From: Spirochaetia bacterium
GTDB taxonomy: Bacteria; Spirochaetota; Spirochaetia; UBA9216
Assembly (NCBI GenBank): GCA_963677925.2
Contig: CAXXYH010000003.1
Span: forward strand, 928,001 to 992,000
Direction of reading: 5' to 3'
DNA length: 64,000 bases
In this document: positions 1 to 64,000 of the stretch, piece after piece
Position numbering within the stretch: the stretch's first letter is position 1
Layout: the number at the start of each line of letters is the position of its first letter
Notes under the pieces: generated by a model
Seen by the model: only the letters and a program-made list of their open reading frames with translations
What the model was told of the DNA's origin: nothing
The model's database searches: none
Made by a program: the position numbers and the translations under genes

Positions 1-1477
1 ATTCCGCTGCAGAATTGTATTTTTCCACCGTTTCGATAAATGCATCAGGCTGTATCCCGGCTTTTACCGCAAGGTCTTCCAGGCTGTCCGACTTATAGAC
101 ATATCCCAGCTTTACCGCTTCTTCAAGATATTCAATCATGGAATTATTTCCATCGGTTATTCCGAATGAAACCGCCCCCGGCTGTGAAACAAGATGAGAA
201 GGACTGTATGAGTAGTGCTCTGTCTCTGCAGCGAAACGAACCCCGTTTTTATTGACAAGAGGTCCGACTACCCAAACCAGAAGCCCCATGGGACCCTGAT
301 AACCGAATCTGCCGTTCAAGCCTCTGGCTCCGCCGATACCGTAGCCTACAGTCTGAGCACCCAGTTCTTTAGCCATTATAATACCGTCTCCGGTACTTCC
401 GGCACCGGTAAATGGAATCATATCTGCATATTCTGCGGCGAGTTCCTCTACCAGGCCCTTGTTCTGCTGAAAACCGCCTGTTGCAAGGACAACCTTATCA
501 GCTTTGATTTCATACACCTCACCCGGTGTTTCAACGACAACACCGGTTACCTCGTTTCCGTTGCTAATAAGTTTTGTTACATTTGAATCAAGACGAAGTT
601 CCACTCCGTTCTTTTCCGCTGTCTTCAGCAGAAAATCAACAAGTGTTCTGCCGGCACCAGATTCCCAGGGTGTATCATAGAAGGATGATACCCAGGAAAC
701 AGGCATTTCGTTGAGGTTGTCTCCAAAAGTAAATCGAGTCAAATCCCATGGGGCACCTTTTTCAACGTAGTCAGTAAATACATCACCGGAGACTTCTGCG
801 ATCTTTCGAATCAGTTTATCGTTTAGCGTGCCTGCTTCCGCACCGGTTGTAGCATACATATGCTTTACAAGTTCATCAGGAGTATAGTCATACCCGGACA
901 TTTTATTGAAATCTGTTCCGCCTGTGACCCATACACCTCCTGATGAATGCGCGCTGGTTCCTCCGAAATAACCGAGCTTTTCAAGTACTACAACATTCTC
1001 TATTCCCGCTTCGGTCAGCTGTATAGCTGTAGACAGCCCTGCCGCACCTGAGCCGACAACAACGACTGTCTTTTCTTCGGATCTTCCGGTTGATTTCTCA
1101 ATCACGGTTTTTGTTTTAAACTTTGAAACATCAGCACCGGCCTGTTTCAAACAATTTTCTACTCCCTTCTTGAGACTTCCGCTTGAAACAGACGCTCCTG
1201 TAATGGAATCAACTCCGATACTCTGTTTTTCAATAATTTCAGGGATCAAACGTTTTATAACGGCTGTTATGATCTGTTCAGTGTCTACAGATTCAACATT
1301 GATGCCCGTAATAGTGGTTTCATCTACAGTTACATGAACAACCATATTACCTTTCTGCGAAACTTCGGTTGAGCTGTAGGTACCGGGGTTCATGCTGACT
1401 GAATTCTTTGGTTTACCGCATGAACTGATTCCTATCAACAGACTCAGGACCATGATAATTGAAAATAGTTTCTTCAT
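1..1477 (-). CDS. Flavinylated extracytoplasmic FAD-dependent oxidoreductase lipoprotein (FMN-binding domain + fumarate/urocanate reductase-like flavoprotein); 3' end runs off the window
   Basis: Not in the ORF track. Manual translation from ATG 1477 (SD GAGGAG upstream): MKKLFSIIMVLSLLIGISSC lipobox; DSITGAS flavinylation motif; VVVGSGAAGLSTA dinucleotide-binding motif; VLEKLGYFGGTSAHSSGG. Confidence 0.85.
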   Translation of the reverse strand, partial: MKKLFSIIMVLSLLIGISSCGKPKNSVSMNPGTYSSTEVSQKGNMVVHVTVDETTITGINVESVDTEQIITAVIKRLIPEIIEKQSIGVDSITGASVSSGSLKKGVENCLKQAGADVSKFKTKTVIEKSTGRSEEKTVVVVGSGAAGLSTAIQLTEAGIENVVVLEKLGYFGGTSAHSSGGVWVTGGTDFNKMSGYDYTPDELVKHMYATTGAEAGTLNDKLIRKIAEVSGDVFTDYVEKGAPWDLTRFTFGDNLNEMPVSWVSSFYDTPWESGAGRTLVDFLLKTAEKNGVELRLDSNVTKLISNGNEVTGVVVETPGEVYEIKADKVVLATGGFQQNKGLVEELAAEYADMIPFTGAGSTGDGIIMAKELGAQTVGYGIGGARGLNGRFGYQGPMGLLVWVVGPLVNKNGVRFAAETEHYSYSPSHLVSQPGAVSFGITDGNNSMIEYLEEAVKLGYVYKSDSLEDLAVKAGIQPDAFIETVEKYNSAAE

Positions 1478-1562
1478 CAGGATACTCCTCTCTTTTTTGT
1501 GTGATTTAATCATTATTATTTTATCTAAATATTGTCAATACAGTTTTGTTTTATATACGTTC

Positions 1563-1576
1563 TAGAATGCGTTCTA
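1563..1576. promoter_or_regulatory. Candidate TetR operator (TAGAATGCGTTCTA, near-perfect palindrome)
   Basis: 14-bp palindrome with one mismatch between the divergent reductase and TetR genes; an extra CGTTCTA half-site lies immediately upstream. Confidence 0.55.
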
Positions 1577-1588
1577 TTTTACAATTAA

Positions 1589-1617
1589 TTGACTTTTATT
1601 CCTTTATTGAGTACAGT
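1589..1617 (+). promoter_or_regulatory. Sigma70-type promoter of tetR
   Basis: TTGACT-N17-TACAGT. Confidence 0.55.
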
Positions 1618-1641
1618 GCAGTAAAACAAGATGGGTTGAAT

Positions 1642-2271
1642 ATGAAATCAAAAGAAAGTCCAGTTTCCGTTCCGCGTTCGGTCAAAAGAGAACAGATTAA
1701 AGAGCATATATACAAGGTGGCAATGCAGCTGCTTAAAGAATACGGATATGAATATATAACTGTAAAAAACATCTGTACAATGGCTGATGTTTCAACGGGA
1801 AGTTTCTATCATTATTTCAAAAGCAAGGACGATTTAATTTCCAACTTCTTTCTGGAGGCATATGCAAAATTCAGTCAGGAAGGAAAACTCAAACCTGGTG
1901 AAGATACTATAGAAAATATTTTGCAGTTCTTTTTTCTGTATTCCGATTTCTGCCAGGAACAGGGCCTGGATTTTATCCGTAACTTCTATACTCCTTTCAA
2001 CAGAAGCATGGATATGAATCCCGCCCCGAAAGCCGGAGGGAAATGCAGGCTACCCTCACTTCTTGAAACTGAAAGATATATTACGGAAGCCCAGGAAAAG
2101 GGAGTGCTGAGCGACAGGATATCCGCAGGACAGCTGGCCGATGATCTATGTACAATCGAAAAAGGATGTATCTATGAATGGTGCGTCACAAACGGCGAAT
2201 TCAGAATTCGGGACCTCGTTGAAAGGCTATTAAGAAATTATCTGTCTTCATACATCATACAAAAAACATAG
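1642..2271 (+). CDS. TetR/AcrR family transcriptional regulator
   Basis: N-terminal HTH (ITVKNICTMADVSTGSFYHYFKSKDDL); start moved to ATG 1642, downstream of the predicted promoter. Confidence 0.9.
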   Translation: MKSKESPVSVPRSVKREQIKEHIYKVAMQLLKEYGYEYITVKNICTMADVSTGSFYHYFKSKDDLISNFFLEAYAKFSQEGKLKPGEDTIENILQFFFLYSDFCQEQGLDFIRNFYTPFNRSMDMNPAPKAGGKCRLPSLLETERYITEAQEKGVLSDRISAGQLADDLCTIEKGCIYEWCVTNGEFRIRDLVERLLRNYLSSYIIQKT

Positions 2272-2350
2272 CGGAGTTTAATTCAAACCATAGCTTGGTC
2301 TGATTATCCTTGAAAACGCAGGGTTAAGGTTGTATAGTTTTTAATGACAG

Positions 2351-3307
2351 ATGGAAAAGTTAGTAAGCAGCTTAAGCTTTAATATTACCGATCCCGGTAT
2401 TACCGAAATACTCAATAATCTCAATGGGCAGAAAGGTGTTTACACGAATCATTTCAATCAGAATGAAGAAGCTTTTCTAAAAACAGAAGAAGAATTCACT
2501 GTTCCGGCATTTAAAATCCATCATGATCCTGGAGAGCCGGATCCGGGCAGAGAATACATAGAAGCACTCAGGGGGCTGGTTAGTACTCTGTCGGAAATCT
2601 TTCCACAGGTATTTAAGGGAACTTCATACTATTTTGACCCGGCAGAGATCCTGAGGCCCTGTTTTATTCAGCTTATACAAGCAGAGAAGAAATACTATCT
2701 GTACCTTTTCCGACCCGATCTAAACATCCATTATTCTGATGCAGAAATTACAGTTCCGGGAACTAATGATAAAACAGAGGCATACTCAACCCGGAAGCTC
2801 TTTTTCGAAAGTCTCATTATTCCTGTAGAAAAACCCGAAACAGAGCCAGGCTTCGATACAATAAATATTAAACGTATGTTCCGCTCCACATGGGCCGGTG
2901 AATCAAAAAAAGGCTATGATAAAAGCGGACAATGGATTGACCACGAAGTAACAAAGCTGCTGAGTTCCGTGCTCATGCCTGAGGGCAAACGAATATATCC
3001 GTACTATCCCATCCGCTGCGACTTTAATACTGTCTGCCTGTCCCCGCCTGAACTGTCTCCTGAAGGACGTAAAAAGCTTCTTCCGCTTTTCATCCGGTTC
3101 TCGGACCTGATAGCACCCGATACCCTTCAGATTGAACAGTATTTTAAAATAAATAATTTCGAGAAGGACTCGGACATCTATAAATCAATCAGAAGCAAGG
3201 TACCCGAAGAATGGACAAAGATTTGGACTTCGCATACAATCAGTCCGTATCTGAATGAATCGGATATGAAGGAGTACCTTTTTGAAGTCGGAAAACCGGG
3301 AATTTAA
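2351..3307 (+). CDS. Hypothetical protein upstream of murD
   Basis: 318-aa ORF; promoter TTGAAA-N17-TATAGT at 2310-2338; overlaps the murD start. Confidence 0.75.
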   Translation: MEKLVSSLSFNITDPGITEILNNLNGQKGVYTNHFNQNEEAFLKTEEEFTVPAFKIHHDPGEPDPGREYIEALRGLVSTLSEIFPQVFKGTSYYFDPAEILRPCFIQLIQAEKKYYLYLFRPDLNIHYSDAEITVPGTNDKTEAYSTRKLFFESLIIPVEKPETEPGFDTINIKRMFRSTWAGESKKGYDKSGQWIDHEVTKLLSSVLMPEGKRIYPYYPIRCDFNTVCLSPPELSPEGRKKLLPLFIRFSDLIAPDTLQIEQYFKINNFEKDSDIYKSIRSKVPEEWTKIWTSHTISPYLNESDMKEYLFEVGKPGI

Positions 3308-4706
3308 CTACAGCATCAACGGTAAAAATCTGAAAGATCTTAAAGTAACAGTCATGGGGCTTGGGCTGCACGGCGGAGGCAGTTCTTCTGCACGTTTTTT
3401 TGCCTCACACGGAGCTTCGGTTACCGTAACAGATCTGAGGGATGCTGAAACGCTGAAGAAATCCATCGAAGATTTATCCGGTTTTGACATCAGGTATATC
3501 CTTGGCAAACATGATATTGAAGATTTTGAAAATGCTGATATTGTCATCAAAAACCCGGCAGTCAGGCCTGATTCACCCTATCTAAAGGCCGCAAAGCAGC
3601 TTGAAACCGATATATCGGTATTTCTAAGGTTCAACAGAAGGCCGGTCATTGCAGTAACAGGCAGCAAGGGGAAATCAACAACAGTTTCGGCAATTAACCA
3701 CGTGATGAAAATGGTTTATTCCGATACAGTTCTGGGCGGAAATATCACGGTCTCCCCCCTCACCTTTATTGACGCATGCACATCGGAATCAGAGGCTCCG
3801 GTCATTCTTGAACTTTCCTCATGGCAGCTGGCTGATCTGCGGGGAATGGGGCTTTTAAAACCGAAGGTATCATTAATCACCAATATCATGCATGACCATC
3901 AGGACAGATATTCCTCAATGGATGAATATGCCGATGACAAGGCTGTTGTATTTGAAGCACAGACAGTGAAAGAGTCTGCTGTTTTCAACCTTGACTGTCC
4001 GTATACAGAGAGATTTTTTAACGGCTGCAATGCAGCACCTTCATTTTTTACCGCAGAGTATTCTGAAAATCTGCCTGAAAACTATACCGGCGCCTTTCTT
4101 GAAAATGACGGCGGATACTTTGTCAATGAGGAGGGTGAATCTGTAAAGATACTGAATAATGAGAACACCCTCCCCGGCAAACACAACCGTCTCAATCTGC
4201 TTGCTGCCGGAGAAGTCTGCCTGCTGTTCGGACTAGAGCCTGAAACTATAAGAACCGGACTCTCGGAGTTTCCGGGAATTAGGCACCGGCTTGAGTTTGT
4301 TAGAAACTTTGATAATATAAGATGGTATAACGATTCAGCTGCAACAATTCCTGAGGCAGCCCTCGCTGCAGCCGGAAGCTTCAACAAGAGAGTTTTCCTG
4401 ATTGCCGGAGGCGCCGATAAAAACCTTGATTTCACCCCGCTTGCAGAAGCCGCAGCAGGAGCCGAAGCTGTCAGTCTGCTTTCCGGCACAGCCGATGAAA
4501 AGATAACCAGTCTGTTAAACTCAAGAGGAATAAGCTATGGCGGCCCGTTTAAAAGTCTTGAAGAGGCGGTGGGGTATGTAAGAAAACAGGCAGCCGGAAG
4601 GCATCGGCAGATTGCCGTGCTCTCACCGGGCTGTGCGTCATTCGGTATGTTTAAAAATGAATTCGATCGGGGCGATCGCTTCAGAGAGTTGATAAACAGC
4701 CTGTAA
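3282..4706 (+). CDS. murD: UDP-N-acetylmuramoyl-L-alanine--D-glutamate ligase
   Basis: VMGLGLHGGG, AVTGSKGKSTT P-loop, LELSSWQL, HRLE, NDSAAT, LSPGCASFGMFKNEFDRG; SD AAGGAG 7 nt before TTG. Confidence 0.95.
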   Translation: MKSENREFNYSINGKNLKDLKVTVMGLGLHGGGSSSARFFASHGASVTVTDLRDAETLKKSIEDLSGFDIRYILGKHDIEDFENADIVIKNPAVRPDSPYLKAAKQLETDISVFLRFNRRPVIAVTGSKGKSTTVSAINHVMKMVYSDTVLGGNITVSPLTFIDACTSESEAPVILELSSWQLADLRGMGLLKPKVSLITNIMHDHQDRYSSMDEYADDKAVVFEAQTVKESAVFNLDCPYTERFFNGCNAAPSFFTAEYSENLPENYTGAFLENDGGYFVNEEGESVKILNNENTLPGKHNRLNLLAAGEVCLLFGLEPETIRTGLSEFPGIRHRLEFVRNFDNIRWYNDSAATIPEAALAAAGSFNKRVFLIAGGADKNLDFTPLAEAAAGAEAVSLLSGTADEKITSLLNSRGISYGGPFKSLEEAVGYVRKQAAGRHRQIAVLSPGCASFGMFKNEFDRGDRFRELINSL

Positions 4707-4708
4707 TT

Positions 4709-5173
4709 TTAAACTACCGCAACCTTGATTACTATTTTTCGAACATCCTCAGCCCCCGTATCAGGATGACAGCAGGGCTTGTGGGCATCCTGAGGGAAAA
4801 GGATTGCAAAGCGCGTATTTGAAAGCGGAAGCATAATCTGATGAAGATCATCCTCTTCAAAGAAGCCTATATCTGATTCTGTATTAAACTCGCCTGCCGG
4901 AATAAGCCCCTTCAGCGGCCTGTAACCGCAGAGCTCGTTTCCGAATCCAAGCAGCTGTATATCGATATATTTTACGTGAGCTTCGTATTTTATCTCTGAA
5001 GGATTTTTTGTGCTGTAATCGGAAACCTGAACCCGCAGATCATCGCCTTCAATCCTGTGAATGCCGGGTTCATATTTAAAAACATCACCCGATGAAATGA
5101 TCTGCAGAGCCCTGTCAATCAGAGGGCTCAGACCCGTATAGCTGCTGATGTTATCAACTGTATCGTAAATCAT
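4709..5173 (-). CDS. YhcH/YjgK/YiaL family protein
   Basis: EAHVKYIDIQ and FAILFPQDAHKP motifs; translationally coupled to the upstream epimerase. Confidence 0.9.
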   Translation of the reverse strand: MIYDTVDNISSYTGLSPLIDRALQIISSGDVFKYEPGIHRIEGDDLRVQVSDYSTKNPSEIKYEAHVKYIDIQLLGFGNELCGYRPLKGLIPAGEFNTESDIGFFEEDDLHQIMLPLSNTRFAILFPQDAHKPCCHPDTGAEDVRKIVIKVAVV

Positions 5174-6036
5174 TATTTATGCTTCCTGTATCGTTTCCAG
5201 CCGTTCTCAAGCGCTGTCCTTAAATACTCGTTATTACTGCAGATTATCTCTTTCCAGTTTTCTTCACCGGTATACCAGAACTCGCCCACAAACATACGCG
5301 AACCCAGACTAAGCGATACTTCACAGGCCTTATCAAAGTCTACATGGCCAGTACCGAAGGGCATCTCGCGGAATACTCCTGGTACGGTCTCTTTAAGATG
5401 TACCGCACTGATATGGCCTCTTCCTGTTTTAAGATCCTCAGCAAAATCAGTTCCATAGGAAACAGCTGCATTGGTTATATTTCCAATATCAGGATATATC
5501 TGAAGGTAAGGAGAGTCAATCTGCTTAACCCACGCAGCAGCCTTTTCAACAGTGTTGATAAACTCGGTTTCCATAGTTTCAAAGGCCAGAGTGACACCTT
5601 TCCGTGCTGCAAGCTCTACTGAGGCAGCGAGATTTTTCCCGAAGTTTTCCCTGCTCTCCTCTGTTGAATCTTCGTAATAAACATCATATCCGGCAATCTG
5701 GATTATTCTAATTCCGATATCAGCAGCCAGATCAACTGCATCAGCCATAATCTCAAGACTGCGCTTCTGAACAGCGGCATCAGGGTGGCCAAGGGGATAT
5801 TTACGGTGACCGCTAAGGCAGATGGAATAGACTGGAACACCGGTTTTTTCGATTGAATTACGCAGGGCATTCCGCTGATCAATTGTCCACTTCAGCCTTC
5901 CCAGCTTCTCATCAGTTTCATCTATCGAAAGTTCCATATAATCAAAACCGCATTCACCGGCTATTGATAGTTTTTCTTCAAGCGTCAGAAAACCGGGCAT
6001 GCTTTTTTCATACAGCCCAAGTATATACTCACTCAT
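5173..6036 (-). CDS. ulaE: L-ribulose-5-phosphate 3-epimerase (UlaE/SgbU family)
   Basis: GLYEK, ELSIDETDEKL, SICLSGHRKYPLG, IQIAGYDVYYE, ETMET, YPDIGN, VHLKET. Confidence 0.9.
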   Translation of the reverse strand: MSEYILGLYEKSMPGFLTLEEKLSIAGECGFDYMELSIDETDEKLGRLKWTIDQRNALRNSIEKTGVPVYSICLSGHRKYPLGHPDAAVQKRSLEIMADAVDLAADIGIRIIQIAGYDVYYEDSTEESRENFGKNLAASVELAARKGVTLAFETMETEFINTVEKAAAWVKQIDSPYLQIYPDIGNITNAAVSYGTDFAEDLKTGRGHISAVHLKETVPGVFREMPFGTGHVDFDKACEVSLSLGSRMFVGEFWYTGEENWKEIICSNNEYLRTALENGWKRYRKHK

Positions 6037-6073
6037 TTTTACGCAGTACTCCTATTTATTATGTATGATAATT

Positions 6074-7585
6074 CTATATCTGAAACCTGTCCCAGACAGT
6101 ATCAAGGGCTTCAACAACTGCCCTGTATTTTTCATATTTCAATCTGTATATTTCAGTTCTTTCCGAATCCGGAAGGACCGGGGCATTCACCTTGACCATA
6201 GAGGCTGCAGCCTCCTGGTAGTCACTGAATGCACCGCCGGCAACCGCTGCGGCCATCGCAGCACCCATAGCTCCAAGTTCTGAAACACCGGAGACTGTTT
6301 CAACCGGAAGGCCAAGAACATCAGCAAAAATCTGAACCCACAGGGATGAATTAGCCGCTCCTCCCGCAAGTCTTACCGCCTCAGGAGCCTTCCTTACTGA
6401 AAGAAGTTTATCGATATGCATTTTATGAGAAAACGCTACACCCTCAAACACTGCCCGGAACATGTGTGCCCGGCTGTGGTAAGTGGTAAGGCCTATAAAG
6501 CTTCCCTTGGCCATAGGATGGGCATTTGAACCGTAGAGAAACGGAAGATAGTAAACCTGGGTATCGGCAGCCTCGGTTGATGCCACAAGATCATTGATAT
6601 ATTTGTATTTTGATACACCTTCGGGTATTTCCGATTTATCAAGAATATTGTCTATTATCCATTCAAGATTCCCTGCACTTGTAGGGCTGCATTCTTCAAG
6701 AAGATAATAGCCAGGAATGGCAAAAAGCGAATTCATTGCTATGCTTGTACCGGTTATGGGTTCAGGGTTTATAAACTCATTTACACTCCAGGTTCCTGTG
6801 ATCGTGCATAACTGCTCGGGGCTTGTAATATCCATTGCAACAGCACAGCCGTCAATATCAAACATTCCGCCGGCAACGGGAGTTCCGGCTTTAAGTCCTG
6901 TCAGACCGGAGGCTTCTTCAGTTATATTACCGCAGTTATCAGAGGAATATTTTAAGGGAGCAAGTCTGCTGTAGATCTCCGGAATACCGAGAACCTCAAG
7001 CATCTCAGCATCAAAACCGGCACTCTGCAGGTTCATAAGGCCCGAACTGGAAATATCGGTGGCTTCGGACCAGGCTTCGCCTGTAAGACGGAATCGAATG
7101 TAATCCTTTACCGAGAAAACCCACATTATATTGCTGTAGATATCAGGTTCATGATCTTTAAGCCAGGCAAGAAGCGACACCTGCTGGCAGGCTACAAGCT
7201 GCTGGCAGAGTTTCGGGTACAATTTGTCAAAGGTTCCGTCAGCCTTCCATCTTTGCGGATATTCCCAGGCCCGGTTATCTGTGGAGACGATACCGTTGAA
7301 AGCAGGTTTTCCGTCCTTTCCCCAGAGATAGAGACCCTTTCCATGCCCGCATACAGCTATCCCGCTTACAGAATCTGGTGATACTGATGATTTTGATATT
7401 ACGTCTTTCACGCACTCACAGTTTTTCAGCCAGAGTTCTTCCATGTCGCGTTCAGTGTATCCGGGTTTAGGTGTGATAACAGGAGTCTGTCTTGATGCAA
7501 CCGCAATCTGGCTGCCGGAAAGATCAAATAACGCAGCCTTTATTACAGTGCCGCCGTTGTCCAGTCCAATTACATATTTACCCAT
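6074..7585 (-). CDS. lyx: FGGY carbohydrate kinase, L-xylulose/3-keto-L-gulonate kinase-like
   Basis: IGLDNGGTVIKA, GHGKGLYL, GIVSTDNRA, GGMFDI, GTWSVN; adjacent to ulaE and yiaL-like genes. Confidence 0.85.
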   Translation of the reverse strand: MGKYVIGLDNGGTVIKAALFDLSGSQIAVASRQTPVITPKPGYTERDMEELWLKNCECVKDVISKSSVSPDSVSGIAVCGHGKGLYLWGKDGKPAFNGIVSTDNRAWEYPQRWKADGTFDKLYPKLCQQLVACQQVSLLAWLKDHEPDIYSNIMWVFSVKDYIRFRLTGEAWSEATDISSSGLMNLQSAGFDAEMLEVLGIPEIYSRLAPLKYSSDNCGNITEEASGLTGLKAGTPVAGGMFDIDGCAVAMDITSPEQLCTITGTWSVNEFINPEPITGTSIAMNSLFAIPGYYLLEECSPTSAGNLEWIIDNILDKSEIPEGVSKYKYINDLVASTEAADTQVYYLPFLYGSNAHPMAKGSFIGLTTYHSRAHMFRAVFEGVAFSHKMHIDKLLSVRKAPEAVRLAGGAANSSLWVQIFADVLGLPVETVSGVSELGAMGAAMAAAVAGGAFSDYQEAAASMVKVNAPVLPDSERTEIYRLKYEKYRAVVEALDTVWDRFQI

Positions 7586-7664
7586 GCAGGAACTTTATCA
7601 TATTAATCAGCGTTCAGGCAGTAAAAATAATCGGAATAGTCAAAAAGTTCAGAACAATCGGGCT

Positions 7665-8888
7665 TTAACCGATATTTTTTACAGCGGCATATCTGGCTAT
7701 CACAGCCTGTACGGCAAACCCGGCTATGGCAAGAGCCATGAAGCTTATAAATGCGGTATATATAGAATGATACTGGTAAAGATAGCCTCCCCCGACAGAG
7801 CCTGCAATTACTCCGAGGGTAAGAAAACTCTCATGAAGAGCCATTCTTTTACCGCGATTGTCGGCTCCTACTGAACCGTGAAAAATACTGTTTGAATATG
7901 CAAGCGAGAAAAGAAAACCGAATACCGACAGCAGTATATAAAAACCCGCCATAAATCTGTTTACAAAAAGAATAATCATTACGGCAGCTATTGCTACCTG
8001 TGTAAGCATTATTAATTTACTGCTGAAATGCCATTTGTCGGTTTTTCCCAGAAGAATAAAACCTGCTGCAGTGACGGCTCCCCGGATAAAAAGAAGATTT
8101 CCGGCTACACTCTCTCCATACCCCAGGCTATCGCGAATAAACAGCGGGAAGATATTATTGAAAAGGCCGAGGACCGCATATGAACAGAAAACTCCAATCC
8201 AGCCGGCGTAACGCAGTATAGTCCCCCTGCCGTCATTTATTCTTTCAATTTCCGGTTCTGTCTGCTCAACAGCCTGCGGTTCATGAGCTTCAGGAGCCAG
8301 CGCAGCGGCAATCCGCTTCCTGCCCGGGGCTTTCATATCCTCTATAAATACAAGCCCGGCTATAACCGAAGCCACAATTAAGCCCAGAAATACGAGGTCC
8401 ATATAAAAAGCAAGCGAAAGCTGGTGCTCAACTGCAAAACCTCCAACAAGCGGTCCGGTTAAGGCCCCTGTTGACCAGCTTATATTGAACCTTGCTACAG
8501 CCTTTCCCAGGTTCCTGTTATCAAGTCCGGTAGAAAACCAGCCCATAAGCTGAGGCCAGAAAAGAGCCGGTGCAGTAGCAAAAATCAGATACAGGGCTAA
8601 AGCAGCTGCGGCTGACTCTACACGGATCAGCATTGCTATTGACCCAAGCATCAGAAATACAGAACCGAGCATTGAAAGCGCCGGATTGATCTTATCCTGA
8701 ACACGCGTCAACAGCATGCAGCCGGCTGTATAACCTGCAGAACCGACAGCAAAATACCAGCCGATCACCGAGGCATTAAGTCCAAGCGAATCTTTGAGCA
8801 GAAAAATCAGCGAAAAATTGATCAAAGAAAGATTTATGTTCATCAGAAATGCCGCTGGAAACAGCACTGCAGTCTTTTTGAGTTTCAT
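7665..8888 (-). CDS. MFS transporter
   Basis: About 12 hydrophobic helices in two halves with a central hydrophilic loop. Confidence 0.85.
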   Translation of the reverse strand: MKLKKTAVLFPAAFLMNINLSLINFSLIFLLKDSLGLNASVIGWYFAVGSAGYTAGCMLLTRVQDKINPALSMLGSVFLMLGSIAMLIRVESAAAALALYLIFATAPALFWPQLMGWFSTGLDNRNLGKAVARFNISWSTGALTGPLVGGFAVEHQLSLAFYMDLVFLGLIVASVIAGLVFIEDMKAPGRKRIAAALAPEAHEPQAVEQTEPEIERINDGRGTILRYAGWIGVFCSYAVLGLFNNIFPLFIRDSLGYGESVAGNLLFIRGAVTAAGFILLGKTDKWHFSSKLIMLTQVAIAAVMIILFVNRFMAGFYILLSVFGFLFSLAYSNSIFHGSVGADNRGKRMALHESFLTLGVIAGSVGGGYLYQYHSIYTAFISFMALAIAGFAVQAVIARYAAVKNIG

Positions 8889-8889
8889 T

Positions 8890-9975
8890 TTATCTGCCTA
8901 TTTTTTTAAGACGTCTGTAATAGAGATTTCTAAGTTTTTCCGCGGCACGGTAGGCTGTGTACACGCTTCTGCTAAAAGGATAGTCCCAGCTTCCCGGCCT
9001 GTGTAGAATTTCACCGCCGAATCCAGTTTTAAACCGGTACAGACCATACATCGGATGGTTCGGATCATTGAACGGAGGAATTCCGAAAAGATCATAGCTT
9101 CCGCATCCTGCGGCAACAGCCTGCTGAATGGCCTCCCACTGAAGGGCGTATGCCGGCATGTAGTTACGCTTTTCATTCGATGAGGCTCCATAGAGATAAA
9201 CTGCACGGCGGTCTTCGGGAGGACCCTGAAAACTGATAACAATGCCGGCTTCAACCCTGTCGTCAATTACGGCCTCAAGCAGCCGAAGTTCCGGAGCCCG
9301 TCCTGAAGCAGCACCTTCTGCGGACATTTTAAAAAATGTTTCATAGTATTCATAGTTATGCAGCGCAATCTTATCGCGCTCGGATGTAACCCTGTAAATC
9401 TCATACCACTTTGGCAGAGCTTCAATCCCGGAAGTACGGATTTCAACACCCTTCTTTGCAGCCAGCCTGATGTTATACCTGGTTTTTGATTTCATTCCCT
9501 TCATAACAGCATCTGAACCTTCCTTGAGATCCAGGATGACAGTGCTTACAGGCTGAATATCCATACTTGCATGAGTAAAGGCTGCTGAAGGTTTAAGCTT
9601 ATCACCCGGGTATTCACCTGCTCCTTCACCAAGAGAAGGAAGCCTCATACCCCAGGGCGGATCAAAACGCAGAAAGATACAGCCCGGAGGAAGAAGGGGT
9701 TTAAGTATTCGAGCGAGGGCTGCTGTGTATTTCCAGTATTCATCAAGAGAAGCCCCGGCGGTTGATGGTAAATCAGGGCCGCCCGGAACATAGGCCAGAC
9801 TTCTTCCCGCCCCAAGAGTTCTGCAGAGAACAAGAAGCGGTCGGCCGTCGGCTATGAAATACAGGGGAGACCATCCGAATCTGGATTTAAGCTCTCCCCA
9901 GAACCCGGTCTGCAGAAGATTTCCGTGCCGGTTTATATCATCTGAATTTACTTTTTCAAGTTTAATATCGGGCAT
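8890..9975 (-). CDS. FemABX-family tRNA-dependent peptidoglycan aminoacyltransferase (lipid II:glycine glycyltransferase-like)
   Basis: LLQTGFWGELK, MKSKTRYNIRLAAKKGV, YLYGASS, YDLFGI, GLYRFKTGFGG. Confidence 0.9.
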   Translation of the reverse strand: MPDIKLEKVNSDDINRHGNLLQTGFWGELKSRFGWSPLYFIADGRPLLVLCRTLGAGRSLAYVPGGPDLPSTAGASLDEYWKYTAALARILKPLLPPGCIFLRFDPPWGMRLPSLGEGAGEYPGDKLKPSAAFTHASMDIQPVSTVILDLKEGSDAVMKGMKSKTRYNIRLAAKKGVEIRTSGIEALPKWYEIYRVTSERDKIALHNYEYYETFFKMSAEGAASGRAPELRLLEAVIDDRVEAGIVISFQGPPEDRRAVYLYGASSNEKRNYMPAYALQWEAIQQAVAAGCGSYDLFGIPPFNDPNHPMYGLYRFKTGFGGEILHRPGSWDYPFSRSVYTAYRAAEKLRNLYYRRLKKIGR

Positions 9976-9984
9976 CTGATAAAA

Positions 9985-12180
9985 TCAGCCTACCTCGCCG
10001 TTTTTCACTGTATCCGTAGTAAGGATTCTGCTTCCGGTCGACAATTTCTTCTCACCGACCATTATCTCACCGCTCTCAGTCCTGATGGGGATATCGAAGA
10101 ACTGATCAACCTTCAGCCTTGCGCATTCAGGAAGACCGGAGGCATCATCACCTTCAAGGATAATTCTGGTGCCGGGTACCGCATCATCGGCAAAAATAAC
10201 CTCAACAGTTTCCTTTCCGTCGGCATCGGCTGCAGATGCGGCAAGAAGCATTCCTTCACTCTTTACACCTCTGAGTTTTGCGGGCTTCAGATTTGATACA
10301 AGGATAATATTGCGGTTAAGCAGTTCCTCTTCCTTATAATGAGGAACAAGTCCCGAGACTATCTGTCTCGGCTCGGCTTCACCGGCATCGATTGTTTCAA
10401 TATACAGTTTGTCGGCTTCAGGATGCCTGTCAATTGCTGTGATTTTTGCGACTCTAAGATCTACTGAGGCTCTGAATCGTTCTTCTACAGGAATATCTGC
10501 AGCAGGCTTCCCCTTCTCTTCCTGTTCGGCTCTTTCCTTCTGACTGCCGGCAAAGCGGGTCCTGAAGGCATCGATCTCATCATCTTCAAGCTTTTTAAAC
10601 AGCAGCTTCGGCTTGCTTATCTGAGACAGGTCATCACGCCTTCCGAGGCTGTCCCAGCTCATGTCGGGATTTCCAAGGAAGCCTGCAATACTTTCGGAAG
10701 TTGATGGAATATAGGGTGCAACCAGGATCGCAAGGTCGCGGACAAGGTAGGTAAGCTCTGCAAGCAGTGCAGCAGCCGCAGCTTCATCCTCTTTGATAAC
10801 CCTCCAGGGTTCGCCGGCCTGAAAAGCCTTGTTGCCCATGTCGGCAAGTTCAAAAATCTTTCTGAATGCGTCTCTGAGTTCTGCCCATTCAAGCAGTTCG
10901 GTAATCTCCGCAATCCGCTTCTTTGCCTCAGCGGTAAATTCGCTGTCAGCAGGAGCTGCCGGAACAACACCGTCAAATGATTTATTGAGGAAGGTCAGGG
11001 TCCTGTTGATCAGGTTACCGAGGTTTCCGATAAGCTCGGAATTAACCTTTTCCTGAAAGTCCTTCCAGGTAAACTGAACGTCCGATTTCTCGGGACGGTT
11101 GTAGTAAACATAAAAACGCCATACATCGGCTGCAATTCCTGTTTCCTTTGCATCGGTACCGAAGACTCCGGTTCCCTTGCTCTTTGAAAACTTGCCGTTT
11201 TCATAGTTCAGGTACTCGGATGATGACATGTGGTGGAGCATTGTCCACTTTTCACCTGAACCCAGCAGCGATGAAGGGAAAATTACTGTATGAAACGGAA
11301 TATTATCCTTTCCGATGAACTGAAAGAGTTCAACTTCTTCAGGATTCATCCACCACTTCTTCCACTCATCGGTAAGGGTGGCGGTAATTGAAACGTAGCC
11401 AATCGGCGCGTCAAACCAGACGTAGAAGACCTTGTCCTCGTAGCCGGCCTTGGGAACGGGAATTCCCCACTTCAGGTCACGGGTAATACAGCGCTCATGA
11501 AGACCGTCGCGGATCCAGCTTTTGGTCATCTGGACGGCATTATGCGCCCACCGGCCTTTCACTGAAGTTTCCTCCATCCATGATTCAAGCAGGGGCAGAA
11601 TCTTGGGAAGGTCGATATAGAGATGATTTGTATCCTGCTCATGCGGATGCGCTCCGCAGGTTCCGCAGCGGGGCTCTATAAGGTCAGCCGGGTCAAGAAG
11701 CTTACCGCAGTTTTCACACTGATCGCCGCGGGCATCCTCATAACCGCAGTGCGGGCAGGTGCCGCGTACATAGCGGTCGGCAAGGTAGCGGTCGCAGCTG
11801 TCGCAGAAAAGCTGGGTATCGGTCTTTTCGAGAATATATCCGGCCTCATCAAGCTTAAGAAAGATGTGCTGAACAATCTCGGTCTGCTCCGGAGTGGATG
11901 TTCTGCCCCACTTGTTGAAGTCTATATTGAACCATTCATAAATTTCAGTATGAATAGCATGATAGCGGTCACAGAGTTCCTTTGGTGAAACACCTTCTTC
12001 AAGGGCCTTCGTTTCGGTTGCTGTACCGTATTCATCAGTTCCGCAGACATACATGGTTTCATAGCCGCGCAGACGGCAGAAACGTGCAAAAACGTCGGCG
12101 GAGAGCACCTGTATAAGATTTCCCAGATGGGGGATATTATTTACGTAGGGTAATGCTGAGGTAATTAGTCTCTTCTTCAT
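9985..12180 (-). CDS. metG: Methionine--tRNA ligase with C-terminal tRNA-binding domain
   Basis: TSALPYVNNIPHLGN (HIGH), Zn knuckles, YVWFDAPIGY, KFSKS, C-terminal OB fold (HPEADKL...SEGMLLAA). Confidence 0.97.
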   Translation of the reverse strand: MKKRLITSALPYVNNIPHLGNLIQVLSADVFARFCRLRGYETMYVCGTDEYGTATETKALEEGVSPKELCDRYHAIHTEIYEWFNIDFNKWGRTSTPEQTEIVQHIFLKLDEAGYILEKTDTQLFCDSCDRYLADRYVRGTCPHCGYEDARGDQCENCGKLLDPADLIEPRCGTCGAHPHEQDTNHLYIDLPKILPLLESWMEETSVKGRWAHNAVQMTKSWIRDGLHERCITRDLKWGIPVPKAGYEDKVFYVWFDAPIGYVSITATLTDEWKKWWMNPEEVELFQFIGKDNIPFHTVIFPSSLLGSGEKWTMLHHMSSSEYLNYENGKFSKSKGTGVFGTDAKETGIAADVWRFYVYYNRPEKSDVQFTWKDFQEKVNSELIGNLGNLINRTLTFLNKSFDGVVPAAPADSEFTAEAKKRIAEITELLEWAELRDAFRKIFELADMGNKAFQAGEPWRVIKEDEAAAAALLAELTYLVRDLAILVAPYIPSTSESIAGFLGNPDMSWDSLGRRDDLSQISKPKLLFKKLEDDEIDAFRTRFAGSQKERAEQEEKGKPAADIPVEERFRASVDLRVAKITAIDRHPEADKLYIETIDAGEAEPRQIVSGLVPHYKEEELLNRNIILVSNLKPAKLRGVKSEGMLLAASAADADGKETVEVIFADDAVPGTRIILEGDDASGLPECARLKVDQFFDIPIRTESGEIMVGEKKLSTGSRILTTDTVKNGEVG

Positions 12181-12186
12181 GGACGC

Positions 12187-12215
12187 ATTTTAGCCTTATA
12201 TAGTAGATTGGTCAA
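12187..12215 (-). promoter_or_regulatory. metG promoter, predicted leaderless transcript
   Basis: TTGACC-N17-TAAAAT-N6-ATG; no SD. Confidence 0.7.
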
Positions 12216-12364
12216 CGAATCAGTGAAGAACTAGTTCCCGGATTTCTTTATCAAATTTCAACCGGATTCAGATAATTTAAAATTCTTACCTGAATATTTT
12301 ACCCTCAGGTCTGTAATATTCAGTATGGTTGCATGATTAGACTTCTGTCGCGGAGTTTATTTCC

Positions 12365-12393
12365 TTGACTAGGTCTCTAATCATAAGTAACCT
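12365..12393 (+). promoter_or_regulatory. hflKC promoter
   Basis: TTGACT-N17-TAACCT; SD AGGAGG before ATG 12423. Confidence 0.6.
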
Positions 12394-12422
12394 CTAAGTA
12401 ATGGAAAAATTCAGGAGGAATC

Positions 12423-13397
12423 ATGTCTGAAAAGAACGTCAGCCCTGGTGCGAAAAATTTTTCGTTCAGGCCGAAGATTGTTGTGGTAATAATTGTTGCC
12501 GTAATAGTCCTTGCAGGTTTACTGACCAGCTTTTATATGGTGGACCAGACAGAGCAGTCTGTCATTCTGCTTTTTGGAAAATTCAACCGGATAACAGGTC
12601 CGGGATTGCATTTTAAAGCCCCGTTTGGAATAGAACAGAACTTCAATATACAGACACAGGTTATACAGAACATGTCGTTCGGCTTCCGGACCGAGAGAGC
12701 CGGTATTGAAACTGTCTACGCAAAGGGAGACTACCCCGAGGAATCGGTAATGCTTACCGGAGACCTTAATATTGTTGATGTTGAATGGGTAATCCAGTAC
12801 AGGATTGTAGATCCCCGGGAATGGCTTTTTCAAGTCGAAAACCGCGAAAAAACCATTCGTGATATTTCACAGTCTGTCATCAACATGCTTGTTGGAGACA
12901 GAGCTATACTTGATGTAATGGGTTCTGAACGTACTGCGATTTCACTTCAAGCCCAGGAAAGAATGAATGAGATATTCGACACATACAAATTGGGCATATC
13001 GGTAACAACAGTTCAGCTTAAGAATATTGTTCCGCCGGTTGGTGAAGTTCAGGATGCTTTTGAAGATGTAAACATGGCCATTCAGGACATGGAGAAGCTT
13101 ATCAACGAAGGTAAAGAAGCTTACAACAAGGAAATTCCCAAAACAAAGGGTGAAGCGGCACAGATGATACAGGTAGCTGAAGGTTACGCCAAGGAAAGGG
13201 TTAATGAAGCCCGCGGTGACGTTGCCAGATTTAACGCGGTTCTTGAAGAGTACCGGAAAAACAAGGACGTTACCCGCTCAAGACTTTACATCGAGATGAT
13301 TGAGGATGTATTCGGAGCTGACACCGGAACAGATATCGTAGACAAGAATCTTGAAAACTTTCTACCGCTCAAATCTCTTAACGGAGGTGCACAGTAA
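12423..13397 (+). CDS. hflK: FtsH protease modulator HflK
   Basis: N-terminal TM + SPFH domain (MLTGDLNIVDVEWVIQYRI; VQDAFEDV; AEGYAKERVNEARGD). Confidence 0.95.
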   Translation: MSEKNVSPGAKNFSFRPKIVVVIIVAVIVLAGLLTSFYMVDQTEQSVILLFGKFNRITGPGLHFKAPFGIEQNFNIQTQVIQNMSFGFRTERAGIETVYAKGDYPEESVMLTGDLNIVDVEWVIQYRIVDPREWLFQVENREKTIRDISQSVINMLVGDRAILDVMGSERTAISLQAQERMNEIFDTYKLGISVTTVQLKNIVPPVGEVQDAFEDVNMAIQDMEKLINEGKEAYNKEIPKTKGEAAQMIQVAEGYAKERVNEARGDVARFNAVLEEYRKNKDVTRSRLYIEMIEDVFGADTGTDIVDKNLENFLPLKSLNGGAQ

Positions 13398-14365
13398 TGA
13401 ACAAGCTCATACGTAACCTAATTATTATTGCAGTAATTCTTATTATTGTGTTTGCAGCAGGCCCCTTTTACGTTCTTTACGAGGGTCAGCAGTCGGTCGT
13501 TACAAGATTCGGACGTATTATCAGTTCAGATACAGAGGCGGGACTCAAGTTTAAAATGCCATTTGTTGATACTGTGACAAAATATCCCAAGAAACTTCTT
13601 TCATGGGACGGTGACGCTCAGAGAATTCCGACGGCAGAGAACCAGTTCATCTGGGTAGACGCAACTGCAAGGTGGAATATCGTTGATCCTGCAAAGTTCT
13701 ACGAATCTGTAACAACACTGGAACAGGCATACGCCCGTATGGATGATGTTATCGATTCATCAGTAAGAACAGTTATTGCTGAAAACTTCCTGCGTGAGGC
13801 GGTTAGAAATACCAACAGCATAAACGAAAGAGTATTTGCCGATACAGAAACAGACACCGAAGATACTGATATCACAGCTGAATATGATGAGGATAAATTT
13901 TCTGAAATCGAAAAAGGCCGTGAAGAGCTTTCGGATGAAATGTACACAGCCGCAAAAATCATCGTTCCACAGTACGGAATAGAGCTGAAAGATATCATTA
14001 TCAGACAGATCCGCTACTCTGATGACCTTACTACAAGTGTTTACAACCGAATGATCAAGGAAAGAAATCAGGTTGCCCAGAGATACCGCTCCGACGGAGA
14101 GGGACAGAAGGCTGAATGGCTTGGTAAACTCGATAATGAGAAACGAAGCCTTCTTTCTGAATCTTATGCCAGGTCAGAAGAAATAAAGGGTCAGGCTGAT
14201 GCTCAGGCTGCGGCAATTTATAATGAGGCATACAAGGTTGATCCGGAATTCTATAAGTTCTGGAAATCTGTTGAATCATATCGTCAGGTTTTACCGAAAT
14301 TTAACAAAACACTGACAACCGATATGGAATACTTCAACTATCTTTATGATCAGGAAGGTCGTTAA
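13397..14365 (+). CDS. hflC: FtsH protease modulator HflC
   Basis: VVTRFG, GLKFKMPF, VYNRMIKER, DPEFYKFWKS; TAATG overlap with hflK. Confidence 0.95.
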   Translation: MNKLIRNLIIIAVILIIVFAAGPFYVLYEGQQSVVTRFGRIISSDTEAGLKFKMPFVDTVTKYPKKLLSWDGDAQRIPTAENQFIWVDATARWNIVDPAKFYESVTTLEQAYARMDDVIDSSVRTVIAENFLREAVRNTNSINERVFADTETDTEDTDITAEYDEDKFSEIEKGREELSDEMYTAAKIIVPQYGIELKDIIIRQIRYSDDLTTSVYNRMIKERNQVAQRYRSDGEGQKAEWLGKLDNEKRSLLSESYARSEEIKGQADAQAAAIYNEAYKVDPEFYKFWKSVESYRQVLPKFNKTLTTDMEYFNYLYDQEGR

Positions 14366-14521
14366 TAAACGACCGGAGGCCGTTTTTAACGACCTTTTGA
14401 AATAATCGAATCTTCATAAATGAATATTCGATTATTTCCAGCTTAATTTATGTGGCTATACTTACCTGTTCACGGTAATTTAGTTGCAGTTGTCCGGAGA
14501 ACCCCTCCGGATATTATATAT

Positions 14522-14546
14522 AAAAAACCCGGCTACAAACCGGGTT
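14522..14546 (-). terminator. Intrinsic terminator for the VOC gene
   Basis: AACCCGG/CCGGGTT stem with an A-tract on + (U-tract on -). Confidence 0.6.
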
Positions 14547-14550
14547 CTGG

Positions 14551-14587
14551 CACCGTTTGGAACATAGTTTTAAACGGTGTTTTTTTT
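14551..14587 (+). terminator. Intrinsic terminator downstream of hflKC
   Basis: CACCGTTT/AAACGGTG stem followed by a T8 tract. Confidence 0.65.
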
Positions 14588-14598
14588 ATGTAACTGCT

Positions 14599-15009
14599 TT
14601 ATAGAATCTGATTAAACTCTACTTTCTCACCGTCGGGGCCTGAGATTACAAAGTAGCTGACGCCATCAGCCTGAAGCGGAAGAGTAATTGGAGCTTCACT
14701 CATCGGGGCATACCCCATGGCCATAATATCAGAAAAGGCAGTGTTAATATCTTTTACATTAAGTGCAAGATGATCTATTGGACCGGTTATTCCTCTCACC
14801 TTATCAAACCCGGCAGCCGGCTGATAAAGTTCAATACAGAATCCATTGATATCAATAAAGGTCACATATGTGGTTCCACCGTCCTCCTGAAGCTCAAACC
14901 TGCTTAGGATCTTAAAACCGATGCTCGAATAAAATTCAATTGATTTTTCAATATCAGATACCGGCAGTCCAAGATGCTGAAACCCCGTCACATTTCCCGT
15001 AATACTCAT
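14599..15009 (-). CDS. VOC/glyoxalase family protein
   Basis: FQHLGLPVSDIEKSIEFY, IELY, IDHLAL, GPDGEKVEF; ATG 15009 with SD AGGAG. Confidence 0.9.
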   Translation of the reverse strand: MSITGNVTGFQHLGLPVSDIEKSIEFYSSIGFKILSRFELQEDGGTTYVTFIDINGFCIELYQPAAGFDKVRGITGPIDHLALNVKDINTAFSDIMAMGYAPMSEAPITLPLQADGVSYFVISGPDGEKVEFNQIL

Positions 15010-15028
15010 ATTTCTCTCCTGATTTATA

Positions 15029-15427
15029 TTATGATCCAATAATATGCTTCTCCAGCTTAGCGTATGCTTCGGGACCAATCTGGATTTCTCTGACTCTGTA
15101 GCGTTTACCCTCACAGTCAATTCTTATACTAACATCCGGAGTTGTAAACGCCTTTATTTCATCCGTCTTCAGTATACTGTATTTCCGGCTCAGCAGTGAA
15201 AAAATCTTCAAAACCCCGGGCTCCAGAATGAGAAAGGGATTATTCTGCATAAGCTTCGTCCGGATGTAGAACATTACTGTAAGCAGCAGAAATAGTACTG
15301 CAATAATGATATCAAGTACTTCAAATGAGTTGAAAAAACGGAAGACAAAATACAGACAGAAAAGCAGGTATGGAACCGGAATAAAACGATTAAATTTTGA
15401 AAGCGAATAATTTATTTGTTCAGTCAT
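15029..15427 (-). CDS. Small membrane protein (2 TM + soluble domain)
   Basis: Two hydrophobic helices; promoter TTTAAT-N17-TATATT-N6-ATG. Confidence 0.65.
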   Translation of the reverse strand: MTEQINYSLSKFNRFIPVPYLLFCLYFVFRFFNSFEVLDIIIAVLFLLLTVMFYIRTKLMQNNPFLILEPGVLKIFSLLSRKYSILKTDEIKAFTTPDVSIRIDCEGKRYRVREIQIGPEAYAKLEKHIIGS

Positions 15428-15567
15428 GGCTTAAATATATTCCTTAAAAAGATTTTATTAAATACTGGAGAGCTTTTTGCTAAAAATAAAAACCGGACAT
15501 CATTAAATGTTGATTATTTAAGTAATATAGGAATAATTTAACATAATACTGGAAAGGAAGGTTAAAT

Positions 15568-16223
15568 ATGAGCATATTTACTCAGGAAGATAATAATTCA
15601 CTCGATAATATAATTTCTACAAGGCACTCAATCAGAGCATTCAAGAAAGAAACCCCGCCGAAAGAAAAGATTGAAGCAGTCGTGGAAGCCGGCATGAAGG
15701 CTCCCTTTGCTTCAGTTTCTGCTGATGATATTGATGTCTTCAGACATTTTTTTGTTGTACCCAGGGAAAGCGGAAAGCTTCCTGAGATAGACAGACTGAT
15801 AAGAGAACAGTCTCTTGCAGATCTTAAAGAACTGAATAAGGAAATTGAATCAGACCAGTTTATCTCTGGGATCACAGCAAAATTCTTAAAGGCCTGTGGT
15901 CAATGGTTGCAGAAAAGGGAATTCCCGGATTCACCGAAGTCCCTTATCTGGTTGTTGCCGCCGAATGGGCCGGTGCACGAAGGGCTGAAAGACAGAGTCT
16001 TGCCCATGTCATGCAGAATATGTGGCTTAAGGCAACCGCGCTTGAGCTTGGATTCTGTCTTGTATCACCAATTGAGAGTATGATGAACAACGAAGAGTTC
16101 TGCAGCCTTTTCGACCTCCCCGTCGGACGCTACGGCTTTCACGGCTGCATGATAGGCTACTCAAAGCAGGATCTTGATAAGGTTAAGGGAAAACCGGTTA
16201 CCGGAAAGGTGGAGTGGCTGTAA
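15568..16223 (+). pseudogene. Nitroreductase family gene split by a frameshift near 15860
   Basis: N-half (RHSIRAF...GMKAP) in the 15568 frame; C-half (QNMWLKATALELGFC...IGY) in the 15903 frame; removing 2 nt from ATCTCTGG rejoins them. Confidence 0.8.
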
Positions 16224-16308
16224 AAGCCGGCCATTCAAACGTTAAGATAATCAGATATTTCAGTACATTTTTCAGGCCCTTATTATTTAACATGATATAA
16301 TATGAACT

Positions 16309-17178
16309 ATGAAAAAACTATTTCTTGTTCTGTTTGTTTTATTGATGAATGTTTCTGCGGTATTCTCTGAATCTGAGAAACCTGTTATTGCTGTGATGGA
16401 TTTTTATTCTGAGGATATCTCCAAAGATCAGATAACCTCCGTCACAAGCAGCCTGTCTTCTGAACTGCTAAAAACAGCTCAGTTTACCGTAATTGAAATC
16501 AGCCGTAGAGACTCTCTTCTTGAAGAGATGAAATTCTCCCTGAGCGGTCTTGCAGACGAGGAAAATGCTATAGAAATCGGCGCCCTGCTTTCAGCCAGAG
16601 CTCTGGTACTCGGCTCAATCGCCGAGGCGGAGAATTCCTACCTTCTTTCTGTAAAGCTTGTAGAAACAGAAACAGGAGAAATACTTAGATCCGCGGAGGG
16701 GAAATACAGCAGCTTTAATTCACTTATCAGCAGTCTGCCACGGACTGCCCGTGAGCTGGCCGGTACTGAAGCTATTCATAAAAACAAAACAGCAGCATTT
16801 ACTCTCATGGGCGGCGGCGCTGTTCTCACCGGTGCGGGAACCTTCTTTCTTGTTAACGGTCTGCTTAAACTCACTGCGGTGGATACCGCCTGGAATAATT
16901 ATGCATCTATGACTACCGGCGATATTACCGCTGCATATGATGAGTATCTGGCAGCTTTCGGTGAAGCAGAAGATTCAAAAGCCAACCTCCAGTTTATAGG
17001 AGGAATAAGCGGGGCGGCTGTCGGACTTGGCCTTATCGGTGTTTCAACATGGATGCTGCTGTCACCCCCTGAAATTGAAAATATCTGGTCTGAAAACAGC
17101 AGTTTGTCAATGATGTTTTTTCCCGGAGCCGATTCCCTTACAATAGCTTTCAGACTGAACCCGAGGATAATAATGTGA
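16309..17178 (+). CDS. Secreted CsgG/TolB-N/FlgO-like domain protein with C-terminal hydrophobic segments
   Basis: Signal peptide; IAVMDF...VIE.SRRDSLLEE...AIEIGALL.A..LVLGSI...KLVETETGEI. Confidence 0.75.
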   Translation: MKKLFLVLFVLLMNVSAVFSESEKPVIAVMDFYSEDISKDQITSVTSSLSSELLKTAQFTVIEISRRDSLLEEMKFSLSGLADEENAIEIGALLSARALVLGSIAEAENSYLLSVKLVETETGEILRSAEGKYSSFNSLISSLPRTARELAGTEAIHKNKTAAFTLMGGGAVLTGAGTFFLVNGLLKLTAVDTAWNNYASMTTGDITAAYDEYLAAFGEAEDSKANLQFIGGISGAAVGLGLIGVSTWMLLSPPEIENIWSENSSLSMMFFPGADSLTIAFRLNPRIIM

Positions 17179-18461
17179 AAAAGTTAATTTTAATTCTATG
17201 TATATTTTCAGTTCTTGCAGGATGCGATTTTCTGATATCTGATACTCCAAACGGCAGGGATAATACCAATGACCCGTACTGGAATCCCTATTCTGTGTTT
17301 AATCAGAAACTTTCGCAGTCGAACGAGGTATCGGCCTATGGAGAAAGCATATCCCGATACGGGGATTATATTGCAGTAGGCGCACCGAATACAGCGGTAA
17401 ACGGAATTACTGAAGCCGGTGTTGTACATATCTATCACCTTGAAGACGGCACATGGACTCTGAGTGAAACTATTCAGGCCCCTGATGCAAATCTTACAGA
17501 TGCTGCAGTCAATGGCGGGATGGCCTTCGGTACTTCTGTATCAATCTCCGGAACAACCCTTGCAGTGGGGGCAGCTCAGGAGGATAATTCGGGTTATGAT
17601 TATGCAGGGTCGGTATATATCTTTGATAAAAACATTGATAATACCTGGAGTTTCACAGAACAAATATACTCTCCTAATCAGACTGCAAACAATGAGATGT
17701 TCGGCAGCAGTGTTATTCTCGATATTCCCTATCTTATCATCTCTGCAAAACAGAACGCTCCCAGTTCCCAGGGGGCTGTTTACATTTTCAAATTTGAAGT
17801 AGATGAGTATGCGTACAAATCAACCCTGACTAACTCGGATCCTGCCAGCAGTAAACGATTCGGAATAGCAATAGCCTATTCCGACCCATGGCTGATAGTC
17901 GGAAGCGACAGAGATACAATAGATTTTTCACAGCAGGGGTCTGCCAGTATATTTGAACGCAGTGCAGATACCTTTACGCAGGTGCAAAAAGTTGTTTCAT
18001 CAAATGCACAGGCATCGGGCATGTTCGGTTATACAGTCTCGATTGATCAGAATCGTGCAGCAGTGGGTGCGCTGACGGAAACAGTTGACTCCACCGGAAA
18101 TGCAGGGCGGGTTTATATATTTGAAAAAGAAACATCAGAATGGTCCGCTACACCGTCCCAGGTACTCTCCTCGTCTGCCCCGCTTGATCCGGGATATTTC
18201 GGCGGCGGTGTAGCCATTCTGGACGATGTGCTTTTTGTAGGAGCTCCCGGCGAAGGAGATTTAAAAACCGGGACTGCATCCGTATACACTTTCTCGGAAG
18301 CTGACGGCTGGGAGTACAGTCACGGTTATGAAGAGGATGATACTGTTTTTTACGGATTATCACCCTTTATGGATGAAGATTATCTGCTTGTCGCCGATTT
18401 TGCAAATTTTGATGGAAGCAGCCCTGGCGGAAGCGTATATATCTATTCCAGCAACGAATAG
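17175..18461 (+). CDS. FG-GAP repeat (integrin-alpha-like beta-propeller) lipoprotein
   Basis: Lipobox VLAGC; about 7 repeats of FG.SV.I....L.VGAP...G.VYIF; GTGA overlap with the upstream gene. Confidence 0.85.
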   Translation: MKKLILILCIFSVLAGCDFLISDTPNGRDNTNDPYWNPYSVFNQKLSQSNEVSAYGESISRYGDYIAVGAPNTAVNGITEAGVVHIYHLEDGTWTLSETIQAPDANLTDAAVNGGMAFGTSVSISGTTLAVGAAQEDNSGYDYAGSVYIFDKNIDNTWSFTEQIYSPNQTANNEMFGSSVILDIPYLIISAKQNAPSSQGAVYIFKFEVDEYAYKSTLTNSDPASSKRFGIAIAYSDPWLIVGSDRDTIDFSQQGSASIFERSADTFTQVQKVVSSNAQASGMFGYTVSIDQNRAAVGALTETVDSTGNAGRVYIFEKETSEWSATPSQVLSSSAPLDPGYFGGGVAILDDVLFVGAPGEGDLKTGTASVYTFSEADGWEYSHGYEEDDTVFYGLSPFMDEDYLLVADFANFDGSSPGGSVYIYSSNE

Positions 18462-18463
18462 GT

Positions 18464-19606
18464 TTACCCGGGCATTCCTATAATCTCTACCTCATTACGC
18501 TGATTCATATCGCGCAGAACCTGAAGAATTTGAAACTGTGCTTTACGTACTTCATCAATATCTGAGCTTCCCGCACCTATCTTCTTAATCATCAGATTCT
18601 GCTCTTCAGTTGAAAAATCGGAGAGCAGGATTTTTTTTACCTTCCTTTCAACCATCGACATTGCCTTTAAAAGCGTTTCCTCTCCTGTTACTTCATAAAG
18701 CCGCCTTCGTGTATCAGCCGACAGAAGCACCAGATCCTCAAAAACAAAGGTATTTTCTTTAACCAGAACTGCAGCAGACGGATCAGTAACCTCAAGTTCA
18801 TTAACCAGTCTTGTCTCGGTATACCGGTCACAGCCTGCAAGAATACCGACAAGTTCCGGCAGAGTAATTATTTTATGGTACTCTTTAACAAAGTTTACAC
18901 CTTCCCTTATCTTTCCGATTTCTTTCAGCAAATTCTCCGGCAGTTCCGAATTAGTTTTCACTGATCGAACAAGCTCCATCTGACTGTAAAGCGAAAGCCG
19001 GCAGAAGACCTCTGCACCAAGCAGTGATTTTTTCAATTCATTCACAGCATATTCCTCCATGCTATCGAGTTTTTTCTGTGAGATTTCAAGGCCATTGTAT
19101 AGTTCGTTCAGATGAGCCTTCAGCTTCTGTCGGGCTTCATGAAGCCTGCTTTTCACTGTCTTCATTTCCAGGTTTTTCACTGCGGCAATTTCGGAGTTAC
19201 TGAGTCCTGAAAAATACCGAAGCTGAACAACATCCCGGTGTTCTGCTGAAAGAAGCTGAATAGCCAGACGCAGAATGCTCTCGTATTCAGAATACCGCTT
19301 TTCCTTTCTGTCCCAGCTGTAGAAGATCTCATCCTCAAAAGCTTCTGAATCAGGAGATGTCCTGCGATAATTTTCAATGATGACATTTCTGCAGATACGG
19401 CTGATCCAAGATGCAAAGCGTTCCGGGTGTTCAAGCTGATAGTATTTGCAGACAGCCTTTTCCCATGTCTGCTGTACTATATCATCAGCATCATCCGGGG
19501 ATGCATATGAAAGCGCTATGGAGTACAGCAGGCGCTGATGTCCTGCAGCAAGCTCCCTGAATTTGTGAAGAGTATCCTGTCTGTTCTTATCCCCTGAATT
19601 GTACAA
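18464..19606 (-). CDS. ECF sigma factor fused to a FliG C-terminal-like domain
   Basis: Sigma2 (DADDIVQQTW...FASWISRICRN), sigma4 (LRYFSGLSNSEIA...TVKSRLHEARQKL); aa ~251-378 match FliG-C (IL..CDR.TE...V.EL...DP..A..VK..TFVFEDL...EVRKAQ.QIL...R.M....E..I). Confidence 0.85.
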   Translation of the reverse strand: MYNSGDKNRQDTLHKFRELAAGHQRLLYSIALSYASPDDADDIVQQTWEKAVCKYYQLEHPERFASWISRICRNVIIENYRRTSPDSEAFEDEIFYSWDRKEKRYSEYESILRLAIQLLSAEHRDVVQLRYFSGLSNSEIAAVKNLEMKTVKSRLHEARQKLKAHLNELYNGLEISQKKLDSMEEYAVNELKKSLLGAEVFCRLSLYSQMELVRSVKTNSELPENLLKEIGKIREGVNFVKEYHKIITLPELVGILAGCDRYTETRLVNELEVTDPSAAVLVKENTFVFEDLVLLSADTRRRLYEVTGEETLLKAMSMVERKVKKILLSDFSTEEQNLMIKKIGAGSSDIDEVRKAQFQILQVLRDMNQRNEVEIIGMPG

Positions 19607-19630
19607 TATCTTTTACCTCACATATTATAC

Positions 19631-19656
19631 GACGGGAAATATGTGAAATGGTTGGA
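19631..19656 (-). promoter_or_regulatory. Candidate autoregulatory ECF promoter
   Basis: tcCAAC-N16-CGTC directly upstream of the sigma gene (SD GAGGT follows); the -10 is flanked by the inverted repeat TCACATATT-N11-AATATGTGA (19618-19646). Confidence 0.6.
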
Positions 19657-19709
19657 AAAAAAACTGTTTTTTTTATTATAATACCGATGAAAGATTATTC
19701 GGAGAGTAT

Positions 19710-20999
19710 ATGAAACGAAGTAATAAAAATATTGGGCTGATTGAACTGATAGCTATAGGCGTCGGAGGTATGGTCGGAGGCGGTATTTTCGCTGTTCTTG
19801 GACTTGCTGTATCTTTGGCGCAGGGAGGAACACCGCTCGCATTCCTGTTTGCCGGGATACTGGCATTGCTTACTTCCTACAGTTATGTAAAGCTTTCTAT
19901 TGCTTTTCCGGATCGGGGAGGAACAGTCAACTTTATAAATAGGGGGTTCGGAAAATCGGCCTTCAGCGGAGGTATCAACAACCTGCTCTGGGTAAGCTAT
20001 ATCATAATGCTGTCGCTGTATGCATCGGCCTTCGGGTCCTATGCTTCCAACCTTATCCAGATTCCTGCAGGAGTACAACTCAGTTTTCATTTGTATGCAA
20101 GCGGCATTATTGTAATAGCAACTATAATAAACTATTTCAGTGTAAAAATTGTCGGGATGATTGAAGATTACGCGGTAGTAGTTAAACTGATTATTCTGCT
20201 TGCCTTCGTTGCTATAGGGCTTTACGGCCTGAAGAGCAGTTCAAACATTGAGCAGCTTTATCTTTCAAACTGGAAAAATCCGATAAGCCTTCTTACCGGC
20301 GGAATGGTTATCTTCGTAGCTTATGAAGGTTTTGAGCTTATAGCCAATGCCTCTCCCGATGTAAATAATCCAAAGCAAAATATTCCAAGGGCATACTATA
20401 TTTCAGTTATCTTTGTAATCCTGCTTTATCTTGTTATTGCAGTTGTTACCATAGGCTCCCTACCCTTTCAGTCAATCGCAGATGCCAAGGATTATGCCTT
20501 GGCAGAAGCTGCGCGCCCTATGCTTGGGCAGTTAGGCTTTACATTGATAGGAATTGCTGCAATGATATCAACCTTCTCTGCAATCAATGCTTCACTTTAC
20601 GGCGGAAGCAGGGTCAGCTATGAGATTGCGGAAGATGACGAGCTGCCCCATGAATTTACCGGAAAACTGTGGAATCATCCTGTAGGACTGATAATTACTT
20701 CTGTACTTACACTGATAGTAGTAAATACCGTAAAACTTGAAAGCATTTCAACAGCCGGGAGTGCCGGGTTTATCCTTATTTTTTCACTAGTCAACCTGAC
20801 CGCCTTCAGACTTGCATCCTCAGTAAAAGGGAATCGTATAATATCTTTTACCGGATTTGTTCTGGGGCTGGTATCTCTTTTCGCCCTTCTGATTCAGCAG
20901 TTTTCTACAAATATATTCGGTGCTGTATTTGCGCTCTCAATAATAGCAGTCTGTATGGCTGCCGAGATATTTTACAAGAGATCAGAAAAGCGTATATAA
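19710..20999 (+). CDS. APC family amino-acid permease
   Basis: GVGGMVGGGIF TM1, FVAYEGFELIAN TM6, about 12 TM. Confidence 0.9.
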   Translation: MKRSNKNIGLIELIAIGVGGMVGGGIFAVLGLAVSLAQGGTPLAFLFAGILALLTSYSYVKLSIAFPDRGGTVNFINRGFGKSAFSGGINNLLWVSYIIMLSLYASAFGSYASNLIQIPAGVQLSFHLYASGIIVIATIINYFSVKIVGMIEDYAVVVKLIILLAFVAIGLYGLKSSSNIEQLYLSNWKNPISLLTGGMVIFVAYEGFELIANASPDVNNPKQNIPRAYYISVIFVILLYLVIAVVTIGSLPFQSIADAKDYALAEAARPMLGQLGFTLIGIAAMISTFSAINASLYGGSRVSYEIAEDDELPHEFTGKLWNHPVGLIITSVLTLIVVNTVKLESISTAGSAGFILIFSLVNLTAFRLASSVKGNRIISFTGFVLGLVSLFALLIQQFSTNIFGAVFALSIIAVCMAAEIFYKRSEKRI

Positions 21000-21017
21000 T
21001 AATTACATGAGGAAAAA

Positions 21018-21704
21018 ATGTACGTAGAATATCAGCCGCCCGCAAAGTGCGCTTCATTTCTTGAAACTATCTGGTACTCTGAGGACGCTAAACCGGGAAG
21101 CAGGATATTTCCTGATAACAATACCGACATTATCATCCCCTTAAACGACTGCTCACCTGTAAAATTTGCCGGCTACATGACAAGGTACCTGGAGCATAAT
21201 CCTCCACCTGGCCAGAAACTTCTGGGCATCCGCTTTAAGCCCGGTTATGCAGCTGCCTTTGTAAAAGATGACATGCATCTGCTGTCGGATCAGGTAGTCG
21301 AACTGAGCGGTATCCGCAGGCACGGTTTTAACATATTAAAGCAGCAATTTCAGGAAAGCGGCAAAATAGCATTCAGCCGGATTACAGAACTTCTGTATCC
21401 CTGTTTTGATGAATACCGGCTGAGACCGGAAATATCTCAGGCAATATCGCTTATCAGTTCAGCATCCGGAAGTATCCGTATTGAAGATGTTTCAAAGCTT
21501 TCAGGAATCAGCCGTAGAATGCTTGAACGGAGATTCAGGCAGGTCCTCGGCAAAACACCAAAACGTTTTGCGCAGATTGAAAGATTCAACTGCCTGATAA
21601 ATGAGAAACAATCACTTCTCAAAGCTGAATATCATGATCAGTCTCATATGATTAAGGAATTTAAAATGCTGACAGGCATGACACCTTCGCACTTTTTCTC
21701 ATAG
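21018..21704 (+). CDS. AraC family regulator (DUF6597-type N-domain)
   Basis: IFPDNNTD, LLGIRFKPG, ISRRMLERRFRQVLGKTPK, YHDQSHMIKEFK. Confidence 0.85.
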   Translation: MYVEYQPPAKCASFLETIWYSEDAKPGSRIFPDNNTDIIIPLNDCSPVKFAGYMTRYLEHNPPPGQKLLGIRFKPGYAAAFVKDDMHLLSDQVVELSGIRRHGFNILKQQFQESGKIAFSRITELLYPCFDEYRLRPEISQAISLISSASGSIRIEDVSKLSGISRRMLERRFRQVLGKTPKRFAQIERFNCLINEKQSLLKAEYHDQSHMIKEFKMLTGMTPSHFFS

Positions 21705-21765
21705 TACGCATTTTTACAATACAGAACCCAGGAAGAGGATTATTCTTAATTATCAAATAAACAGG

Positions 21766-22161
21766 ATGGAAAAAATGAATAACATGTCTGTCTGCTTTAA
21801 AACAGAAAAAGTTGATGAGTGCAGGGAGTTCTATCAGAAATACTTTAACGGCAGAATAACCTTTGACTGCGGCTGGTATGTCAGCGTGGCACTTTTTGAG
21901 TCCGATTACATTCTTAATTTCATGCAGCCTCAGGGCGGTGAAGCACTTTTCAATGGAAACGGGATTACAATCAATATAAGCGTCGAGAATGTGGATGTAC
22001 AGCATGAAAGACTCGATTCACTTGGGCTTAAATCTGTAGAACCGCTGGCCGACCATCCATGGGGGGACCGGGGCTTCTCTGTTAATGATCCAATGGGCAA
22101 CTCAATATACCTGTATACTGATATAGAGCCCACTGATGAGTTTAAGCAGTATTTTAAGTAG
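21766..22161 (+). CDS. VOC/bleomycin-resistance family protein
   Basis: REFYQKYF...FDCGWY; DHPWGDRGFSVNDPMGN. Confidence 0.85.
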   Translation: MEKMNNMSVCFKTEKVDECREFYQKYFNGRITFDCGWYVSVALFESDYILNFMQPQGGEALFNGNGITINISVENVDVQHERLDSLGLKSVEPLADHPWGDRGFSVNDPMGNSIYLYTDIEPTDEFKQYFK

Positions 22162-22167
22162 GCGTGT

Positions 22168-22518
22168 ATGGCAGATGAAAAAGTAGAACAGTTCTTATAT
22201 AACCTGCGTGATGCAGATCCGGATAAATCTATGACAGCAGAAAGAATCAGGGAACTGTACTTTAAAATTTACCCTGAGATTGCGGAACGGATAATGTACG
22301 GAGGTATTATGTTTTCACTTGAATGTGAAGATGTCGGCGGGATTTTCATACGGAAGAATCATATATCAGTTGCGTTTTCACAGGGATTCATGTTCAAGGA
22401 CCCGAATGGCTTTCTTGAGGGAGGAGGAAAGTACAGAAGACATTTAAAACTTGTAACCGTAGGCGATATTGAAAAAAAGGAGCTGGGTTCGTTTATTACC
22501 CAATTAAAAACCGTTTAA
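22168..22518 (+). CDS. DUF1801 family protein
   Basis: ERIMYGGIMF, KNHISVAFSQG, DP.G.LEG.GKYRRHLK. Confidence 0.8.
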   Translation: MADEKVEQFLYNLRDADPDKSMTAERIRELYFKIYPEIAERIMYGGIMFSLECEDVGGIFIRKNHISVAFSQGFMFKDPNGFLEGGGKYRRHLKLVTVGDIEKKELGSFITQLKTV

Positions 22519-22573
22519 TGTTGCCAAAAAACTCCATCTTTGTTATATCTGTTTACAAGATTCTCAAATTAAC

Positions 22574-22663
22574 AGGCAAAGAAAAAACACGGCCCCGCAG
22601 GTAGTCCCGGCGATCCTGATTACAGGATTCAGTATCCATCTTAATTGATGTCCGTCTTTGCCT
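22574..22663 (+). ncRNA. yjdF (azaaromatic-sensing) riboswitch
   Basis: P1 AGGCAAAGA/TCTTTGCCT; yjdF-type segments AAAAAACAC, GGTAGTCC, TCAGTA, GATGTCC; hairpins ATCCTG/CAGGAT and CATC/GATG; directly upstream of a yjdF gene. Confidence 0.85.
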
Positions 22664-22691
22664 CTGGATGAGTTATATCCGGAGGTAAACG

Positions 22692-23075
22692 ATGACACAA
22701 ACTATTTCCACAATTCTATTTAACGGTCAGTTCTGGATTGCTCTGATTGAACGTCTCTCAGAAGACGGCTCTATTCAGGTGGCCAGATATGTATTCGGAC
22801 CGGAACCGACCAATAATGATCTATTTGATTTTTATCTGAACAGATACAGCAGGCTCAAGTTTCACAGCACTGAAGAAAAAATCCGTGTAAAGAAAAGCTA
22901 TTCACATAAACAGCTTGAACGCGGCATTTCTAAATCAACCACAAGGTTTGCAGATGAGCAGAAGAAATACCTGCAGGCGAGTAAGAGGAATGCAAAAGCT
23001 GAAGCCCTTGTGCTGGCTGAGGAGAAATACAGGCAGAAGCAGGAAAAGAGGAAGCAGAAGAAACGGGGGAGATAG
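22692..23075 (+). CDS. yjdF: YjdF family protein (DUF2992)
   Basis: TILFNGQFWIALIER...VARYVFGPEPTN; basic C-terminus KQEKRKQKKRGR. Confidence 0.9.
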   Translation: MTQTISTILFNGQFWIALIERLSEDGSIQVARYVFGPEPTNNDLFDFYLNRYSRLKFHSTEEKIRVKKSYSHKQLERGISKSTTRFADEQKKYLQASKRNAKAEALVLAEEKYRQKQEKRKQKKRGR

Positions 23076-23137
23076 ATTTTACTATTTATTTTTCATAAAA
23101 ATCTTTTATATTATATACTCAACCTTAGTCTTCTTTA

Positions 23138-23171
23138 TTGACCTATTTATTAACTGTAGTTAATATATAGG
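23138..23171 (+). promoter_or_regulatory. Promoter overlapped by a 30-bp palindrome (candidate TetR operator)
   Basis: TTGACC-N17-TAATAT; CCTATtTATTAACT-gt-AGTTAATAtATAGG at 23142-23171. Confidence 0.65.
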
Positions 23172-23196
23172 CAGAATAGTTCTGTAGGAGTTTAAT

Positions 23197-23736
23197 ATGA
23201 AAAAATATTTCCGGGATATAAAATTATATCGAATAATATTAGCTTTTCTGCTTGCGATGGGATTCTATACAGTAATGACAACAATAAGTCTCCCGAAAAT
23301 AAGCAGTGAAATGAATGGGCTTAAAGCCTTCGATATGCGTCCGACGGGGTACAGTGTTCCGGAAGCTAATGAGATTCTTGAAAACTTATCGCAGCAGGGA
23401 CAGCGCTATTATACACGAGTACAGCTACCCCTTGATTTTATCTACCCGGCACTTGTTGCTGTTTACGGTCTGCTTGCCTTCAGCTATCTGAGCGCAAGAA
23501 TGAAGGTGCCTGGAATAGTATTTATGTTACCGGTTTTAGTCTGCCTTTTTGATTATCTTGAGAATATCTACATATATCTGATGCTTGGAGGCTTGAACAG
23601 CGCCCTGATGATTCATACAGCAAGCCTATTTACCATTTCAAAGAGTATTTCGACTATGCTGTTTGAAACTGTATTGATTGTATTCATAATCTATTTCATT
23701 ATTTCAAGAAAAGTATTGAGAAAAAAGCAGCAGTAA
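23197..23736 (+). CDS. Conserved membrane protein (about 4 TM)
   Basis: FDMRPTGYS...GQRYY..VQLPLDFIYP...FDYLEN pattern. Confidence 0.75.
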   Translation: MKKYFRDIKLYRIILAFLLAMGFYTVMTTISLPKISSEMNGLKAFDMRPTGYSVPEANEILENLSQQGQRYYTRVQLPLDFIYPALVAVYGLLAFSYLSARMKVPGIVFMLPVLVCLFDYLENIYIYLMLGGLNSALMIHTASLFTISKSISTMLFETVLIVFIIYFIISRKVLRKKQQ

Positions 23737-23747
23737 GGAATTATCCT

Positions 23748-24428
23748 ATGGAAAACAATGGGCAGATCTTTCCGGATTCAGGTATTTTAAAGATTACTAA
23801 ACCTGAGGTAGGAAAAAGGGAACAAAAAAAGACCGATATAAGACTGAGCTTCATGGAATCCTTCATCAGGGAGCTCGAAATAAAACCTCTTAAGGATATC
23901 AGGGTGAATGAGCTCTGCGCAAAAATCGGAATCTCCAAGGTTACCTTTTTCAAATATTTCTCAAGCCGTGATCAGGTAGTAGAGTATTTTATCTACAAAT
24001 GGTCATATGAGATGTCCTTTCAGCTGTTTCTAGGAAAACTGAAAGGAATAGATGGAATCAAAGAGGTTTTCAATTCAGTCTCAGACCACCCCGCCGGGAA
24101 GAATATCATATCGGCATTAATGACCTTCTATCTGAATAACCAGGTCTGCAACACGATGCAGCTGACACCCTACGAGCTGTATAGATTCAACCCGGAAGCG
24201 TATCTCAAAGGTTCCCCCTTCCTGGATCTGCAGGGATTATTCACAGCCCTTGTAAGAACACGGCCGAATCCTCCTGAATCAATACAGGATACAGTATTTA
24301 ATTTAATCTCCGGATTCTACGGGGTCTCCTTTGTTTCGGGTGTATATGGTTCAAAAACAGAGGAACAGGAAAGAATGAACTTAAAGGAAGCAAATAACAG
24401 GTTTATAGATGCGATTCTTTCAACATAA
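23748..24428 (+). CDS. TetR/AcrR family transcriptional regulator
   Basis: IRVNELCAKIGISKVTFFKYFSSRD HTH. Confidence 0.85.
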   Translation: MENNGQIFPDSGILKITKPEVGKREQKKTDIRLSFMESFIRELEIKPLKDIRVNELCAKIGISKVTFFKYFSSRDQVVEYFIYKWSYEMSFQLFLGKLKGIDGIKEVFNSVSDHPAGKNIISALMTFYLNNQVCNTMQLTPYELYRFNPEAYLKGSPFLDLQGLFTALVRTRPNPPESIQDTVFNLISGFYGVSFVSGVYGSKTEEQERMNLKEANNRFIDAILST

Positions 24429-24492
24429 TAATTTTACACATCAGTAAACCCATTTATGGTAAGATTCTTTAAACAAAGAGAAAGGGATAATC

Positions 24493-25305
24493 GTGTATAG
24501 GACTTTCATAAACATCCTTATCTTGTTCACTATGATATCCGCTCCTCATCTCCCGGCTCTTCAGCTCTCTGATGAACTTGAAATTTCCGAAATTGAAACA
24601 GGCGTTTTCCTGGTTACCCACAGCTTTCCATGGCCGGCCAACTCTCTTATTGTAATCATGGATGAATCGAACATCCTCTGGATAGATACTCCATATACCC
24701 CCGAAGCAACAGCTGAGGTCCTTGAATGGCTTTATTCCCGATACGGCACTGACTGTATAATTACTGAAATAAATACCGGATTTCACATCGACAACCTTGG
24801 AGGTAATGCTGAGTTGATACAGCGTGGGTTACCTGTTTACGGTTCAGCACTGACCCGTGAACTGCTTGAAACCCGAAGCAGTGCAACAATGTCAAAAATG
24901 ATCAGCTGGCTGCAGGGCCGAAAATATGAAAAATACCGTAAGATATATACCGATTTTATATTCCGGCCCCCAACCTTCACCTTTGATATAAACACAGAAC
25001 AGAACATCAGCATCGGATCAGAAAAAGTCATTATCTTTTATCCTGGGCCCTCTCATACATACGACAATCTTACTGTATATATCCCTGAACACAGACTACT
25101 TTTCGGCGGATGTATGATTTTAGCAGCAGAAACGGATAAGCCGGGGTATACTGATGATGGAAATCTTGGAGAATGGCTTAGTTCACTTCAGAATCTCAAA
25201 ATAAGATTTCCGGATGACCAGCTGCTGGTGGTTCCGGGACATGGCTCTCCGGGCAGCAGTTTGATTAATCATACAACAACTGTAATAGGTGCTTATTCAC
25301 AATAG
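24493..25305 (+). CDS. Subclass B1-like metallo-beta-lactamase, SPS-1/SPM-1 type
   Basis: Signal peptide; IDTP; NTGFHIDNLGG (Gly at BBL 116); PGPSHTYDN (H196); LFGGC (C221); VPGHG (H263); SPM-like central helical insertion. Confidence 0.85.
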   Translation: MYRTFINILILFTMISAPHLPALQLSDELEISEIETGVFLVTHSFPWPANSLIVIMDESNILWIDTPYTPEATAEVLEWLYSRYGTDCIITEINTGFHIDNLGGNAELIQRGLPVYGSALTRELLETRSSATMSKMISWLQGRKYEKYRKIYTDFIFRPPTFTFDINTEQNISIGSEKVIIFYPGPSHTYDNLTVYIPEHRLLFGGCMILAAETDKPGYTDDGNLGEWLSSLQNLKIRFPDDQLLVVPGHGSPGSSLINHTTTVIGAYSQ

Positions 25306-25324
25306 AATACAGCAATATGTTCTT

Positions 25325-25789
25325 CTACAGGATTCGTACAGTTCCTGTGATCTGATAAATACCTGCAGTATACAGACCGAACAGCAGTGAAGAAATTGAG
25401 GAATTGACTGCCTGTGTAACTATCAGCTTAACCGGATAATGAAAAAGCATAAACTGATTAAATGCTTCCGGAAGAACCTTAACAAGAACTATTGCAGCAC
25501 CGAAGACTAATCCGGCAGCAATTTTATTTTCCGGTAGAACCGGGTAAACGGCCAGATACAGCAGCAGATAAACAATCACTATAAAAATCCCGGCGGCCAT
25601 ATTGAGGCCTACATACCTTCCAATTCCACCGAAATCTTCCACAGTTTTCATCACAGGATTACCTTCATAGGCTTTAAAGATTCCTGCTGTCACCGGATTC
25701 ATATAAAGAAGATTTCCAATAATCATATCGATTACCAGAATAACAGCACCCCATACTACAGCCTTCCAGACTATTACTGAATATTCCAT
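25325..25789 (-). CDS. 4-TM membrane protein
   Basis: Four hydrophobic helices; SD AGGAGG; operonic with the paaX-like gene. Confidence 0.75.
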   Translation of the reverse strand: MEYSVIVWKAVVWGAVILVIDMIIGNLLYMNPVTAGIFKAYEGNPVMKTVEDFGGIGRYVGLNMAAGIFIVIVYLLLYLAVYPVLPENKIAAGLVFGAAIVLVKVLPEAFNQFMLFHYPVKLIVTQAVNSSISSLLFGLYTAGIYQITGTVRIL

Positions 25790-25799
25790 TTAATCCTCC

Positions 25800-26576
25800 T
25801 CAGGATCTTAAACAGGAACTCCAAAAAGGAAGGGACAACTCTGTTGCTTTTTTATTAAACTTGAAAAATTCCTGTCTTAATTCTGCTCCGGGCCAGGTTT
25901 TATCCTGCAGTACCGCCGGAAGCATCGGATCTTCTGCGAGAATGCGTACTGCCGCATCGCCTTCTTCCATCTTTTTTCTAAACACCTCCTCAGCAGAAAG
26001 TTCATTCAGATACTTATAGGATTCCTGCGTACGATGTATTTGCCTGCGCATTTGTTCCGATAGCTTTTCAAGGTTCCATAGAACAGCAGCATCTTCCCTG
26101 GTCAGTTCCGGAAACATCGGCCCAATGGTCAGGCAGCAGCATTTGGTTTTAATAACCTCTTCAAATACTTCATCATATTTTTCGTATCCTAAATACGGCC
26201 GTATCCATACACCCGGAAAGATTGTTGCAAATCGGTATTCCCTCAGCCTTTTCTGAAGAGAATACCTTGCTGATGAGTCTGAAATTGAAAAGGCTGCTGT
26301 GACCATTTCACCGGACCAGTCAATCGGGTTCTGCTCTTTGAATGCCCTTGCAACATTACCGCCATAATTCCTGCATTTTCCTGTTGGTGTGTAAAAAGCC
26401 GTACGCCCCTTACGGCTTATTTCCAGTACTCCCTGTTTTTTCATTCTTGATAGTACTGAACGCAGGCTGGTTTCAGAAACTTCGAAGGGCGCAGTTAAAC
26501 ATTTCAGCTGCCTTATTGAAAAGCATTGATAATCAAAGGTTGCAAATAAACCGTATATCAAATCAGAGTCTGTCAT
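25800..26576 (-). CDS. PaaX family transcriptional regulator
   Basis: wHTH SETSLRSVLSRMKKQG; W.G......F; FATIFPGVWIRP; LWNL; DPMLP..L....WPG; promoter TTGCTT-N17-TATAAT-N5-ATG. Confidence 0.85.
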   Translation of the reverse strand: MTDSDLIYGLFATFDYQCFSIRQLKCLTAPFEVSETSLRSVLSRMKKQGVLEISRKGRTAFYTPTGKCRNYGGNVARAFKEQNPIDWSGEMVTAAFSISDSSARYSLQKRLREYRFATIFPGVWIRPYLGYEKYDEVFEEVIKTKCCCLTIGPMFPELTREDAAVLWNLEKLSEQMRRQIHRTQESYKYLNELSAEEVFRKKMEEGDAAVRILAEDPMLPAVLQDKTWPGAELRQEFFKFNKKATELSLPFWSSCLRS

Positions 26577-26633
26577 AAATAATTATATTGCAATTTTTTA
26601 ATTAAAGCAAAATTTTTGTGATATTTAATCGGT

Positions 26634-26665
26634 AAAAAAAGGCTGTTCTTTTAAGAACAGCCTTT
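26634..26665 (-). terminator. Intrinsic terminator of the DEAD-box helicase gene
   Basis: AAAGGCTGTTCTT/AAGAACAGCCTTT inverted repeat with an A7 tract on +. Confidence 0.8.
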
Positions 26666-26698
26666 GAATATCCTGTTTAGTACTTGAGACCGATTCCG

Positions 26699-28360
26699 TC
26701 AGTCAACTCTCAATCTTCGTCCGTTAAAGGTCTTTCTTTTAAGTACAGATTTAAGGAACTCGGCAGCGCCCTTTTCTACCTGAAAACGGGTGCTTGTAGG
26801 CTGAATATCAATGCGTCCGATTTCAACCTGTTTTCCTCTGGTGGACTGATTGATAAGTCCGAAAAGTTCGCCGACCTGCAGATTATCCCTGTGCCCCAGG
26901 TTAACTTTGAGCCAGATAAAATCAGCGTTATCGCTTCTTCCGCCACGCTGCCGGCTCTTTCCTGATTCACCCCTTGCATCCCTGCGTTCACGTGAATACT
27001 TTCTGGAAGCACCGATTGAGCGCTCGGAACGTTTCTCTACCGGTTTAATATCTTCAAGCCCCTTGTAGAACTGAAGAAAGCGGTTAAACTCAAGTGATAC
27101 AAAGCGCTTGATAAGTTCTTCACGTTCAAGGTCGGAAAGTTTTTCGTTAATTGTATCCATGAAACCGAGAATCTGCTTCTCGTCAACATTTACATTATGC
27201 ACACGGTCAATGAGGTGTATCAGCTGCTGTTCGCAAATCTCCTGCTTTCCGGGAATAACAGCTTCCTTGATAGGGCGTCCCAGATTCCGTTCGATAATCT
27301 TGAGACGACCTCGCTCGCGCATATTAATAATCGCCAGTGAAATACCTGTACTTCCCGCCCGTCCGGTACGTCCGCTCCGGTGGTTATACACCTCTATTTC
27401 ATCCGGAAGGTCATAGTGAATAACGTGAGTCAGGTCCTTAACGTCAACTCCTCTGGCTGCAACGTCGGTAGCAATAAGAAGCTGCAGACCTCTTTCACGG
27501 AATTTGCCCATTACGTATTCACGCTGTTCCTGTGACAGATCTCCATGGAGGGCATCTGCGTTGTAGCCTTCCTTTATCATTCTTTCCGCAAGGTCGCGGG
27601 CTGATGCCCTTGTCTTGCAGAAAACAATTCCGTATATGCCGGGGTAGTAATCAGCCAGTCTCTTAAGTGCCTGGAATTTATCCTTGGCGTGAACTACATA
27701 GTAGCTGTGCTCAACAGAAGCGTTTCCGGTATTCTTTTCACCTACCGAAATCTCCTGCGGTTCATGCATGTACTGGACTGCTATACGGTTTACCTCATTC
27801 GGCATTGTTGCCGAGAAGAGCAGTGACTGTCTTTCAAAAGGCAGCTCCATCAGAATTGCATCAAGCTCTTCCTTGAACCCCATATTGAGCATAATATCTG
27901 CCTCATCGAGGACAAGGTACTTGATATTTTCAAGTCTTGCTGCGCCCTTATCAATAAGATCTCTCAGACGTCCCGGAGTAGCGACAATAACAGGCGCCCC
28001 CCTTTTAAGGTCCCTTATCTGCTGGCCGTAGGCTGTTCCGCCGTAAACTGCCGTAATATGACATCCAGGCAGATATTTTCCAAAGTTTTCAAGATCCTTT
28101 ACAATCTGGATACAGAGTTCTCTGGTTGGACAAAGCACAAGAGCCTGAGTTTCAGGTGTTCTCCAGTTTACTTTCTCAAGCATGGGGAGGCCGAAAGCGG
28201 CGGTTTTACCTGTCCCTGTCTGAGCGAGACCGATAATATCCTTGCTTGAGGCTAAAATCATCGGTATTGTTTTCTCCTGTACCGGAGTGGGATTAACAAA
28301 GCCCAGTTCGCCAATCGCCTTAAGCACAAGAGGATTAAGATTCAGTTCGTTAAAATTCAA
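26699..28360 (-). CDS. DEAD-box RNA helicase with C-terminal DbpA-type RNA-binding domain (DeaD/CshA-like)
   Basis: Q motif, AQTGTGKT, PTREL, TPGR, DEAD, SAT, ARGVD, HRSGRTGRAG; promoter TTGACA-N17-TAGTAT at 28422-28450. Confidence 0.95.
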   Translation of the reverse strand: MNFNELNLNPLVLKAIGELGFVNPTPVQEKTIPMILASSKDIIGLAQTGTGKTAAFGLPMLEKVNWRTPETQALVLCPTRELCIQIVKDLENFGKYLPGCHITAVYGGTAYGQQIRDLKRGAPVIVATPGRLRDLIDKGAARLENIKYLVLDEADIMLNMGFKEELDAILMELPFERQSLLFSATMPNEVNRIAVQYMHEPQEISVGEKNTGNASVEHSYYVVHAKDKFQALKRLADYYPGIYGIVFCKTRASARDLAERMIKEGYNADALHGDLSQEQREYVMGKFRERGLQLLIATDVAARGVDVKDLTHVIHYDLPDEIEVYNHRSGRTGRAGSTGISLAIINMRERGRLKIIERNLGRPIKEAVIPGKQEICEQQLIHLIDRVHNVNVDEKQILGFMDTINEKLSDLEREELIKRFVSLEFNRFLQFYKGLEDIKPVEKRSERSIGASRKYSRERRDARGESGKSRQRGGRSDNADFIWLKVNLGHRDNLQVGELFGLINQSTRGKQVEIGRIDIQPTSTRFQVEKGAAEFLKSVLKRKTFNGRRLRVD

Positions 28361-28500
28361 TAATTATTCCTTATTTTCCTGCGGTATGCACAAAAAGAGT
28401 TATTCAATCGCGGGTTATTTAATACTAAACAAACGAAGGGGCTGTGTCAATCTCTGTAAAAACGGGGTATCTGCTGTATATCAAAGACTTTACAGCGTTT

Positions 28501-29538
28501 TCAGGGTTCTATCTCATATATGGCTGCCTGGCCTATTTCCCTGTTTGCAGAAATAATGATATCGCGGTCTGCAAGATTTACAATCATGGCGTTGCTTGGA
28601 CCAGCATTCTCATCCACAGTGTGAATCTCAATCTTTGCTGTCTCCTTATTATGGGTCAGGATGAACAGCTGCTGTTTTCCTCTTCTGCAGCCGCCCATAA
28701 ATACCGGATTACCGTTAATCTTCCCGCTGGCAGCCACGTGGTAAAACTCACTGACCTCGGGGTGCTCGAAGATCTGTCTGTATTCACCGTCGATCATCTT
28801 ATATACCCTGAAGTAACTTCCGTGAAATTCTTCAATTGTTGCAATCTCAGGCTGGCCGTCACCGTCTATATCGATACAGGCAATATCACTTACCGGCTGA
28901 CTCATTATCTGTTCAACGCTCCAGGCATCAGCATCGGAGGACGGCGGTGTAACAATGTATACACCGCTGTCACATGAAACCATTCCGCACTCAAGACCTT
29001 CCCATGTTACCCTTTCATAACCATGATTCTTGAAAAAATCATTTCGGAGCTCAGTCAGTATCAGTTCACCGCTCTCATCCTCAGGAAGCTCTCCGACATA
29101 GACCGAACCGGGATTGCTCCAGTCATCCTTGGCGTTTTTGGCGGAGGCAAGTGTACAGCCGATGAAGTAGTTCTTACCGTTTCGCTGAAGGATATCAAAT
29201 CTGTGCAGGTAAGGCATTTTAAGCATGGTTTTTACCGAGAAACTGCCGTCATCAAGAGTCTTTACCCATACCATTTCAGCTTCTTCCCAGTCGAACATTT
29301 TAAAAAATTTCTGTCCGGCAAGAAACTCCCCCTTCTTACCCGGCACCTTAACTATACTCATAGTTCCGCCGGGCTGCTCCCACACAGTCTTAGCCTCAGT
29401 GTAGTCAGAGCAGCTGAATGCATAGCAGCCGAAGTGTCCCTCGGAGGCAAAAAAAGCATACGGCTTTTCATTTATATCCATGCAGGCGACCGAGTAGCAT
29501 CTTTCCAGTTCTGTCAGAATGTTCCTGTTAAATTTCAT
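28501..29538 (-). CDS. Hypothetical beta-propeller-like protein
   Basis: 345 aa from ATG 29538 (SD GGAGG); beta-rich; DIDGDGQPEI Ca-binding-like motif. Confidence 0.75.
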   Translation of the reverse strand: MKFNRNILTELERCYSVACMDINEKPYAFFASEGHFGCYAFSCSDYTEAKTVWEQPGGTMSIVKVPGKKGEFLAGQKFFKMFDWEEAEMVWVKTLDDGSFSVKTMLKMPYLHRFDILQRNGKNYFIGCTLASAKNAKDDWSNPGSVYVGELPEDESGELILTELRNDFFKNHGYERVTWEGLECGMVSCDSGVYIVTPPSSDADAWSVEQIMSQPVSDIACIDIDGDGQPEIATIEEFHGSYFRVYKMIDGEYRQIFEHPEVSEFYHVAASGKINGNPVFMGGCRRGKQQLFILTHNKETAKIEIHTVDENAGPSNAMIVNLADRDIIISANREIGQAAIYEIEP

Positions 29539-29709
29539 GTAGATCCTCCGGGGATAGAATATGATCACTAATAAGCATTTTATCAAGTTTCATATATTTC
29601 ATATTGCGCTTTTTAAGCTTTCTTTATTGTTCTTTATTTACGTTTTTTACTATACTACATGAAGATAAGAAGTGTAAACAATAAAAATAATAATCTTTGG
29701 GAGATTAAA

Positions 29710-31431
29710 TTATCTTGAGAATCTAAGTCCGGCAACATGCCTTAGGGAGGATAATTCTTCATTGAGCATTTTCCGGTTTTCAGGAAAGTTTTCAGAAAGT
29801 TCAGACATCCGATCTAAATAGTATTCAAAGTCTTCACGGTATTTTCTGAATGCGAATTTCCGCACAGTGGCCAGCAGAAGCTTCCACAGCTTTTTAATTT
29901 CGGAAGAATCAGAACCTTCTGCCTGGGCTGCTTCAATAAGACTGAGCAGAACATCAGCTTCTTCCTTCTTATCTCTGCACCTGCAGTAATCAAGTGCCCC
30001 GGATATTTCAAGAATCGCCTCTCTCCCGCAGCCGAGCAGTTGAGATGCAGAAGGGACTTCCTTAAACCTGAACTGCTTATATGTACTGCATTTCAGCACC
30101 TGAACTGTGTCAGAAAGCAGTACAGCTGAATCAGCATCAACCGTAAACTTTTCTTTCAGCCGTTCCGGGTTAAAGGATTCATTCATAGCCGTAATTATCT
30201 TTTTCACTATTAAAAATTCCTTAATTGAATCGAGATCAGAGCTGTGATATTTTTTTGAAGTGTTCACCACAAGCTGATATTCAACATTCCGGTTATTACG
30301 TCCAAGGCTCTGCTTGCCGCCGCGATAGATTACATAATCACTGCAGAAAATCTGAAGGCTGCCGAAATCTGAAAGAATTGAACACAGAGCATCAAAGGGG
30401 ATGATGCCTTCCGTATTATAACTCAGTACAAAGTATCTGCTGTCGGTTTTCTCAAGAAGTCGGCGTAGAGCCTGCTCAGCAGTTTTCCCGTAGCAGAAGG
30501 GTGAACGTGTTTCTACCCAGTCGGGTCGGATACCTGCCTTGTGCATCAGTGTTCCGTCTGGGTGTCTTTCCATCGAAACTTCAGGCCGATCCCATGCTGC
30601 TATCGTATTAAGCATAAAATAGTTGCTTCCGTACTGATGCTGGTTATATGGAGGGTCAAGGTAGCAGATATCCCAAACCTCCGAAGCTGCACAGTCTGAA
30701 GCATCCTGTCTGCTCACTGAAAAAGACGCACCTGCAGCTCCCGTCACAAGAAGCGGAACACGAAGCTCCATACTCGCCATTATTCTTGTGAGAGCATCTT
30801 TACCATGTCCGCCGAACCCCTTGTGGCAGGCTTTAAAAACTCCGTTGGTATTCGCATGTGTGGCAGCCTGATAAAGAAGAGGGGAAACAAGAAGAGCTTT
30901 TTTATAAAAATCTTCACTGCCCTCTACCGGCTCCGGATATAGTTCATCTATACGGTAACGTATTCTGTCGATGAAAACAGCATTCTCATGCGTATAAAAC
31001 AGCCGCTCTTTACGGTAATCTGCAGTTTCCGTTTCATCAGGAGCATAATACCTGCTGATATATGGCTCATACTGGCCAGTCATAGCTTCAGCCCTTCCAT
31101 AATGGTTCAGCTCTTCGACTGCCGGGACAAGCCCTCCTTCCTGTTTGAATAGACGGTCAGCCTGAGACGGAGAGATACAGATATGTGCAGTATTTATAAG
31201 ATATGAATATAATTCCCAGTCATTTGCTCTTACACTGAATCCCAGAAGCTTTGCCAGTCTGGAGACAGAGCCGGATCCTGCAAAGGGATCACAGAAACGG
31301 AGAGGAACGCTGCCTGCTCCGGTTTCTGAGGCAAGCTCTTTAAAAACATCGCCGAGAAAAGGAAGCAGCCGTCTCTTATTCCCGATGTATGCTATAAGCT
31401 GCTGTGTAAGGTAGGGATCTGAATAATCCAA
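29710..31431 (-). CDS. Orphan N6-adenine DNA methyltransferase (D12 class, M.NlaIII-like) with C-terminal extension
   Basis: YIGNKRRL (motif X), DPFAGSGSVS (I), ANDW (II), YLDPPYNQHQYGSNY (IV), LSYNTEG; no adjacent endonuclease. Confidence 0.9.
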   Translation of the reverse strand: MDYSDPYLTQQLIAYIGNKRRLLPFLGDVFKELASETGAGSVPLRFCDPFAGSGSVSRLAKLLGFSVRANDWELYSYLINTAHICISPSQADRLFKQEGGLVPAVEELNHYGRAEAMTGQYEPYISRYYAPDETETADYRKERLFYTHENAVFIDRIRYRIDELYPEPVEGSEDFYKKALLVSPLLYQAATHANTNGVFKACHKGFGGHGKDALTRIMASMELRVPLLVTGAAGASFSVSRQDASDCAASEVWDICYLDPPYNQHQYGSNYFMLNTIAAWDRPEVSMERHPDGTLMHKAGIRPDWVETRSPFCYGKTAEQALRRLLEKTDSRYFVLSYNTEGIIPFDALCSILSDFGSLQIFCSDYVIYRGGKQSLGRNNRNVEYQLVVNTSKKYHSSDLDSIKEFLIVKKIITAMNESFNPERLKEKFTVDADSAVLLSDTVQVLKCSTYKQFRFKEVPSASQLLGCGREAILEISGALDYCRCRDKKEEADVLLSLIEAAQAEGSDSSEIKKLWKLLLATVRKFAFRKYREDFEYYLDRMSELSENFPENRKMLNEELSSLRHVAGLRFSR

Positions 31432-31434
31432 GCT

Positions 31435-31800
31435 TTAGTCCGGTATGTAAACAGCCATATTTTTATCGGTCTCAAATACTTCGACCCTTGAAACCGGACA
31501 CTCCGGGATTTCCTTCTTCAGCTCTTTAAAGATATGCCATGAAATCAGTTCGGCACTCGGTTCTCTTTCATCAAATACAGGATTTTCATTCAGAAGGCTG
31601 TGATCGATGCGGTCAAGAACACGTTTAAGCGCCTTCTTTAAGATTCCAAAATCAGTAAGCATTCCGCCTTCATCAAGTTCCGCGCCCTGGGCAAAGACCC
31701 TGACCCTGTAATTATGGCCGTGCAGATTCTCACACTTACCATGATAATTGACCAGATAATGCGCCGCCGCGAAATTATCTTCTACTCTGACTTGAAACAT
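31435..31800 (-). CDS. queD: 6-carboxy-5,6,7,8-tetrahydropterin synthase
   Basis: FAAAHYL..YHGKCENLHGHNY, DFG, DH..LN, PSAE, VFET; ATG 31800 with a GGGGG SD. Confidence 0.9.
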   Translation of the reverse strand: MFQVRVEDNFAAAHYLVNYHGKCENLHGHNYRVRVFAQGAELDEGGMLTDFGILKKALKRVLDRIDHSLLNENPVFDEREPSAELISWHIFKELKKEIPECPVSRVEVFETDKNMAVYIPD

Positions 31801-31828
31801 CTTTCCCCCGTTAGCTATAATGCCTGAT

Positions 31829-33373
31829 ATGGATGAAAAAAGATTATCAGCTTTGACCGCTAATATCAATATAATTGAGAAAAGAGGCGGAGATCCCCTT
31901 ATCAGCGGAATTGCGTATGATTCGCGTATGGTAAAAAAGGGCTTTCTTTTCTGCGCCCTGGACGGCCTGCATGTAGACGGGCACTCCTATATCAGTAAAG
32001 CCATCGGGCTCGGCGCTGCGGCGGTGCTGCATTCACGTGCTCTGGATGAATATGATGAGAATATCACCTATATAATGACTGATAATCCCCGGACGGCTAT
32101 GGCATCATTATCTGCAGCCTTTTACGGCAATCCTGCAGATAAACTGATAACGGTTGGAGTAACAGGAACTGACGGTAAAACCACCACTGTATATCTCATA
32201 GATCAGCTTATTGAGCTCTGCGGCTTAAAATCGGGCTTCATTTCAACCGCAGCCTGCAAGATTGCCGATGAAATAACCAAAAATCCATACAGACAGTCGA
32301 CTCCTGAGGCCACAGAAATTCAGATGATGCTTTCACAAATGCTTGAGAACGGTAAAACTCATGCCGTAGTAGAGGCGACTTCACATGGACTCTCGCCAAA
32401 AAACAACCGGCTGGGCAATCTTGATTTTAATGCAGCTGTATTTACAAATCTGACCCATGAGCATCTTGAGTTTCACGGCAGCTTTGAGCAGTACAGAAAA
32501 GACAAGACGGAGCTTTTCAGAAAGCTCAAAATGAATACTAAAAAGCAGTCATTCGGGGTAGTAAACCTTGATGACGGAAGTTCCGCAGCATTCATTGAGG
32601 CAACTCAAAACAGGGTATATACCTGCAGTACCCTGAATCCGGAGGCTGACTACTTTGCTGATGAAATCAGACAGGAACCGACTGGAAATCAGTTCAGGCT
32701 TAATATTAGAAAAGACGGAAAAACCCAGTCATTTCAGACCTCAATTCAGCTCCCGGGCCTGTTCAACATTGAAAATGTGCTTGGAGCCTTCGCTGTAATT
32801 CACAATCTCACACCTATATCACCTGCCCATCTTGCCGGACTGCTGCCGAAGCTTCAGGCCGTAAAAGGCAGGATGAAACTGATTACCGGCAGGCAGTCCT
32901 TCACCGTAATAGTGGACTACGCCCACAGCCCGGGATCTTTCAGGAAAGTTTTTCCGGTATTCAGAGAAAACTGCCGCGGCAGGCTTATAAGCGTTTTCGG
33001 TTCTGCAGGCGAACGGGATATTGAGAAACGGTCCATCCAGGGAGCGATTGCCGCGGAATATTCCGACATCCTTTTTATCACGGATGAGGACCCCAGAGGC
33101 GAGGTTCCGATGGATATAATCAGACAGATTGCCGCCGGCGCGGAAGGAAAATCAGAAGAGCCGGTTTCAACCCCCAAAACAGAGGGTGATAATCTGTTTC
33201 TTATACCCGATCGAAAGACGGCCATCCTTGAAGCCTTTAAAACAGCATGTGAAGGCGATACTGTAGTGCTTCTGGGAAAGGGGCATGAAAGCACCATAAT
33301 ATACGCCGACGGTCCCATAGACTGGGATGAGCAGACAGCCGCGGAAGAAGCCCTCAGAGAGCTCGGATACTGA
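31829..33373 (+). CDS. murE: UDP-N-acetylmuramyl-tripeptide synthetase (probably the L-ornithine-adding type)
   Basis: YDSR, DGH, GVTGTDGKTT, STPEA, EATSHGL, FTNLTHEHL, VDYAHSP, EDPR, GKGHE; start placed at ATG 31829 from TTGAAA-N18-TATAAT-N7-ATG. Confidence 0.93.
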   Translation: MDEKRLSALTANINIIEKRGGDPLISGIAYDSRMVKKGFLFCALDGLHVDGHSYISKAIGLGAAAVLHSRALDEYDENITYIMTDNPRTAMASLSAAFYGNPADKLITVGVTGTDGKTTTVYLIDQLIELCGLKSGFISTAACKIADEITKNPYRQSTPEATEIQMMLSQMLENGKTHAVVEATSHGLSPKNNRLGNLDFNAAVFTNLTHEHLEFHGSFEQYRKDKTELFRKLKMNTKKQSFGVVNLDDGSSAAFIEATQNRVYTCSTLNPEADYFADEIRQEPTGNQFRLNIRKDGKTQSFQTSIQLPGLFNIENVLGAFAVIHNLTPISPAHLAGLLPKLQAVKGRMKLITGRQSFTVIVDYAHSPGSFRKVFPVFRENCRGRLISVFGSAGERDIEKRSIQGAIAAEYSDILFITDEDPRGEVPMDIIRQIAAGAEGKSEEPVSTPKTEGDNLFLIPDRKTAILEAFKTACEGDTVVLLGKGHESTIIYADGPIDWDEQTAAEEALRELGY

Positions 33374-33379
33374 AGGACC

Positions 33380-35719
33380 TTACATATCCATAAGACCGCC
33401 GGTGTCAGCCCTTGACAGTATAACCTGAGCCGCATTCAGTATTTCGGCGGTCTCAACATCTATAAGCCTGCTGAAAACAACAACAGATCCGGGCATAGGA
33501 ATGACCGTCCCGGTCACAATGTAACGGACGGCAAGCAGATTTCCAACCTCTACTGCGGAATCTGTATCAAGCAGCCCGGTAAGCCCCAGTTTCTGTTCCT
33601 CAAGAATTTCATCAAGCTTATTGCGTTCAATCAGACTGATTCCGGAATTCCTTGAAAAAGTAAGAGACGATATTTCCTCCAGGTAACCGAGCATCGGGTA
33701 TTCCACTCCGTCCTTTGATGAAAAGCCCGACAAGGCAACTGTCGGTTCATCTGCTCCATCAAGTTCCAGAAGTATTTCATTGCACAGATCGGTTATTCGC
33801 AGATCCAGCGCCCTCAGTGAAATTGAAGGATCTATTTCTGTATTATTCTTCTGTTCAGCAATTAAAACTGAATCAATTCCCATATCCTCGCCCAGGGCGG
33901 TAATATAATTATCAAGGATGGTAATCTGATCGGTGAAATAGTCTTCCTGATCAAGCCTCAGCCTGGCATTTAAAAGCTGCTTTTTCAGGGCGGATGTCAA
34001 TTCCATCGCGTTTTTCAATTTTTCAGTTCCGGCCGCTTCATCACCCTGATAATTTATAAGAGCCAGTGCTGTATAGTAGAGTTCCCCTATCTCCTTCAAT
34101 TTCTCTGCAAAAAGCATCATATTGCCCGAATGAAGCAGCATGGCATCTGAAATTCCTGTAACAGGAGCTTCTCCTTCAACAACTGTGAGCCGGTGGGCAA
34201 GAGGGGCTATTCTCCCCGGTTTACCGAAAAGATCGGTATAGTTAATATTCAGACTTCCAACGGGAAGTTCACCTGCGGAACTCTGTTCGGGCAGAAAGTA
34301 TTTAAGAAGGATGGTTTCATAATCAGCCAGATGGAGTGTGGGCAGGTAGTATGATACTGAATTTTCATTAATTTCATGGTTATATCCCCAGGTATCAAGG
34401 ATTCGCACATCAGTATCAAATGTAAACTCAATATTCAGATCTCTTGCAAGCGGTACTGCCATCCTGGCAAATTCGGACCCGAAGATTTTCTCCATTTCAT
34501 CCCTGCCGGATATAAAACGGGAGCTTCCTCCGCCCTCTTTAGCCAGAGTAGTCATCATATCGACATCAAATTCGACTCCGACTCCTATTGTGGAAATATT
34601 TATACCCATATCCTTATAGGCTGAAGCCAGCTCGTAGATACTGGCCTTTTCCCTCTTTATCGAACCTGATGTCTTGTATTCAAACTCGGCAACCTGAACT
34701 TCGGTCTTGGCGCCTTTAATTGTTCCTTCAAAATGACTGTACTCATCACCGTTCTTAATTTCTACGCTGAAGGGAAACTCCCCCTTAAACGGTTCATGGT
34801 ACGAGTAATTTACAACAGAAACACTGTAAGTGCCGGCAACAGCGGCTCCTTCTCCCCAGAAAATATTTTCAACGGGCTTGCTGCTTTTTTCACCCCCGGC
34901 ATTCATATCAACATCAAGGCGGCCGCCTGATCTCGATATTCTCTGGGCATAATTAATTTTCTCACCTCCGGGAGCTCTAACATGAAGGTCAAGATCATTA
35001 TAGTTTTCCCATATCAGAGAGATCCTGATATCGCCGCTCTGTGCCCCCTCGCGAGCAAGTCTGGAGGAAAATTCCGTACCGTCAGAGAGAAAAAGGACCC
35101 GGTTTATATATTCAGTACGGTAATTCGCAAGAATCTGTTCATAACCGGTTTCAAGCCCGGCTTCCAGATTGCTGCCTCCGGAGGGATTGATATTCAAGAC
35201 CGCATCCCTGAACCTGCGGCGTTTTTCGGGTGAATCCATCCTTGTGGAAGAGAAAACAACCTCAGGTTCATCCGAAAAGGTTACAAGCGACAGATAATCC
35301 TGATCACGTATCTTATCCAGAAATATTTCAAAACCCTGCTTTACCCACTCAATCTTATCTTCATCATTCATGGAACTGCTGGTATCTATCACATATACAA
35401 GATTCATAGGCGGCAGCTGTTCAAATGCAAGATCGCTTCCCTGTATACCGAACTGAAGCAGAACTTCCTGACCGAGACTTGAGACCTGTTTATTGGAGCT
35501 GTACAGGTATACGCCGAAACCTTCATCAGGCACTGGATAACCGTAATCTATGGATGCAATGTAGGAGTTTGTATAAACCTCTTCCGGAGGGATAACAAGA
35601 CCCTGTTCAGCCAGATATAAACCTCTTTCTGATGAAGAAGCGCTTTCCTCTGAACCGGCGGCGAAGATCATGCCGCAGATACAGACAAATAAGAGAACTG
35701 TAATAATACCGGATTTCAT
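33380..35719 (-). CDS. Secreted vWA-domain protein with a YfaP/DUF2135-like insertion and C-terminal CsgG/FlgO-like domain
   Basis: Signal peptide; NLVYVIDTSSSM MIDAS; LFLSDG; DLDLHV..P.GE...GGRLDVD...PVENIFW; STIGVG; LIERNKLDEILEEQKL. Confidence 0.8.
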   Translation of the reverse strand: MKSGIITVLLFVCICGMIFAAGSEESASSSERGLYLAEQGLVIPPEEVYTNSYIASIDYGYPVPDEGFGVYLYSSNKQVSSLGQEVLLQFGIQGSDLAFEQLPPMNLVYVIDTSSSMNDEDKIEWVKQGFEIFLDKIRDQDYLSLVTFSDEPEVVFSSTRMDSPEKRRRFRDAVLNINPSGGSNLEAGLETGYEQILANYRTEYINRVLFLSDGTEFSSRLAREGAQSGDIRISLIWENYNDLDLHVRAPGGEKINYAQRISRSGGRLDVDMNAGGEKSSKPVENIFWGEGAAVAGTYSVSVVNYSYHEPFKGEFPFSVEIKNGDEYSHFEGTIKGAKTEVQVAEFEYKTSGSIKREKASIYELASAYKDMGINISTIGVGVEFDVDMMTTLAKEGGGSSRFISGRDEMEKIFGSEFARMAVPLARDLNIEFTFDTDVRILDTWGYNHEINENSVSYYLPTLHLADYETILLKYFLPEQSSAGELPVGSLNINYTDLFGKPGRIAPLAHRLTVVEGEAPVTGISDAMLLHSGNMMLFAEKLKEIGELYYTALALINYQGDEAAGTEKLKNAMELTSALKKQLLNARLRLDQEDYFTDQITILDNYITALGEDMGIDSVLIAEQKNNTEIDPSISLRALDLRITDLCNEILLELDGADEPTVALSGFSSKDGVEYPMLGYLEEISSLTFSRNSGISLIERNKLDEILEEQKLGLTGLLDTDSAVEVGNLLAVRYIVTGTVIPMPGSVVVFSRLIDVETAEILNAAQVILSRADTGGLMDM

Positions 35720-35892
35720 ATTGAACCTCCCCTGTAGAAATGGGACAGCTATATTATTAATTATATGAACACAGGGATCTCAACACAAGTATTATAAGGT
35801 TTGGCAAACCATATGAAATATTCGGAATCAGATGAGACTCCAATTATAAAAATTAATTTGAAATTATTTTAAAGCAGCCCTACCCTTTCTAT

Positions 35893-36489
35893 ATGAAAGT
35901 ACCAGATATTAAATTACCCCCGCCCCAGACAGATATTACTTTTCCTCTCATGAAAGCTTTAGAACAAAGACGTTCCAAAAGAAGATTCTCCGGGGAGCCG
36001 CTGTCTCTTCAGCAGATATCCAATATTTTGTGGGCAGCGTGCGGAATAAGCCTCACTGAAACTAAAAGAAGTAAAAACAGGCGAACCGTACCCTCAGCAT
36101 CCAACTCTCAGGAAATCAGCGTATACATCATTATTGAATCAGGAGTATTCCTATACCATCCTGATCAGCATAGTCTGAAGTGTATTAAAGTGGATGATCT
36201 GAGGTCGGATATTGGAACACAGAAGATGATGAAAAATGCACCTCTTGGGCTTGTGTATGTTTCAGACTATTCAAAACTGAAGAAGTATCTGGCAAAAAAT
36301 GATGATCGAAAATATTTTGTTTCAGGAACCGATACAGGTTTTATCAGTCAGAATGTATATCTTTACTGTACCGCTGCAGGTCTTAACACATGCATCATAG
36401 GCTTTGTGGACCGTGAAAAGCTTCACAGTAAAATGGGGCTGGCTGAACAGCAGAAGATAATTTACACTCAGGCGGCAGGATGCGCATAG
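35893..36489 (+). CDS. SagB/ThcOx-like nitroreductase family protein
   Basis: LMKALEQRRSKRRF, ILWAACG, RTVPSA, DTGFISQNVYLYC. Confidence 0.9.
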   Translation: MKVPDIKLPPPQTDITFPLMKALEQRRSKRRFSGEPLSLQQISNILWAACGISLTETKRSKNRRTVPSASNSQEISVYIIIESGVFLYHPDQHSLKCIKVDDLRSDIGTQKMMKNAPLGLVYVSDYSKLKKYLAKNDDRKYFVSGTDTGFISQNVYLYCTAAGLNTCIIGFVDREKLHSKMGLAEQQKIIYTQAAGCA

Positions 36490-36532
36490 ACCTGCAAAAT
36501 TGCAAATGCAGTAAGCTTAATCCCGGAGAAGG

Positions 36533-37561
36533 TTATCTGATTTTATAGAACTCCTCTACGTATTCCATCCAGTAGTTTCTGATAAACACCATGATTGGTA
36601 CTGCAAAAAGCACTCCGGCTATTCCGAAAATCCCTCCGAAAAGAAGTATACCCAGTAGAATAACAAACCAGTTCAGCTCCATTCGATCACCCTGGATACG
36701 CGGAGATAAAAGCCATACCTCAATCTGATTACCAAGCATCAGAACAATAGCTACTCTCAGCAGCCCCCATCCGCCGTAATGCGACAGGCCCAGAAATATC
36801 GAAGGAACCGCTGCTGTGATGATTCCGAAATATGGAATAAAATTAGTGACGAAGGATAAGAAGCCGAGGAAAAGTGAATATGGTATTCCCGCTATTTTCA
36901 TTCCAACGCCGACAATCAGCCCTACACAGGCGGCAATAAGCATCTGTCCGTTTATAAAAGATTTCAGACTTGTATAATAATCTTCAACAAAACCTATGGC
37001 CTTGTCTCTTGTTGAGGCCGGGAAAAATCTCCAGAGGTTTGTCTTTATGACCGGAATTAATACTGTAAGATATGAAGCTGCAATGATAAAGACAATTGAT
37101 GCTGTAAGTGCGTCCGGAATTACCTTTATAAGGTTATTCAGAAGCGAAATACCGGCGGAAGAGAAAGCATTAAAAATGCGTGTTCCCAGCATATCAACCA
37201 GCTGATGGATGGTATCGCTGTATTTCATATTTTCAAAAAATACGGGCAGCGTCAGATTAAATCCCTCGGCGGTAATTGCATTGAATAATTTCTTTCCTTC
37301 ATCAAACACAATTGGAAATATCTGAACAACAGTAATTGCCAGAAGTGCAAAAATCAGAATTGATGAGATAATAACCGCAGCCTTCCGGTGAATAAACTTG
37401 ATTTTGGCAAGGAGTCTTGCAGGAACCATAATGATCATTGACAGATACAGCCCCAGCATTAATGCACTAACAATCACCGGCGAAAGTATGTACAGCAGAA
37501 TAATGATTCCAAAATATAACAGAAAAGTCCATGTTGCAGGATCTATGGCTTTCTTCGGCAT
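36533..37561 (-). CDS. AI-2E family transporter
   Basis: FINGQ, NFIPYFG, LSPRIQG, FGIAGVLFAVP. Confidence 0.9.
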   Translation of the reverse strand: MPKKAIDPATWTFLLYFGIIILLYILSPVIVSALMLGLYLSMIIMVPARLLAKIKFIHRKAAVIISSILIFALLAITVVQIFPIVFDEGKKLFNAITAEGFNLTLPVFFENMKYSDTIHQLVDMLGTRIFNAFSSAGISLLNNLIKVIPDALTASIVFIIAASYLTVLIPVIKTNLWRFFPASTRDKAIGFVEDYYTSLKSFINGQMLIAACVGLIVGVGMKIAGIPYSLFLGFLSFVTNFIPYFGIITAAVPSIFLGLSHYGGWGLLRVAIVLMLGNQIEVWLLSPRIQGDRMELNWFVILLGILLFGGIFGIAGVLFAVPIMVFIRNYWMEYVEEFYKIR

Positions 37562-37663
37562 TGCTTAATTCACTCCCCACTACCGTAATTTACAAGTAAA
37601 GACTTTAACATTATAATGACAATCGGCCGAAAAGACCAAGTATAATCAGCTAAGAAGGGAATT

Positions 37664-38779
37664 ATGGACAAAAAAAACATCTGCATACTCTACGGGGGAA
37701 AATCAGGGGAACATGAGGTTTCGATGCTCTCTGCGGCTTCTGTAATAAGCCACCTTGATCGAGGATTGTATGAGATAACTGCAGTTGGAATATCCAAAGC
37801 AGGCAGATGGTACCTCCAGCCGGAGGCGACAGCCGATGTTGATGCAGGCAGGGGCCTGTCAATTACTGCCGATGAAGATCTGCTGGTCTATATTGCTCCC
37901 GGAGCCGGTCTTTTCTGTGAAGGCAGAAGACTTGATGCCGATTTTGTATTTCCGGTTCTTCACGGAACCTTCGGTGAAGACGGCACAGTACAGGGACTGC
38001 TCGAACTTGCCGATCTTCCATACGCCGGATCAGGCGTTTCCGGGAGCTCAATCGGTATGGACAAGGAAATCATAAAAAAGATATGGATAGCAGCAGGTCT
38101 GGACACTGTCCCCTGCCGCTCACTTAATGTTGATTTATACAGCAGCAGTGAATTTTCACTGACAGATTTTGCATCTGGGCTTGAGAATGAGTACGGGTAT
38201 CCCCTTTTTATAAAACCTGCAAGAGCAGGCTCATCTGTAGGAATAAGCAAGGCTGATGATTACGCTGAATTCGCCGAAGCAGTTACAAAAGCCTTTAAAT
38301 TCGATTCAAGAATAATTTTTGAACCTGCCGTTGATGCAAGAGAGATAGAATGTTCAGTAATCGGAAACTTCACAGCCGAAGCATATCTTCCGGGAGAGAT
38401 AGCTCCGACTCACGAGTTTTATGATTATGAAGCAAAATACATAGATGAAAACGGAGCCGCATTAATAATCCCTGCTGACATCCCCGAGGAACTGATCGAA
38501 AGAGTAAAAAAGACAGCAGTAAGAGCATATCTTGAAGCCGGAATTGAAGGGATGGCGAGGGTGGATTTTTTTATTGACCGCAAATCCGGAAAGCTTCTGC
38601 TTAACGAAGTAAATACTATACCGGGATTTACAAGCATAAGTATGTTTTCAAAAATGTGCGAGGCCGGCGGACTACCCTACTCTAATATGCTTGATAAGCT
38701 TATAACCCTTGGTGAAGAACGTTTTAACTCAAGAAATAAACTTTCCTTCACTCTTGCAGAGGAAGCAGAAACAGTTTAA
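37664..38779 (+). CDS. ddl: D-alanine--D-alanine ligase
   Basis: GGKSGEHEVS, FPVLHGTFGEDG, KPARAGSSVGI, FYDYEAKY, NEVNTIPGFT. Confidence 0.96.
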   Translation: MDKKNICILYGGKSGEHEVSMLSAASVISHLDRGLYEITAVGISKAGRWYLQPEATADVDAGRGLSITADEDLLVYIAPGAGLFCEGRRLDADFVFPVLHGTFGEDGTVQGLLELADLPYAGSGVSGSSIGMDKEIIKKIWIAAGLDTVPCRSLNVDLYSSSEFSLTDFASGLENEYGYPLFIKPARAGSSVGISKADDYAEFAEAVTKAFKFDSRIIFEPAVDAREIECSVIGNFTAEAYLPGEIAPTHEFYDYEAKYIDENGAALIIPADIPEELIERVKKTAVRAYLEAGIEGMARVDFFIDRKSGKLLLNEVNTIPGFTSISMFSKMCEAGGLPYSNMLDKLITLGEERFNSRNKLSFTLAEEAETV

Positions 38780-38810
38780 GAAGCTTCCTATAAAACCAGA
38801 ACAGACGGCG

Positions 38811-39509
38811 TCAGATGTTTTTAAGATACCAGACGCCGGTATATTCCCTGATAACTGAGAGCTTCCTATCCATGATATCGCGGCCCATATTCTCACCGAA
38901 GAAGAATCCGCAGATCCTTGCAGCATCGCCAATGCTTTTAAATTTATAGTCGGTTCTTAGCTCATTTCGTTCGAAACCTGCTTCATTCTCAAGAAAGGCG
39001 TGAAAATCACTAAGCGCCTTATTTGCTATACCGGCTTTTTCTACATGAGTACCCAGAGATTCAACAATCAGAATATCTCCACCCGGTTTAACAATCTCTT
39101 TAATCCTGTTAACCATCTGTCCGCAGACATCGGGAATTGTTTCTTCGTACTCATCGGCAGTATGTCCAAGGCTCCAGCCTTCAATAAAAATATCTGCTTT
39201 TACAGCCGGTACAGGCAGATCCAGGTTTTCAGCTTGACCCAGCATAATTTTATCCATGAATGAAGCAAGATTACTGCGGCATTTTTCAAGCATATGCATT
39301 TCCCTGTCATATCCCGAACAGGAAGCTGCCGACTCAATATAGTATTTTGTCATACGGCCTGTTCCGATTCCGGCCTCATAGACATTTTTGCCGCTCCAGT
39401 TTATTTTACTACGGAGAAAGGATCCAAGATTATCCTGATAATCCTCGGCGCTTACAAGCTCATCATATTCTGCAGAGTGATTTTTATAAATTTCAAACAT
39501 AGTGGGCAT
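38811..39509 (-). CDS. Class I SAM-dependent methyltransferase
   Basis: VYEAGIGTGR motif I, GYD motif II, VKPGG. Confidence 0.85.
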   Translation of the reverse strand: MPTMFEIYKNHSAEYDELVSAEDYQDNLGSFLRSKINWSGKNVYEAGIGTGRMTKYYIESAASCSGYDREMHMLEKCRSNLASFMDKIMLGQAENLDLPVPAVKADIFIEGWSLGHTADEYEETIPDVCGQMVNRIKEIVKPGGDILIVESLGTHVEKAGIANKALSDFHAFLENEAGFERNELRTDYKFKSIGDAARICGFFFGENMGRDIMDRKLSVIREYTGVWYLKNI

Positions 39510-39590
39510 TGAAGGTGCTCCTTATTTTTAAATTTCCGGATGAATTATAACATACTTAAAATTAGATTTTATTCGTAAAAAATATAATTT

Positions 39591-40133
39591 CTACCAGTGG
39601 TTTCTTGAAGTTATTGAAGAAAGAGGTTTCCGTTCCCTGAGGCTGTCACGTTCACTGTCTGACAGCTCCGGATACCCGACAGCAAGTAGAAGAACAATAC
39701 TCATTTTATAAGGAACAGTCAGGATTTCACCCATCTCCCGTTCATCATATGTAGTAATCACACAGCCGCCCAGTCCCTCTGCATTAGCCTGAATAAGCAT
39801 AAAAGATGCAGCAAAACTGAGATCGATTGGATGTGAAGGCTGACCGTTTGGCATTTTATAATCTACATTGGTTGTTCCAAGTGCGATAAGAACCGGAGCC
39901 TGTCCGACATGCTCCTGTCCATAGGCGGCTTTTTCAACCTGCTTGCGGACATCCTCATCAGTGATAACAATAAAACGCCAGGGCTGTCTGTTTTTTGCTG
40001 ACGGAGCTATTCTTCCTGCCTCAAGGATACTTTCAATCTTTTCTTCTTCTACGGGACGGGCAGAAAAGCTTCGTATGCTTCTGCAGTTTTCAATCTCGGG
40101 TAGCAGCTTTGATTTTAAATCTTGACGAATCAT
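39591..40133 (-). CDS. Nitroreductase family protein
   Basis: RSIRSF, APSAKNRQPWRFIV, AEGLGGC, LAVGYP. Confidence 0.9.
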   Translation of the reverse strand: MIRQDLKSKLLPEIENCRSIRSFSARPVEEEKIESILEAGRIAPSAKNRQPWRFIVITDEDVRKQVEKAAYGQEHVGQAPVLIALGTTNVDYKMPNGQPSHPIDLSFAASFMLIQANAEGLGGCVITTYDEREMGEILTVPYKMSIVLLLAVGYPELSDSERDSLRERKPLSSITSRNHW

Positions 40134-40159
40134 TGTAATTTCCCTTATTGTGAAACATA

Positions 40160-42268
40160 ATGAAAAGACTGTGCTTCTCTATAATATTATGTCTGATAAC
40201 TGCAAGCGTTTCATTCCCAGAGACTATAATAAACGATATTAACTATTTTTCCAAGCTTTTTCCCAGAATTGAGGGGTCTTCTAACGAAAAAGAAACTTTC
40301 AGCTATATAAAACAGCGTCTAAATGAAATCGGAGTCGAATATTCTGAAAGAGACTTCAGTGAATCCGAGGGCTATCACTCCTTTTCTTCAGCGGTAGAAG
40401 CTGATATTACAGGTGAGTCAGAGAACATTCTGGTAATCGCAGTACCGGTAGATACAGCCTTCGATGAATCAGAACAGAGCTCCGGAAGTTTTACAATCGC
40501 AGCTGCACTGAAAGCAGCGGATTACTTCCTCTCAAACAAACCGGCTGTTTCCATAAAAATCCTTTTTCTGGGAGCAGAGTTCGGCAGAAACCGTAATTAT
40601 CCGCTGGGCTCAAGGAACTTTCTTGACTCATTCTATCCCGAAGTCCCTGCAGCAGTTATCTATCTGAATTTGCAGAAGCCTTCCAATACCATCCGGATAA
40701 TTTCGGGTACAGACGGCTATACAACACCTTTCTGGCTGTTCAGTTCGACATCTGATGCATTGAAAACTGCAGGATTCAAAACCCTCCATTCAAAAACTCA
40801 GTCGGTTCTTTACAGACTCAAATCTTCAGGAGAGAGCAACCTTATTAAACTCTATCTGGAAGAGGAATATCCCGCTGTTGAACTTCAGGCAGAGTCAGGC
40901 CGGACAGCTGAGGAACCCGAAGAAGCCGCAGAAAAACTGCTCACATTTATAGAATCATTTACAGCCGCGGAATCTGAAGGATTTCCTGATGAATGGGACA
41001 GCCACTATGTATTCGGGTTGGGTGAAACTGCCTATATTTTTCTGCTGCTTATAATTATTGCTCTGCTGATGATCTATCCGATATTCAAGCGCAGGCATTT
41101 CGGCTGGTATATGCATACGCTTTCAAAGAATCTCTGGTCCCTGCCTATGCTCTATATTGTCACATTCAGCCTTCTGGCACTGGGGACGCTGCTTACCTCA
41201 ACCATACTGAACCTGATGTCTTTTCCTGATTTATGGGAATACAATCCCGGTTTGATTTTCATATTTAAAATATCACTTTCAATGCTGTTTTATTCACTGA
41301 TCATGCGGCTTCTTATCAAGCTGCCATTTTCCCGAAAAGGGAGCTTCTATTCGATTTCAGCAATATTCTTTCTTGTGATAAGTCTTATTGTACTAACAGT
41401 TATTGATATATCCCTATCCTATTTCAGCCTATGGGCTCTGTTTTTTATTTTCATATTTTCAGTTGTAAAAAAAACATGGATGAAAATTGTAATGCTGGTT
41501 CTTTCTGTATTTCTTCTGGCGACAGGCCTCTTAGAAATATTCAGGCTTCCCTCACTGACTGTGATAAGAATGATAACTCTGTCTCCGCTTTCCGGAAACC
41601 TGGTGCTCAGCGTTATAATTCTCCCGTTTATTCTGGCAATCATCCGCATAGACATGCTTATTTCACCGTCCAAATACGTAACCAGACTGGCACCAATACT
41701 TTTTGCCGCAGTGACAGCAGGAATCTTCATTTTTCTGATCAGCTATACACCTTTCAATGACCGGAATCCCCAGCCTGTACAGATAACAGGCCTTACAGAT
41801 GAAACTACAGGGACTCATGAGCTGTCAATCAGCAGTCCGGCACCGATTAATGAGGCAACCGCGGCTGAACTGTATGCAATGGCCGATCACGGACCTGTTC
41901 ATGAAAGTCAGATAGGCTTCGAGCTGGAATCCCGTAATTTTCTTAACCGGCGTGTAATAGAAGCGGAGATCAGCTTTGAAGATAATCCTGATGAATTAAG
42001 TATTGAAATTAATTCCGATAAGGACCTGATACTTTTTGACAGCAGCTTTCCGTCAACATATTTTCCGGGTGAGCGGCGTATAGAGATTTATACCGGTAAA
42101 AACCCTCCGGCACCGCTGGATTTCATGCTGACAATTAATGCTGCGGCTATAATTAATATTACAGTTGAGGCAAAGTACTTCACTCCTCCTGCCCTACAGC
42201 AGATTCAGGGACAGCCGCTTCTTATCAGCTCTGATCTGAGCATCATTTCCCGGTATTCCGATGATTAA
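40160..42268 (+). CDS. Membrane protein with a degenerate M28-peptidase-like N-domain and about 8-9 TM
   Basis: FPRIEGSSNEK, ILFLGAEFG; canonical Zn ligands not evident; multi-TM core. Confidence 0.65.
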   Translation: MKRLCFSIILCLITASVSFPETIINDINYFSKLFPRIEGSSNEKETFSYIKQRLNEIGVEYSERDFSESEGYHSFSSAVEADITGESENILVIAVPVDTAFDESEQSSGSFTIAAALKAADYFLSNKPAVSIKILFLGAEFGRNRNYPLGSRNFLDSFYPEVPAAVIYLNLQKPSNTIRIISGTDGYTTPFWLFSSTSDALKTAGFKTLHSKTQSVLYRLKSSGESNLIKLYLEEEYPAVELQAESGRTAEEPEEAAEKLLTFIESFTAAESEGFPDEWDSHYVFGLGETAYIFLLLIIIALLMIYPIFKRRHFGWYMHTLSKNLWSLPMLYIVTFSLLALGTLLTSTILNLMSFPDLWEYNPGLIFIFKISLSMLFYSLIMRLLIKLPFSRKGSFYSISAIFFLVISLIVLTVIDISLSYFSLWALFFIFIFSVVKKTWMKIVMLVLSVFLLATGLLEIFRLPSLTVIRMITLSPLSGNLVLSVIILPFILAIIRIDMLISPSKYVTRLAPILFAAVTAGIFIFLISYTPFNDRNPQPVQITGLTDETTGTHELSISSPAPINEATAAELYAMADHGPVHESQIGFELESRNFLNRRVIEAEISFEDNPDELSIEINSDKDLILFDSSFPSTYFPGERRIEIYTGKNPPAPLDFMLTINAAAIINITVEAKYFTPPALQQIQGQPLLISSDLSIISRYSDD

Positions 42269-43445
42269 GAAGCGTATTTTTCATGTAGATCTTGATGCCT
42301 TCTATGCTGCTGTTGAGCAGCGTGAAAATCCTGAACTTATCGGCAAGCCTGTCATCATCGGAGGCAATCCCGGTTCAAGGGGTGTAGTTTCAGCCTGCTC
42401 CTATGAAGCAAGAAAATACGGGGTGCATTCGGCAATGCCGACAGTAACAGCTTCACGGCTCTGTCCGGAGGGAGTTTTTCTGCCGGTACGTATGAAACTC
42501 TACCAGAGCGTTTCCGCTGGAATCATGAAGCTCTTTGAAGAGTTTACTCCTGATATCATGCAGATATCCATAGATGAAGCCTTTCTGGATATGACTGGAA
42601 CTCACAGACTGTTCGGCAGTGTTTATGATACAGGCATGATGATTAAAAAGAGGGTAAAAGAAGAATCGGGGCTGAATATCTCTATAGGTGCCGCTCAGAC
42701 AAGGTTTCTTGCAAAACTTGCATCCGATTACGGCAAACCAGACGGATTATGCATAGTAAAAGAAGGAGAAACCGAAGCCTTCCTCGACAGGCTTGAGCTG
42801 AAGGATATCTGGGGACTCGGTAAGAAAACCCTGGAAAAACTGTCTGATCTCAATATAAAGACAATTCCTGAACTCAGGGCTTTCAGTGAAAATGCTCTTA
42901 TGAGTATATTCGGAAAATCAGGCGGTGAATTCCTGTATAAGGCCTGCCGTGGAGTAGATCTTGACATCTACAATACGGCAGTTAAAAGCAGTTCAATCAG
43001 CAATGAGACAACCTTTGCCTCGGATGTGAGAGACAGGGAAGTCCTTGAGAAAATGCTTCTGGAGTTGTCCCATCACGTGATGTTCCGGATGATAAAGGAT
43101 AATAAAAAAAGCAAAACCCTGTGTCTGAAAGTCCGGTTCTCCGACTTCACATCAACAACAGCGCAGAAAACACTTAACCGCTATGTAACATCGGCAGAAG
43201 AGCTGTTCCAGCATTCCATTGAACTGCTTAATACAAGGTGGAACGGAACCGAGCCTGTCAGACTAATAGGTACAGGCTTCAACAGTGTAGAGAACGCTGA
43301 TTCACCTGAACAGCCGGAGCTGTTTGAGGATCCGTTTGAAAAAAAATACCGGGTTGAAAAGGCTGTTTTTTCAATAAAAACAAAGGGCAGTAAAGTCACC
43401 AAGGCCAGCCTTCTCAACTCCGAACACAAGGCAAAAAAAGAATGA
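42261..43445 (+). CDS. dinB: DNA polymerase IV
   Basis: HVDLDAFYAAVE, SYEARKYGV, SIDEAFLD, LAKLASDYGKPDG. Confidence 0.95.
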   Translation: MIKKRIFHVDLDAFYAAVEQRENPELIGKPVIIGGNPGSRGVVSACSYEARKYGVHSAMPTVTASRLCPEGVFLPVRMKLYQSVSAGIMKLFEEFTPDIMQISIDEAFLDMTGTHRLFGSVYDTGMMIKKRVKEESGLNISIGAAQTRFLAKLASDYGKPDGLCIVKEGETEAFLDRLELKDIWGLGKKTLEKLSDLNIKTIPELRAFSENALMSIFGKSGGEFLYKACRGVDLDIYNTAVKSSSISNETTFASDVRDREVLEKMLLELSHHVMFRMIKDNKKSKTLCLKVRFSDFTSTTAQKTLNRYVTSAEELFQHSIELLNTRWNGTEPVRLIGTGFNSVENADSPEQPELFEDPFEKKYRVEKAVFSIKTKGSKVTKASLLNSEHKAKKE

Positions 43446-46261
43446 AAAGTAAATTAGTTTTAATTGTGCTGATTTTATACAGTACAGCTGGTGTCCTGTC
43501 AGCATCAGCAGCGGAATTGCTTCAGCGGAATACCGAACACTTTAAATTTATTTACAAGGAATCCGAGACCGGGGCTGTTGATGAACTGCTTTTCTTTGCA
43601 GAAGACATATACGACAAGGTGGCAGGCTATTTCGGAGTGTATCCGGATAATATCAAAGTCGTTGTAACTAATGATATGGATACAGCAAACGGATATTTCA
43701 GCCCTGTGCCGCCCCAGATTACAATATTTGTCACAAGTCCCAAGAGCCCGTGGCTGGGTGCCGGAAATGAAAACTGGCTTAAATACGTATTTACACATGA
43801 ACTTACCCACTATGTTCACATAACATGGCCTGAAGGCATATATCATAATATTTCAAAGATCTTCGGACCTGCCGCTCTGTCCTGGCGAGCCGGAGGAGTA
43901 CCGGGCTGGGCACTTGAGGGGATAACCACAAATCTCGAAACAGAGTTCACTGACGGAGGAAGAGGAAGAAATCCCTTTTTTGAACTTTATTACAAGGCTC
44001 CCATTATTGAGAACAGCATGTTCAGCCTTGAGGAAGCCGGGTTCAGTTCGCCCTACCCGCCTTCAGGACGAATCTATGTCGCAGGCTACATCATCGTAAA
44101 TTACATGATGGAACACTTCGGGAAGGATGTATTCGCCAGGGTGGTCAGGAAACAGAACAAAGAGCTTATGAGTTTTGAAGATGCAGTTAAAGAGGAAACC
44201 GGAGAAAGCCTTGAGAATATATTCGCAGAGATGAAGATAGAATTGACAAGACAATATGCAGATGATCTGAAATTAAACCGTGGTAAAATCATTTCGCCCA
44301 GAAAAAACGGATACAATTACAGTTTCCCGAAACAGATTGGAGATAAATGGTACTCATACCGTTTTAATGCAGACTCAATTCCGGCAATCGTAAGTTTCAG
44401 CGAAGATCCGGACAAGCCAAAATATCCTGAAAATGAAGAAACTGTAATTGAGACATCCCTGCCCACGCGGGATTCCTACTGCATAAGCAGTGACGGGCGA
44501 TATATATACTTCGCAGCCGCACGCTCAAAGGCAGGCCTGCCCGGAATATCCGAAACGGAAACTGATCTATGCTGCTTCGACACTGAAACCGGAAAAAAAG
44601 AAATCCTGCTTAAAGATTTATCAGTTTATGATCTGGCATTATCACCAGACGGAGGCTATATAGCTGCCGCCCAGTCATACGCAAGCTACTCAAGGCTGAT
44701 TCTAATAAATACGGAAACACTCACAGTGACAAAAGTCTTTGAAGAGCCGCAGACAGCGGTTTTCACCCCTGTGTTTGCTGAAAACGGAAGAGAAATATTT
44801 TTTTCAGCGAGCCTCAGAGGCATGCAGGATCTGTACAAAACAGAACTGCTGTCCGGAAAAACCCTACCGCTTTTTGCTGCGGACCATGCCGGAGACTATA
44901 ATCCGGTAATAGGCGATGACGGCAGTGTCTACTTCTGCAGGGAGGATGACGGCAGACTGAAACTCTTCAGGTTTTCAGAAGACTCAGGGGTTCTTGAATG
45001 CATTGCAGAGGATTCAGTCGGCATACTGAAGGGAAGACCGGTTGACGGAAGCATAGTTTATGAATCTTACAGCGCCCAGGGATTCTGCGTTAAAGTAATG
45101 GATGAACCCGCATCTTCCTTTTTTACAGCCGAGATAACCAGCGGACAGATTCCCCCGGCATATAATTTCGATGTTCAGGAGACGGAACATCAGGCCGGGC
45201 AGAGCTTTCTTAATCTGCCGCTGCCTGTATTATGGCTTCCGATTGCTTCGATGTCACCGCGGCCTGCATCTATTGCCTTCGGTGCAGGTATTACGGCTGC
45301 CGGCTGTTCACTCAGCAGCAGTTACCTTGATTTTGAGTCAGCATGGAGTGCGGCGGCTGCCTTTTATCCTGAAGATCTGAGACCTGAGCTTGAACTGGTA
45401 ACTCTTTTCAAGGCCGGCCCCGGAAATGTGTATGGAAGCCTTTCTCATGAATACAGCGGTGAACTTACATCCGACTACAGCAGCCTGTATACTGAAAAAA
45501 CAGCTGTAACCGGTGCATACTTTTTGCCATTTATAGCTGAACACCAGTTCAGCCGCAGCATCTATCTCACAGCAAACTCTGCATTCAGCTATGAACTCTC
45601 CCGTTCATCCGACTCAGGCTTCGGGCCCGGAGATTCCGGCAATGGAATAACAGCTGCTGACGGTCTTACAGCAGCTGTCGGGATGTATTTTTCATATGTC
45701 AAGGATGCCTCGGCATTAAGCGGTTTAAGCCCGCTCAGGGGTGAGCTGAGTGCCGAATATCTGTTTGAGCCTTACAATATAAACGCTGATACTGAATACG
45801 CTTCACAGGCCGTTCTGGCAGGCTCTTTCCGCTTTCCCTTATTCCGGGATATTTTTCTGCTGGAAACGGAATTTTCAGGCTCATATTCAACAGCCCCCTG
45901 CTCTTTCAGTGCCGCGGCAGGGCCCTACGGTTATGCCGAAATTCCTGACGGGCCTGATGACGGCATACTTTCGGCGGGAGTAAATATTCTGGTTTCAGTA
46001 ACCGGGGGCATGTACATGTTTCTCTCAACTCAAAAAAAGGCTGATTTCTCAATTATTTCGCCATCCTTTGATATTGATGAGTATACATATTATTCATACG
46101 GTATGGGCCTGGATGCCTCAGCTTTAAGCATTAAGGCAGGGCTGACAGTTCCGGCTTTAGAGGAATATTATCTGTTTGAACCTGAGCAAGGATCCATGTT
46201 CATTAAGCTGAACATGGACGGAGCATTTCTTTTTCAGGGACTGCAGCTTATCCTGGATTAA
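43442..46261 (+). CDS. Secreted/outer-membrane protein: gluzincin-like HExxH domain + TolB-like propeller + beta-rich C-terminus
   Basis: Signal peptide; FTHELTH...EG; SSDGRYIYF and SPDGGYIA repeats; amphipathic beta strands C-terminally. Confidence 0.7.
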   Translation: MKSKLVLIVLILYSTAGVLSASAAELLQRNTEHFKFIYKESETGAVDELLFFAEDIYDKVAGYFGVYPDNIKVVVTNDMDTANGYFSPVPPQITIFVTSPKSPWLGAGNENWLKYVFTHELTHYVHITWPEGIYHNISKIFGPAALSWRAGGVPGWALEGITTNLETEFTDGGRGRNPFFELYYKAPIIENSMFSLEEAGFSSPYPPSGRIYVAGYIIVNYMMEHFGKDVFARVVRKQNKELMSFEDAVKEETGESLENIFAEMKIELTRQYADDLKLNRGKIISPRKNGYNYSFPKQIGDKWYSYRFNADSIPAIVSFSEDPDKPKYPENEETVIETSLPTRDSYCISSDGRYIYFAAARSKAGLPGISETETDLCCFDTETGKKEILLKDLSVYDLALSPDGGYIAAAQSYASYSRLILINTETLTVTKVFEEPQTAVFTPVFAENGREIFFSASLRGMQDLYKTELLSGKTLPLFAADHAGDYNPVIGDDGSVYFCREDDGRLKLFRFSEDSGVLECIAEDSVGILKGRPVDGSIVYESYSAQGFCVKVMDEPASSFFTAEITSGQIPPAYNFDVQETEHQAGQSFLNLPLPVLWLPIASMSPRPASIAFGAGITAAGCSLSSSYLDFESAWSAAAAFYPEDLRPELELVTLFKAGPGNVYGSLSHEYSGELTSDYSSLYTEKTAVTGAYFLPFIAEHQFSRSIYLTANSAFSYELSRSSDSGFGPGDSGNGITAADGLTAAVGMYFSYVKDASALSGLSPLRGELSAEYLFEPYNINADTEYASQAVLAGSFRFPLFRDIFLLETEFSGSYSTAPCSFSAAAGPYGYAEIPDGPDDGILSAGVNILVSVTGGMYMFLSTQKKADFSIISPSFDIDEYTYYSYGMGLDASALSIKAGLTVPALEEYYLFEPEQGSMFIKLNMDGAFLFQGLQLILD

Positions 46262-46280
46262 CTGATAAAGAACACTGTCT

Positions 46281-48158
46281 TTACTTCAGGTGCTCACCAA
46301 GGGGCTCAGGAACCATGTAGTACCGGTTGGACATATTCCAGAGTGTCCAGCCTGAAGAATCCGCCTCACGGCAGGCCTCCAGCTGAATCAGAAGATAACG
46401 GTAGTATTCTTCCTCTTCCATATAGTACTCGGAGGGAAGCAGGAATGCCTGAACATAGGGCCGGATAAGGCTTCTGCCTTCAGTAATTTCCGCAGCTCTC
46501 AGGGTGCCCTCATTATAAATCTTCCCGGCCCGTTCGATGTAGGGAACGTCCCTCATGAAACTCCGGGGGAAATGGGACGGATAGTACATAGGACATATTA
46601 CATCAACGTAGTCTGCCAGCATCTCAATATTCTGCCCGATCCAGTTGCCCATACGGTAGTAAGTATTGAAACCGTAGAGATCGGTACTGATAGGTACGTG
46701 AATGCGTTCCCTGATCAGCCTGAAAAAGGATTCGAGTGCATTTATGCGGGTCATCCCCGGGCGGATAGCGTTAAACTTGATTCTTGATGTATTGCCGTCG
46801 GAGGGAAAGCGGATATAGTCAAACTGTATTTCATCAACACCGCGTTCCTGCAGCTCCTCTGCAATATCGGCATTATACTTCCAGACAGCAGGGTTAAATG
46901 GGTCTACCCAGTACTCACGCTGCTCATAACTGACCTCTCCGGTATCATCATCAACATTCTTAATCAGATACCGCCAGGGCTCATCACTGTATTTGTCCCA
47001 TAGGGCATACTTGTGATTTGAATAATTAAACAGCTGCTGATCTTTGAATACAACAATGCGGCCTATAACGTAGAAGCCGCGTTCATGAGCCCGGCTGATA
47101 AGATAATCCAGATCGGTCCGTTTTTTTACAGCTCCGATGGACAGCGGAAACTCAAGCCTGGAATCATAGGTAAGGTAGCCGAAGTCATCCTTTATATCAA
47201 TAACAATTGAATCAAGGCCGTTTCTTTCCATGAAATCCAGATGATTTTCAAGTCTCTGGCCTGTTGTATGCCCCGGGCCTATATACAGACCTGTGTGATC
47301 AGCCGCAGCATCCAGGCGTGCCGATCTTGCAGGTCCTGCCGGCTCCCTGTAAAAAGCATCCGGAAAAATATCGCTCCATGTATCATCTGCCGTAAAATAT
47401 TCAGCCTGCTCAAGTCCAAAATCTACCCTTATACATCCGGTACTAATAAAATAGGCGTTCTGCATGCTTTTATTTTCTGTAAAACCTGCGATCGGGCTCC
47501 ATATTTTCCGGGAACTATCACTTTTATAAAGACCGTTTCCGAAGGAATACGCAACATACAACGCTCCGTTTTCATCTGGAGCATAAAAAGCGGATGCTAT
47601 TTCTTCGTTGAAGCCGGCTCCGCGGTAGATAATTTCCTTTTCAGCAATTTCCTTCCAGGTTTTTCCTGAATCAACAGTCTCAAATATGCCGCTGAATGAG
47701 GTGGAAATGAGAATTCTATTATGATCTTCCGAATTGAGGGAAACTGATGTTAAATAATTGGAACGGGCTATGGGCTCTCCAAGAGGGACTGCCTTCCAGG
47801 ATTTGCCGCGATCGCTGCTTATATACAATCCGTAGGCAGTTGTACATGCAACACGGCTGTCGTCAGCGGGGTCATAAGATATTGAAGTTAGAGTTTCAAT
47901 CTCATCGTGGTCAAACGGATAGACGATCTTCGCCGGCAGCCCGTCATTGCGCCTTTCCCATTTATTACCGCCGTCTGTCGAGAGCATAAATCCGTAATCT
48001 GGTGCTGATGCATAAAGCGCACCGCCGGGAGTCTCAATAACCATCGAAGGTTTGATAAAACGGTTTTCAATTAAATCACTGCTGAAAGCTGCCGAAACAG
48101 TAATGAGTGATAGAATAATCAGATGTACAAAATAAAATATCCTGTTTTTTAATAGCAC
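46281..48158 (-). CDS. Putative glycoside hydrolase (DUF4015 family) with N-terminal BNR/Asp-box repeats
   Basis: S.D.G.(T/S/K)W repeats; VIDIKDDFG, IGRIVVFKD, WVDP, DEIQFDYIRFP, PMYYPSHF. Confidence 0.85.
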   Translation of the reverse strand: MLLKNRIFYFVHLIILSLITVSAAFSSDLIENRFIKPSMVIETPGGALYASAPDYGFMLSTDGGNKWERRNDGLPAKIVYPFDHDEIETLTSISYDPADDSRVACTTAYGLYISSDRGKSWKAVPLGEPIARSNYLTSVSLNSEDHNRILISTSFSGIFETVDSGKTWKEIAEKEIIYRGAGFNEEIASAFYAPDENGALYVAYSFGNGLYKSDSSRKIWSPIAGFTENKSMQNAYFISTGCIRVDFGLEQAEYFTADDTWSDIFPDAFYREPAGPARSARLDAAADHTGLYIGPGHTTGQRLENHLDFMERNGLDSIVIDIKDDFGYLTYDSRLEFPLSIGAVKKRTDLDYLISRAHERGFYVIGRIVVFKDQQLFNYSNHKYALWDKYSDEPWRYLIKNVDDDTGEVSYEQREYWVDPFNPAVWKYNADIAEELQERGVDEIQFDYIRFPSDGNTSRIKFNAIRPGMTRINALESFFRLIRERIHVPISTDLYGFNTYYRMGNWIGQNIEMLADYVDVICPMYYPSHFPRSFMRDVPYIERAGKIYNEGTLRAAEITEGRSLIRPYVQAFLLPSEYYMEEEEYYRYLLIQLEACREADSSGWTLWNMSNRYYMVPEPLGEHLK

Positions 48159-48276
48159 AGTAAAACTCTCATAATCAGGTTTGATAGGACGCCCCTATTC
48201 TTTCAGAAATCATGCTGTATTGCAAGACTAAACTTTGCTTTCAATTCCGGGAATTATACTGTAAAATTGGCTGGTT

Positions 48277-48666
48277 ATGAGTAAAGAATATACAGAAGAT
48301 TTATTAATTGATTTCGGACCGGACGGAGAAACGCTGATTCCGGTAGTTACCCAGGATGTAAATACCAAAGAGGTTTTAATACTTGCATTCGCGAATAAGA
48401 CTGCTTTTGATGAAACAATTAAAAGCGGTTATGCCACCTACTGGAGCCGAAGCAGGAAGGAACTCTGGAAAAAGGGAATGACAAGCGGTGACATGCTCAA
48501 AATAGAAGAAATAAGGATCAACTGCGAGCAGAATTCCCTTGTCTATATGGTTGTTCCTCAGGGTAAAGGTGCCTGTCACGCCAAAAAAGAGGACGGCGGA
48601 CCCCACACATCCTGCTATTACCGTAAAATTACACCTGATATGAAGCTGGAGTTTGTTGAAAAATGA
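48277..48666 (+). CDS. hisI: Phosphoribosyl-AMP cyclohydrolase (variant motif)
   Basis: LIPVVTQD, YWSRSRKELWKKGMTSG, C...GACH...SC; NCEQN in place of DCDxD. Confidence 0.85.
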   Translation: MSKEYTEDLLIDFGPDGETLIPVVTQDVNTKEVLILAFANKTAFDETIKSGYATYWSRSRKELWKKGMTSGDMLKIEEIRINCEQNSLVYMVVPQGKGACHAKKEDGGPHTSCYYRKITPDMKLEFVEK

Positions 48667-49712
48667 GTGATAACCAACTTATTATCGGAATGCCCGCCGG
48701 CTCTCTTGCAAATCCGGGACGCGGAGGAAACCTTATTAATCTGCTTGAAGAAGCAGGCTTTAAAACTAAAGGATATGAATCCGGAGGGCCCACAAGCTTT
48801 CAGACGGTAAATTACTTTTTCGGATGGGACGGCCGTCCTCAGGAATTCGGTGCCCAGATGATGCTCAATGAACTGGATGTTGCCATAGCCGGTGATGACT
48901 GGATTCATGAACGCGAAGCCGAGCTTTCAATTGAATATGGAAAAACCCTTGATGCCGAAAAGGTTCTGTCACTTAAAAGAGGCGGCGTCAGAATTGTAGG
49001 TATAGCAAACGGAGATGACCCCGCAGATAACATTAAGGATCTGCTGAAGCGCCTGTGCTCAGAAAAAAAACTGATAAATGTAGTTTCGGAAATGCCATAT
49101 CTTGCAGTTGAATGGCTTCATAAGAACCTGAAAGAGATTGGAGAGTATGACCGTTTCAGCAAATGGTCGGTACAAAAATATAAAACCCCTCCAAAAAATG
49201 ACAGCGGTATTGTTGTCTATGAAACCTGGGGCAAGACGGAAGCCAAGGTTAAAAACGGAGGCGCTGATCTTGGTATTGAGATAACCCAGTCCGGAAGCGC
49301 ACTAAGAAGCTACGGACTGAAGATCATCGATGAAATAATGACCAGTGAAACCGGTATCTGGATTAACAAATCAGTGAAAGAGGATCCGGAGAAAACAGAG
49401 CTTCTCAGGATGTTTCTGCTAAACCTTTACGGTTCAATAAACGCTGAGAACAAGGTACTTCTTGTTTTCAATGTCCCTTCAGCCTCAGAGGCTGCAGTTA
49501 CCAAATACCTTTCACAGAATAATCTTTTTGCCGATGAGCCTACAATAAACGAGGGAAAAACATTCGCACAGTATTCAATTCAGATTGAAACAAACAATTC
49601 TGATGTACCGCTGGCAAAGATTAGATATGAGCTTGCAAAGCTCGGAGCAAGAAGTATCGATACACTTCCGGTGCTGTCATCGATTCCGGATCCGGAAGTG
49701 CTGGGGTTCTGA
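48663..49712 (+). CDS. hisG: ATP phosphoribosyltransferase, divergent long form
   Basis: RPQE, LDVAIAGDDW, WGKTEAK, EITQSGSAL..YGLKII, C-terminal regulatory domain; ATGA overlap with hisI. Confidence 0.75.
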   Translation: MSDNQLIIGMPAGSLANPGRGGNLINLLEEAGFKTKGYESGGPTSFQTVNYFFGWDGRPQEFGAQMMLNELDVAIAGDDWIHEREAELSIEYGKTLDAEKVLSLKRGGVRIVGIANGDDPADNIKDLLKRLCSEKKLINVVSEMPYLAVEWLHKNLKEIGEYDRFSKWSVQKYKTPPKNDSGIVVYETWGKTEAKVKNGGADLGIEITQSGSALRSYGLKIIDEIMTSETGIWINKSVKEDPEKTELLRMFLLNLYGSINAENKVLLVFNVPSASEAAVTKYLSQNNLFADEPTINEGKTFAQYSIQIETNNSDVPLAKIRYELAKLGARSIDTLPVLSSIPDPEVLGF

Positions 49713-49736
49713 TTAACTGAAGAAATTAACAAAATT

Positions 49737-49766
49737 ATAGCGGCTTTGAATATTCACAGCCGCTAT
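49737..49766. terminator. Probable bidirectional terminator between hisG and the histidine kinase
   Basis: ATAGCGGCT/AGCCGCTAT stem flanked by A-rich (left) and T-rich (right) sequence. Confidence 0.6.
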
Positions 49767-52700
49767 TTTATTTTCAGCTTACGCAGATTATCCAGAGCCT
49801 TCTCAAAATCATAATTTTCAACACACTTTACAAATTTCCTGAATGCCGGTGTGAACTGCTTATTTCCGGCAGCCTCGATGAAGGTTTCAAGATAGATAAC
49901 TGCCTCTGTGTCATTTTCTGACAGAAGATGCTCCATCTTATCAACCATTTCATTTGTCAAAGAGGGCGCTTTATCATTTTCTGAATCGTGGCCTTCAGGC
50001 TGCAGTTTTATTACATTCTCTTTGATATCGGCAATTAAATCGCTTAGATTCAGATTTACACGTTCAATTAAATAATTGAGCTCATTATTTTCAGCCTTGT
50101 CTCTGCAGGCAGCCTCAAGCTGCGAGGCTGCTTTCCTTACAGCAGTTGCACCTATATTTCCCGAAGAGCCTTTTAGCGAATGAGCAAGACTGGTTGACGC
50201 TTCAGGGCCTTCAGCAAGAGCTTTTTTAAACTGCTCAGAAAAATCATCATACATCTCAACATATTTACCCAGAAGGCGCATATACAGAGCTCTATTGCCC
50301 TGGACCACAAACAATCCTGCCTCTGTATCCAATCCTGGTATATCAATCATTTCGGTTAAAATTCCATCACCTTCTAAAATATCTTCATCGTCGAGTTCAA
50401 TTTTCGTCTTCTGTATCCATTGCCCAAGTACTGAAAACAGCTCTGCTGGATTAACAGGTTTTCCGACATGGTCATTCATTCCGGCTTTAAGTGATTTCTC
50501 TCTATCTCCTGAAAGTACATTTGCTGTCATTGCAATTATAGGAAGGTCTGAATAGGCACTGTTTTCCCTGATTTTACTGGTAGCCTCATAACCGTCCATA
50601 ACAGGAAGCTGACAGTCCATGAGAACACCATCGAACCCCTCTTTAAAAACAAGCTCTACAGCCTCCAGGCCGTTTTCTGCAAGAGTAACATCAATTCCCG
50701 CACTGGAAAGAAGCTCAATAGCTACTTCCTGATTTATTGCATTATCCTCAACAAGTAGTATTCGGGCCCCCTTTAAGCCCGACTTCACAGTATCAAGAAG
50801 CTCCGTATGCATATCAATCCTTCGGGCACTTCTGACTTTGCTGCCTGTCGCAGCAAGAACCGCATCAAGAAGAGATGAGGGCATTATAGGCTTGGAAAGA
50901 TATTCTGCAATATTCTCTACTCCTCGGCTGGCGCTAATAGCATCATCACGGCCGTATGCGGTCATCATTATCACTAACGGTTTGTGTGAAATCTCTTCAG
51001 ATTTATTAATCATTTTTACAGTATCGATGCCGTCCCTGCCGGGCAGATTCCAGTCCATAAGCACAAGATCGAATTTTTTATCCGTTCCGGAAAGTTTTAA
51101 AACCGCCTCTTCAGAAGAGGAAGCAGTATCAATGTCAAATTTAAAACTGACCAGAATTTCAGAGAGAATAAGCAGAGAAGTAGAGTTATCATCAACGATA
51201 AGGATTTTTAGTTCATCAATACTGCTGTGATCAGGAAATCGCTCATGTTCATCTTCCTGTCTGGCAAGATTCACAGTGAAGTGAAATGTACTGCCCTTGC
51301 CGGCTTCACTATCCACCCAGATTTCACCATCCATTAACTGAGTGAGTTTCCTGCAGATAGCAAGCCCGAGACCGGTGCCGCCATACTTTCTGGTTGTGGA
51401 AGTATCCGCCTGACTGAACTGCTTAAAGAGCTTATTCTGCTGTTCAACTGTCAAACCGATGCCAGTGTCACGGACCCAGAAATGATACTCGCAGCTTTTC
51501 CCGGTACAGTCATCAGCCCTCACCCCGATGACTATCTCACCTTTTTCGGTGAATTTAACAGCGTTATTGGCAAGGTTAATCAGGATCTGCTCAAGCCTTA
51601 GAGGATCTCCGTTAAGAGCAGTTGGTGTTGAAGGTGATATGTCAAACATAAGCTCAAGACCTGAATCTTCGATTCGATAGCTTATTATATTGGCAAGATT
51701 CTCAAAAACATCCTCAAGAAAGAAATCAATATTTTCCAAATCAATTTTACCGGCTTCGATTTTTGAAAAATCAAGAATATCATTAAGGATCCCCAGCAGA
51801 TTTTCTGCAGCACGGTAGACCTTTGATATATAGCCCTGCTGCTTAGGGTTAAGTCCTGACTGCATTGCCAGATGCGACAGTCCGATTATAGCATTCATGG
51901 GAGTTCTGATTTCATGGGACATGTTGGCAAGGAAGTCTGATTTCACCCTGGTGGCCTCTTCCGCAGCTTCCTTTGCTTCTGCAAGCTCGAGCTCAGCCTT
52001 TTTACGCATGGTGATATCTTCAAGCAGGCCGTCAATAGTAATTATATTTCCATCATCATCAAAAACAGGGTGATGGGCGATCATCAGGGTTCTGATATCA
52101 CCATCAGGATGACGGAATTCCATCTCAAACTGATTAAAAAGGCTTGTGCCGTCGTAGAATGTTTTAACGTATTCAGCTGCGCGTTCTACAGAACCGGGCA
52201 TCCAGTCAAATTTCTCCTGCCATAACTCCCCGATAACCTCTTCTTTGGAAACGCCGAATACCGTACTTACTCCCTCACTTGCAAATTTCAGAACACCATT
52301 TATATCGTGGCTGAAAATAAGGAATTTGGCACCCAGTTCATCAATGAGGCGCTCATATTTCATACGGCTTTGACGAAGCTCATCTTCCATCTGCTTTCTT
52401 TCGGTAATATCAACATTCCATCCAAGAATCCCGGGTTTACCGTCATAATCGAATGGATAAACTGAAAGCAGAACATCCCTTATCCCGTCAAAACCGTTCA
52501 ATCTGGTTTCAAAATTCGGACAGTATCCGTTTGACCGGAATATTCTGAAAACTTCATCGTGATCGGCTTTATCTGTATAAACGTCGGCTGCCAATTCACC
52601 CACTTCCATTCCCATCAGCCTCATTGTTGAATTGGCATAAACGGTCTTTTCATCGACAACAATACCGACGCCTACAGGACTTGATTCAAGGATGGTTGCC

Positions 52701-54529
52701 AGATTTTCCTTTTCACGTTCAACAGACTGCTGCACCAATAGTTCTGCAGTTATATCCCTTGCCATTGCAACAATATACTTCTCATTTTCAATTTCAGTTT
52801 CGCTCGCAGCAATCTCAATGGAAAAATGAATATCACCCTTTTTAAGCGCAGAAATCTGATGCCGCCTGCCGAGAAATATCGGCTCACTCCCGTTTCTGAA
52901 ATTCTCAAGAGCCGTATGAACTCTTGATCGATGGGGTTCAGAAAGGAGCATTTCAAAATTGGTCCCTAATATCTCCTCAGATTTATAATCAAAGAGCTCT
53001 TCGGCTGAAGGACTGAAGAATGTTATTACACCGAAATGGTCCATAACTATTATACCGTTCATCGCGGTATCAAGAATTGACTTAAGCCTTGCAGTTCGTT
53101 CTGCAACTCGTTCTTCAAGCACAACTCTAGACTGCTCAAGTTCTCTTGTAGCCTTTTCCAGCTCAGTAATATCTGTAAAGGTTTCAAGTATGTATTGCTT
53201 TCCATGCCGTTCAATACGGCTGACAGATTTAATTACAGGTATTTGGGTTCCATCTTTTGAAAAAATTGTGTGCCTTATATTCTGAAAAGTACTGCTGCCG
53301 AAATCCCGGTAGCATATTCCGTTTTCGGGACAGGTAATACCCTTGCATCGATGACCGATAACATCTATCCGCTCACGCCCGAGAAGCTTAAGAGCATGCA
53401 TATTGATTTCTTCAATCTTACTGGTTTCCGGATCAATAAGGTATACACCGGTCGGTATTGAATTAAGAAGTCTGGTAAGAAACTCTTCATTAGTTACAAG
53501 CGTCATACGCGATTCTTCGATGGTATCCAGCATGGAATTTATTCCAATGCTCAAGCTGGCAATTTCATCATTACCGGAGGCAGAGATTCGTTTAGTAAAA
53601 TCCCTCTCCTCAGACAATTTGGTGAGTTCAGTTGAGATTCCAACGATCCGTCTGATGATATTTTTTTCAATAAAACGAAAGGCTACCGTGGAAACAAGGA
53701 CAAGAATCAGTATGATAATTGTTGCATATATGACTACTCCAAACCGGACGCTGTTAAATTTACTGCCGTCATCAATTATTTCAAGACTGAAATTTTTACG
53801 GCCCAGTAAATCCTTATAAATAACAGATGCGTGAGCATCCCTTACAGAATCTACATAAAAATTTATCAGAGTTCCGGGAATATAATCCTGCGTTGAAGTT
53901 ATATCAACGCTGTTAAGCATCAGCTTGAACCCCAGTATCTTTTCGTAACTGCCAAGCACCTCATTGGTAAGTGACGATATGAATAACATCCAGCCGCGCT
54001 GCTCACCTATTCCGCTGTTTTTAAATATCGGCCTTCTTACAATCAGATAAATATCTCCGTCTGTACCTTCAGCAAGACCGCCGCTTGTTCCGGTCTGCGA
54101 ATCAATAACAGGATACTTTGTTCTGAAATAGGATGCCGATGTAAAGTTCAGATCAGATACAGAATTTGATTCTGCATCGATAAAATCAGTGTAAACAGGA
54201 TTAAGCTTATCATCCAGAAACACGATTCCCCTGAGTTCAAGATATGAAAAATATTCGACATCAAGATTCTCTTCCTGATATTCAGTATTAAAATCTCCGG
54301 CGAATTCCCAGGTATCATCCCAATAAGCATAATCACGAAGGGTGTTATCAATCGTAATCATCCTGAATTTAAGAAAGGTATCAAACTGTTCTGCATTTTT
54401 TTGAATTTCAGTTTTCTGTAAATCCTGAATCATTCTTTCAACAGCAATTCTTATTAGAAACATTTGAATCGTAATAATCGAGATAAGAGCAATTGTGAAA
54501 CCGATTCTGATGAATTTTTTTATACGCAA
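49763..54529 (-). CDS. Hybrid sensor histidine kinase (CHASE4-HAMP-multiple PAS-HisKA-HATPase-REC-REC-Hpt)
   Basis: DYAYWDDTW (CHASE4), GNDEIASL (HAMP), [36 protein letters not shown], two VLMD receivers, [13 protein letters not shown] (Hpt). Confidence 0.93.
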
Positions 54530-55579
54530 TTATTTCTCCGGAAAACTGCCATGATGATCTGAATTACTATCCTTAATTTTGATAATTTCATCCAGGTTAT
54601 CCAGAAAAGTTTCTATAAGTACAGGATCAAAATGCCTTCCGCTTTCATCCCGCAGCAGATCTACAGCCCGCTCAACTGTCCAGGCTTCCTTGTACGGCCG
54701 TACACTTGTCAGGGCGTCAAAAACATCGGCTACGGCAGCTATTCTGCCTATTATAGGTATTTTCTCACCGGCCAGCCGGTTGGGATAGCCGGTTCCATCC
54801 CATTTTTCATGATGAGTCAGGGCTACTTCCCTTGCAGCCTGAAGCATTGAATCATCATGTTCTCCTATGATATCGGCTCCGAACTGGGCATGCTTCTGCA
54901 TTATAATTATCTCATCATCCGTCAGCCTGCCGGGTTTCTGCAGGATCTTATCCGGAATACCGATTTTACCTACATCGTGCATTGGAGTAGCATTAAGAAT
55001 GATATCAGTTTCAATACGGGGAAGACCTATTCCTTTGGCTAGAACATGACAGTAGTAGCTCATACGTTCAACATGAAGCCCGGTTTCATTATCCTTGTAT
55101 TCAGAGGCAAGCCCCAGCCTTCGGATTATTTCAAAACGGCTGCGGGCAAGTGCCGTAGTACGTTCAGCAACCTTTCGTTCAAGCTCCCTGTTCTGATCAT
55201 AAAGAGCAAGGTGATTTTTAACCCGTGCCAGTACGATGGGAGGACTGACAGGCTTTGTAATGTAGTCTGAAGCACCGTAATCAAAGCCTGTCTTTTCATC
55301 TTCGACCTCGCCGAGAGCGGTGATGAAAATTATTGGAATGTGCCTTGTCCTTATATCTTTTTTTAGAGTTTTACATACTTCGTATCCATCAAGTTCGGGC
55401 ATCATTATATCCAGCAGAATCAGATCCGGTGGCGTATCAAAGGCTATTTTTATAGCTTTATTACCGCTGTTTGCAGCCTTTACCTTGTAGTTCCCGGCAA
55501 GGATACTTGAAAGCAATGAGATATTATCCGGCATGTCATCTACAACAAGGATTGTCTGTTTCTGCTGTTTAGAATTCAT
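54530..55579 (-). CDS. Response regulator with HD-GYP c-di-GMP phosphodiesterase domain (RpfG-like)
   Basis: REC (LVVDD, LLDIMMP, KP); HDVGKIG, HHEKWDGTGYP; start at ATG 55579 from TTGCAA-N17-TATATT-N6-ATG. Confidence 0.93.
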   Translation of the reverse strand: MNSKQQKQTILVVDDMPDNISLLSSILAGNYKVKAANSGNKAIKIAFDTPPDLILLDIMMPELDGYEVCKTLKKDIRTRHIPIIFITALGEVEDEKTGFDYGASDYITKPVSPPIVLARVKNHLALYDQNRELERKVAERTTALARSRFEIIRRLGLASEYKDNETGLHVERMSYYCHVLAKGIGLPRIETDIILNATPMHDVGKIGIPDKILQKPGRLTDDEIIIMQKHAQFGADIIGEHDDSMLQAAREVALTHHEKWDGTGYPNRLAGEKIPIIGRIAAVADVFDALTSVRPYKEAWTVERAVDLLRDESGRHFDPVLIETFLDNLDEIIKIKDSNSDHHGSFPEK

Positions 55580-55660
55580 ACAACAAATATATTTTATTAG
55601 GGGGGAATTTGCAAGAAAATCAGCCCATAACCTGGATATATAGCTACAGCTATATAAAAC

Positions 55661-55685
55661 AAAAAGGAATCCCATAAGGGATTCC
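55661..55685 (-). terminator. Intrinsic terminator of the AAA-like ATPase gene
   Basis: GGAATCCC/GGGATTCC stem, A5 on +. Confidence 0.7.
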
Positions 55686-55729
55686 CTGTCATCTATTATT
55701 CAGGCAGATTATAAATATCGTTTTCTGGC

Positions 55730-57310
55730 TTACATACCCCAGATTTCAATTTCACCGCCGTCGAATCTGCTGACCTGATGAAAGGCTTTTCTTTCATATG
55801 ATTTCATTCCCATAGGGTAAAAAAGAACCAGATGACCATTGCTGAGACCGTGCTCCTTCATCTCTTCCTGGAGAAAGGGTACAGCTGCATTCATTGTAGA
55901 TTTTACTGATGAACTGATATCACGTGACGAAACAATGAAGGTCTGATCTTCCATTCCATGCGGCCAGTTGAGCACAAGGCTTATCTGATTTCTTGAGATA
56001 CCGTAATACCGTGTAATGCTTCCGCCTCCGTCAATAATTCTCTGCAGATAAGCCTGCAGAAACAGATGTGAGCCGGCTTCACGGTAGAGAAACTGCTCAT
56101 TCCAGCTGGGCGCATGCTTACGGAAGAAGGGCTGGAAGGTTCTCATAATTTCATGGATGTTAAGGTTCGCATTTTCATCAAGGTAATTAGCCAGATCGTA
56201 TCTGATGATACGCTTTGTCGGGTTAACAAGGGCCCGGGGAATAATTTCATGATAAATAGGATTTGCAATATCAATCATGCCTGAATTATTAAGCTGAATT
56301 ATTCCGAGTTCAGTCAGATACCTTAAGTCATCATCACTCAGTTCCTCCGGAAAGTCCGAACCAATCAGAATCGGGGTAATTACCTTTCTTACACGGTCTT
56401 CTTTCAGCCTGTCCATCAGTGATTTTATATGGATTTCCTGTCTCTGAATGATGTTTTCCATGGCTTCATCAACTTCAATCTTTGTGATCTTTTTGATATT
56501 GGCTTTTCGTGGAACCATCTCTTCAACAATTTCGTATGCTATCGCATTTACAAGCCAGGGCTGCCCTCTTGTTATTTCATAAAGACGTTTCGCAGCATCT
56601 TCACTGAAGTCAATTTCACGATCCTTTTTAAGATCCTGCAGAACATTTTCAATTTCCGGCTGGGTTAGCGTTGAAAGTTCAATAGATTTCGCTTCAATAT
56701 TGAAAAGATCTCCGCCGGTTATATCCTTGTCATCATCCTTCTGAACAATCTTATACCTGATATCCTCAACACCGCATAGAATAATACTCTGCGGAAAGAG
56801 TTTCGGGCGCTTGTCAAAACCGGCTCTTAACTGCTTGAGAAAAGAAGCAAGGACATCTCCCTCAAGTTTATCCACCTCGTCAATCAAAAGAACAATGGGT
56901 TTTTCAGAGTTCTTGGACCAGAGGGTAAGTAGCTCATTAAGCGCGAATCCCGGCCCCTTTTGCTGCAGAAGCTCAAGCCCCTTCTCTTCCGGATATGAGT
57001 CGTCAAGATAGTCTCTGGCTCTGGATGCCAGTTCGAATATTATACTTTTAAAACACTCACCCGGATTATCCAGGTAGAGGACCGAAGGCTCAACATTGAG
57101 ATACAGGGCTTTAACATCACCCTTTTTATTAAGTTCATTTGCAATTGCAAGCAGCAGACTTGTTTTACCAGTCTGCCTGGGTGCATGAAGCACAAAATAT
57201 TTCTTCTGTTCAATTAAACGTAAAATATCTTTAACCTGGGGTCTTTCAAGCAGGTTTACAGCATAATGATCTTCAAAGTTGACAGGTCCTGCAGTATTAA
57301 AAAACAACAT
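55730..57310 (-). CDS. AAA-like (AAA_35-type) P-loop ATPase with a degenerate C-terminal PD-(D/E)XK-like domain
   Basis: FFNTAGP, HAPRQTGKT Walker A, LLIDEVD Walker B, T.GQPWLVNA, ANPIY.E, LQAYLQRII.GGG. Confidence 0.85.
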   Translation of the reverse strand: MLFFNTAGPVNFEDHYAVNLLERPQVKDILRLIEQKKYFVLHAPRQTGKTSLLLAIANELNKKGDVKALYLNVEPSVLYLDNPGECFKSIIFELASRARDYLDDSYPEEKGLELLQQKGPGFALNELLTLWSKNSEKPIVLLIDEVDKLEGDVLASFLKQLRAGFDKRPKLFPQSIILCGVEDIRYKIVQKDDDKDITGGDLFNIEAKSIELSTLTQPEIENVLQDLKKDREIDFSEDAAKRLYEITRGQPWLVNAIAYEIVEEMVPRKANIKKITKIEVDEAMENIIQRQEIHIKSLMDRLKEDRVRKVITPILIGSDFPEELSDDDLRYLTELGIIQLNNSGMIDIANPIYHEIIPRALVNPTKRIIRYDLANYLDENANLNIHEIMRTFQPFFRKHAPSWNEQFLYREAGSHLFLQAYLQRIIDGGGSITRYYGISRNQISLVLNWPHGMEDQTFIVSSRDISSSVKSTMNAAVPFLQEEMKEHGLSNGHLVLFYPMGMKSYERKAFHQVSRFDGGEIEIWGM

Positions 57311-57376
57311 ATATCATTCCTATATTCAAATTAATCCATTCATACTATAACACTTAGTGGTTTTTTCGTCATCCAT

Positions 57377-58231
57377 TTAAAAAATAACTATAACTTTCTG
57401 CTCCCGAAGCTTTTCTATCAGACTTCTGTCAGATACCGGATTTCCAATCAGGTTAACAAATTTAAGTTCAGCAAGATTAAGTAAGGGACTGATATCTTCA
57501 ATATCATTGTCGGAAAGCTCGATAATCTCAAGAAAATCCATCCCTGACAGCGGTGAAAGGTCTGAAATCCGGTTTGAAGCAGCATAAAGTTCTTCAAGCT
57601 GATGAAGTTCTGCCAGATCATGGATATTGGATATATCATTTCCCGAAATATTCAGTATCCTGACATTACGGCAGTATTCAAGCCCCTCCGTATCCTCAAA
57701 ACCGTAGCCCGAGACATCCAGAACACCGTCAATCTGGCCCAGATCCGAAGCATCAACCGGGTACGGATGATTGCCAAAAATTTCAGATTTGACAGCGGCA
57801 ATAAAATCATTATCCGCGAAATCAGAATCGTAATACTCATCCTCGTCGGCACTGAAACCCATTGATGCATCAGCATCATTGTAAAATACTTCTGAATAGT
57901 CAAAGTCAAAGCGTTTCTGCCGTTCTTCGGCCACCCTTAGCTTCAGCTCAAGAAGTTTTCTGATAGCTGACAGCCGGCCGGTGTCTGAGGTACGGCATGC
58001 AGTCTCAAAATCATCCGACAGAGCAGAGAAGCGATCAGGATGAACCGCTTTTATAAGAGTGTAAAAAAGGTTTTTACGACTCTTACCCTCGGTATTGATC
58101 CCGAGAGTCCCTGCAGCAGAGCTGATGAAAATATCGTCGCCGGCCCTGTATGCATTTATAACGGTAGTGGAAATCTGCTCCAGCTTTTTTCTGCTCAGGT
58201 TCTTTCTGATAAATTCCGCGTTTTCGCGCAT
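57377..58231 (-). CDS. Leucine-rich repeat protein with an N-terminal HPD-containing helical domain
   Basis: Five internalin-like LRRs (L..L.L..N.I.DI..L); IKAVHPDR; SD GGAGG. Confidence 0.8.
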   Translation of the reverse strand: MRENAEFIRKNLSRKKLEQISTTVINAYRAGDDIFISSAAGTLGINTEGKSRKNLFYTLIKAVHPDRFSALSDDFETACRTSDTGRLSAIRKLLELKLRVAEERQKRFDFDYSEVFYNDADASMGFSADEDEYYDSDFADNDFIAAVKSEIFGNHPYPVDASDLGQIDGVLDVSGYGFEDTEGLEYCRNVRILNISGNDISNIHDLAELHQLEELYAASNRISDLSPLSGMDFLEIIELSDNDIEDISPLLNLAELKFVNLIGNPVSDRSLIEKLREQKVIVIF

Positions 58232-58246
58232 TATACCTCCGGTATT

Positions 58247-58876
58247 TCAGTTTCTGTTATCTACAGTTATATCACTGTTTTTATTCAAAAACTCTTTAAT
58301 TTCTTCGGCGGAATTAAGATTAGTGAACACTTCCCAATCGTTTGTAAGTTTATTGATCTCATTGTAAGACAGGTATTCTGTATTAACTGTTTTATGAAAA
58401 GCAGCAAGTGCCCGACCGCCGTTTTCTATAAATTCTAAAAGATTCTCTGTGATTGTATTGCTGTAAATGGAATTAAAAGGCTCAGGTCTATTCATTGAAT
58501 CGGAACTGGACAAAATATCTATTTCTGAGATGGAAAATTTATTAACAATAAATCTGATAAACTGAGGAGAAACATAGGGCATATCACAGGCTGTTAAAAA
58601 GACAGGTTTACCAAGATAGTTCAATGCAGAATACAGCCCGCCTGCCGGTCCGTTGTTTCTCAGGGTGTCGCTGATAACCTGAAAATCCCAGTCAGTGTAC
58701 AGCTCCGGTGTATTTGATATTATCAGAATTTCAGGAAAAATCACTTCAAGAATCTTCCCTATATAAACAGCTGCAGGCATGCCCTTGATCAGCAGCTGCT
58801 GTTTGTCAAAACCTGCCCGGCGGCTTTTACCGCCGGCAAGGATCACTGCGGTTTTACATAAATCTTCGTTATACAT
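58247..58876 (-). CDS. mobA: Molybdenum cofactor guanylyltransferase
   Basis: ILAGGKSRRAGFDK, GPAGGLYSAL, ACDMP, EPF, FTNLNS. Confidence 0.88.
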   Translation of the reverse strand: MYNEDLCKTAVILAGGKSRRAGFDKQQLLIKGMPAAVYIGKILEVIFPEILIISNTPELYTDWDFQVISDTLRNNGPAGGLYSALNYLGKPVFLTACDMPYVSPQFIRFIVNKFSISEIDILSSSDSMNRPEPFNSIYSNTITENLLEFIENGGRALAAFHKTVNTEYLSYNEINKLTNDWEVFTNLNSAEEIKEFLNKNSDITVDNRN

Positions 58877-58918
58877 ATACTGGAGCCATGATATAATTAT
58901 TCAGGAGGTTCCTGCAAT

Positions 58919-59833
58919 ATGAAAGACTATGGATTTACTGCTCTTGACGGCACTGAAATTTACGCAGCACTATGGGAATGCCCTTCCCCGAAGGCGGTTG
59001 TACAGCTAATTCACGGGATGGCGGAACAGATCAGCCGCTACAATGATTTTGCCTTATACCTTAATTCACTGGGAATTGCTGTTGCCGGTGAAGATCACAG
59101 AGGGCATGGAAAAACAGCCGGATCACTTGAAAACGCCGGGTGGATCGCTGAAACTGAAGGCTGGCAGAAAATGGTCGGCGACAATATTCAGCTGGGCAAT
59201 AAGCTTAGAAAGAATTACCCTGATCTTCCGTTTTATATCATTGGTCACAGCATGGGTTCATTTATTGCACGGAATCTGATTGCAGATAATCCTGAAAGCA
59301 TAGATAGAGTGATACTTTCAGGAACCGGATGGTTTGAGAGTTCCCAGACTGCCCCCTTAAGAATGATCGCAAAAATGCAGAAAGCCTTTCAAGGTTCAAA
59401 AGCCAGAGCAAAGCTCATAGACAAGCTTGCTTTCGGAGGAAACAACAAGCAGTTTAATCCGGGCCGGACCGGATTTGAATGGCTGAGCAGGGACGAAGAA
59501 CAGGTGGACCTGTATGTGGCTGATCCGTATTGCGGGTTTGTCGCGACAGCAGGATTCTATGTTGATTTTGCAGAAGGTCTGGATATCATTTCAAATGAGC
59601 AGACTTTCAGAAAAACACCGGCAGATCTGCCGATACTGCTGTACTCCGGTGAAAATGATCCAGTCGGAGGAAATGGTGCCGGTGTAAAGAAAGTATTTGA
59701 AATGTATAAGAACACCGGTCACAGCAGGGCAGAGATGATGCTTAACCCCGGCGGGCGGCATGAAAGCCTTAATGAAACCAACAGGACCGAGGTATATAAG
59801 ATATTTGCCGACTGGCTCAGCGGAAATTCCTGA
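58919..59833 (+). CDS. Alpha/beta hydrolase (lysophospholipase L2-like)
   Basis: HGMAE, DHRGHG, GHSMGS, GENDPV, RHESLNE. Confidence 0.9.
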   Translation: MKDYGFTALDGTEIYAALWECPSPKAVVQLIHGMAEQISRYNDFALYLNSLGIAVAGEDHRGHGKTAGSLENAGWIAETEGWQKMVGDNIQLGNKLRKNYPDLPFYIIGHSMGSFIARNLIADNPESIDRVILSGTGWFESSQTAPLRMIAKMQKAFQGSKARAKLIDKLAFGGNNKQFNPGRTGFEWLSRDEEQVDLYVADPYCGFVATAGFYVDFAEGLDIISNEQTFRKTPADLPILLYSGENDPVGGNGAGVKKVFEMYKNTGHSRAEMMLNPGGRHESLNETNRTEVYKIFADWLSGNS

Positions 59834-60869
59834 GCAGATTTTCTTTAAAGGGCGGACTCACTATTCCGTTCTCTGTAATAAACCCCGTAATAAGGCTGCT
59901 GGGTGTAACATCAAAGGCGGGGTTTCTTACCTGGATCCCCTCCGGTCCTGTGCGCCTGGCACCGAAACTTGTAACCTCATCAGGGTCACGTTCCTCAATA
60001 ACAATGCCTTCGCCGTCAGGAGTGTTCAGGTCAAAGGTTGATGATGGACAGGCCACATAAAACGGAATATTAAAGTGGGAAGCCAGGATAGCGACCCCCA
60101 TAGTCCCTATTTTATTAGCGGTGTCACCATTGGCGGCAACCCTGTCTGTTCCTACAATAACAAGGTGTATAAAACCCTTTGACATCATATAAGCTGCCAT
60201 ATCATCACATATGAGCGTTGCATCGAGGCCTGCCTGCTGAAGCTCCCAGGCGGTTAATCGTGCTCCCTGCAGAAGGGGTCGTGTCTCATCTGCGTATACC
60301 TTGAAGTTAACACCATCCTCATGAGCAAGGTACATCGGAGCGGTAGCAGTTCCCAGTTCGGAGGCACAGAGATGCCCGGCATTGCAGTGAGTCAGAACTC
60401 CCATTCCATCCTTGATAAGCCCTTTTCCATTCCGGCCTATTCCGTAGCAGAGTTCAGTGTCTTCCTTATGGATGGCAACAGCTTCCTGCTCAAGCACCTC
60501 ATATATCCTGACGGGACTCATCCCCTCACATGATTCCGCCTTAGCGACCATCCGCTTAAGTCCCCAGCTCAGATTCACGGCAGTGGGCCGGGATGAATCA
60601 AGGTATGCCGCTTTTTCCTTCAGCTTCTCGATAAAAACTTCAGTGGAGTTGTTTAGAATCTCGCGTGCACCGTAGAGCAGACCGTAAGCGCCTGCCACAC
60701 CAATAGCGGGAGCTCCTCTTACCTTCAGTTTTTTAATGGAATCCCATACCTGCTCAATACTCTGCTGAGGTTCATTTACAAGCTCAAGAGGAAGTTTAGT
60801 CTGATCAATAATTGTAAGTATTCCATCCTTCCATGAAAGTGTTTTTGCGAGGTCTGAATATCCGGCCAT
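59817..60869 (-). CDS. mtnA: S-methyl-5-thioribose-1-phosphate isomerase
   Basis: IDQTKLP, VRGAPAIG, SRPTAVNL, LTHCNAG, DETRPLLQGARLT, GDTANKIGT, NPAFDVTP. Confidence 0.95.
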   Translation of the reverse strand: MAGYSDLAKTLSWKDGILTIIDQTKLPLELVNEPQQSIEQVWDSIKKLKVRGAPAIGVAGAYGLLYGAREILNNSTEVFIEKLKEKAAYLDSSRPTAVNLSWGLKRMVAKAESCEGMSPVRIYEVLEQEAVAIHKEDTELCYGIGRNGKGLIKDGMGVLTHCNAGHLCASELGTATAPMYLAHEDGVNFKVYADETRPLLQGARLTAWELQQAGLDATLICDDMAAYMMSKGFIHLVIVGTDRVAANGDTANKIGTMGVAILASHFNIPFYVACPSSTFDLNTPDGEGIVIEERDPDEVTSFGARRTGPEGIQVRNPAFDVTPSSLITGFITENGIVSPPFKENLLRNFR

Positions 60870-60907
60870 CAGTTTCTCCAGGTTTTTATTTTAATTCATA
60901 CTATCAT

Positions 60908-60935
60908 AAAAAAATCCCCTTTTCAGGGGATTTTT
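60908..60935 (-). terminator. Intrinsic terminator
   Basis: AAAAATCCCCT-TTTC-AGGGGATTTTT. Confidence 0.75.
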
Positions 60936-60972
60936 CATATAACAGATTTATCGATGAAATACGTCTGACTGC

Positions 60973-61476
60973 CTATAGAGCAAATCTGACGCCGATACCG
61001 CTGCAGTATGCGCTGCCTACACTGGTATTCTCAAGAAAAATCCACATATTTTCATTCATCAACCATGCAAGCTGTTCAATATGTGCAAATCCTAGAGGAA
61101 AGCCTGAAGTGGTATAGTATCCGAGACCGAGACCGATGTTGAAATCAAAATCAAGCCCCTCACCCAGACTGAATCCCTTGTGCAGTGTACCAAGACCGCC
61201 TACACCAAAATCAAATCCGCTGAAAAAGCCAAAATCCATTACAGCTCTTGCGGCAACTCCCCATTCGAGAGGAAAATCTTCGATATCGATGATACCTACG
61301 ATATATTCAGCTCCGGCTGCCGCGGCAAGTCCGCCGCCCCAGCCAACAGTTACATTCGCATTTATCTGCCCCGGTGCATTAAAGTCAGTGTCAAAAGTGA
61401 AATCTACATCATCAGCAAATAGCTGACCGGCAACTGCAACTGAAAGAAGCAGCATAATAAGTAACGCTTTTTTCAT
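60973..61476 (-). CDS. Probable small outer-membrane beta-barrel protein
   Basis: Signal peptide MKKALLIMLLL...; Gly/aromatic alternating strands; ends GIGVRFAL; SD GGAG. Confidence 0.6.
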   Translation of the reverse strand: MKKALLIMLLLSVAVAGQLFADDVDFTFDTDFNAPGQINANVTVGWGGGLAAAAGAEYIVGIIDIEDFPLEWGVAARAVMDFGFFSGFDFGVGGLGTLHKGFSLGEGLDFDFNIGLGLGYYTTSGFPLGFAHIEQLAWLMNENMWIFLENTSVGSAYCSGIGVRFAL

Positions 61477-61550
61477 TTGTTTCTCCAAAAAATAAAGTTT
61501 CTTAACTGTCTGAAAATCAGATCACAATATACTAAATCGTTTTGTCTAAA

Positions 61551-61584
61551 AAAAAAAGCCGTATAAAACTGGTATACGGCTTTT
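61551..61584 (-). terminator. Intrinsic terminator of the thioredoxin-family gene
   Basis: GCCGTATA/TATACGGC stem preceded by a long A-tract on +. Confidence 0.75.
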
Positions 61585-61610
61585 CATGTTAAAGTTTGTA
61601 TAATTTTTTA

Positions 61611-62240
61611 TCAGCTCTGAAGGCTTCCAATATATTCTTCGATAGCACTCGTAAAACCGTCACGAAATGACGCTTTCTGCTCTTCATCAATCGCAGGCAT
61701 ATCCTCATTCAGATGCCTGATGTATTCAGCAGCTCCTCCTTCACGGTAGCCGGTGACCATAACAGGAGTAAGATCCTGTTCTAATAGCCATATTGTCGGA
61801 TATCCCTGAACTTCAAGCATCTGGGCCAGTATCTGGTTGTGCTGAACCTGTTCCTCAGAAAGCTCGAAAGTATTCGGAAAATCAAGAAAAAGGAGGACGA
61901 GATTCTCATCAGCATAAGCTTTGAACTCATCTGTTGTAAAAACTTCGGCACTGAGCTTCTTGCACCAGACACACCAGTCGGAACCGGTAAAATCGACAAG
62001 AATTGATTTATCTTCGGCCATTGCGGTTTTATATGCTTCACGTATATCTGTTACCCATCCCTCAGGCGGATAAACAGCCTGTGGTGCATCAGTCTCAGAG
62101 ACTTTCTGTTCCGAATTTTCTGTGACAGCAGGGGTTTCAGTTGATGGCTCTGCAGTTTCACTCTTACCCGCACTGCATGCTGTGGAAGTTAAAATTAATG
62201 ATGTAACAATAAAAAATATCCCGATAAAGTGCTTTTTCAT
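61611..62240 (-). CDS. Thioredoxin-family lipoprotein
   Basis: Lipobox STAC; DFTGSDWCVWCKKL; GYPT. Confidence 0.88.
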   Translation of the reverse strand: MKKHFIGIFFIVTSLILTSTACSAGKSETAEPSTETPAVTENSEQKVSETDAPQAVYPPEGWVTDIREAYKTAMAEDKSILVDFTGSDWCVWCKKLSAEVFTTDEFKAYADENLVLLFLDFPNTFELSEEQVQHNQILAQMLEVQGYPTIWLLEQDLTPVMVTGYREGGAAEYIRHLNEDMPAIDEEQKASFRDGFTSAIEEYIGSLQS

Positions 62241-62333
62241 ATTATGAATATACTACTTCATCGGGATGACGACAATATATAATTTTTTTTATATTGAAGA
62301 TTATAAAGTTATTAACTTGTCATTTTGTCTGTA

Positions 62334-63653
62334 CTAAATAAATCCCATTGCCCGGGCCTGACCGCTCAATTCTTCCCTGAAATCAGGATGAGCTATTTCA
62401 ATAAGCTGCTTTGTCCTGGAGCTTACGGTCCGCCCTCTCAGGTGGGCCACTCCGTACTCGGTTACAACATAGTCAATATCGTGTCTTGGAACAGAAACTA
62501 TCGAACCCGGTGTTAAAGTCGGCGTTATGGTCGATATTGATCCGCCTTTGGCTGTTGAACGCAGGGCTATAATTCCTTTTCCATTCCTGCTCATAACTGC
62601 ACCCCGGTGAGTATCCAGCTGTCCGCCGGTACCGGAGAACTGAGTGGTACCGATAGACTCGGAACAGACCTGTCCGGTCATATCAACTGAAAGCGCTGTA
62701 TTTATGCTTATCATGTTGTCATTCTGAGCAATGACATAGGGGTTGTTAACATAGCTGCCTTTAAGCAGCAGAACACCCGGATTATTGTCTATCCAGTCAT
62801 ACATATTCTGAGTTCCCATAGCAAAAGTACAGACAAATTTGCCGGGCCAGAAATTCTTGCGAAGGTTTGTAACAACTCCCTCTTCAAATAGTTCAATCAT
62901 TGATTCGGTAAACATCTCGGTATGGATTCCCAGATCCTTTTTACCTTTAAGAAGTTTAGCTACGGCATTTGGAATTCCTCCGATGCCAATCTGAAGAGTC
63001 GAGCCGTCACCGACAAGTTCTGCAATATGTGCAGCTATCTGTTCTTCTGTTTCACTGGGCTGGGGAATTGGTATGGTGGGAAGCGGATTCTCATATTCTA
63101 CAATCGCATCAACCTGAGATATATGAACCTGAGTCTCTCCATGCATGTACGGTACTCTAGGGTTAACTTCAAGTATGATTTTATCGGCGAGTGCCATTAC
63201 TTCATGCTCATAGACATTGGAAATACCGAGGTTGAAATATCCAGATTTAGCCTGCATCGGTGTAACAGCACCCCAGAAAACAAGATAATTCCCCTCCTCT
63301 TTCTCGGCCATAGCCTTTTCAAGTCCTGCCCGATGGAGGTTATTAGGCATATAATCTACAATTTTATATCCGAGTTTCGCAGCCTTTCTTGTTGAAGGAC
63401 CGAAAAACCAGTTGTCGTTACAGAATTTACCTTCGTATTTTTTTTCCTGACAGAACGGAAAATCTCCCAGATTCAGACAGGAGCCGACCTTCAGAAAATC
63501 AAAATTATCCTCATATTTATGAACCTGTGTAAGAAAGCCCTGGGCTTCCATGGCGGCCATTCCAACGATTACCGTAGCTTTTCTCGGTAATGTTTTAACA
63601 GCTTCTTCGATTGATTTAAATTTTTTCTTATATTCATCTTCCCACTTTGTCAT
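62334..63653 (-). CDS. Acetyl-CoA hydrolase/transferase family protein (4-hydroxybutyrate CoA-transferase-like)
   Basis: TLQIGIGGIP, LGIHTEMF, SGTGGQLD, VVTEYGVAHLRG, IAHPDFR; ATG 63653 with SD GGAGG; promoter TTGACA-N17-TAAAAT at 63685-63713. Confidence 0.92.
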   Translation of the reverse strand: MTKWEDEYKKKFKSIEEAVKTLPRKATVIVGMAAMEAQGFLTQVHKYEDNFDFLKVGSCLNLGDFPFCQEKKYEGKFCNDNWFFGPSTRKAAKLGYKIVDYMPNNLHRAGLEKAMAEKEEGNYLVFWGAVTPMQAKSGYFNLGISNVYEHEVMALADKIILEVNPRVPYMHGETQVHISQVDAIVEYENPLPTIPIPQPSETEEQIAAHIAELVGDGSTLQIGIGGIPNAVAKLLKGKKDLGIHTEMFTESMIELFEEGVVTNLRKNFWPGKFVCTFAMGTQNMYDWIDNNPGVLLLKGSYVNNPYVIAQNDNMISINTALSVDMTGQVCSESIGTTQFSGTGGQLDTHRGAVMSRNGKGIIALRSTAKGGSISTITPTLTPGSIVSVPRHDIDYVVTEYGVAHLRGRTVSSRTKQLIEIAHPDFREELSGQARAMGFI

Positions 63654-63728
63654 AGTACCTCCAATTATGCATGAATCACCTCTCATTTTAAGGCTATAAA
63701 TTCTATCTGTCAAGTTTTTATATGCTTA

Positions 63729-64000
63729 TCAGCTTTTAAGGCCGCTGCACATGGGTCCTGCAAGTTCTTTTACGACCTCAACAGGATCTTCGATATTTCC
63801 GCTGAAATAAAATTCAATACCAAGAAAATGCGCAATACCGATAAGAAAGTTCGATGCAACAACCTTGTCATCGATACGAATATCTGTCAGATTTTTAAGG
63901 TATCCGCTCTCAAATTTATTGTAATATTCTCGGGCAGTAGGCCTGATTATAAACTCGGCTTCCCGCACTATCTGATAATTTTGAATATGTGTTTCAAAGT
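63729..64000 (-). CDS. C-terminal part of a gene entering from beyond the window (possibly a TetR C-domain)
   Basis: Frame is open to the window edge (FETHIQNYQIVREAEF...); helical character. Confidence 0.55.
   Translation of the reverse strand, partial: FETHIQNYQIVREAEFIIRPTAREYYNKFESGYLKNLTDIRIDDKVVASNFLIGIAHFLGIEFYFSGNIEDPVEVVKELAGPMCSGLKS

Follow-up and report, generated by a model that had tools for sequence, protein, structure and literature searches.

A spirochaete yjdF-class leader with a predicted sequestering hairpin coupled to P1 in place of an L4 anti-RBS sequence

The leader at positions 22571-22694 of the window (the whole 64-kb stretch of spirochaete DNA that was analysed) belongs to the yjdF (RF01764) riboswitch class, has two mutually exclusive predicted folds, and shares its design with a clade of spirochaete relatives. 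It is probably a functional leader that controls translation of the DUF2992/YjdF gene through a platform coupled to P1. The ligand dependence of this leader, the ON direction of its control and the identity of its ligand are what we infer. As plain annotation the locus is ordinary, combining a known class, its usual gene and a phylum already on record. Its distinguishing feature is a variant expression platform, found clade-wide, that is coupled to P1 instead of L4 and has apparently not been described; among the papers listed by a literature search, no title or abstract opening suggested a P1-coupled yjdF platform.

A covariance-model search (Rfam release 15) of the 64-kb window returned a single match, to RF01764 (azaaromatic/yjdF), at 22571-22671 on the + strand, where all features described here lie. 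The match covered model positions 1-101 of 101 with E = 7.9e-8. An earlier note on this DNA had placed the sequence in the yjdF class and named a covariance-model search as the check; the check was positive, although the score, 54.4 bits, exceeds the gathering score (45 bits) by only 9 bits. No second copy was found in the 5.04-Mb, 4-contig genome. The hallmark segments on which the note had relied are all present, namely AAAAAACAC at 22582-22590, GGUAGUCC at 22600-22607, UCAGUA at 22629-22634 and GAUGUCC at 22647-22653. The four-way junction of P1-P4 was recovered with J1/2 AAAAACAC, L2 GGUAGUC, J3/4 CAGUA-CC and J4/1 UGUCC, and these four junction and loop motifs all aligned with conserved positions of the RF01764 model. 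Pairing is complete in P1 and P3; in P2 four of the six pairs form, and P4 is shortened. The aptamer does stand directly upstream of a YjdF gene (DUF2992, 127 aa; 22692-23075 in the ORF list, start codon 22692-22694), which begins 21 nt past the RF01764 match. Its product matched PF11208 DUF2992, the B. subtilis YjdF family, at 83.7 bits (cut-off 23.8 bits, E = 1.8e-23), with residues 7-127 on profile positions 2-132 of 132.

P1 is formed by a 5′ strand, AGGCAAAGA (22574-22582), and a 3′ strand, UCUUUGCCU (22655-22663). All nine pairs of this helix are Watson-Crick in the pair list of the constrained fold, which confirmed the 9-bp P1 proposed earlier; the Rfam alignment covers eight of them. 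In the alignment, the conserved A-rich junction J1/2 (AAAAACACG, 22583-22591) falls on the model's invariant UAAAAACAC; it probably corresponds to A7-G15 of the B. subtilis structure. The Rfam alignment placed P2 and its ligand-pocket loop L2 (CAGGUAGU) at 22592-22611, with non-canonical marks at two P2 pairs, both C-C mismatches; the same-genus copy and relatives have one mismatch. The P3 stem-loop (GAUCCU/AGGAUU, with a junction-proximal G-U pair) followed at 22612-22629 and formed in free and constrained folds alike. J3/4 (CAGUAU) and the 5′ side of P4a (C52, C53) occupy 22630-22637, aligned to CAGUAACC of the model, and J4/1 (UGUCCG) occupies 22649-22654 in the Rfam alignment and the MFE fold. 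With the B. subtilis numbering transferred by us to the Rfam alignment, the bases needed for PK1 (A22589/C22590 with G22604/U22605), for PK2 (G22600/G22601 with C22652/C22653) and for the P4a pairs C52-U71 and C53-G70 (C22636/C22637 with G22650/U22651) are present. From the text on the B. subtilis structure, the GG of L2 is predicted to form its pseudoknot with C22652 and C22653. In the MFE fold, C22653 and G22654 are instead part of the OFF hairpin, paired to the start codon.

The internal stems had been described as divergent, and this was borne out in P4/L4, the carrier of the anti-RBS sequence in published models, which has lost that sequence here. In those models the class is a translational ON switch (PMC4793209, PMC12641257, PMC10987639). 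The anti-RBS lies in P4/L4, a pyrimidine-rich stem-loop of which 9-11 nt are paired to the RBS when the switch is OFF; the RBS is freed once ligand stabilises P4a (Li 2016, PMC4793209; JBC 2022, PMC9142559; Krochmal 2024, PMC10987639; Spradlin 2025, PMC12641257). At the present locus, the P4 region AUCUUAAUUGA (22638-22649) is a 3-bp stub (A54-U69, U-A and C-G, giving an AUC/GAU stem) around the AU-rich loop UUAAUU. It has no CCUCC-like run, and its duplex with the RBS was estimated at only -3.0 kcal/mol. The L4 anti-SD was reported as invariably present in 30 representatives, and only pyrimidine-pyrimidine or G-U combinations were listed for the 54-69 pair, in about 99% of 507 sequences (Spradlin et al. 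2025, PMC12641257). Here, that weak pair is instead a Watson-Crick pair, A22638-U22649.

Downstream of the aptamer, the P1 3′ strand has a second partner. When 22571-22700 was folded freely, the MFE structure (-41.2 kcal/mol; z = -3.5, a stability matched by none of 200 dinucleotide shuffles) contained not P1 but an 18-bp hairpin at 22653-22694, with arms 22653-22670/22676-22694, loop 22671-22675 and a bulged C at 22690 (-22.0 kcal/mol folded alone). The entire nine-base P1 3′ strand, which can pair with either 22574-22582 or 22683-22692, is taken up in this hairpin, and the hairpin also covers the Shine-Dalgarno GGAGG (22681-22685, six nt 5′ of the AUG), the spacer and the start codon. A hairpin at 22661-22669/22677-22685 had been proposed in the earlier note. 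It exists, made up of eight Watson-Crick pairs plus a U-G, and buries GGAGG as described, but it is merely the upper 9 bp of the 18-bp helix, and its overlap with P1, given there as 3 nt (22661-22663), was 9 nt by folding. The larger proposal, a translational ON switch built on mutual exclusion between P1 and the SD-burying hairpin, was supported by folding and by conservation in relatives.

The two folds differed in exposure of the ribosome-binding site. In the free ensemble, the probability of being unpaired was at most 0.002 for the SD and at most 0.033 for the AUG. When the aptamer helices were enforced (-32.0 kcal/mol), the AGG of the SD was unpaired with a probability of 0.84-1.0 and the AUG with at least 0.97. 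A residual 7-bp hairpin at 22664-22682 (arms 22664-22670/22676-22682, -6.5 kcal/mol alone), left in the constrained fold once P1 forms, still paired the first two G of the SD. By secondary structure alone, the OFF fold was favoured over the aptamer fold by 9.2 kcal/mol. To switch between the two, the RNA would therefore have to draw on tertiary contacts and ligand binding, or on the timing of transcription, in which the P1 3′ strand emerges about 20 nt ahead of the strand that competes for it.

The most likely mechanism, judging from these folds, is that ligand-stabilised P1 would withhold the anti-SD strand and so turn translation ON. The P1 3′ strand, extended by the nine bases that follow, would serve as the anti-SD/anti-start sequence. 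When no ligand is bound, it would form the 18-bp hairpin with the SD, spacer and AUG, giving the OFF state; with ligand, the junction and P1 would be held and the strand withheld, so that the 7-bp hairpin would remain and the AGG, spacer and AUG would be single-stranded. The upper stem (22664-22670/22676-22682) would form in both states and is probably the start point for strand displacement into P1, an invasion that ligand-stabilised P1 would resist. The Vibrio vulnificus add adenine riboswitch is likewise a P1-coupled translational ON switch, in which the P1 3′ strand is shared with the helix that hides the SD and start codon; its aptamer and ligand are unrelated, and the likeness to the spirochaete leader is functional only. 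Canonical yjdF riboswitches (B. subtilis, S. aureus, Ruminococcus gauvreauii) have the same four-way junction aptamer, the same J1/2, L2, J3/4 and J4/1 motifs, the same DUF2992/YjdF gene and the same predicted logic of translational ON by RBS release. They differ in that the anti-RBS is in P4/L4 and forms a pseudoknot with the RBS, whereas here the P1 3′ strand and downstream bases form a local hairpin, and in having a pyrimidine-pyrimidine or G-U pair where the spirochaete leader has A54-U69.

To place the leader among its relatives, loci were gathered with a 24-row YjdF protein alignment. A total of 53 RF01764 leaders was collected, 11 from the host class and 42 from 80 DUF2992 loci in named genomes; the 80 were searched in four sets of 20, which gave 15, 11, 5 and 11 loci with RF01764. 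A simple regular expression for the aptamer found 12 of the 80, against the 42 found by Rfam. Removal of five exact duplicates left 48 non-redundant leaders, which split cleanly into 19 of the variant type and 29 of the canonical type. All 19 variant leaders were from Spirochaetota, including Brucepastera, Breznakiella and Marispirochaeta, while the canonical leaders were from Actinomycetota, Bacillota, one Treponema MAG and one other genome of the host class. In a random sample of 151 Bacillota genomes, all 14 RF01764 matches had a C-rich P4/L4 and none had the variant architecture.

The two groups were opposite in where RBS complementarity resides. For the P4:RBS duplex, the median was -3.0 kcal/mol (range -11.8 to -0.6) in variant leaders and -13.1 kcal/mol (-22.0 to -3.9) in canonical leaders. 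For the first 16 nt past J4/1 against the RBS, the medians were -16.4 kcal/mol (-21.3 to -10.9) and -8.3 kcal/mol (-16.2 to -5.8), respectively. These energies are nearest-neighbour duplex estimates and take no account of competing structure. Position 54 was A in 16, U in two and G in one of the variant leaders (n = 19), and U in 24 and C in five of the canonical leaders (n = 29). Many variant leaders had a P4 of 3 bp with a tetraloop, for example GAAA in L015 and L024 and GCAA in L006 and L011. P3 length varied within the clade, with an insertion of up to 43 nt. C52, C53, G70 and U71 were kept in all 19 variant leaders; the anchors used required these bases, and no variant leader failed the anchors. 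Among canonical leaders, that of a Collinsella (L035) had a weak L4. A short P4 with a small loop and A54, as the spirochaete clade has naturally, resembles the B. subtilis mutants L4(GAAA) and U54A, which raise ligand-free expression (Spradlin, Dickerson and Batey 2025, PMC12641257). The spirochaetes, however, add a P1-linked sequestering helix, which should restore repression.

Conservation of the tail hairpin was assessed in several ways. Folding paired the region of the P1 3′ strand with the SD in all 19 non-redundant variant leaders. A covariance model of the tail hairpin was built from seven variant tails, as MAFFT alone left the hairpins out of register. With this model, 23 of 91 loci matched at E ≤ 1.1e-4, and all were variant (the 19 and four duplicates); the next match was L018, at E = 0.0049, and the best canonical loci were at E = 0.45 and 0.55. 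In the tail alignment (17 distinct rows), 87.5% of cells were paired, compared with 45-64% when partners were slid. Six of 16 pairs had changed on both sides, and none of 500 shuffles reached the covariation score; the alignment was fitted to the structure by the model and its rows are related, so these counts favour the structure and overstate independence.

A further set of loci was drawn from metagenomes using a pattern of L2, J3/4 with A54, and J4/1 only, so that the tail was not used. Of the 31 loci found, 16 carried the tail hairpin (model E ≤ 0.0055). A DUF2992-like ORF was present in 15 of these, and in the sixteenth, L129, the contig ends. All five hairpin-bearing loci tested for RF01764 matched it, at 58.6-68.9 bits. 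The other 15 matches to the pattern were chance matches, none of them with RF01764. In the metagenome set (9 distinct rows), 77.5% of cells were paired, compared with 38-56% when slid. Covariation was weak in this set: two of 16 pairs had changed on both sides, and 20 of 500 shuffles reached the score.

The same division was found in the proteins. A maximum-likelihood tree of 84 YjdF proteins (midpoint root; left out were L021, whose chosen start put it in the wrong frame, the truncated L053 and exact duplicates) separated, with 99/95 support, 24 rows that form a spirochaete clade from the remaining 60. The spirochaete clade contained 18 variant rows and six rows without an Rfam match, and the other clade contained 29 canonical rows and 31 without a riboswitch. 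Five of the six Rfam-negative spirochaete rows had sub-threshold RF01764 scores of 37-41 bits, and the sixth, L018, had the motifs with a large insertion in P2. In five of the six (all but L033), folding paired the P1 3′ strand with the SD. The Rfam cut-off thus misses part of the spirochaete clade, so that yjdF riboswitches outside Bacillota would be undercounted in surveys, and alignments that assume an L4 anti-SD fail to describe the spirochaete variant sequences.

Canonical leaders occur in two spirochaete genomes (L008, L039), and because their proteins sit in the non-spirochaete YjdF clade, the tree suggests that these were acquired separately. Another leader outside the variant group, L038 from Eggerthellaceae, has an L4 without CCUCC (P4:RBS -5.1 kcal/mol) and a 70-nt tail with inserted hairpins. 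Its P1 3′ strand CUCCUUCACGU pairs perfectly, over 11 bp, with ACGUGAAGGAG at the RBS. Like the spirochaete leaders, it lacks an L4 anti-RBS and places the P1 3′ strand on the RBS, but it belongs to the canonical YjdF clade, and has probably arrived at this arrangement independently.

Two other readings of the locus seem unlikely, to about the same degree. The first is that the aptamer is a decaying relic, and the hairpin a constitutive translational damper or mRNA stabiliser with no ligand control. The two P2 mismatches, a score near the cut-off, five relatives below the Rfam cut-off and an OFF fold much more stable on paper would all fit such decay. The low scores, however, stem largely from the lost C-rich P4 and not from the core, and every junction or loop motif tied to the pocket by the crystal-structure papers is intact (PMC12641257). 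Aptamer and hairpin also persist together in four spirochaete family groups (f1, f8, f9 and that of Breznakiella), in Brucepastera and in metagenomes; a fifth family group, f24, has the canonical type only.

The second, no better placed, is tRNA-like mimicry, by which the ligand-bound aptamer would recruit ribosomes directly and the hairpin would just set a low baseline. Ligand-dependent 70S binding by yjdF aptamers has been reported, with binding and translation dependent on stem lengths and an 8-bp acceptor-like stem performing best (JBC 2022, PMC9142559); P1 here has 9 bp. Against direct recruitment, the 18-bp hairpin that covers the SD and AUG would still have to be opened, P4 is cut down in the clade and P3 varies in length, and the later crystal structures show a T shape and favour RBS release (PMC12641257, PMC10987639).

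Much less probable is the canonical mechanism, the only one described for the class, in which P4/L4 would pair with the RBS until released by ligand-stabilised P4a and the downstream hairpin would be incidental. One variant leader, L002, does retain a CCUUCCC loop (-11.8 kcal/mol to the RBS) in addition to its tail hairpin. At this locus, however, AUCUUAAUUGA offers little to the RBS, and the P4:RBS duplex was weaker than -8 kcal/mol in 18 of the 19 variant leaders. The 3-bp P4 with a tetraloop such as GAAA or GCAA, found in many of them, matches the L4-to-GAAA replacement by which the B. subtilis riboswitch became constitutive, and the A54 of 16 of 19 leaders gives an A-U pair like that of the activating U54A mutant (PMC12641257). 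Least probable of all is a transcription-termination riboswitch: a stable hairpin does follow the aptamer, but it is followed by no U-run, its 3′ arm holds the SD and AUG, and a scan of 22400-23300 found no terminator on the + strand.

The P1-coupled reading has consequences for how the class senses its ligand, a matter in dispute with three proposals in print: a P4a-released L4-RBS pseudoknot, tRNA mimicry, and a native ligand still to be found. More tentatively than for this one leader, we suggest that the spirochaete clade represents a natural yjdF riboswitch without an L4 anti-RBS, in which ligand binding is read out via P1. By dropping the L4 anti-RBS, keeping the core including P4a, and moving the anti-SD to the P1 3′ strand, the clade would amount to a natural mutagenesis experiment, and its platform may help settle the mechanism of the yjdF sensor. 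If so, the aptamer would transmit occupancy to P1 as well as to P4a. Against this, published work places ligand-dependent changes mainly in P3b/P4a and not in P1 (PMC12641257). Indirectly in its favour, the same paper reports that in earlier SHAPE and DMS probing the sole ligand-dependent changes were around A8/A9, the bases through which P1 is capped and docked onto the L2-J4/1 pseudoknot.

Because C52, C53, G70 and U71 are kept in every variant leader despite the loss of regulatory sequence from P4/L4, P4a may have a role other than L4 signalling. The pairs C52-U71 and C53-G70 would then be conserved for ligand recognition or core folding. The earlier note described yjdF RNAs as binding azaaromatics, which is true of the class in vitro; as to the native ligand, Spradlin et al. 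(2025, PMC12641257) argue that it is still unknown and take the invariant P4a pairs as a pointer to it. Their proposal of a native ligand that contacts P4a directly would gain support if the spirochaete clade is read out via P1, and the search for that ligand could then use the clade as a simpler system, based on helix switching.

The spirochaete origin of the locus was supported by its nearest YjdF homologues and by the same-genus genome, which are labelled Spirochaetia or Spirochaetales. The closest named proteins were 'DUF2992 family protein [Spirochaetales bacterium]', and the best genome locus (80% identity, 'MAG: Spirochaetia bacterium') was identical in sequence to the locus of the same-genus genome, G001. 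In the host family, six of 11 genomes had RF01764; in the host class, 11 of 151 sampled genomes did, with matches in four families, and a DUF2992 gene was downstream in all 11 loci of the class. The note had called the host lineage unusual. The lineage is real but not new, since Spirochaetes are among the phyla already reported with yjdF motifs (Li et al. 2016, PMC4793209).

A consensus scan found no + strand promoter upstream of the aptamer. Reading of the sequence pointed to a possible weak sigma-70-like promoter at 22521-22549, with TTGCCA (22521-22526), a 17-nt spacer ending in TGT, and TATATC (22544-22549). This stretch is conserved in the same-genus genome, where overall identity is 95%, so its conservation says little. 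For the YjdF protein, a profile search found no relatives among PDB sequences (best E = 0.33), and Foldseek gave no matches at E ≤ 0.001 with an AlphaFold2 model (mean pLDDT 90.1). The modelled fold comprises three strands, a helix, a strand and a long basic helix at residues 72-125. In VIA-align comparisons the long helix alone was matched, to coiled coils, with Z of about 6.

Nine canonical leaders from Eggerthellaceae and Coriobacteriaceae, found in the yjdF/DUF2992 loci L030, L034, L036, L043, L051, L059, L065, L078 and L080 of the compared genomes, carried two stretches able to pair the ribosome binding site. In each, the RBS AAGGAGG was complementary both to L4 (UGCCUCCUUGG) and to the 3′ strand of P1 (CUCCUUC), and in the minimum-free-energy fold of the tail the P1 3′ region paired the SD, with 4/4 SD bases engaged. 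These data suggest that dual sequestration of the RBS, by L4 and by the P1 3′ strand, may be common outside Bacillus. The Eggerthellaceae leader at L038:1406–1485 had lost the CCUCC of L4, and its RBS was perfectly paired with an 11-nt stretch of the P1 3′ strand. The tail spanned by this pairing was 70 nt long, with two hairpins inserted (−38.4 kcal/mol), and the P1-coupled design of this leader looks like an independent origin.

Some leaders of spirochaete type scored below the Rfam cut-off for RF01764 (45 bits). The riboswitches of three near-identical yjdF loci, L026, L028 and L033 (about 1324–1490 in each), reached 37–41 bits. Their genomes were labelled Desulfovibrionaceae, Bacteroidaceae and Treponema; because all three YjdF proteins were placed within the spirochaete clade, two of these labels are probably MAG binning errors. 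The uncultured Spirochaetales leader at L018:1300–1503, in which the Rfam search found no RF01764 match, contained an insertion of roughly 50 nt within P2 and a tandem duplication of ~22 nt across P3 and J3/4. Despite this lack of a match, J1/2, L2, a P4 capped by GAAA and the tail hairpin were all retained. In two related Spirochaetales MAGs, the riboswitch was preceded, at a distance of about 180 nt, by a tRNA gene on the opposite strand (L015:1123–1196 and L017:1124–1197).

Of the 80 DUF2992 loci, 38 lacked an RF01764 match that reached the gathering score, among them loci in the L041–L091 range from Chlamydiota, Devosiaceae, Coxiellaceae and several Actinomycetota. These 38 included every one of the Chlamydiota-type loci (roughly 20), and the gene is therefore controlled differently there. 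GC-rich hairpins were present in the Devosiaceae leader at L055:1370–1500.

The YjdF protein of the window (22692–23075) gave a confident AlphaFold2 model (pLDDT 90.1), for which a Foldseek search found no fold match at E ≤ 0.001. Residues 1–60 formed a small beta-alpha N-terminal domain, followed by a single, very basic 54-residue helix ending in KKRKQKKRGR. Speculatively, the modelled shape hints at nucleic-acid or ribosome binding. The gene belongs to a series of small genes of stress or detoxification type (21018–25305): an AraC-family regulator (21018–21704), a glyoxalase/bleomycin-resistance fold protein (21766–22161) and a DUF1801 protein (22168–22518) precede the riboswitch and yjdF, and a 179-aa membrane protein without a Pfam match (23197–23736), a weak TetR match (23748–24428) and a metallo-beta-lactamase-fold protein (24493–25305) follow.
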